Source: Candidatus Jordarchaeia archaeon (lineage in GTDB: Archaea > Asgardarchaeota > Jordiarchaeia > Jordiarchaeales > Jordiarchaeaceae). From it: a stretch of 21,349 bases of DNA. Position 1 is the first letter of the stretch; the number at the start of each line of letters is the position of its first letter. Under the pieces are notes generated by a model. That model was not told the origin of the DNA, did not search any database, and worked only from the letters and a program-made list of their open reading frames with translations. The stretch is taken from NCBI GenBank assembly GCA_029856435.1, contig JAHQXB010000175.1, forward strand, positions 1 through 21,349, read 5' to 3'. Made by a program: the position numbers and the translations under genes. Shown here piece by piece: positions 1-21,349 of the stretch.

Positions 1-138
1 TTTCAGCTTTCATCACACTCCCGAGACGCCCTTTTCGGCGTTTCTACCCCTCAGTAACTCAAAATGGGCTTCAATATGGGAACGCAGGAAACGGCCCAAA
101 AACATACACCCAAAAGGTGACACCCAGTTAACTGCACC
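1..138 (-). mobile_element. Probable terminus of an IS6-like miniature element, cut by the window edge
   Basis: The reverse complement from 138 reads GGTGCAGTTAACTGGGTGTCACCTTTTG, matching the left end of the 14226-14403 element (GGCACTGTTAACCTGGCGTCACTTGTTG) at 20/28 positions without gaps. The other end and any TSD are not visible. Confidence 0.4.
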
Positions 139-501
139 CTAACACCCGGGAAAAAAGATAAATAAAACAAGATAGCTAAACACATACAAAATATCTAATT
201 TATAAACTGCTAAGAATATTCAGGTTAAAATCTGGAAGAATTCTGGTTTAACTATTCTGATGATGGGGCTTCCAGTTTGGTAAAAGGTGAAATATACCAA
301 ATGTGGTTCCATAGTAAATGCTTGACAATCTCGGAAATCAAGCGGAAATCCCCCATTTTAACGGTAGTGTATTAGTGTGTGAGGGTTTTCGCCTCTGACT
401 TAAGCGAATCCTCATTTCTCCAATTATAGAAGAATGGTTGAGGTAGAAGGTACAAGTTTAGGTATTATTTGGATAGTGGTTGATGAGGGGTTATGTGAAA
501 A

Positions 502-723
502 ATGTGGTTTCCTGATGAACGCCGGCTTAAGAAAATTAAAATGGACATAAAGAGGACCAAGGAATTGGGTGCGGATCCGGTTAGGATAGCTGGTTGGCTC
601 ACGGATTTCGTCATTAAAGTTCAGCTTGAACAACTAAAAAAGGACTATCCATATAAAACTAGGGAAGAATTGATGGACATTCTGAGGCATATTCTAATTG
701 AGCGTGATAGAGATGAGCTTTGA
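502..723 (+). CDS. Small helical hypothetical protein, putative antitoxin partner of the downstream nucleotidyltransferase
   Basis: 73-aa ATG-started ORF, charged and helical. Its stop overlaps the likely ATG (713) of the next gene. Confidence 0.7.
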   Translation: MWFPDERRLKKIKMDIKRTKELGADPVRIAGWLTDFVIKVQLEQLKKDYPYKTREELMDILRHILIERDRDEL

Positions 724-1261
724 AGACTTTGTGAAAAGGGCTCTTTCTGCGCTAAATGAAGCAGGCTTAGAATATGTTATTATTGGTGGTCTTGTTGCAA
801 TAATTTATGGTAGGCTCAGATCAACCGCGGATTTGGACGTGGTGATTAAGCTTCCCCCCTCAGATACTGAGTCCATTGCTAAGCTGGTGTCCGCATTCAG
901 GAAACATGCCCTAGATGTGTTGGAAAGCGAAATCGTCGCCTCACTGAGAGAGAAAAGCCACTTCTCTGTTTTTGACACCAAATCTCCGCTTAGAGTAGAT
1001 GCTAAAGGAATATATACCCGTCTTGACTCAAAAGCACTGGAGAACCGTAGAAGGGAAAAGGTATTGGGCTTAGATGTGTGGATAGCTTCACCAGAAGATA
1101 CCATCATCTCCAAACTTATTTATGGTTCCCCCCAAGACATCGAAGACGCAGCAGCCATAATCCTAAATCTCAGAGATAAAATCGATTATGAATACCTGAA
1201 TAGGCAGGCAGAGATAGAAAACATAAGAAAACAACTAAAAGTTCTGCTCGATAAACTATAG
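713..1261 (+). CDS. Nucleotidyltransferase, DUF6036/AbiEii-like superfamily (putative toxin)
   Basis: Motif YVIIGGLVAIIYGRLRSTADLDVVI (GG...R.T.D.D), plus EDTIISKL and QDIED. The track starts at TTG 698; the in-frame ATG at 713 is preferred because it overlaps the upstream stop. Confidence 0.85.
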   Translation: MSFEDFVKRALSALNEAGLEYVIIGGLVAIIYGRLRSTADLDVVIKLPPSDTESIAKLVSAFRKHALDVLESEIVASLREKSHFSVFDTKSPLRVDAKGIYTRLDSKALENRRREKVLGLDVWIASPEDTIISKLIYGSPQDIEDAAAIILNLRDKIDYEYLNRQAEIENIRKQLKVLLDKL

Positions 1262-1293
1262 CAATTATAAAATGAAAATAAGAAGAGAATTAC

Positions 1294-1538
1294 AAGTCGC
1301 AGCGACAAGCCTACGGTTTTAACCGTGGGATGAATTGTCAATAAGTTTAAACGCCGGTATCTTCGGAGCCTTAAAAATAGCTAGCCTCCATGGAGGCGAG
1401 GTTAACGGGCTGGTGGCACAGCCCCCGCTCCTATATGTGGAATGGAGTGAGGTGGAAGCCTAAAAAGGGCAATGAACACAGAGCCGATGAAAACCTTAGA
1501 AGCAGGAATCTCCTGGCTTCAGCCATGGAGAGTGTCAA
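1294..1538 (+). mobile_element. Miniature non-autonomous IS200/IS605-family element (LE + tnpB 3' remnant + RE)
   Basis: Left: TTAC (1290-1293), then CAAG and hairpin CCTACGGTTTTAACCGTGGG (1310-1329). Right: GAAT (1506-1509), hairpin CTCCTGGCTTCAGCCATGGAG (1510-1530), AGTG, TCAA (1535-1538). This is the IS608-type end architecture. Internal frame 1341-1463 reads ISLNAGIFGALKIA...NGLVAQP, a degenerate TnpB C-terminal NAD.NGA.NI motif. Confidence 0.8.
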
Positions 1539-1558
1539 CTACTATAAGGTTGGTATTC
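1341..1558 (+). ncRNA. Putative TnpB omegaRNA (reRNA) scaffold plus flank-derived guide
   Basis: Established knowledge: the TnpB omegaRNA is transcribed from the tnpB 3' end and RE, with the guide taken from the downstream flank (here CTACTATAAGGTTGGTATTC, 1539-1558). Boundaries and expression are inferred. Confidence 0.45.
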
Positions 1559-2316
1559 CTGCTCTAGTTAAGGTCCATCCTCCATCAACGACAATTGCTT
1601 GTCCCGTTATGTAACTTGCCTCATCTGAAGCCAAGTATGCCATGATTGATGCTATATCTTCTACTGTTCCCCACCTATGAATGGGAATACTTTTGGGAAG
1701 TTCTGGGAACATTTTTCTGGAATTTGAGTCATTGGAGTGCTTATCTCTTCCCCAACTATATAGACTTTCCATTTAATTTTTTCCTTTTCGTTTCCAGAAA
1801 GTATGGTTTTTTCCGCCTTTTTTGGGAAAAGAAGCCTTAAATAACCCCATTCAAGGATAGGTTTAGGAAAAAATTAATGAGAAACTCTATAGCGTTCGCC
1901 GTTATTCCCCTATTTGCGACTTCTTGGGCTATGGGCCGTGTATCATGTTCTTAATGACTGCTTTACTGAATAGAAATGTCCCATCAACATGTACTTTAAA
2001 CATTTTATGCCAATAATCTAATGTGATATCCTAGAAAAAGCCTGTCACCATTATTCCCGCATTATTAACAAGTATATCAATCGCACCAAAATTTTTTCAA
2101 CAGTTTTGACCGCCCTAACCACCTGTTCTTCTTCACAACATCACATTGAACTGCAATAGCTTCTCCGCCCAAATCTTTAATTTCTTCTGCTACCCTTTTA
2201 GCACCTTCCAAGTTAAGGTTAACCACAGCGACTTTTGCTCCCTCCTTTGCAAAACGTAAAGCAACGGCCTTACCAATACCTGAAGTGGCTCCAGTCACTA
2301 AGGCAACCTGCTCCAT
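1542..2316 (-). pseudogene. Short-chain dehydrogenase/reductase (FabG-like) pseudogene
   Basis: Collinear fragments VALVTGATSGIG, FGAIDILVNNAGI, WHKMFKVHVDGTFLFSKAV, AQEVANRGITANAI, [MITE], VGEEISTPMT...GTVEDIA...ASYITGQAIVVDGG lie in different frames. The S/YxxxK catalytic segment is absent. Confidence 0.9.
1761..1889 (-). mobile_element. ~130-bp MITE copy 1 (TA duplication, IS630/Tc1-mariner-like)
   Basis: Imperfect TIRs TAGAGTTTCTCATTAATTTTTTCC / TAGACTTTCCATTTAATTTTTTCC, with TA at 1759-1760 and 1890-1891. Removing the element and one TA restores the SDR frame N-A-I-V-G. Confidence 0.9.
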
Positions 2317-2630
2317 TAATCTTTTTCCATATATACATAACTTCTAAGAATTTACTAAACCTTTGCATAATTTATATTTATAAAAATAATGACCAAGCAA
2401 TCCGTTTCATAATTTTTATCTCTTTTTGCATACCTTTAGTAAACATGAAACTGTGTATTTAGCTTATGGGAACCGATCTGAGGGAATATTTCTCCTTTTT
2501 CGAAAAGCTCTATTTTGGGGCCGTTCCCCCAGGCGAGTGTGCGTCGAAAAAGTCAAAATAGTCCCCCTTCTGGCGTTTGGAACCTCGTTATTCCTTCTTT
2601 AATACTGGGCTAAATACAACATAAAACTTA

Positions 2631-2638
2631 TTTATAAA
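2631..2638 (+). promoter_or_regulatory. Candidate archaeal TATA box for the ior operon
   Basis: TTTATAAA preceded by an A-rich BRE-like tract, about 120 nt upstream of iorA. Sequence match only. Confidence 0.35.
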
Positions 2639-2758
2639 TAAACTCCTACCCTTTCTATTCTCTTGAATTTGGGAAACTATTTAGGAACAGGGCAATAGAT
2701 AGACTTATGAATTGTCACTATAATGTTTTAAAAGTTATTTGTTGAGAGGATTTTGAAG

Positions 2759-4588
2759 ATGGGTAAAGAAACTTATGCTCCTCCAACTTTTTTAAAGTGG
2801 GCTAGCGGTGATGTGGCTAAGGATTATCCGGGAAAAACATTTATGATTAGCTGCAACGAGGCGATTGCCAGAGGTGCTATTGAAGCTGGTGTTAAGGTGG
2901 TGGCAGCTTATCCCGGTTCGCCCCTCCAATACACGATTGAGAGCTTAGCTATGGCAGCAAAAATCTATCCCTCAATGCATGTGGAATGGTCATCTAACGA
3001 AAAAGTTGCATATGATGTGGCCCTTGGGGCAGCTATGGCTGGTGTGCGGGCCTTGTCACCCATGAAACAGTTGGGTATGAATGTTGTCATAGATTCTCTG
3101 GTTCAGGGAGCTAATCTCGGCCCCTCAGGTTTGGTGTTGGCGGTAGGCGATGATCCGGGCGCTTTAGAAACTGAGAATGAAATGGATACCCGCTATTTGG
3201 CAAGGTACGCTGAAGTTCCGGTCATCGAGCCCACCTCAATACAGGAGGTTAAGGACTATACTTTTCAGGCCTTTGAGCTTTCAGAAAAGATTAAACTCCC
3301 AGTTGTGGTTAGAATTACGACTGGGCTGGCTTATCAGAGAGCTCCAGTCACTTTTGGAGAAATTCGCCACGATATAAGGGAGAGGGAAACAAGCTTTGAT
3401 AAGAATCGCCGCTGGCTTCTAGGAGACGCCTTCCCCTGGCCTATGAAGCCTTTCGGTGCAAAGCACATGAGGTTTCACGACGAATTGCCAGTGAGGGAGT
3501 GGGAGAATACTGTGGGTTCACTGCCTAAGGCTAGGTACACTGAAAAAGTTGTGGATGAGTTGCCTTGGAACACGCTGGTTTTTGGTAGGGAGGCCCGGTT
3601 TGGGGTGATTGCAGTTGGTGAGTGTTACCAAGAGGCAATGGAAGCCGTAAAGTTTCTGGGTGTAAAGGAAAAGGTGGCAGTTCTGAAACTGGTTACTTCT
3701 TATCCCCTGCCCCAAAGTAAGGTTGCTGAAATATTGGAGAAAACGGAGAAGGTTTTAGTGGTGGAGCAGATCGAACCCTTCGTGGAAACAGAGGTGCGTG
3801 CTTTCTCGGCAAACATGGACAGGCATGCCAAGATTTTTGGCAAACTTACTGGTGACATTCCCATCTGCAACGAGATTACTCGAAATATGATTGGACGGGC
3901 ATTGGGCAAAATGCTAAATGTAGCCTTCCTGCCTCGGGAGGAAGAGGAGAGAATCGAGAGGGGCAAAAATCTGCTGTACAGGGAACTGTTCTTTATTAAT
4001 GTTCCCAGATTCTGTCCCGGATGCCCGGAACTAGCCGCTGGGTTTGCCCTGAAGACTGTTTGCAATGAGCTTTACGGAGAGAACGTTACCTTCATTGGAG
4101 ATGTGGGTTGCTACGGTATGTTGGCTGTACCTCCACTTAACGCTTCACATGCAAACCTCAGCATGGGTTCTGGAATCAGTATGGCTAGCGGAATCTACCA
4201 CGCTGGTTCAAAAGATAAAATAATCGCGTACATTGGGGATAGTACATTTTTCCACTCGGGAATGTCTGCACTGGTTAATGCGGTTTATAACAAAGCTAAC
4301 TTGCTGCTCTACGTCCTTGATAACAGGACAACGGGTAATACTGGGCATCAGCCCCACCCCGGGGCCTTTGGTATTACCGCAACTAGGGAACCCACTAAGA
4401 TTTTGGACATTGAGGAGATAGTGAAATCCTTCCAAGTAGACTACGTTAAGGTGGTAGACCCATACAACTTTGAGGAAACCACCAAAACCCTCAGAGAAGC
4501 CTTAGAGGTTGAGGGTGTGGCTGTGGTAATAGCTAGGCAAACCTGCGCGCTTCTGGCACAAAGAATAAAGGGGTTGATTGCTAAATGA
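2759..4588 (+). CDS. iorA: Indolepyruvate-type 2-oxoacid:ferredoxin oxidoreductase alpha subunit (TPP), lacking the usual C-terminal ferredoxin domain
   Basis: NEAIARGAIEAG, YPGSP, EWSSNEKVA, CPGCP, GDVGCY and TPP motif GDSTFFHSG...LDN; ends ARQTCALL...IAK. ATG 2759 follows GAGAGGA (the track starts at TTG 2753). Confidence 0.92.
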   Translation: MGKETYAPPTFLKWASGDVAKDYPGKTFMISCNEAIARGAIEAGVKVVAAYPGSPLQYTIESLAMAAKIYPSMHVEWSSNEKVAYDVALGAAMAGVRALSPMKQLGMNVVIDSLVQGANLGPSGLVLAVGDDPGALETENEMDTRYLARYAEVPVIEPTSIQEVKDYTFQAFELSEKIKLPVVVRITTGLAYQRAPVTFGEIRHDIRERETSFDKNRRWLLGDAFPWPMKPFGAKHMRFHDELPVREWENTVGSLPKARYTEKVVDELPWNTLVFGREARFGVIAVGECYQEAMEAVKFLGVKEKVAVLKLVTSYPLPQSKVAEILEKTEKVLVVEQIEPFVETEVRAFSANMDRHAKIFGKLTGDIPICNEITRNMIGRALGKMLNVAFLPREEEERIERGKNLLYRELFFINVPRFCPGCPELAAGFALKTVCNELYGENVTFIGDVGCYGMLAVPPLNASHANLSMGSGISMASGIYHAGSKDKIIAYIGDSTFFHSGMSALVNAVYNKANLLLYVLDNRTTGNTGHQPHPGAFGITATREPTKILDIEEIVKSFQVDYVKVVDPYNFEETTKTLREALEVEGVAVVIARQTCALLAQRIKGLIAK

Positions 4589-6204
4589 GTTTGAAACCTA
4601 TAGGTAACCAGTGGAAAATAAACAGAGAGTTATGTCAGGCCTGGACTGGAAGCAGGGCTCCCTGCCATGCAGCCTGCCCTGCAGACATAGACATTCCAAA
4701 ATATGTAACTTTAATATCCATGGGAAAATTTAGGGAGGCCCTAGAAATTATTGTGGAGAGGATGCCCTTCCCCGCCATCTGTGGACGAATTTGTCATCAT
4801 CCTTGCGAAACATATTGCACAAGAAGCGACATAGATCAACCCATAGCAGTAAGGGATTTGAAACGCTTCCTAGCCGATTTTTACTCACACGAGTTGCGGC
4901 GGGAAAAAATTGAGCCAAAAAGAGAAGAGAAGGTTGCAATAGTGGGGGCGGGCCCCGCCGGACTAACAGCGGCCTATGATTTGCTAAAGCGGGGCTATAG
5001 GGTAACAGTTTTCGAAGCTTCAAAAAAGCCCGGAGGAATGATAACAGGCTGCCTCCCCGATTACCGAATTCCCAGGGAAGTCGCCGAAAAAGAAATCAAT
5101 CAGATTCTTGAAACCGGAATAGAGCTGAAAACTGACACTCCCATATACGACATTGATAATCTCTGGCGTGAGGGGTTCAAAGCTATACTAGTGGCTATAG
5201 GTGCCCAGAATCCTCGAAGAATTAAACTGGAAGGAATGGAGAGTAAAGGAGTCATTTACGGACTGCCATTCCTGAGAGAAGTAAAGATGGGAAAAAGCGT
5301 AGAGCTGGGGGAACGAGTAATTGTCGTCGGTGGGGGGAATGTGGCAGTGGACTGTGCTCAATGCGCGGTTAGACTGGGAGCAAAAGAGGTTTCCATGGTC
5401 TGCTTGGAATCACGTGAAGAGATGCCAGCCCACGAATGGCAGTTAGAAGAAGCAGTAGAAGAGGGAGTCAAAATATGTCCCTCATTGGGACCCAAAAGAA
5501 TCCTCACAAAGGAAGGCAAAGTGGTAGGTTTAGAAACCATAGTTTGTAGCTGTGTATTTGACTCCCAAGGAAATTTTTCGCCACAATTCGTTGAAGGCAC
5601 AGAAACAGTCATGGAAGCCGACACCATAATCATAGCCATCGGTCAGGAACCAGACTTTAAAGGATTTGAAAAATTAGACAAAACGCCACTCAAAACCTTC
5701 AAAGTTAACCCCGAGACCTTGGAAACCAACATACTGGGAGTTTTTGCAGCTGGCGACTGTGTTAATGGTCCTGCAAGCTTTGTGGAGGCGGTGCAAACCG
5801 GACACATGGCTGCAGAGAGCATAGACCGCTACCTAAAGGGCGAAAACTTAGTTGAGGGAAGAAAAGAGGTCAGAAACAAGCTTCCCGAAGTGGTAGTGGT
5901 TCCCCGGGGCATAGTTAGGAAAAAGAGGGTATCCATGCCCGTTTTAGGTCCAGAGGAGAGGAAGAAAAATTTTGAGGAGATACTGTTGGGATATTCGGAG
6001 CAGTTAGCGGTTATGGAGGCTAAACGCTGTTTAAACTGTACCATATGTGGCTACTGTATTGAAAACTTTGGGTGCATAGCATTGATTTGGGCAGACAACC
6101 CCAATCTCCAGTATCGGTCTCCCGAAATAGATTTGGCTTTGTGCGTGGGCTGCGGTGTCTGTCCCCAGATATGTCCCCATAAGGCAATAGAGGAAATTAG
6201 GTGA
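4585..6204 (+). CDS. GltD/NfnB-like FAD/NAD(P) oxidoreductase fused with an IorA-type 2x[4Fe-4S] ferredoxin domain
   Basis: APCHAACP and CGRICHHPCETYC Fe-S motifs, IVGAGPAGLTAA (FAD), VVGGGNVAVD (NAD(P)), GDCVNGP, EAKRCLNC, then CTICGYCIENFGC and CVGCGVCPQICP. ATGA overlap with the iorA stop. Confidence 0.9.
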   Translation: MSLKPIGNQWKINRELCQAWTGSRAPCHAACPADIDIPKYVTLISMGKFREALEIIVERMPFPAICGRICHHPCETYCTRSDIDQPIAVRDLKRFLADFYSHELRREKIEPKREEKVAIVGAGPAGLTAAYDLLKRGYRVTVFEASKKPGGMITGCLPDYRIPREVAEKEINQILETGIELKTDTPIYDIDNLWREGFKAILVAIGAQNPRRIKLEGMESKGVIYGLPFLREVKMGKSVELGERVIVVGGGNVAVDCAQCAVRLGAKEVSMVCLESREEMPAHEWQLEEAVEEGVKICPSLGPKRILTKEGKVVGLETIVCSCVFDSQGNFSPQFVEGTETVMEADTIIIAIGQEPDFKGFEKLDKTPLKTFKVNPETLETNILGVFAAGDCVNGPASFVEAVQTGHMAAESIDRYLKGENLVEGRKEVRNKLPEVVVVPRGIVRKKRVSMPVLGPEERKKNFEEILLGYSEQLAVMEAKRCLNCTICGYCIENFGCIALIWADNPNLQYRSPEIDLALCVGCGVCPQICPHKAIEEIR

Positions 6205-6220
6205 AGGAGGATTCTAATCT

Positions 6221-6844
6221 ATGGGTGAAGAGTTGAACCTCATAATTTGCGGATTGTCTGGTCAGGGAATCATTCTTACTGAAAGGTTGCTCGTGATAGC
6301 CCTCTCCCAGATGGGAAAAAATGTTCTATCTGCGGATGTTCCCCCCTGGACACATAGGAACGCTATCACTTACTGTTACATTAGGACTGGCGAGGAACTC
6401 TACTCTCCCAGGATTCCGGAGGGAGGAGCAAACCTGATAGTTTCCTTTGAACCACTTGTGGCGCTCCAAGTAGCCTCAATTTATGGAAGCCGGGAAACCC
6501 TCGTAATCACTAATGATTATCCTATTGAAACCCGGGGATTATCTCGCGACGGGCTAAGAGATATGTCTGGACGGCTGGCACACAAGTACCCCACAATGGA
6601 GCAAATATTAGGCTACCTGAAAAATTTGGAGATTACAAAAGTAAAGACCATTAGTGGCACTGATGTCTCTCTACGAGAAACGGGAAGTGCAAGGGCGTTA
6701 AACATGGTAATGTTGGGAGCAGCATACGCCACAAAAATGATTCCCGTAAAACAAGAAGTTCTAGAGGAAGAAATCATAAAGAATACTCCCCCAGGAACCG
6801 GCGAAATAAACTTGAGAGCCTTCAGAGCAGGAGCGAACCTCTAA
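6221..6844 (+). CDS. iorB: Indolepyruvate-type oxidoreductase beta subunit (POR gamma-like)
   Basis: ICGLSGQGII, ANLIVSFEPL, LNMVMLGAA and INLRAFRAG motifs; GGAGG upstream; position in the operon. Confidence 0.88.
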   Translation: MGEELNLIICGLSGQGIILTERLLVIALSQMGKNVLSADVPPWTHRNAITYCYIRTGEELYSPRIPEGGANLIVSFEPLVALQVASIYGSRETLVITNDYPIETRGLSRDGLRDMSGRLAHKYPTMEQILGYLKNLEITKVKTISGTDVSLRETGSARALNMVMLGAAYATKMIPVKQEVLEEEIIKNTPPGTGEINLRAFRAGANL

Positions 6845-6870
6845 AACCTCAAACTTGAAACCAAAAAATA

Positions 6871-6883
6871 TTCTTTTTCTTTT
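6871..6883 (+). terminator. Candidate oligo-T terminator of the ior operon
   Basis: TTCTTTTTCTTTT about 25 nt after the iorB stop, in a convergent intergenic gap. Confidence 0.35.
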
Positions 6884-6927
6884 CGCCATTATTTCTAGGA
6901 CTCTGGAATGGGGATTTCGGTAAGGTT

Positions 6928-7938
6928 CTAACTTTCAATCTTGTTTTTCTCAATTTTTATGCCCGTAGTTTTTTTGAGGAGCTTTCTTATTCGGTTTGTG
7001 AAGTTTTTTTCTTCGGTTTTTGTTTCTATTGTTACTTTTAGGAGTGGGTAGACGTATTCTTGGGTGTAGTCCGCGAGCATGTTGTTTTTTAGCTGTTCTA
7101 TGTGGTATAGGATGGTTTCCTCCTCGACTCCTATCTTTTTTGCCAAGGTTTTTATTGGGGTTATTCCTTCCTTCTCTAAAATTTTAACTATTTGATAGTT
7201 TGTTGAGTTTACGAGAGGTTCAAGAATGTCTATGGGTCTCTCTTCTATTTCCTGTTTTATTTGTGTTTGGAGTTCGTCTATGGCGTTTATCACTTTTTGG
7301 CCTACCTCAGACCTTATGTTCTGGGGTACTTTTCCCCTTTCTAAATCCTTTATTATGGAGTCTGAGGGTGCCTTGTAAACCCTTATTTTCATAACGTCAA
7401 ACTTTTTCTCCCCATTGCTCTTTTGGGATACCAGCTCTAATCTTTTCAAGTGGGAGAGAATTGATGGTTCCACTGTTTTTCCCTCTCTGAGTGCGGCGAG
7501 GCTCTTCCATGTTTCTTCGTCTGCTAATACCCGTATCATGAGGTGCGTCCTGTCTACTGTTTTTTCTCTTTTCTCCAGTTCCTTGTAGATTTCTCGGATT
7601 TTGACTTCTTCGCCACTATCCAAGAGTTTAACTATTTCTATGGCTTTGGTTTTAAGGAACGCCTTGTAGGCTACTCCCATCTCCTTCTCTTCCAGAAGCA
7701 TCGCTATACATATCTGGTTATGGGATTTGGGGGCCATTCCCGAGTAGTAGCTTACAACTTTAATGTTCCCCATCCTAACTTCAAGATACTCTCTGGTTTC
7801 CCCCGTGGAGTGAGCAAAGTACAACTGTTGAGCCAAACCCTCCGTTACTCGTGTTCCATCCGTTATGTACATATATTCTGGTTTTAGCACCACACCCTCA
7901 ACTGCGTCAAAATAGGTGACGAAAACTCCCTTAGGCAT
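6928..7938 (-). CDS. Longin/uDENN-like N-terminal domain protein with C-terminal winged helix-turn-helix
   Basis: The N-terminus GVFVTYFDAVEG...IKVVSYYSG...QICIAMLL follows the longin strand pattern. The C-terminus YQIVKILEKEGITPIKTLAKKIGVEEETILYHIEQL is an ArsR/Lrp-type wHTH. GAGGGA RBS lies in the 16-nt gap after the GTPase gene. Confidence 0.65.
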   Translation of the reverse strand: MPKGVFVTYFDAVEGVVLKPEYMYITDGTRVTEGLAQQLYFAHSTGETREYLEVRMGNIKVVSYYSGMAPKSHNQICIAMLLEEKEMGVAYKAFLKTKAIEIVKLLDSGEEVKIREIYKELEKREKTVDRTHLMIRVLADEETWKSLAALREGKTVEPSILSHLKRLELVSQKSNGEKKFDVMKIRVYKAPSDSIIKDLERGKVPQNIRSEVGQKVINAIDELQTQIKQEIEERPIDILEPLVNSTNYQIVKILEKEGITPIKTLAKKIGVEEETILYHIEQLKNNMLADYTQEYVYPLLKVTIETKTEEKNFTNRIRKLLKKTTGIKIEKNKIES

Positions 7939-7954
7939 CCGTTTCCCTCGGGTG

Positions 7955-9013
7955 TCAACTCACATTTTTAAAGATTTCTGAAATTTTTTCCAGGAACTTT
8001 TCAACCGATTTACGCAATTTCACCTCATCAAACGGTTTATTGCCGGGAAACGCAGTCAAAAACGCCACTTCTTTATTAACACTTTTAACCAAAATTAATA
8101 AACCTTCTGTCCTAAGAATAATGGCATCTGGAAAACCTTTCTCACGTTCCTCCAGAATTAAAGCAGCATGTGTTATTATATTCCCCAACAGTGTATCCTT
8201 AACTTCACTTTCTTTAAAAGTTGACGCAATGACAAAACTACTCACTTTATCCAAAACCACACTTCCCACGGAGCTCAAGCTACGGTCTACATCCACAAGC
8301 AGAGATGTAAGACTGTTCAAAAATTTTTCCGGATACACTTTCCTTGCTTCCACACCCAGCAAAATATCCTCTTTGAGAAATCTCTTATATTTGTCTATCA
8401 CCTCAATTATGGCTTCGTCAGACCTCTTCCAGTAATCCACACGCTCACCAGTAGCGCTAACACGATCCATAATTGAAGTGCCGTAAACAGTGATTCTCTT
8501 CACCATCTTTTCCACCCGCCTTCTCTCCTGCAAATCCTCGGGAAGATACTCCTGGTACAGTTCAGCTGGTCCAATTAGAATATTCCTTATCTCATCTGGT
8601 GGTAGGTGGACTTTCAAATCCTGTTTGTGCGCAAAAATAACTGGAAAAGCTTGAGGGGAATACTTGGCAACTCTGCTAATGGATCTCCAAAATTCCTTCC
8701 TCGCTAGGCGAAGCCTACTAGGATCGCCCGAATCAACCACATAGATAAAAATATTCGCCTTACTGAAAAGAGACTCCTCCCTCTCTGGCCGGTAATACTC
8801 ATCAAACATTCTCTCCTGCCCACCGGTATCAAAAAACTTGCAGAGATAACTCCCATGCCTAAAATCGGGATGAACCTTAATTAGCATAGTGGGCTCCATA
8901 CCTGCAAGGTCCTTTGCGTTCAATCCGTAGATTACTTGAAGAATTATGGATGTTTTACCAGCACTGGTGGGCCCCATCACCAATATCTTAAGACGCTCCT
9001 CCATCACCAACAT
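7955..9013 (-). CDS. Rag/Gtr-like small GTPase with C-terminal roadblock domain
   Basis: G1 GPTSAGKT, G2 EPT, G3 DTGGQE, G4 HKQD, G5 TSIMD. The ~125-aa C-terminal domain has a helix-strand-strand pattern (VVLDKVSSFVIAS...AIILRTEGLLILVKSVNKEVAFL). Alternative ATG at 9004. Confidence 0.82.
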   Translation of the reverse strand: MLVMEERLKILVMGPTSAGKTSIILQVIYGLNAKDLAGMEPTMLIKVHPDFRHGSYLCKFFDTGGQERMFDEYYRPEREESLFSKANIFIYVVDSGDPSRLRLARKEFWRSISRVAKYSPQAFPVIFAHKQDLKVHLPPDEIRNILIGPAELYQEYLPEDLQERRRVEKMVKRITVYGTSIMDRVSATGERVDYWKRSDEAIIEVIDKYKRFLKEDILLGVEARKVYPEKFLNSLTSLLVDVDRSLSSVGSVVLDKVSSFVIASTFKESEVKDTLLGNIITHAALILEEREKGFPDAIILRTEGLLILVKSVNKEVAFLTAFPGNKPFDEVKLRKSVEKFLEKISEIFKNVS

Positions 9014-10370
9014 CCTCCAAAGCTCTCCGAATCCTCTTTCTAGCCTCCTCCAACTGCTTAAGCCTCCTCCTTCGGAACGACGCAGCCTCCCCAGAAATAT
9101 AGAAACGACTCACAACCAAGCCAAAAACCGAAACCACAGTAACTGCACCAATAATCAGTGCAGCAGAAGATGAACTGGGCTGATTTCCGCTGCCAAGCAA
9201 GAAGGCAATTAAAAACATTTCAAAATAAGGTGAAACCGCTGGAGGAACATAGTCCAAAACCAGCACAGCCAAAGCAATTTCCCAAGAGTCCTGAACTCTA
9301 TCCAAATTTTCACTGTTACCTTTGAATCGAATAGTTAATGTTGAACTATCAATTTTCAATGAAGCATTATTCCACGTATTATTTTGTAGATTAGAAATAA
9401 TTCCTCTCCAAGCACCATTTGACCAGTACCATACACTAATATTCTCATTACTTGTAAAATTGCCGGTTCGGATACATAAATTGCTATTAGATGCAGTTAG
9501 GGGAACATTTGTCCACTGGAGCTCTAAATCCAACTCATAATTTGGCACGGTATAATTTACAACAACCCAAACAAAAGTACACCGCAACTCAGCATCAGGC
9601 CCTTTAGGAATCCTCAACCTGACTCCTGCCTGGAGATCCTCCAAATCAGACCAATTCCAGGACTCAAGTGTATCTGGATTCCGATCCCACCTACTTGAGA
9701 AATTCACATAACCATCAGAATAAACGTTAAAGGTACTTCCTTGCTGTGCAGGTAGTGACCAACTTGGACTATAAAGCATGGGAACCACAATACCATATGT
9801 AGAGTTCGACAAAAGATGGAGTTTAACTGTTACGCAAACCTCTACATAATTTATAATCGCTCCCTCAATTACTGGAGGTTCTTCCAAGTTGTACAAATCC
9901 ATTTTCCAAGTGTTTGTCTTATTTAAAAAAACATAGGAGGTGTCATCGTCAGATTCGTTGCAACACTCCCAATTTGGTTTTTCAGCGGGATTAGGGTAAA
10001 GTTGTTCAGTTCCAGTTTCACCATTTGGCACAAGTGTATGCGTAGCTGAAGGGTTAGTGTTGCTCTCGGTAAGTGTATCATAGGTGCTAGTATTTTGGTC
10101 AGCTAGGTTTGGCCAGTGGGAGTGGAAACCCACACTGGGGGACCCATCTACATTGGTATCATTACGATTCGGATAAAGGTATATCATATCCTTGGGGTGG
10201 CTGGGTACGCTCTGACCACTGCTAAAAAATCCCGGTTCAAGATGCAGAACATTATCTGGTGATGTGAATGAACTTATCATTATGAGGGAGAAAGCGAGAA
10301 CCAGTGCTAAAGCAGCTGATGTCCCCAATAGTTTCTTACTTTTTAGTTTTAACTTCCTTCCATAGGGCAT
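8988..10370 (-). CDS. Membrane-anchored cell-surface glycoprotein (beta-rich ectodomain)
   Basis: Basic N-terminus plus hydrophobic signal/anchor (ALALVLAFSLIMI), Asn/Trp/Thr-rich ectodomain with at least 12 N-x-S/T sequons, C-terminal hydrophobic segments (YFEMFLIAFLL; ALIIGAVTVVSVFGLVV) and a basic tail (RRRRLKQLEEARKRIRR). Its stop overlaps the GTPase start. Confidence 0.85.
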   Translation of the reverse strand: MPYGRKLKLKSKKLLGTSAALALVLAFSLIMISSFTSPDNVLHLEPGFFSSGQSVPSHPKDMIYLYPNRNDTNVDGSPSVGFHSHWPNLADQNTSTYDTLTESNTNPSATHTLVPNGETGTEQLYPNPAEKPNWECCNESDDDTSYVFLNKTNTWKMDLYNLEEPPVIEGAIINYVEVCVTVKLHLLSNSTYGIVVPMLYSPSWSLPAQQGSTFNVYSDGYVNFSSRWDRNPDTLESWNWSDLEDLQAGVRLRIPKGPDAELRCTFVWVVVNYTVPNYELDLELQWTNVPLTASNSNLCIRTGNFTSNENISVWYWSNGAWRGIISNLQNNTWNNASLKIDSSTLTIRFKGNSENLDRVQDSWEIALAVLVLDYVPPAVSPYFEMFLIAFLLGSGNQPSSSSAALIIGAVTVVSVFGLVVSRFYISGEAASFRRRRLKQLEEARKRIRRALEDVGDGGAS

Positions 10371-10662
10371 GGGTAATCTACCTAAAAACTGTTCACGTGT
10401 AGAAACTTTTTGTGAAGAGACCCCTTGGGCTACTTTTTCCTTCGCGGAAAATATTATATTTTATCGTTAAGCTACGAATTTTAAGATAACTACGTGTTAA
10501 TATTGTTCCCTCTCGGTAAAAAAATTTTCTATCGCCATTTTTAATTAAAAATAGATTCGCTTTTAACATAAATAACTCGAAAAACCCAACCCCCCATTCA
10601 CATCAACCACAAATTTAACACTCCAAGAATTCAAAGACACACCACAAAAAGGACAACTAAAC

Positions 10663-10669
10663 TTATATA
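10663..10669 (+). promoter_or_regulatory. Candidate TATA box for the M24 peptidase gene
   Basis: TTATATA after an A-rich tract, about 90 nt upstream of ATG 10757. A second candidate TTTAAA lies about 20 nt downstream. Confidence 0.3.
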
Positions 10670-10756
10670 CTCAATAAAAAAGGTTTAAACTAATAGTTAC
10701 ATTTTTAGATGCCTCTCATTGGAGGAGAACAGACTCAAAAAAAAGGGTGAATTGTA

Positions 10757-12019
10757 ATGGCTAAAAAGGGAGAGGTAACCAAGAAAAAATGGGAAACAAT
10801 ACCCTACCCAGAATACAGGAAACGTATCCAGACAGCTAGAGAACTACTAGCCAAACACAACATGGACGCCATGATCCTATTCTCTCCTATAAACTGGCGA
10901 TACTATGGCGGATGGACAGATGTGGCCCAAATGCACAATTGGGTGTGGCGTTCCTGCATGATTATACCCCGAGACCACAACCCAGTAAATGTCTGCCACG
11001 GAGCCTTTTATTGGCAGAATCTTTTAACAACCTATGTTGAAGACAACCGCTTCTGGAGTGAAACTGAGGGCGGACAATTATTGGCCTCCTTCCTAACCGG
11101 GCAAAGGGTGCCCAGCGAGTTTTGGCAATTACTGCTAGACACCCTAAAAGAACTAAAACTAGATAGGGGAACAATCGGGATTGAGAAGGGTCCTGACATA
11201 GACACCTACCTTTCGTTTGAAGAATACGACCTCCTAAACAAAAGATTGCCAGATGTGAAAATCGTAGCCGCAGACCCTGTCATATGGGAGCAGAGGAGTG
11301 TGAAAACCCCATACGAAATTGAAATCATCCGTGAAGGCTGCAAGAGATCAGTCAAAGTTTTGAGGGCGGCCTTTGAAACCATTAAACCCGGAGTAAACGA
11401 GCTTGATGTACATAGAGCCTTCTGGAGAGCCTGCGCCGAACAAGACCTGCTGGAATCACCAAACTGTTCAACCTGGCTCTGCTGGACAAGCAACGCTGAG
11501 GAGGAGGGAGGAGTCTTCAGGTGGATAACTGGACCTGTAGACCGCATCATAAAGGAGGGAGATATGGGAATCAGTGACTGCGGACCCACCTATAAGGGCT
11601 ACCAGATGGATTGGCAAAGAACATTCTACGTAGGCGACCCGCCAAAGAAACAGGTGGAACTAAGCAAATTAGCCATAGAGGGGGAACAGGCAGCCATAGA
11701 CGCCTTGGTACCAGGGGCAAAGGTGGGAGACGCCCACAAAGCCTCAGTTGAAGCGTTAAAGAAGAAGGATCCTATGCAGATGCACATAATAAACTTTGTA
11801 GGGCACGGCATGGGCCTGTCAAACCATGAGCCACCCTGGATTATACCCGACAATCCCACATTAGTAAAGGAAAATATGGTGTTTTGTGTAGAAGTGGGAG
11901 CGTTTGATTTGGAAATGCGGCTGGTGGGGGCTATGCCCGAAGACATTGTACTGGTGACAAAGAAGGGCCCCGAAATTTTAACAAAAGACTTCCCACGAGA
12001 CCTATGGATAGCCAAATAA
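10757..12019 (+). CDS. M24B family metallopeptidase (Xaa-Pro peptidase/creatinase fold)
   Basis: Creatinase-like N-domain. All metal ligands are present: SDCG...MDWQRT, GHGMGL..HEPP, CVEVG, PEDIVLV. GGGTGA RBS. Confidence 0.92.
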   Translation: MAKKGEVTKKKWETIPYPEYRKRIQTARELLAKHNMDAMILFSPINWRYYGGWTDVAQMHNWVWRSCMIIPRDHNPVNVCHGAFYWQNLLTTYVEDNRFWSETEGGQLLASFLTGQRVPSEFWQLLLDTLKELKLDRGTIGIEKGPDIDTYLSFEEYDLLNKRLPDVKIVAADPVIWEQRSVKTPYEIEIIREGCKRSVKVLRAAFETIKPGVNELDVHRAFWRACAEQDLLESPNCSTWLCWTSNAEEEGGVFRWITGPVDRIIKEGDMGISDCGPTYKGYQMDWQRTFYVGDPPKKQVELSKLAIEGEQAAIDALVPGAKVGDAHKASVEALKKKDPMQMHIINFVGHGMGLSNHEPPWIIPDNPTLVKENMVFCVEVGAFDLEMRLVGAMPEDIVLVTKKGPEILTKDFPRDLWIAK

Positions 12020-12040
12020 AACAAAACCACAAATAATCAT

Positions 12041-12055
12041 CTTTTTTCTCTTTTT
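12041..12055 (+). terminator. Candidate oligo-T terminator
   Basis: CTTTTTTCTCTTTTT about 20 nt after the peptidase stop. Confidence 0.35.
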
Positions 12056-12256
12056 AGGAGTGTCAACAGAGAAACCAAGCGAATATTTCCTGGGGAGGAG
12101 TAGAGTAGAAATACTTGAAAAAAGGAAAAAACACAAAATTGGGGCCTCGCCTCTTTTTGGGTGAAGAAGGCCGCTGAAGGAGCTGACTTCACACATTTTG
12201 TCGCAATGTATAACTTGATGCTTCGGCTTGGATCTGTCCGATTTTAGGGTTTTTGT

Positions 12257-13999
12257 TTAGGATTTTACCATTTTTAGAAATTCTTCTACTTTTCTGGTGT
12301 TTACAATGTCTTTGGCTGTGGCCCAGCCTCTTCTTGCTTGGGCGATTCCCAGTTCTAGGTAGTGTAGGTGGGGTTTGCTGTGTGCGTCTGAGCTTATTCC
12401 AAGTTTGGCTCCTACTTCCACAGCTTTCCTTATGTATTCGTCCTTTAGGTCTAGTCTGTCGGGGTAGGAGTCTATGTCTAGAATTGTTCCAGTGTCTTTT
12501 GCGGCTTCGATTATTTTATCCATGTCTAGTGGAACGGGGTCTCTTTTCTGGATTTCCCTGGTGGTGGGGTGGCAGAGAATGTCCAAGTTTGGGTTTTCAA
12601 TGGCTTTCAACACTCTTCTGGTCATTTCTTCCCTGCTTTGTTTAAATTGGGAGTGTATTCCGGCGCTGACTACATCCAATTCTTCTAGGGTTTCGTCTGA
12701 TATGTCTAGGCTACCGTCTTTTAGAATATTTAACTCTACGCCCTTAAGAATCCTTATTCCAGAAATCTGTTCGTTTAGTGCGTCTATTTCTTTCCCCTGT
12801 TTTAGAAGCATTTTTTCATCCAGTCCGCCGGTCATGGCTAGGGATTTGGAGTGGTCAGATATCACAATGTATTCCAATCCCAGTTTCCTGGCTTCCTCAG
12901 CCATTTCCCTTATGGTGTTGGCTCCATCAGTCCAGTTGGAGTGGACTTGTAAATCGCCCTTCAAATCCTTGTAGTCAACAAGTTTCGGGAGCTTGTTTTT
13001 CTTAGCAGCCTCTATTTCTCCAGTGTTCTCTCTCAACTCTGGGGGAATCCATTGTAAACCCAGCTTCTCATAGATTTCTTCCTCAGTTCTACCAGCTATC
13101 TGTTTTTCTCCGTCAAACAAGCCGTACTCGCTTAGTTTCCACCCCTTCTCCTGCGCGATTCTTCTGAGGGCAACATTGTGATCCTTGCTCCCCGTAAAAT
13201 ACTGCAAAGCGGCGCCGAAACTTTCCTCGGGCACCACTCTAACATCAACATCCATTCCAGTTTTCAGCTTCACGGAGGACTTGGTTTCACCCTTCCCAAT
13301 AATGTTTATGACTTCTGGCATGGAAACGAAGAAGTCCATCACCCTACTTGGATTGTCCGATATGACTAGGAAGTCGGCGTCGCCAATTGTTTCCTTCATT
13401 CTCCTCACAGAGCCGGACGCTACAACCCTTTTTGTCTCCGGCAACGACTTCAATCTGTTTTCTATATCTCTAATTAGGGGCAGAGTGAATCCCAAAATGA
13501 ATCTTCCCTTACTCCTCCTGGCGAATTCTATTCCCTTCAAAATGTTCTGCTCAGTCTTCTCCTTGAAACCGGGCAACTTACATATCTTGTGGGCCAGGGC
13601 GGCCTTTTCCAAGTCCTCAATATTCCTGATTTTCAATTCTTGCCAGAGAGTCTTGATGGTTTTGGGCCCCAGCCCCTCTATGCCCGAGAGGCTTCCCAAA
13701 TCTACTGGAACCTTCTCCTTCAACTCCTCATAGTACTTAATCCTTCCCGTTTTTATCAGTTCCTCTATTTTTTCAGCAATACTCTTACCAACACCGGGAA
13801 TTTCCATTAGAGCCTTGATTCCGCCCTTTCTGTAGATTTCCTCCACATCCTCCTGCAAAGCCTCGATGGATCTGGCAGCCTTCTCATAAGCCCTAGGTTT
13901 AAACTGCACATCATCCATTTCCAGAAAAACAGCTATCTCCTTAAGAATATTTGCAACCTCAAAATTCTTCGTCTCAAATCCTCCTCTACAGTAGTCCAT
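12257..13999 (-). CDS. polX: Family X DNA polymerase with PHP domain
   Basis: HhH motifs (IPGVGKSIA, IEGLGPKT), SGSVRRMKETIGDAD, DVRVV, YFTGSKDHN; PHP motifs DLQVHSNWTDG, SDH, CHPT, SSDAH. Confidence 0.96.
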   Translation of the reverse strand: MDYCRGGFETKNFEVANILKEIAVFLEMDDVQFKPRAYEKAARSIEALQEDVEEIYRKGGIKALMEIPGVGKSIAEKIEELIKTGRIKYYEELKEKVPVDLGSLSGIEGLGPKTIKTLWQELKIRNIEDLEKAALAHKICKLPGFKEKTEQNILKGIEFARRSKGRFILGFTLPLIRDIENRLKSLPETKRVVASGSVRRMKETIGDADFLVISDNPSRVMDFFVSMPEVINIIGKGETKSSVKLKTGMDVDVRVVPEESFGAALQYFTGSKDHNVALRRIAQEKGWKLSEYGLFDGEKQIAGRTEEEIYEKLGLQWIPPELRENTGEIEAAKKNKLPKLVDYKDLKGDLQVHSNWTDGANTIREMAEEARKLGLEYIVISDHSKSLAMTGGLDEKMLLKQGKEIDALNEQISGIRILKGVELNILKDGSLDISDETLEELDVVSAGIHSQFKQSREEMTRRVLKAIENPNLDILCHPTTREIQKRDPVPLDMDKIIEAAKDTGTILDIDSYPDRLDLKDEYIRKAVEVGAKLGISSDAHSKPHLHYLELGIAQARRGWATAKDIVNTRKVEEFLKMVKS

Positions 14000-14123
14000 A
14001 CTTCGCTAAATATTTACTCCAATGTAAAATTAAAGATTACTAAATCACACCACAACACACATAAAAATACCCTTCTAGAAACTAGCTGGAAAATTGAGAA
14101 ATTATTAACACCATTTAAACCTA

Positions 14124-14438
14124 TAGATTTTCTCATTAATTTTTTCCTAAACCTCACTTAACCCTAGGTTATTTTAGGCTTCTTTCCCCAAAAAAAGCGG
14201 AAAAAACCATGTTTCCTGGAAGCGAGGCACTGTTAACCTGGCGTCACTTGTTGTGGGCAGGTTCGTGGTGTGTAGGGAATGTCTTGTTTAAGCCTAAATT
14301 CGGCGTTTAAGGCAGAGGAAAATACTCATTTAAGACGTAGAAGGTGGGGAAAAGTTACAAAACAGCACTACCTCTCAACAGGAGACGCTGAGGGAACTGT
14401 GCCGGAAGCGAAAAGAAAAAAATTAAATGGAAAGCTTA
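14124..14438 (+). mobile_element. ~130-bp MITE copy 3, interrupted by a nested element
   Basis: Starts TAGATTTTCTCATTAATTTTTTCC and ends AAAAAATTAAATGGAAAGCTTA, with TA at 14122-14123 and 14439-14440. It is 129 bp after removing the 178-bp insert and one 8-bp TSD. Confidence 0.88.
14226..14403. mobile_element. 178-bp IS6-family-like MITE nested in MITE copy 3
   Basis: Perfect 8-bp TSD GGAAGCGA (14218-14225, 14404-14411). Ends GGCACTGTTAACCTGGCGTC / GGCACAGTTCCCTCAGCGTC (14/20). GGCACTGTT and 8-bp TSDs are IS6/IS26 hallmarks. Confidence 0.85.
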
Positions 14439-14604
14439 TACTAACATGAATTCTCACAATATTGCCTTTTCCACCACCTCTTTTTTCTCCACTTCTAATT
14501 CCATTTAGGTTTTTGGCAACGCTGACAGGAAAATAATTAGTCCCTACTACTTCGTGAAGTTGACTCCCCTATCTCATAATTCTGTAATTTTCTAATTTAT
14601 TGAA

Positions 14605-14850
14605 TCAAAAACGGAGTATTTTGGATTTGAACGGTTGACAATGGCTCTCCTCAATAATCTGTATCAAATCAATGAGCATATCCTGTGCCTCGGTCAACAA
14701 TTTTTCATCTCTCCTGTCAGAGGCTAGCAAATCGTCTATGAAGGACTCAAGTTCTCGCTTAAAAGACAAAAGGTCAAAATTAACCTTTTCACATCGAGCC
14801 CTTTGATACTTCCTACGCATCTCCTCAATACCTAGTTTGGGGCGGCTCAA
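14605..14850 (-). CDS. Hypothetical small helical protein
   Basis: 81-aa ORF, TTG start with GAGGT about 8 nt upstream, charged amphipathic composition, no recognised motif. Confidence 0.5.
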   Translation of the reverse strand: MSRPKLGIEEMRRKYQRARCEKVNFDLLSFKRELESFIDDLLASDRRDEKLLTEAQDMLIDLIQIIEESHCQPFKSKILRF

Positions 14851-15077
14851 TTTTTCCCTACCTCTTCTTTTGTATTCATACCTACATAGTGCAAGGTTAT
14901 TTAGTCCACAAAAAAATTTTCATAATCACGTCGTTTATTATTTGCATAAGGGGTGTAAAAAGCTTTTAGTGCAGCATTTTTGGATCGCGGTTTTTGGCCG
15001 GTTGTTGTCGGGTTTTTTGGCACTAAAGTCATTATTCCCTCCTTTTCCAAATGGAATCTTTTTGGGCCATATACATA

Positions 15078-15207
15078 TAGAGTTTCTCATTAATTTTTTT
15101 CCTAAACCTATCCTTAACCAAGGTTATTTAAGGCTTCTTTTCCCAAAAAAGGCGAAAAAAACCATACCTTCTGGAAGAGAAAAGGAAAAAATTAGATGGA
15201 AAGTCTA
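15078..15207 (+). mobile_element. ~130-bp MITE copy 2
   Basis: Starts TAGAGTTTCTCATT and ends GATGGAAAGTCTA, with TA at 15076-15077 and 15208-15209. About 10 substitutions and 1 indel versus copy 1. Confidence 0.9.
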
Positions 15208-15741
15208 TATTATTCGATAAAAAATCTTGGCGTAAGTGAGTGTTTTAGTGGAGTTTGTAAACAATCCGCTTCCTTTTTCCACTCTGAGTTTACAACCCAC
15301 TTACCGTTATACTTCAGTTTTAATCTTAACTTTTCATATGCCTATTTTTCCTTCAATAATTTTTCCGTGGACATAAAGATACCTAAAATATCTATACAAA
15401 ATATACTGTAAACATTTGCGAATCAGAATAAAAAATTCTGAATAAGAGTATGAAGAATAACCAGCTTTACAATGATATTGATAAGCCAATAAAAGAAATA
15501 CAGAAGATGCTCACCTTGCGAGTAACCCTATTGAGGTGCCATTTTGTCCCCATATATTATGATTTAGCGTCACTTTATAATTTTTAAACTGCAGAGTGTG
15601 TGGGTTACGTTTTAAAATGGTGCTTCTTTTTAGTAAAAAAATTGGTGGTTGAATATTTTTTCTGTGTGGCTAGTTCTCTTCTTTAATTGTGTGTTCGTTT
15701 TCCAAATTCTCTGGGAAGTCCCCTGCTTCCTACTGATAACC

Positions 15742-16305
15742 CTAGGTTTGTCCTTGGAAGGTGGCAATGTTTAAGAGGGTTGCAGATTGTTCTGGGGCCA
15801 CTTCAGGTTTAGAGTCGGTCTTTTGCGGCTTGGTTTCGGTTGTTTTGGAAACTTCTATTCCCACAGGTTGGGAAGCGGGAGGGAACTGCCCTTTTATGAC
15901 CTCTACTAGGTACTTGTCTTTCATTTTGAAGATGCGGTTGAAAACTTCTGTGAACTCTTGGTTGCTGTTCTGGTTTTCGGCATCGTTTAGTTTTGATTCG
16001 TCAATAATTTTCAGGCTTTTCACGGAGTGCCCCACATGGAATTGGCCATACTTGTATCCTATCTTTCTTATAGACTCTACAGTGTTTAGCGCCAACCTTT
16101 TATCGACTTCACTGCAATTCTTCCCAAACCACAAGTACAGGGTTTTACTATACTCATCTATGGTCGCCACTACACTATCGCTGGACAAGTTTGTGCGTCC
16201 AAAAGGAATAGGCACCCTTTCTCCACGAACAATTTGAAGCATAAGCACATAGCTAGGGCCATTATACGCATCCTTTACCTTTCGTTCCGCAAACTCGTTA
16301 ATCAT
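15742..16305 (-). CDS. Gelsolin-like domain protein with Pro/Thr/Glu-rich tail (possibly truncated)
   Basis: LSSDSVVATIDEYSKTLYLWFGKNCSEVDKRLALNTVESIR matches the gelsolin repeat core (L.S.D...lD....lYlW.G..s...k..A). ATG 16305 has a GGGTG RBS; the track extends to 16356. Confidence 0.7.
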   Translation of the reverse strand: MINEFAERKVKDAYNGPSYVLMLQIVRGERVPIPFGRTNLSSDSVVATIDEYSKTLYLWFGKNCSEVDKRLALNTVESIRKIGYKYGQFHVGHSVKSLKIIDESKLNDAENQNSNQEFTEVFNRIFKMKDKYLVEVIKGQFPPASQPVGIEVSKTTETKPQKTDSKPEVAPEQSATLLNIATFQGQT

Positions 16306-16533
16306 ATTAAACACCCTAAAAAACTGGTTTTGGCCAAGAAAAGACAAGTAACACAAAGATAGAAATTAACAGGTGGAATACCAATTACGCAATCCCCTAA
16401 AATTATAATCAAAATTCTACGCGTATAGAGCAAAGAATCCCCCTTTAACTACGCATTCCCAAACAAAACCTCAAACAAAAAATGAAGAAAAATGCGACCA
16501 ACGTAATATTTAAACCTTACCACTCTCGTTCTA

Positions 16534-16706
16534 GGAACCTCGCCTTAGGTATGCGGCTCCCCTCCTATACGTAATCGTTTGATCCTCCCAAAAAAAGGAG
16601 GCTTAACAGGGCTTCCTTCCAAATTTAAAGCCCAAAAAAAGGGGTAAAACTGACTAACCCTGCACAAATATCATGTCAACAAACTACATACTTACAACAA
16701 GGTTCC
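16534..16706. mobile_element. 173-bp MITE with GGAACC...GGTTCC ends
   Basis: TIR GGAACCTCGCCTTAGGTATG / GGAACCTTGTTGTAAGTATG (15/20), flanked by direct repeat TCTCGTTCTA (16524-16533, 16707-16716). An equivalent reading is an 8-bp TSD with ends one base further out. Confidence 0.8.
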
Positions 16707-16885
16707 TCTCGTTCTAAAACCAAACCCAAAAAAAAGACACACCCCAAATAGAATCTCAAAAAGTTCAAAAACAAGCAACGAAGGCCTAATCCCACTTCAG
16801 ACTCAAAAAGAAAAAATAAGTATACAAAAAAGATTGGAATCCGAAGGGTCTCTTTATTGCTTGGTTTAAGTAGGCTCTGCCCTTC

Positions 16886-17643
16886 AATGAGTTTAGGAAA
16901 TAGTAACTAGGAGATTCGAATAGCGATTTTCCGAGACAAGTTCAAAAAAGTTCTACTCGACCTCCTAAAAACAGATAACTCACTCAGAGAGCAAAATTAC
17001 TCACTCGTCACGCAAGCTCCCCCCACGAAACGCGAAATAGAAACACTAACCAAAGAAATAAAAAACCTCACAGAAACCATAACCAAGCTTTCGAACAGCT
17101 TCGAGAAGAGTCTTGAGCTAATGGATAAGCATATGGATAGCTTCGAGAACGAGATGAGGCTGCTGAGAGAGGAAACTGCTAAGCGTATGGATAGCTTCGA
17201 GAAGAGCATGGGTCTCTTTGACGAAGAAATGAGGAAGCCTAGGGAGGGGTTTTGCATTATTGCTAGTGCTTTTGGGGCTAGGTGGGGTTTTGCGGCTGAG
17301 GAGTCTTTTCGGGGAGGCTACTTGTGGCATTCTTGAAAGTATGGGTTTTAAGGTGGAGAGATTGAAGGTTTATGATGAGGGAGGAGTTGTTTCTGGTGCT
17401 CCGGGAGTTGTGGAGATAGATATGCTGATAAGAGGCAAAGAACATTTACTTATAAAGATTAATTCCATTATAAGAGTGAGAGGATGCGCTTGTCTACAAG
17501 GCAAAGCTTTACGAAAAACTTGTTGAGGTGAAGCCTTCTCTCTCAATAGGTTCACCCTTCGTTGAAGACGACGCGAAAAAGAGGACTCTTTTATGGAAAA
17601 AATTAAAATTTACATCAGGGTAAGAGAATTCAAACCAGTTTAA
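16886..17643 (+). pseudogene. Coiled-coil + PD-(D/E)XK nuclease-like (DUF3782/DUF1626-type) pseudogene
   Basis: Fragments LLDLLKTD, heptad coil, AFGARWGFAAEESFR, GILESMGFKVE...YDEGGVVSGAPGVVEIDMLIR, KAKLYEK...SPFVEDDAK lie in shifting frames; in-frame TAG at 16907-16909. End coordinate approximate. Confidence 0.8.
17097..17203 (+). repeat. 54-bp-period repeat encoding coiled-coil units (MDSFE)
   Basis: TATGGATAGCTTCGAGAA at 17132-17149 and 17186-17203; partial AGCTTCGAGAA at 17097-17107. Confidence 0.7.
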
Positions 17644-17776
17644 AAAACAAAATAGTTTTTTGCACGCAAATATTTTTGTTAATTGATAGCTGTATCCAAT
17701 TTTTCACTTCTTAATACTTTTGCCCGAGTTTAGTTGTGCTACACTTCAAAATCTATCAACCTTTTGATGAATGCTT

Positions 17777-18238
17777 TCAAGTACTTTTATTTTTCTTGCC
17801 AGTCACCTGTTGTATGTATTTTTCTATAGTGTTTAGGGCTAACTCGGCGGTTCTAATAGCGTCTTTTGCTTCGTCCTCTCTGTAGGATTTGCGGGGTGAG
17901 ACCACTGTTCTTGCCCTGATTGCGGGGTAGCGGGTTGCTGTGTATTGTTCCATTAGCCAGGAAGTGTCGCGGAAAACGTTTCTTAGTTCTTCCACCCAGT
18001 CTTGAGGCGCGTGGGTTATCACTTCAGCGGCAAAAAGGGCACCCACATCATGCTCGTATACCTGCGTTAGGCCCTCGCAGGCGAGGGTTGCCTTCATAGC
18101 CTTTTCAACGCACTGCTGTGATTCGAAAACTGCTTTGTGAAAAAACTTCTGTTTGAGAAGCTCTCTTGCCGCTTGCAAGTCAACTTTAGCTTCTTCAATT
18201 AGCTCGTACGCTAATTTGATTGCCAGATCTGAGGTCAT
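17777..18238 (-). CDS. HEPN domain protein (MNT-HEPN pair)
   Basis: AVFESQQCVEKAMKA, EHDV, YTATRYP and EAKDAIRTAE are typical of the thermophile-type HEPN. ATG 18238 forms an ATGA overlap with the MNT stop (the track starts at 18250). Confidence 0.9.
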   Translation of the reverse strand: MTSDLAIKLAYELIEEAKVDLQAARELLKQKFFHKAVFESQQCVEKAMKATLACEGLTQVYEHDVGALFAAEVITHAPQDWVEELRNVFRDTSWLMEQYTATRYPAIRARTVVSPRKSYREDEAKDAIRTAELALNTIEKYIQQVTGKKNKST

Positions 18239-18678
18239 TTCACCACCCATATGCCGCTTCTCGGATAGTACTTGATTTTGCCAGCTTCAACATCCCTAAA
18301 TATTTCCTGGATTCTCTTCTCAAAAAATCCCGAGGGGTCGAAGAGAACCTGGTATCCTGAGGCTACTCCAAGAACCAGTGGAAATCTTTTGTCAACCATG
18401 TAGTTGAAGTCGTCTGGGGTGAAGGGCAGGCAGCGAACCGCCCTTTTAAGAAGCCATGTTAACTCAGTATCAACATTAATCACTCTTCTCTCCATGGTGG
18501 AGTAGTCCTCCTCAATAATTGCCAGAATGTCAATGTCGCTGGTGGGTTTCTCCCTCCCCTGCGCAAAAGAGCCGAAGAGCACCAAGGAAACCAAACTATC
18601 CTTAAACTCTTCCCTGAATGATTTTGCTATAGTACTCTTCTCCTGTTCTGAAAGCACTTTAAAAACCTCTTTCTTCAA
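18235..18678 (-). CDS. Minimal nucleotidyltransferase (MNT)
   Basis: LVLFGSFAQG...SDIDIL (GS...DxD); directly upstream of the HEPN gene. Confidence 0.92.
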   Translation of the reverse strand: MKKEVFKVLSEQEKSTIAKSFREEFKDSLVSLVLFGSFAQGREKPTSDIDILAIIEEDYSTMERRVINVDTELTWLLKRAVRCLPFTPDDFNYMVDKRFPLVLGVASGYQVLFDPSGFFEKRIQEIFRDVEAGKIKYYPRSGIWVVK

Positions 18679-18900
18679 TAAGCCCTTTTTTCCTCATAAA
18701 GATTTCTTAGAGACACCGGCAAAACAGATTCGCAACGCCACCCCCATAAACCCAACCATTACATACTCCTAAGAAAATAGCGAACAATCACCCCTAAAAG
18801 GGAAAACAAATAAAAACCCTATATGAATTGGAAGGGATGCTCAGCGAGTTTCCTTATGGTGTGTGGATGTTGAGTGTTAATTGTACTGTGCTTGAAAAGC

Positions 18901-18908
18901 TATAAATA
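18901..18908 (+). promoter_or_regulatory. Candidate BRE-TATA for the helicase gene
   Basis: GAAAAGC followed by TATAAATA, about 60 nt upstream of ATG 18966. Confidence 0.45.
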
Positions 18909-18965
18909 ATTGCGAAAAAAGGGTGTAACCTAGCAGGAGAAGAATTAGTTCGAAGAAGTGAGTGT

Positions 18966-20867
18966 ATGAGGAGGAAATTCTTATTCCCTTATGATCCCAG
19001 AGAGGGGCAGGAAGAGTTCATGGAGTTTATTTCCAAGAATATTAATGAGGGCGCCGTGTGTCTCAACGCCTCCACAGGCTTTGGAAAGACCCCTGCTATT
19101 CTCGCCGCTCTTCTCCCGCGGGCTAAGAAGCACAAGATTATTTGGGCTGTGCGGACTGGAAACGAGACCGATAGACCCATAGAGGAGCTGAAAATAATTA
19201 ATGAAAAATTGGGCAAGGAGTTCTTCGGCTTATCCTACAGGGGTAAGAGGGACATGTGCCTCCTTGCCAGAGACATCAGGCTAGAGGAGGAAATGGACTA
19301 TCAAGATGTTTCATTCCTCTGTGAGAATCGCAGAAAAAACTGTGATTACTATCTGGGATTACAAAATCTCGATGTGGAAGATTTCCTTGGAGGACCTAAA
19401 CTTTACTCTGAGATTCTAAAGCTGTGCCGTGAGATGGGCGTATGTCCCTATTTTGCCCAGAGGGAACTTCTACCATTCGCGAACGTTGTTTCACTCAGCT
19501 ATAATTATATTATCGATGATGGAATGAGCTGGAGCGTTAAGCGTCTCATTCCCTTCACATCCAGCTTTCTTGTAGTGGACGAAGCCCATAACCTTCAGAG
19601 TGCTTGCGGAAACCTGAACTCTGACCGCATAACACTTGGGACTCTCACCTATGCTCAAAGAGAGATTCAAAGATTTAACTCCTTGGAGGCTCGCCGGGTT
19701 GAGAACCTCATCAACCGCCTAAGAAGCGAGCTCCAACTAATCTTTGAAAAAGTACCAGGAGAGGAGACAGAGTTCAACCCTAAAGAGTTCCTTGGCAGCA
19801 TGCTGAGAAAAATAGGGGCCGATAAGTATTTGTTGGTGGAAGTCTTACAGCTCATGAATGAGTACGGGGTGAAGGTCAGGCGGAGCCAACTGGAGGAGGG
19901 CAAGAATCCCCGCTCCTCACTGTTCCACCTCTCAAACTTTTGGCTGGCAGTCATAGAAAACATGGATGTCCAAGGAGTAGCCTTCATAGCCTCAAAAGAG
20001 AGGGAAAACATTGTTCTGGAAATGTGGGATATGAGAGCCGCAGAAATCCTCAGAGACAAGTGGAAAAACTTTTATGGCTGCATCTTCTGCTCAGGCACAC
20101 TAAACCCTATCAAAGCATTCGCAGAAACCATAGGACTAAAAAACTATGCGGGAAAAAGTTTCCACTCCCCCTTCGACAAGAACAAGATAGCCGCATACGT
20201 CACCAGAGGATTAACCACTAGAGGAGAGGAGCTCAGTGAAGAAATGGCAAAAGCCTACGTTGATGCCATAGAGAAATTCGTCGACGCAGTTAACTCCAAC
20301 ATCGCAATTTTCACCAGCAGCTACCGTATCCAGAACGATCTCATCACAGCAGGACTCAGAGAAATGGTGGAAAGCAAAGGCAGACCTTTCTTCGCAGAAA
20401 AGGAAGACATGAGTGGCGACAGCTCCCGAGAAATCCTCGACAGCTTCAAAGACGCAGCCTACGAAAAAAACCCAGGCGTCCTCTGCGCCCCATGCACCGG
20501 AAGATTCGCCGAGGGAGCAGACTTCCCAGGAAGAGAACTTGAAGGAGTATTTCTGGTAGGCATACCCTTCGACAGAATGAGCATAAAAACCCAACTCTAC
20601 CTCAAATACTATGAAACCCTATACGGAAAAGAAAAAGGCACCTACTACGCCTACGTGGTACCAGCGCTAAGAAGAGCCTCCCAAGCCCTAGGCCGAGTAC
20701 TAAGATCCAAAGAAGACCGAGGAATATTCATTCTAGGAGACGAACGCTACACCGAAAAACGCTTCCAACAACTACTCCCCGACTACATTCAAGAGAACCT
20801 ACAACCCATTGAAGCACTCAGCATCACCAATGAATTGAAAAACAAGCTACGTTCTTTTCAAAAGTAA
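18966..20867 (+). CDS. xpd: XPD/Rad3/DinG-family Fe-S DNA helicase
   Basis: Walker A ASTGFGKT, Fe-S cysteines (DMCL, FLCE, KNCD, VCPY), DEAH, SGT, FAEGADF, QALGRVLRS. Confidence 0.93.
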   Translation: MRRKFLFPYDPREGQEEFMEFISKNINEGAVCLNASTGFGKTPAILAALLPRAKKHKIIWAVRTGNETDRPIEELKIINEKLGKEFFGLSYRGKRDMCLLARDIRLEEEMDYQDVSFLCENRRKNCDYYLGLQNLDVEDFLGGPKLYSEILKLCREMGVCPYFAQRELLPFANVVSLSYNYIIDDGMSWSVKRLIPFTSSFLVVDEAHNLQSACGNLNSDRITLGTLTYAQREIQRFNSLEARRVENLINRLRSELQLIFEKVPGEETEFNPKEFLGSMLRKIGADKYLLVEVLQLMNEYGVKVRRSQLEEGKNPRSSLFHLSNFWLAVIENMDVQGVAFIASKERENIVLEMWDMRAAEILRDKWKNFYGCIFCSGTLNPIKAFAETIGLKNYAGKSFHSPFDKNKIAAYVTRGLTTRGEELSEEMAKAYVDAIEKFVDAVNSNIAIFTSSYRIQNDLITAGLREMVESKGRPFFAEKEDMSGDSSREILDSFKDAAYEKNPGVLCAPCTGRFAEGADFPGRELEGVFLVGIPFDRMSIKTQLYLKYYETLYGKEKGTYYAYVVPALRRASQALGRVLRSKEDRGIFILGDERYTEKRFQQLLPDYIQENLQPIEALSITNELKNKLRSFQK

Positions 20868-20978
20868 CATCTCATCCGCCATTCAAAAAGTAGCTATATG
20901 ATTATAGGCTACCTCTTTTCCGATTTTACATTATTAAGCTAGACCTAAGAAAACTCTAATCCCGACCCTAGAGAAATG

Positions 20979-21215
20979 TTCCTTAACTGGTGAAAAGCTT
21001 AAGACCTAGAACTTAGTGGATTAAAATGTTTCAGATTGAATGTGTATAGGGATGCCCACCGATTTAAAGCTATTGAAGCTGTCATAGCATCAGTTCTACA
21101 TATAGAGGTTGTTAGCGTTTCCATGCTCTCCGCTTTCAATTCCATCTCCGCAGAAAGAACTGCATCCCTCTTTGTACAATCAATTACAGGCAAGAGTAAA
21201 ACTTCCTTAACTGGT
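20979..21215 (+). repeat. 13-bp direct repeat bracketing the PIN fragment
   Basis: TTCCTTAACTGGT at 20979-20991 and 21203-21215. Confidence 0.7.
20999..21215 (-). pseudogene. PIN-domain (VapC-like) C-terminal fragment
   Basis: DAMTASIALNRWASLYTFNLKHFNPL resembles the PIN C-terminal D..IAA.A....L.T.N.KHF motif. The frame is closed by a stop just upstream of PVKEVLL, so the N-terminal catalytic Asp region is missing. Confidence 0.6.
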
Positions 21216-21349
21216 CAAACGCTACCTCAAGCTCCAAGGAACACTCGGCGAGCCCATCCTAACTCCCACCCACATCCACCTCCCAGTCCACATCCCCACC
21301 CCACCGCCACCAGAAAAAAGGCGACGCCCACAAATACAGGAAGGCACCC

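What the first reader, a model, noticed from the sequence alone, without database searches (positions are those of the whole stretch)
4585..6204. IorA ferredoxin domain split off and interrupted by a GltD/NfnB-like module: a possible NAD(P)-coupled three-subunit IOR
Seen: IorA stops at the linker where its 2x[4Fe-4S] domain normally begins. The next gene starts with that domain's first strand (WKINRELC), continues through a full GltD/NfnB-like module (APC..ACP to EAKRCLNC), and ends with the rest of an IorA-type ferredoxin (CTICGYCIENFGC...CVGCGVCPQICP). It lies between iorA and iorB. Known: similar insertions of GltD-like modules into ferredoxin domains occur in HdrA-like proteins. Inference: electrons from 2-oxoacid decarboxylation may go straight to a pyridine nucleotide, or be split between it and ferredoxin. 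VCLESR replaces the YRR seen in NADP-using GltD/NfnB, hinting at NAD(H).
Basis: partly seen in the sequence, partly recalled or inferred. Interest (0 to 1): 0.8.

Follow-up and report, generated by a model that had tools for sequence, protein, structure and literature searches.

The report
IOR with built-in NAD(H) flavoprotein subunit
An Asgard archaeon carries a three-gene 2-oxoacid (indolepyruvate-type) oxidoreductase whose iron-sulfur exit domain sits on a separate protein and is split open by an inserted flavin/NAD(H) module, so the enzyme probably hands its electrons to NAD+ instead of ferredoxin; the design is widespread in uncultured microbes but untested.

Summary
iorA (2759-4588) ends just before the point where the 2x[4Fe-4S] domain begins in canonical IorA. 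The next gene (4585-6204, ATGA overlap) encodes one ferredoxin strand plus one Cys, then a GltD/NfnB-type Fe-S flavoprotein module, then the rest of an IorA-type ferredoxin. iorB follows. The module is circularly permuted relative to NfnB: its 'N-terminal arm' (RCLxC) lies after the FAD domain. Natural variants settle the anatomy. Colinear single-chain IorA-module-Fd proteins exist. So does an 80-aa module-less ferredoxin in the same slot that keeps the CxxW signature. Cys counts on the two sides of the insert always sum to six. The NADP-binding YRR is replaced by C-L-E, which resembles NAD-specific DsrL-1. The most likely function is a 2-oxoacid:NAD+ oxidoreductase that does not bifurcate electrons. 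This is inferred, not shown. Among 301 sampled Asgard genomes the operon occurs only in the window's genus, and its nearest relative is bacterial (IorA 81% identical), which suggests lateral transfer. IOR-linked modules are not one clade, so the module behaves as a cassette. This scan has already flagged the same enzyme class in at least 16 other genomes. I found no experimental study of it, only a remark in the DsrL literature that such genes were set aside. Verdict: a new variant of a known kind.

The parts
2759..4588 (+). iorA: TPP-binding alpha subunit of an IOR-like 2-oxoacid oxidoreductase, without the usual C-terminal 2x[4Fe-4S] domain. The four proximal-cluster Cys (C421, C424, C453, C598, numbered from the TTG at 2753) are retained.
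   Evidence: PF01855 and PF02775; TIGR03336 positions 4-539 of 595, 492 bits, below the 651 cut-off. The four Cys are invariant in 67 IorA-like sequences. Start at ATG 2759 inferred from the 609-aa orthologues and the sequence.
4585..4588 (+). ATGA overlap of the iorA stop with the start of the flavoprotein gene (translational coupling)
4585..6204 (+). Middle gene, 539 aa: ferredoxin domain interrupted by a GltD/NfnB-type Fe-S flavoprotein module; proposed electron-exit subunit
4606..4644 (+). N-side piece of the ferredoxin domain (residues 8-20: strand WKINREL, C17, W20). C17 is proposed as the first ligand of ferredoxin cluster 1.
   Evidence: Colinear with the VDxxKC strand of canonical and fused IorA. 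C17 is invariant and W20 nearly so. The module-less ferredoxin P0387 keeps C-V-S-W.
4654..4887 (+). Fe-S domain of the GltD module (Fer4_20). C27 and C78 are assigned to the distal cluster; C31, C70, C74 and K93 to the proximal cluster.
   Evidence: Alignment to NfnB 4ylf_B, with ligand assignments taken from PMC7596348 and PMC10482914
4930..5844 (+). FAD and NAD(P) Rossmann domains (GAGPAG 121-126, GGGNVA 249-254)
   Evidence: PF07992, residues 116-406
5401..5409 (+). C273-L274-E275 at the position of the NADP-phosphate-binding Y-R-R of NfnB
   Evidence: PMC7596348
5920..6042 (+). Circularly permuted 'N-terminal arm' of the GltD module (residues 446-486), ending in RC482-L-N-C485 = NfnB C39/C42, the distal-cluster ligands
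   Evidence: HMMER aligns residues 446-486 to residues 3-43 of NfnB (4ylf_B) and 6-47 of P. furiosus NfnL (5jca_L)
6040..6204 (+). C-side of the IorA-type ferredoxin domain: C488-x2-C491-x5-C497 (the rest of motif 1) and C520-x2-C523-x2-C526-x3-C530-P (motif 2)
   Evidence: 42% identical to the ferredoxin domain of a canonical IorA in the same genome; 61.5 bits against a canonical IorA-Fd profile
6221..6844 (+). iorB: beta (gamma-domain-type) subunit
   Evidence: PF01558; TIGR03334 110 bits, below the 206 cut-off

Best explanation
The three genes encode one enzyme, an indolepyruvate-type 2-oxoacid oxidoreductase. Its electron-exit ferredoxin domain (domain V of the OFOR superfamily) has moved from IorA to a separate subunit. 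That domain has been opened between the first and second Cys of its first cluster motif by a circularly permuted GltD/NfnB-type module carrying two [4Fe-4S] clusters, FAD and an NAD(P) site. Proposed path: 2-oxoacid + CoA react at TPP on IorA/IorB. Electrons then pass through the proximal [4Fe-4S] of IorA, the two clusters of the split ferredoxin domain, the distal and proximal clusters of the module, and FAD, which reduces NAD+ by hydride transfer. The anatomy, its conservation and the cluster-ligand homology are shown. Physical assembly, direction of flow, NAD over NADP, and the substrate are inferred. The operon was probably acquired by Jordarchaeia from bacteria.
For: Partnership of the three genes:
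- The same gene order with overlapping genes is conserved from 92% down to about 40-46% identity of the middle protein, in archaeal and bacterial contigs.
- Colinear single-chain IorA-module-Fd proteins of 1108-1192 aa exist.
- The partner IorA lacks its own ferredoxin domain and belongs to a well-supported clade (SH-aLRT 99) of IorAs, 33 of 39 of which lack it.

Insertion topology:
- NfnB residues 3-43 align to residues 446-486 of the middle protein, and NfnB 46-462 to residues 26-420. C482/C485 therefore equal NfnB C39/C42.
- The Cys counts before the module and after it, within the first motif, sum to 6 in all 23 full-length family members: 1+5 with CxxW, 2+4 with CxxC.
- An 80-aa ferredoxin in the same iorA-x-iorB slot has C-VSW-x4-C-x2-C-x5-C, which is the middle protein minus the module.
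- The ferredoxin is IorA-type.
- Co-folding residues 1-34 with 478-539 and two 4Fe-4S clusters gave only weak support. The score was 0.38 and the best control 0.02. The partner pLDDT was at least 59 and the runs agreed in at least 78% of contacts. The mark was reached by 58 of 80 solved complexes and 2 of 110 mismatched pairs, but at 0.60 or under by only 7 of those 80 and by both mismatches that passed.

Cofactor choice:
- C-L-E replaces Y-R-R.
- In DsrL, which has the same architecture, YRR enzymes use only NADP(H) and non-YRR enzymes prefer or require NAD(H) (PMC7596348).

Non-bifurcating character:
- K93 aligns with StnC K170, not NfnB E117 (PMC10482914).
- No NfnA-like gene lies in the operon.
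Against: - There is no biochemical or structural datum for any member of the family.
- IorA, IorB and the middle protein all score below the curated cut-offs of their nearest NCBIfam models, so the substrate is unknown.
- The AlphaFold2 model has pLDDT below 50 for residues 1-31 and 425-539, so it gives no structural support for the docking or the topology.
- GltD modules run in either direction in known enzymes.
- The ferredoxin-domain clusters might still reduce free ferredoxin.
- R161, the counterpart of the Arg thought to matter for bifurcation in NfnB, is retained in the window's protein.
- Relatives exist with no ferredoxin partner at all (Rhodomicrobium lacus iorA-iorB). A ferredoxin-less IorAB can evidently function, and the middle subunit might be an accessory rather than the obligatory exit.
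Confidence: 0.7

Rival explanations
1. The complex is an electron-bifurcating or confurcating IOR. The FAD of the NfnB-like module splits or merges electron pairs, so that 2-oxoacid oxidation is coupled to both NAD(P)+ and ferredoxin. Alternatively, NAD(P)H plus a second donor drives reductive carboxylation.
For: The module is homologous to NfnB, whose FAD is a bifurcating flavin (PMC8097209). R161, the counterpart of NfnL R201, is present in the window's protein. Some IOR-linked relatives (type B: P0288, P0296, P0308) carry the full NfnB-like set of Glu at the proximal cluster, Arg and YRR.
Against: No NfnA-like [2Fe-2S]/FAD partner, and no second electron path, is encoded in the operon. The proximal-cluster ligand is Lys, as in StnC, whose GltD flavin is reported not to bifurcate (PMC10482914). 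R161 is not conserved across the family, where M, D, V or I occur.
Confidence: 0.1
2. The middle protein feeds electrons inward. It would act as an NAD(P)H-dependent reductase that lets the enzyme run as a 2-oxoacid synthase (acyl-CoA + CO2 to 2-oxoacid) for amino-acid biosynthesis.
For: GltD, DPD and DsrL-2 all pass electrons from NAD(P)H into Fe-S chains (PMC8097209, PMC7596348). OFORs are reversible in principle.
Against: From established thermodynamics, NAD(P)H at about -320 mV is a poor donor for a reaction near -500 mV without bifurcation or another driving force. The NAD-type (non-YRR) site favours an acceptor role, following the argument made for DsrL-1 (PMC7596348). Bacterial relatives sit among CoA ligases, TRAP transporters, acyl-CoA dehydrogenases and TetR/IclR regulators, which are catabolic contexts.
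Confidence: 0.08
3. The middle gene is an independent NAD(P)H:ferredoxin-type oxidoreductase that merely neighbours iorA and iorB, or the split is a frameshift artefact of a fused gene.
For: GltD modules occur in many unrelated architectures. Fused IorA-module proteins exist, so a sequencing frameshift was conceivable.
Against: Gene order is conserved across domains of life, covalent fusions exist, and loss of the ferredoxin domain from the partner IorA is correlated with the arrangement. The ferredoxin halves are IorA-type. The identical 4-nt overlap occurs in at least five independent assemblies, and other relatives have separate genes with an intergenic gap.
Confidence: 0.03

Closest known systems
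Canonical indolepyruvate:ferredoxin oxidoreductase IorAB (TIGR03336/TIGR03334; the Pyrococcus furiosus enzyme of Mai and Adams 1994, cited in PMC5109826)
   Same: TPP alpha subunit with POR_N and TPP_enzyme_C domains, four invariant proximal-cluster Cys, a PF01558 beta subunit, and a ferredoxin domain with the IorA-specific C-x2-C-x2-C-x5-C ... C-x2-C-x2-C-x3-CP pattern.
   Different: The ferredoxin domain is not on IorA. It lies on a separate protein and is interrupted by a module of about 465 residues. The predicted acceptor is NAD+ rather than free ferredoxin. All subunits score below the curated cut-offs.
DsrL, the NAD(P)H:acceptor oxidoreductase partner of DsrAB (PMC7596348)
   Same: A GltD/NfnB-like body with two [4Fe-4S] clusters, FAD and an NAD(P) site, then a linker and a C-terminal 2x[4Fe-4S] ferredoxin domain that serves a partner enzyme. 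YRR versus non-YRR decides NADP versus NAD. The DsrL authors noted DsrL-like genes next to OFOR genes and excluded them from their analysis.
   Different: The partner here is an OFOR, not sulfite reductase. The ferredoxin is IorA-derived and split by the module. No direct sequence comparison with a DsrL was possible, because no DsrL sequence was at hand.
StnC and NfnABC-type NfnA (8oh5_C, 9n5u_A, 9bov_A): a GltD module inserted into a NuoG-like protein (PMC10482914)
   Same: These are the best solved-structure matches (E 1e-89 to 1e-109). They share the permuted module ending in EAxRCLxC, the Lys at the proximal cluster, and the use of the module as an insertion cassette. The StnC flavin is reported not to bifurcate.
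   Different: The host is a NuoG/FdhF-like protein rather than an IorA ferredoxin domain. Those modules carry YRR (NADPH).
NfnB / GltD / the dihydropyrimidine dehydrogenase N-terminal domain (4ylf_B, 5jca_L, 1gt8; PMC8097209)
   Same: Homologous Fe-S, FAD and NAD(P) module, with the cluster ligands conserved.
   Different: In those proteins the arm carrying C39/C42 is N-terminal; here it follows the FAD domain. Glu117 is replaced by Lys, and YRR by CLE. There is no NfnA partner.
Other NAD(P)-linked 2-oxoacid oxidoreductases: phenylglyoxylate:NAD+ oxidoreductase PadEFGHI (Hirsch et al. 1998, cited in PMC5109826) and pyruvate:NADP+ oxidoreductase of Euglena and Cryptosporidium (Rotte et al. 2001, cited in PMC13768988)
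   Same: The idea is the same: an OFOR core wired to a flavoprotein so that a pyridine nucleotide is reduced rather than ferredoxin.
   Different: The flavoprotein parts and the way they are joined differ: a separate extra subunit in Pad, and a C-terminal fusion in PNO. Details of their subunits are from my memory and were not tested here. None has a module inside the ferredoxin domain.

Membership tests
IorA (TIGR03336, indolepyruvate ferredoxin oxidoreductase alpha) | Whole-protein score above the curated cut-off (650.9 bits) | tested here: not met
   492.2 bits, covering profile positions 4-539 of 595
IorA (TIGR03336) | TPP-binding domains and four Cys for the proximal [4Fe-4S] cluster | tested here: met
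   PF01855 and PF02775. C421, C424, C453 and C598 are invariant in 67 sequences.
IorA (TIGR03336) | C-terminal 2x[4Fe-4S] ferredoxin domain on the same polypeptide | tested here: not met
   The protein ends 13 residues after C598. Four paralogues in the same genome have the domain. Here it is supplied by the next gene.
IorB (TIGR03334) | PF01558 domain, score above the cut-off (205.8 bits), gene linked to iorA | tested here: inconclusive
   PF01558 E 1.4e-21 and operon linkage are met. TIGR03334 scores 110.5 bits, below the cut-off.
IOR function | Arylpyruvate substrate; ferredoxin as acceptor | not testable with these tools
   Requires enzyme assays
GltD/NfnB-like Fe-S flavoprotein module | Fer4_20 domain with ligands for two [4Fe-4S] clusters, plus an adrenodoxin-reductase-like FAD/NAD(P) domain | tested here: met
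   PF14691 E 1.6e-24 and PF07992 E 2.9e-34. E 1e-75 to NfnB 4ylf_B with the ligands aligned.
GltD/NfnB-like Fe-S flavoprotein module | N-terminal position of the arm carrying the first two distal-cluster Cys | tested here: not met
   The arm lies at residues 446-486, after the FAD domain, which is a circular permutation as in StnC and 9bov_A
NfnB (bifurcating) | Glu ligand of the proximal cluster, YRR NADPH site, NfnA partner | tested here: not met
   K93, C-L-E, and no NfnA-like gene in the operon
NF009410 (PRK12771, NAD(P)-binding protein) | Score above the curated cut-off (516 bits) | tested here: not met
   469.6 bits, covering profile positions 35-561 of 566. This is the nearest curated model.
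DsrL | N-terminal two-cluster domain, FAD/NAD(P) domains, linker, C-terminal two-cluster ferredoxin | tested here: inconclusive
   The same order of parts is seen in the sequence. No DsrL sequence was available for a direct comparison.
DsrL | Occurs in an organism with dsrAB and is not linked to OFOR genes (criteria of PMC7596348) | tested here: not met
   The gene lies between iorA and iorB

The most novel reading that the evidence does not exclude
The complex is a flavin-based electron-bifurcating or confurcating 2-oxoacid oxidoreductase. Its NfnB-like FAD would couple oxidative decarboxylation to two acceptors of different potential (NAD+ and ferredoxin), or let NADH plus a second donor drive 2-oxoacid synthesis. 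That would be a new class of bifurcating enzyme in an Asgard archaeon.
Probability: 0.08. Interest if true: 0.85.

Novelty: new variant of a known kind. Interest (0 to 1): 0.6.

Why it matters
If the reading is right, a whole and widely distributed branch of the 2-oxoacid:ferredoxin oxidoreductases does not make reduced ferredoxin. It makes NADH, or in its YRR members NADPH. That would change redox and energy budgets in metabolic reconstructions of anaerobes, including Asgard archaea, where every IOR is currently counted as a ferredoxin source. The family is also a clean natural example of how redox enzymes are rewired. A ready-made Fe-S flavoprotein cassette is dropped into the loop between two cluster-binding cysteines of a ferredoxin domain. 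The same gene slot is occupied in different relatives by a plain small ferredoxin, the interrupted ferredoxin or nothing, or the ferredoxin (plain or interrupted) is fused to IorA. This gives direct targets for experiment and for enzyme engineering.

Tried and rejected
1. AlphaFold2 of the middle protein with a 7-sequence alignment gave pLDDT below 50 for residues 1-31 and 425-539. It was unusable for the topology question and was not sent to fold search.

2. The local hit of TIGR03336 on the middle gene's C-terminus was only 22.9 bits and ranked below a dozen ordinary ferredoxins of the genome. This seemed to argue against an IorA origin. The alignment covered only the second cluster motif, and a dedicated profile of canonical IorA ferredoxin domains reversed the picture.

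3. I considered that the N-terminal C-x-x-W is a decayed copy of the GltD N-terminal RCLxC. I rejected this because NfnB's N-terminal arm aligns to residues 446-486 instead, and because the module-less ferredoxin P0387 keeps C-V-S-W.

4. A frameshifted fusion was rejected.

5. I considered a single origin of all IOR-linked modules. The AU test rejects it: delta lnL 275, p 6e-74.

6. The sigma-70 promoter and terminator scan is uninformative for an archaeon.

7. Seven literature searches found no paper that joins IOR or OFOR with GltD, NfnB or DsrL, apart from the exclusion remark in PMC7596348.

Full report
**What is in the window**

Three co-directional genes fill 2753-6844.
- The first gene, most likely starting at ATG 2759, has the POR_N and TPP_enzyme_C domains. 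It matches the IorA model TIGR03336 over positions 4-539 of 595 only, at 492 bits against a cut-off of 651.
- The same genome holds four other IorA genes that match positions 2-595. Each continues after the last conserved Cys through a short linker into a C-x2-C-x2-C-x5-C-P-A ... C-x2-C-x2-C-x3-C ferredoxin domain.
- The window's IorA stops 13 residues after that Cys.
- Its four Cys for the proximal cluster (C421, C424, C453, C598) are invariant in 67 IorA-like sequences.
- The stop overlaps the next start (ATGA).
- The third gene is a PF01558 IorB.
- By its closest database relatives the organism is a Jordarchaeia/Freyarchaeia (Asgard) archaeon.

**The middle protein (539 aa)**

- It has Fer4_20 (residues 24-101) and Pyr_redox_2 (116-406). 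Its nearest curated model is NF009410, at 470 bits against a cut-off of 516.
- Its best solved relatives are 9bov_A, NfnA of NfnABC (9n5u_A), StnC (8oh5_C) and NfnB (4ylf_B).
- HMMER aligns it to NfnB in two pieces. Residues 26-420 match NfnB 46-462, and residues 446-486 match NfnB 3-43.
- The module is therefore circularly permuted. The arm that in NfnB precedes everything, and that carries Cys39 and Cys42, here follows the FAD domain and ends in R-C482-L-N-C485.
- With the published ligand assignments for NfnB (PMC7596348), the distal cluster is held by C482, C485, C27 and C78. The proximal cluster is held by C31, C70, C74 and K93.
- K93 is the counterpart of NfnB Glu117 and of StnC Lys170. 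The StnC flavin is reported not to bifurcate (PMC10482914).

**How the ferredoxin domain is split**

After C485 come C488-x2-C491-x5-C497 and a complete second motif. Before the module there is only the strand WKINREL, then C17 and W20. C17 is invariant and W20 nearly so in 15 family members. Four lines of evidence say that C17 is the first ligand of the IorA-type motif 1 and that the module sits in the C1-C2 loop.

1. Single-chain proteins of 1161-1192 aa (P0242, P0243, P0244) run colinearly through the IorA core, the linker, Q-V-D-R-E-K-C-L-S-W, the module and the ferredoxin. The strand plus Cys occupies the place of the M-V-D-x-x-x-C strand of canonical IorA.
2. In all 23 full-length family members, the Cys before the module and the Cys after it within motif 1 sum to six. 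That is one plus five where the N-side reads CxxW, and two plus four where it reads CxxC (P0288, P0308), with the C3-x5-C4 spacing kept.
3. In a related operon the slot between iorA and iorB holds an 80-aa ferredoxin (P0387) reading C-VSW-KNGR-C-x2-C-x5-C followed by motif 2. This is the middle protein without the module, with exactly four plus four Cys.
4. A profile of 76 canonical IorA ferredoxin domains scores the window's tail at 61.5 bits. IOR-linked tails take the top 14 of 186 ranks, and other module-associated ferredoxins have a median of 12.8 bits.

A co-fold of residues 1-34 with 478-539 and two clusters gave only weak support:
- The score was 0.38 and the best control 0.02.
- The partner pLDDT was at least 59, and the runs agreed in at least 78% of contacts.
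- The mark was reached by 58 of 80 solved complexes and 2 of 110 mismatched pairs. At 0.60 or under it was reached by only 7 of those 80 and by both mismatches that passed.

**Partnership with IorAB**

- The order iorA, middle gene, iorB recurs in other Jordarchaeia/Freyarchaeia (92% identity). It also occurs in a Deltaproteobacteria contig seen in two assemblies (IorA 81%, middle protein 62%, IorB 67%).
- It recurs in three more distant metagenomic contigs whose middle proteins are about 40-46% identical. There it sits among CoA ligases, TRAP transporters and regulators.
- In an IorA tree, the ferredoxin-less and type-A fused forms make one well-supported clade (SH-aLRT 99). The type-B fused protein P0308 groups with canonical IorAs, but on a long branch, so that placement is tentative.
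- Within the clade the ferredoxin takes five states: fused plain ferredoxin, separate 80-aa ferredoxin, separate interrupted ferredoxin, fused interrupted ferredoxin, and none (Rhodomicrobium lacus).

**The module as a cassette**

- The same permuted module, always ending in EAxRCLxC, is embedded in HdrA-like proteins of about 1500 aa, NuoG-like proteins of about 840 aa, proteins of about 700 aa carrying PF02662 (the MvhD-type domain), and other hosts.
- A tree of the modules does not unite the IOR-linked ones. The AU test rejects their monophyly (delta lnL 275, p 6e-74). The window's module is nearest to modules of HdrA-like proteins, which agrees with 53% identity to those against 46% to the IOR-linked P0029.
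- This points to repeated insertion or to module replacement. Which of the two is not resolved.

**Cofactor**

- NfnB Y310-R311-R312, which binds the 2'-phosphate of NADPH, aligns with C273-L274-E275.
- In DsrL, a protein built from the same parts in the same order, YRR enzymes use only NADP(H). Enzymes with other residues at these positions prefer or require NAD(H) (PMC7596348).
- Within the IOR-linked family both classes occur. C-[LIV]-E is found in the window's clade and most type A members. Y-R-R is found in P0248, P0291, P0321, P0388 and type B. Type B also has Glu at the proximal-cluster position.

**Distribution**

- Among 301 sampled Asgard genomes, a full-length orthologue was found only in the window's genus, in 4 of 5 other genomes. 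A closed genome of that genus gave no match at the E 1e-100 threshold.
- The seven non-orthologous Asgard loci inspected had no IorA or IorB nearby, and the four read through are HdrA-like proteins with the module.
- Together with the bacterial nearest relatives, this favours acquisition from bacteria. That is an inference.

**What is known**

- I found no study of an OFOR with a GltD/NfnB module.
- A 2021 review of GltD-like enzymes lists glutamate synthase, DPD, Nfn and AegA only.
- The DsrL survey states that DsrL-like genes linked to OFOR genes were excluded.
- NAD(P)-linked OFORs of other construction are known (PadEFGHI, PNO).
- Earlier agents of this scan reported the same class, fused or split, in at least 16 other genomes, including another Asgard genome.

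**Verdict**

This is a real, conserved, uncharacterised variant of IOR. It is most likely a non-bifurcating 2-oxoacid:NAD+ oxidoreductase.

Noticed in passing
L112:5032-5274 (metagenome contig, iorA-fd-iorB): An 80-aa stand-alone ferredoxin occupies the slot between a ferredoxin-less iorA and iorB. It keeps the C-V-S-W signature of the interrupted ferredoxins but has no flavoprotein module. It is either the ancestral host of the insertion or a product of module loss.
   Followed up: partly
L096:6001-8483 (Rhodomicrobium lacus, RZNF01000012.1): A cultured alphaproteobacterium has a ferredoxin-less IorA directly followed by IorB, with no ferredoxin gene between them, then an AMP-binding CoA ligase. 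The electron exit of this two-subunit, one-cluster form is unexplained.
   Followed up: no
L105-L111 (other Asgard genomes) and L017-L042: HdrA-like proteins of 1000-1500 aa carry the same permuted GltD module inserted between the two cluster motifs of their ferredoxin domain. In the phylum sample, 139 of 301 Asgard genomes had a module match at E 1e-100 or better; of the seven non-orthologous loci inspected, the four read through were of this type.
   Followed up: partly
P0288, P0296, P0308 (type B IOR-linked proteins): A second kind of IOR-linked insertion lies after the second Cys of the motif (N-side CxxC). It carries the full NfnB-like set (Glu at the proximal cluster, Arg, YRR), and its IorA core groups with canonical IorAs. 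This looks like an independent insertion, and these proteins are the better candidates for NADPH use or bifurcation.
   Followed up: partly
window 2753-2761: The longest iorA frame starts at TTG 2753. ATG 2759, with GAGAGG upstream, gives the 609-aa length of all close orthologues and is the likelier start.
   Followed up: partly
G038 (same genus, one contig, 100% complete): A closed genome of the window's genus gave no match to the middle protein at E 1e-100, so the operon is variably present within the genus.
   Followed up: no
L114:1-7879 (Deltaproteobacteria contig WFSG01000041.1): In the nearest bacterial relative, the operon follows a glycyl-radical enzyme, two CoA-transferase subunits, an MmgE/PrpD protein and an acyl-CoA dehydrogenase. 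This may hint at the substrate class.
   Followed up: no
G000, whole genome: The middle gene is the only strong GltD/NfnB-type match in this 3.5-Mb genome. The next best hit to NF009410 scores 80 bits, so the organism seems to lack a separate Nfn or glutamate-synthase small subunit.
   Followed up: no

Follow-up and report, generated by a model that had tools for sequence, protein, structure and literature searches.

We suspect that one operon in this 21,349-nucleotide stretch of DNA (the window) from an Asgard archaeon of the Jordarchaeia encodes a membrane-coupled small-GTPase switch. Its three genes specify a surface glycoprotein (P0001), a Rag-like GTPase (P0002) and a longin plus winged-helix protein (P0003), and on balance we lean towards a scheme in which P0001, through its tail, would hold the other two proteins at the membrane while its ectodomain is coupled to the switch. 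The trio would then be a matched, testable set of partners resembling the eukaryotic Rag nutrient switch. The protein families themselves are already known in Asgard archaea, and no description of the operon was found in the literature searched. The anchor, switch and regulator roles are suggested by gene context, and from there we infer the working of the trio, including all physical contacts, which way the signal runs and what the output is.

In the ORF listing the three genes are co-oriented on the minus strand (Table 1), with an overlap at the first junction and a 16-nt gap at the second, as a sequence-only reading had described. The overlap is 26 nt with the gene 2 ATG at 9013 and 17 nt with the ATG at 9004; the latter has GGAGG 8-9 nt upstream and fits the 349-aa database form. 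The gap between genes 2 and 3 (7939-7954) contains GAGGG, and SD-like motifs thus accompany both junctions. No homologues of DEPDC5, mTOR or LAMTOR are encoded in the operon.

Table 1. Features of the operon and its borders, in window coordinates.
Feature	Position	Strand	Basis
P0001, bitopic surface glycoprotein, 460 aa, candidate sensor or anchor	8988..10370	-	ORF, hydropathy, 12 sequons
P0001 N-terminal signal or anchor segment, residues 14-36, after Lys/Arg-rich start	10263..10331	-	Kyte-Doolittle 19-residue windows up to 2.38
P0001 hypervariable ectodomain stretch, residues 161-260, two types	9591..9890	-	alignment of relatives
P0001 conserved ectodomain module, residues 276-370, common to proteins of other archaea	9261..9545	-	alignment
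P0001 transmembrane helix, residues 401-425	9096..9170	-	hydropathy up to 2.47
P0001 conserved basic cytoplasmic tail, residues 426-460, G-E-x2-S-x-R-x2-R-x3-L-x3-R-x-R-x4-L-E	8991..9095	-	alignment
P0002, divergent Rag/Gtr-type GTPase, 352 aa (probable start 9004, giving 349 aa)	7955..9013	-	Pfam, fold model
P0002 G domain, residues ~7-200, with GPTSAGKT, T42, DTGGQE, HKQD	8414..8995	-	alignment
P0002 roadblock C-terminal domain, residues 229-351	7961..8329	-	predicted model
P0003, longin + winged-helix protein, 336 aa, NPRL2/NPRL3-like domain plan	6928..7938	-	model, sub-threshold HTH matches
P0003 N-terminal longin domain, residues 1-123, F10-D11-x3-G15-V16 motif	7570..7938	-	predicted model
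P0003 basic middle region, residues 124-192, possibly truncated first winged helix	7363..7569	-	low-confidence model
P0003 winged helix-turn-helix, residues 236-305, acidic	7024..7233	-	sub-threshold profile matches
AT-rich divergent intergenic region, putative TATA-like AAAATATAATATT ~85-95 nt upstream of gene 1	10371..10756	.	read by eye
T-run ~60 nt 3' of gene 3 stop codon, possible archaeal terminator	6861..6870	-	read by eye

The order and spacing of the three genes are kept in all four uncut sister loci, which argues that the layout is not due to chance, and in each of these loci genes 1 and 2 overlap at the stop codon of the former and the start of the latter. One of them (L037) carries the trio intact within different flanks, and the rest of the window has no match there. 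In a fifth sister genome the P0003 orthologue lies at a contig end (contig of 6,790 bp). Identity to the closest sister genome is 46% for P0001, 79% for P0002 and 87% for P0003, compared with 92-98% for genes on either side. The constant order and spacing support the view that the three genes travel as a unit. A search with P0002 found full-length trio orthologues only in one genus-level group, in four of five other genomes of the genus and in none of 55 more distant genomes.

P0001 has no Pfam or NCBIfam match at E<=1; it has 19 relatives, the named ones mostly of Jordarchaeia type. Twelve N-x-S/T sequons lie between the two hydrophobic anchors, and the anchors together with the basic tail agree with the membrane-anchored ectodomain protein with a basic cytoplasmic helix that had been read from the letters. 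Within the ectodomain, residues 161-260 are 28-38% identical to the window protein in 10 of 12 aligned relatives and 59-66% identical in the two of the same type. The module at residues 276-370 matches no Pfam family; it has many invariant columns and shares 48% identity, across 98 residues, with a protein that carries the label Bathyarchaeia. The tail (~35 residues) is the best-conserved region of the protein, with 57-80% identity in all 12 aligned relatives, the top regional mean (0.66) and ten invariant residues (G427, E428, S431, R433, R436, L440, R444, R446, L451 and E452).

P0002 scores best against Gtr1_RagA (PF04670, 61.2 bits, cut-off 22), followed by Arf (53.8 bits) and SRPRB (28.6 bits, cut-off 25), and a profile of its family gives 65 bits to Gtr1 and 52-52.5 bits to the best Arf in the PDB. 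The best full-length Foldseek matches of its fold model (pTM 0.75) are Gtr1, Gtr2, RagA and RagC, with E values from 1e-12 to 1e-9. Ten residues are invariant in 21 aligned relatives (G14, G19, K20, T42, G65, Q66, H129, K130, Q131 and D132). The G4 motif is H-K-x-D rather than N/T-K-x-D, and Gtr1 chains show HKMD at the aligned site; HKxD is a hallmark of Rag GTPases. Residues 229-351 are predicted to form a helix-strand-strand-helix-strand-strand-strand-helix arrangement (pLDDT 75-94) that matches MglB chains at E 2.5e-6, with TM scores of 0.67-0.77 normalised to the target. The proposed identity of P0002 as a Rag-type GTPase with a roadblock-like C-terminal domain is supported by these matches. 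In a quick G-domain tree of 66 rows, with weak deep forks (83-91% SH-aLRT, no bootstrap), the P0002 trio clade has a long branch (1.22) and falls neither within the high-scoring Rag-like clade nor near the trio clade of Loki-type Asgard archaea. It shares its side of the tree with f15 (a GTPase from a different family), small Arf-like proteins and the longin::GTPase fusions.

The model of the first 123 residues of P0003 has a predicted strand-strand-helix-strand-strand-strand-helix-helix topology; averaged in 10-residue blocks, its pLDDT is ~57-85 and mostly 75-85. Their best fold match is the Lokiarchaeal longin domain 8yqg_B (Z 11.7 over 123 residues, 3.1 A, 8% identity), and many other longin domains (Z 8-10.5) and roadblock domains (Z 7.8-9.5) also match. 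Structures of SRX/SRbeta are among the fold matches of P0003 (1nrj_A at rank 3 of the Foldseek list; 5ck3, 2go5 and 6frk in the Z-score list). Fold searches lead to the Gtr/Rag proteins for full-length P0002 and to longin domains for the N terminus of P0003. At whole length, with a model of mean pLDDT 53, the top Foldseek rows for P0003 are GATOR1 and SEAC chains (E 3e-4, TM 0.27). The N-terminal domain matches no Pfam family at E<=1, NPR2 and NPR3 included, and these two families were not matched at E<=0.001 in the 74 scanned of the best 149 relatives of P0003. D11 and G15 are invariant in the alignment, and G15-V16 is present in 16/16 orthologues. Among the best 149 relatives, 98 carry [WFY]D-x(2-4)-G in their first 40 residues (17 of these with G-P); across the wider family the residue after the motif glycine is A, T, V, P or I, and the D-x3-G spacing is kept.

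The sequence-only reading had pointed to the longin-domain GAPs that regulate eukaryotic Rags (NPRL2/NPRL3 of GATOR1, FLCN-FNIP). A scan of the whole domain (residues 1-123) in 17 sequences found no invariant or near-invariant arginine, whichever column corresponds to NPRL2 R78. Of 16 orthologue clusters, nine have R at position 73, five have S and two have H (H in the window protein), and position 55 is K in 11, N in 3, T in one and R in one, the window protein. The missing conserved arginine makes an arginine-finger GAP mechanism of the GATOR1 or FLCN type unlikely for P0003.

The C-terminal part of P0003 is supported by profile matches below the curated cut-offs, namely HTH_24 (20.6 bits, cut-off 21.9) and HTH_AsnC (18.8 bits) in Pfam, and Csa3-HTH (TIGR01884, 33 bits) and ArsR/SmtB (25.9 bits) in NCBIfam; PF13412 is precomputed on two of the 16 orthologue clusters. 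The fold model is unreliable over this part, which appears to hold a single winged helix at residues 236-305 and possibly a truncated one at 124-192, where the sequence aligns with the ArsR-like winged helix of a paralogue, minus 19 residues. Since ~30 basic residues follow the winged helix, P0003 does not strictly end in it. The longin fold of the original description is retained; its winged helix stands on sub-threshold matches and is not strictly terminal.

Similar arrangements recur in other Asgard archaea. In Loki-type genomes an HKxD GTPase of ~399 aa sits 4-22 nt upstream of a related longin gene at 18 of the 19 loci with at least 1300 nt of upstream sequence, and a single-TM protein is encoded directly upstream of the GTPase in 16 of 17 testable loci (gap -4 or -1 in 7/16). 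This surface protein is a giant with 1-38 sequons (18-38 in full-length proteins), and the GTPase scores 139 bits against Gtr1_RagA and also matches Robl_LC7. Gene order agrees between these trios and the sister loci. The Jordarchaeial and Loki-type surface proteins have no detectable similarity. The G-domain tree (deep nodes weak) does not join the GTPases of the two trios as sisters, and the trios may therefore have been assembled independently.

Partial versions of the arrangement also occur. The gene for the P0003 paralogue that is closest in sequence (longin domains 31% identical) is followed, 12-29 nt downstream, by a longin::GTPase fusion gene in 4/4 loci that were fetched and that represent two families of the order. 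The paralogous longin-wHTH and GTPase pair is conserved across the order, with a pyrE-like gene upstream and no adjoining membrane protein. Outside the order, related longin genes mostly lack an adjoining GTPase (a GTPase-motif ORF lies within 1.5 kb in 1 of 19 loci). Some proteins fuse an ectodomain, a transmembrane helix and a longin domain: a hydrophobic helix lies ~85-105 residues before the longin in all seven examined proteins whose longin match is far from the N terminus, and the ectodomains are large and of LamG/DUF2341 type where scanned. In another family, a 454-aa protein with a weak A3-like N terminus and seven hydrophobic segments is encoded directly upstream of the best-scoring P0002 relative outside its genus. 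A sister genome has a paralogous GTPase, 37% identical to P0002, next to a TackOD1-AsnC-HTH regulator; no paralogue of this kind was found in the genome of the window.

Tight packing, the sister loci, the paralogous pair, the Loki-type trios, the fusions, the conservation of the tail, the NPRL2/NPRL3-like domain plan and the C9orf72-like F/W-D-x3-G spacing all speak for a membrane-coupled switch. Against it speak the restriction of full-length trio orthologues to one genus-level group, the scarcity of adjoining GTPase genes outside the order, the separate placement of the two trio GTPases in the tree, the lack of a conserved Arg finger and the lack of a Pfam match for the N-terminal domain of P0003. 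In the mechanism that we propose, P0001 would be an N-glycosylated surface protein with its variable ectodomain outward and the conserved basic helical tail as its sole cytoplasmic part. This tail may hold at the membrane a pair made up of P0002, a Rag-like GTPase with intact P-loop, catalytic Gln, HKxD and roadblock domain, and P0003, which joins a longin to a winged helix and belongs to the C9orf72/NPRL2-like WD-x3-G class. The longin domain of P0003 could be the platform or regulator through which the nucleotide state of P0002 is set, and the state of the P0001 ectodomain (ligand, contact or clustering) would be coupled to the switch. Gene context favours the anchor, switch and regulator module first proposed for these genes, with GAP-type regulation unlikely and direct DNA output doubtful.

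The same proteins might work in the opposite direction, as an inside-out or polarity module in which the P0002/P0003 pair places P0001 rather than reads it. Here the switch would define a place on the membrane (a pole, protrusion or vesicle) and the P0001 tail would be a cargo signal, as in MglA/MglB polarity control or eukaryotic GTPase-directed sorting. The MglB match of the roadblock domain is in line with this, as are the longins of SNAREs, adaptor sigma/mu subunits and TRAPP among the best fold matches of P0003 (Z 9-10.5) and the two-type hypervariable stretch of P0001, which would be expected if an exposed cargo were subject to diversifying selection. Tran et al. (PMC10933270) suggest, in the accessible part, that the Rab- and Rag-like GTPases of Asgard archaea specify membrane areas. 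However, coat, SNARE and cytoskeletal genes are absent from the operon and its flanks. The present data do not discriminate the direction of information flow, and we regard this alternative as unlikely.

It is improbable, in our estimate, that P0003 is a GTPase-controlled transcription factor that binds DNA through its winged helix or helices and is released or sequestered by P0002 once the receptor tail has recruited it. Such a role would suit the Lrp/AsnC, ArsR and Csa3 character of the winged-helix matches, the NCBI name of one orthologue (winged helix-turn-helix transcriptional regulator), the regulator next to the 37%-identical GTPase, and the basic middle region and C-terminal tail (+3 to +10; residues 124-192 alone are +3 to +9 in 16 orthologue clusters). 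However, every HTH score falls under its curated cut-off, and the winged helix itself is acidic in 16/16 clusters (net charge -1 to -7), with an acidic third helix in 15/16. This acidity makes the direct transcriptional output foreseen by the sequence-only reading doubtful. In GATOR1 the winged helices of NPRL2 and NPRL3 serve as protein contacts. These repeats are not known transcription-factor domains, according to the accessible part of PMC3747258. There is also a slim chance that the GTPase/longin pair works by itself and P0001 is an unrelated surface protein sharing the transcript, as the unrelated surface proteins of the two trio types, the pair without an adjoining membrane protein and the much faster evolution of the P0001 ectodomain would allow, but the stop/start overlaps in the sister and Loki-type loci, the conservation of the P0001 tail (57-80% versus 28-38% in the hypervariable stretch) and the ectodomain-TM-longin fusions speak against it.

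The switch that we favour can be compared with several known systems. Like MglA-MglB of Myxococcus and Thermus, it joins a small GTPase to a roadblock or longin-fold regulator from an adjoining gene, and the C-terminal domain of P0002 resembles MglB; here, however, the partner encoded as a separate protein combines a longin with a winged helix, and the operon includes a membrane glycoprotein. The SRP receptor likewise pairs a membrane-associated GTPase (the Arf-like SRbeta) with a longin-like domain (SRX of SRalpha), and P0002 is above the SRPRB cut-off. However, SRbeta carries a TM helix itself and lacks a roadblock domain, an SRP54-type NG domain is absent from P0003, and P0002 scores far higher against Gtr1_RagA than against SRPRB.

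Within Asgard archaea, the solved proteins LokiRagO (8yl2) and LokiRagM (8zla, 9m28) share the Rag-like architecture of P0002 (Foldseek E 4.5e-9 to 1.4e-8) at only 17-19% identity, and a solved Lokiarchaeal Roadblock-Longin protein (8yqg) gives the P0003 longin its closest structural match, at only 8% identity. The accessible part of Liu et al. (bioRxiv 10.1101/2020.10.19.343400) describes an Asgard operon of LAMTOR1-like, Rab-like GTPase and DENN genes, whose GTPase is not of the Rag family, and NPRL2-like longin domains fused to two-component-type domains. That operon also combines a small GTPase with longin or roadblock-type regulators, but no membrane glycoprotein partner is described in that part. 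The TackOD1 fusions that exist among the longin relatives of P0003 fit the fusions reported there.

C9orf72 has a W33-D34...G38-P39 motif, and a G-P before strand 2 marks both the longin GAPs (NPRL2, FLCN, SMCR8 and C9orf72) and 'GP-motif' Asgard longins (PMC12290439). The family of P0003 resembles the longin GAP complexes C9orf72-SMCR8 (CSW) and FLCN-FNIP in its W/F-D-x3-G-[P/A/V/T] motif, which lies where strand 1 turns into strand 2 and is spaced as in C9orf72; P0003 itself differs in having F-D-x3-G-V, so without the Trp and Pro, and in lacking a DENN domain and an Arg finger.

The closest comparison is with Rag/Gtr, GATOR1 (NPRL2-NPRL3-DEPDC5) and Ragulator/EGO. P0002 is Rag-like in its best Pfam match, HKxD, roadblock domain and full-length fold, whereas the operon has one GTPase gene rather than a RagA/RagC-type pair; Rag GTPases are obligate dimers in which two paralogues join through their roadblock domains. 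NPRL2 and NPRL3 consist of a longin and C-terminal winged helix-turn-helix repeats, according to the accessible part of PMC3747258, and P0003 resembles this plan in its N-terminal longin and a putative winged helix, but has neither an NPR2/NPR3 Pfam match nor a conserved Arg finger. Given that P0002 has no membrane anchor of its own, it needs a separate membrane-bound component, as the Rags need Ragulator/EGO, and in this operon the candidate anchor, P0001, is a transmembrane glycoprotein instead of a lipidated scaffold.

The minus-strand genes for P0001, a bitopic surface glycoprotein, P0002, a divergent Rag/Gtr-type GTPase, and P0003, a longin protein with a winged helix, are most economically explained as encoding a three-part, membrane-coupled GTPase switch. 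We consider this explanation somewhat probable, and we infer every contact within it. Counted from its first ATG, gene 2 overlaps gene 1 by 26 nt; from an alternative ATG at 9004, which has GGAGG at a Shine-Dalgarno-like spacing and agrees with the 349-aa database form, the overlap is 17 nt. The 16-nt spacer between genes 2 and 3 contains GAGGG. An AT-rich divergent region of 386 nt lies upstream of gene 1, and a T-run follows gene 3. The window is a complete contig of 21,349 bp from a 3.5-Mb genome, and the source labels on homologous proteins are those of Jordarchaeia-type Asgard archaea ('Freyarchaeota', Jordarchaeum, Jordarchaeaceae).

Positions of the trio genes and of other features in the window and in related loci
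Feature	Sequence	Position	Strand	Description
P0001 gene (gene 1)	window	8988-10370	-	ORF, 460 aa
P0002 gene (gene 2)	window	7955-9013	-	ORF, 352 aa
P0003 gene (gene 3)	window	6928-7938	-	ORF, 336 aa
P0001 residues 161-260	window	9591-9890		two ectodomain types
Flanks of the trio	window	2753-6844, 10757-12019
ORF-poor stretch	window	14000-15740		about 1.7 kb
Nucleotidyltransferase and HEPN genes	window	17777-18678	-	16-nt overlap
Paralogous module	L072 (own genome, contig C55)	4109-6385
P0002 paralogue and neighbours	L038 (sister genome G005)	2034-8970
Longin-TackOD1 fusion	L009 (own genome, contig C142)	1130-2527
Longin-TackOD1 fusion	L073	1405-2841
Membrane protein and GTPase genes	L132 (genome G036)	5321-7733

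The trio is flanked by an indolepyruvate-type oxidoreductase set on one side and by M24 peptidase and PolX polymerase genes on the other. The oxidoreductase set adjoins the trio in four of the five sister genomes, and in at least one of these (locus L035) an M24 (prolidase-like) peptidase gene lies on the other side; both the oxidoreductase and peptidase genes belong to amino-acid catabolism. Given that the fifth sister genome has different flanks, this linkage is not conserved. Elsewhere in the window, NTP_transf_2 nucleotidyltransferase and HEPN genes overlap in the arrangement typical of MNT-HEPN toxin-antitoxin pairs. Scans of the window for tRNAs and Rfam families gave no match, and its ORF-poor stretch, which has neither kind of match and no ORF of at least 130 aa, has the lowest GC content of the window (36-38%).

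When 61 genomes were searched with P0002, full-length orthologues were found in genomes of the same genus only (four of five), two of which also hold a 37% paralogue. The order, overlap and spacing of the trio are identical in all four sister loci fetched, including L037, where no other gene of the window is nearby; in the fifth same-genus genome, the P0003 orthologue lies at the extreme end of a short contig. Identity to the closest sister genome is 92-98% for the flanking genes, 87% for P0003, 79% for P0002 and 46% for P0001.

P0002 has Gtr1_RagA as its best Pfam family (61.2 bits, cut-off 22), followed by Arf (53.8) and SRPRB (28.6), and a profile of 21 relatives scores Gtr1/RagA chains in the PDB at 65 bits, above every Arf chain (52). 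In these relatives the P-loop, the switch-I Thr, DxxGQ and H-K-Q-D show little or no variation. In the AlphaFold model (pTM 0.75) the C-terminal domain has roadblock topology. Full-length Foldseek searches place Gtr1, Gtr2, RagA and RagC first and the Lokiarchaeal Rag-like structures 8yl2, 9m28 and 8zla next; MglB is a match of the C-terminal domain. Given this architecture and the best family match, P0002 is a Rag-like GTPase, though a divergent one. Another gene of the same genome scores higher on Gtr1_RagA, and a quick tree of 66 G domains, in which deep nodes are weak, puts the trio clade outside the high-scoring Rag-like group. HMMER left the T-S-I of P0002 (TSIMD) unaligned with the ATSIWDE of S. 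pombe Gtr1, a correspondence made by eye only.

P0001 gave no Pfam or NCBIfam family and no PDB sequence at E≤1, and its top score in the protein atlas (0.88, unnamed viral clusters) is under the meaningful level. After a basic N-terminus come a hydrophobic signal or anchor segment (residues 14-36), a stretch of about 365 residues that carries 12 N-x-S/T sequons, a strong transmembrane helix (401-425) and an Arg/Lys-rich tail of 35 residues, which we read as cytoplasmic because of the positive-inside rule. Across 13 aligned relatives the tail has the highest mean identity of any region (0.66) and ten invariant positions. The sequence-only reading, which had described a membrane-anchored ectodomain protein with a basic cytoplasmic segment and a Rag-type GTPase with a roadblock-like C-terminal domain, is thus borne out for both proteins. 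The module at residues 276-370 of P0001 (95 residues) is 48% identical to a protein labelled Bathyarchaeia.

Residues 161-260 of P0001 exist as two types: ten of 12 relatives are 28-38% identical to the window there, and the remaining two 59-66%. The ectodomain type does not track the similarity of the neighbouring GTPase: against one sister genome the GTPase is 79% and the transmembrane protein 46% identical, and against another the values are 66% and 67%. This mismatch suggests that the exposed part of P0001 undergoes cassette-like exchange or diversifying selection.

The P0003 model is confident for residues 1-123 only, which have a longin topology (strand-strand-helix-strand-strand-strand-helix-helix). 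Whole-length Foldseek matches to GATOR1 chains (TM 0.27) are unreliable because pLDDT falls below 50 at residues 124-243 and 275-313. Among structural representatives, the longin domain matches Lokiarchaeal 8yqg_B first (Z 11.7, 123 residues, 3.1 A), then VAMP7, adaptor sigma and mu subunits, Lst4, TRAPP and folliculin-complex longins (Z 8.5-10.5); roadblock proteins reach Z 7.8-9.5. This ranking identifies the fold as longin, with Z values that do not separate the subtype. A winged helix is placed at about residues 236-305 by sequence matches that all fall just below curated cut-offs; PF13412 is assigned to two orthologue clusters, and NCBI calls one orthologue a wHTH regulator. The nearest atlas neighbours, unnamed clusters of 359-377 aa labelled Promethearchaeota or Thorarchaeota (score 0.93-0.94), supplied no functional name.

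A parallel arrangement exists in Loki-type Asgard archaea. The 30 loci scoring best on Gtr1_RagA were taken from 121 genomes of the phylum; six of them, all from one family, have a P0003-family longin gene just downstream. All four loci that were extended have the order surface protein, Rag-like GTPase and 290-aa longin protein. The surface protein in these loci (1212-1362 aa) has 25-31 sequons, one transmembrane helix and a long cytoplasmic tail, and the GTPase (about 400 aa) matches Gtr1_RagA at 139 bits as well as Robl_LC7. In 23 public Loki-type longin loci, mostly labelled Promethearchaeota, the GTPase is upstream of the longin gene in 18 of 19 testable cases and a single-transmembrane protein upstream of the GTPase in 16 of 17. 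The recurrence of the three-gene order in other Asgard genomes, which the sequence-only reading had proposed as a check, is seen in all four same-genus loci and as this parallel trio. Between the Jordarchaeial and Loki-type trios, the longin proteins are 21-26% identical over the domain (best E 7e-8) and the G domains 34-38%; the surface proteins have no detectable relationship. The two GTPases are not sisters in the 66-row tree, which gives no support to common descent of the trios but is compatible with it.

The longin family itself is wider. With a profile of the P0003 N-terminal domain as query, 229 cluster representatives among 1.84 billion proteins match at E≤0.001, nearly always with the domain N-terminal; the profile also matches in 299 of 400 genomes of the phylum. 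In the 74 relatives scanned of 149 listed, no Pfam family covers the longin domain, and the domains joined to it are TackOD1, TrmB-type or other winged helices, TPR and SIR2. In seven proteins the longin domain follows a large ectodomain and a single hydrophobic helix. In all four loci fetched for the closest paralogue type (358-396 aa), from two families of the order, the next gene downstream is a longin::GTPase fusion; outside the order, a GTPase-motif ORF lies within 1.5 kb in one of 19 related longin loci.

The paralogous module found across the order (L070, L071, L072 and L074) consists of a pyrE-like gene, the longin-wHTH gene (WDNRLGA motif), the fusion gene (280-284 aa) and a gene for a coiled-coil protein (106-110 aa), with gaps of 12-29 nt. 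In L038, the 37%-identical P0002 paralogue has a TackOD1-AsnC/Lrp HTH regulator on one side and a 302-aa protein on the other; next come three longin::GTPase fusion genes in tandem, and KaiC-like genes and a Rab-like GTPase are nearby. In L009 and L073, one gene combines the longin domain with a TackOD1 zinc-ribbon output domain (106.6 bits); in the sister genome, genes for membrane-anchored proteins come after it. In L132, a gene for a 454-aa protein with 7 hydrophobic segments and a weakly longin-like N-terminus (FDEVKGF; E 3e-5, 14 bits) is directly upstream of a 308-aa GTPase, the top-scoring P0002 relative outside its genus.

How the parts of the switch would work together can be narrowed for P0003. 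No arginine is conserved in its longin domain in the orthologue alignment, and we reject a conserved arginine finger there. A GATOR1-like GAP mechanism is therefore unlikely for P0003, and the protein may serve as a platform, a GEF or an MglB-like GAP. Prediction of a complex between full-length P0002 and P0003 1-128 (scores 0.01 and 0.00, with the mark at 0.32) counts neither way. In each of the 16 orthologue clusters the predicted winged helix is acidic, while the middle region and C-terminal tail are basic; DNA binding is doubtful on this composition, and with it the direct transcriptional output suggested earlier. A reversed, inside-out relationship, in which the switch positions P0001 instead of sensing through it, is not set apart from sensing by anything observed; we regard it as improbable.

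Among the eukaryote-like genes of Asgard archaea, those for Rag-like GTPases and for longin or roadblock proteins are some of the most numerous, and to our knowledge it is not known which GTPase pairs with which regulator. According to the accessible part of Tran et al. (PMC10933270), GTPase genes of the cultured strain MK-D1 as a rule lie outside operons that contain roadblock or longin genes, and partners are hard to predict for that reason. Earlier publications on Asgard archaea already cover Rag-like GTPases, roadblock and longin proteins and 'NPRL2-like longin' families, and in the accessible part of Liu et al. (bioRxiv 10.1101/2020.10.19.343400) the GTPase of an Asgard operon is Rab-like, not Rag-like. 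We found no published surface-protein/Rag-like GTPase/longin operon from Asgard archaea in the literature searched, although preprint supplements may hold neighbourhood tables. The trio, the paralogous pair and the Loki-type trio each name a matched GTPase, longin partner and membrane protein, and these sets are open to joint expression and assay. Should these contacts prove real, they would reveal how a Rag-type switch came to be tied to a membrane before there were lysosomes, and whether its longin partner acts, without an arginine finger, as a GAP, a GEF or a platform.

From the perspective of the eukaryotic systems, P0003 resembles known longin regulators in two features. Between strands 1 and 2 it has a turn of sequence F10-D11-x3-G15-V16, in which D11 and G15 do not vary, and relatives have W-D-x3-G-(A/T/V/P); C9orf72 has W33-D34...G38-P39 at the same spacing (PMC12290439). 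The domain plan appears to be that of NPRL2 and NPRL3, which, in the accessible part of Levine et al. (PMC3747258), comprise an N-terminal longin domain and two or more winged HTH repeats. A broader reading, which we hold as tentative and on the unlikely side, is that direct coupling of a transmembrane surface receptor to a Rag-like GTPase and to a longin regulator of the C9orf72/NPRL2 class recurs among Asgard archaea, as separate genes in this locus and in Loki-type lineages and as fusions elsewhere. The eukaryotic Rag-GATOR/Ragulator logic of membrane anchor or sensor, roadblock-bearing GTPase and longin regulator would then descend from an archaeal surface signalling device, with a GAP or GEF that works without an arginine finger.
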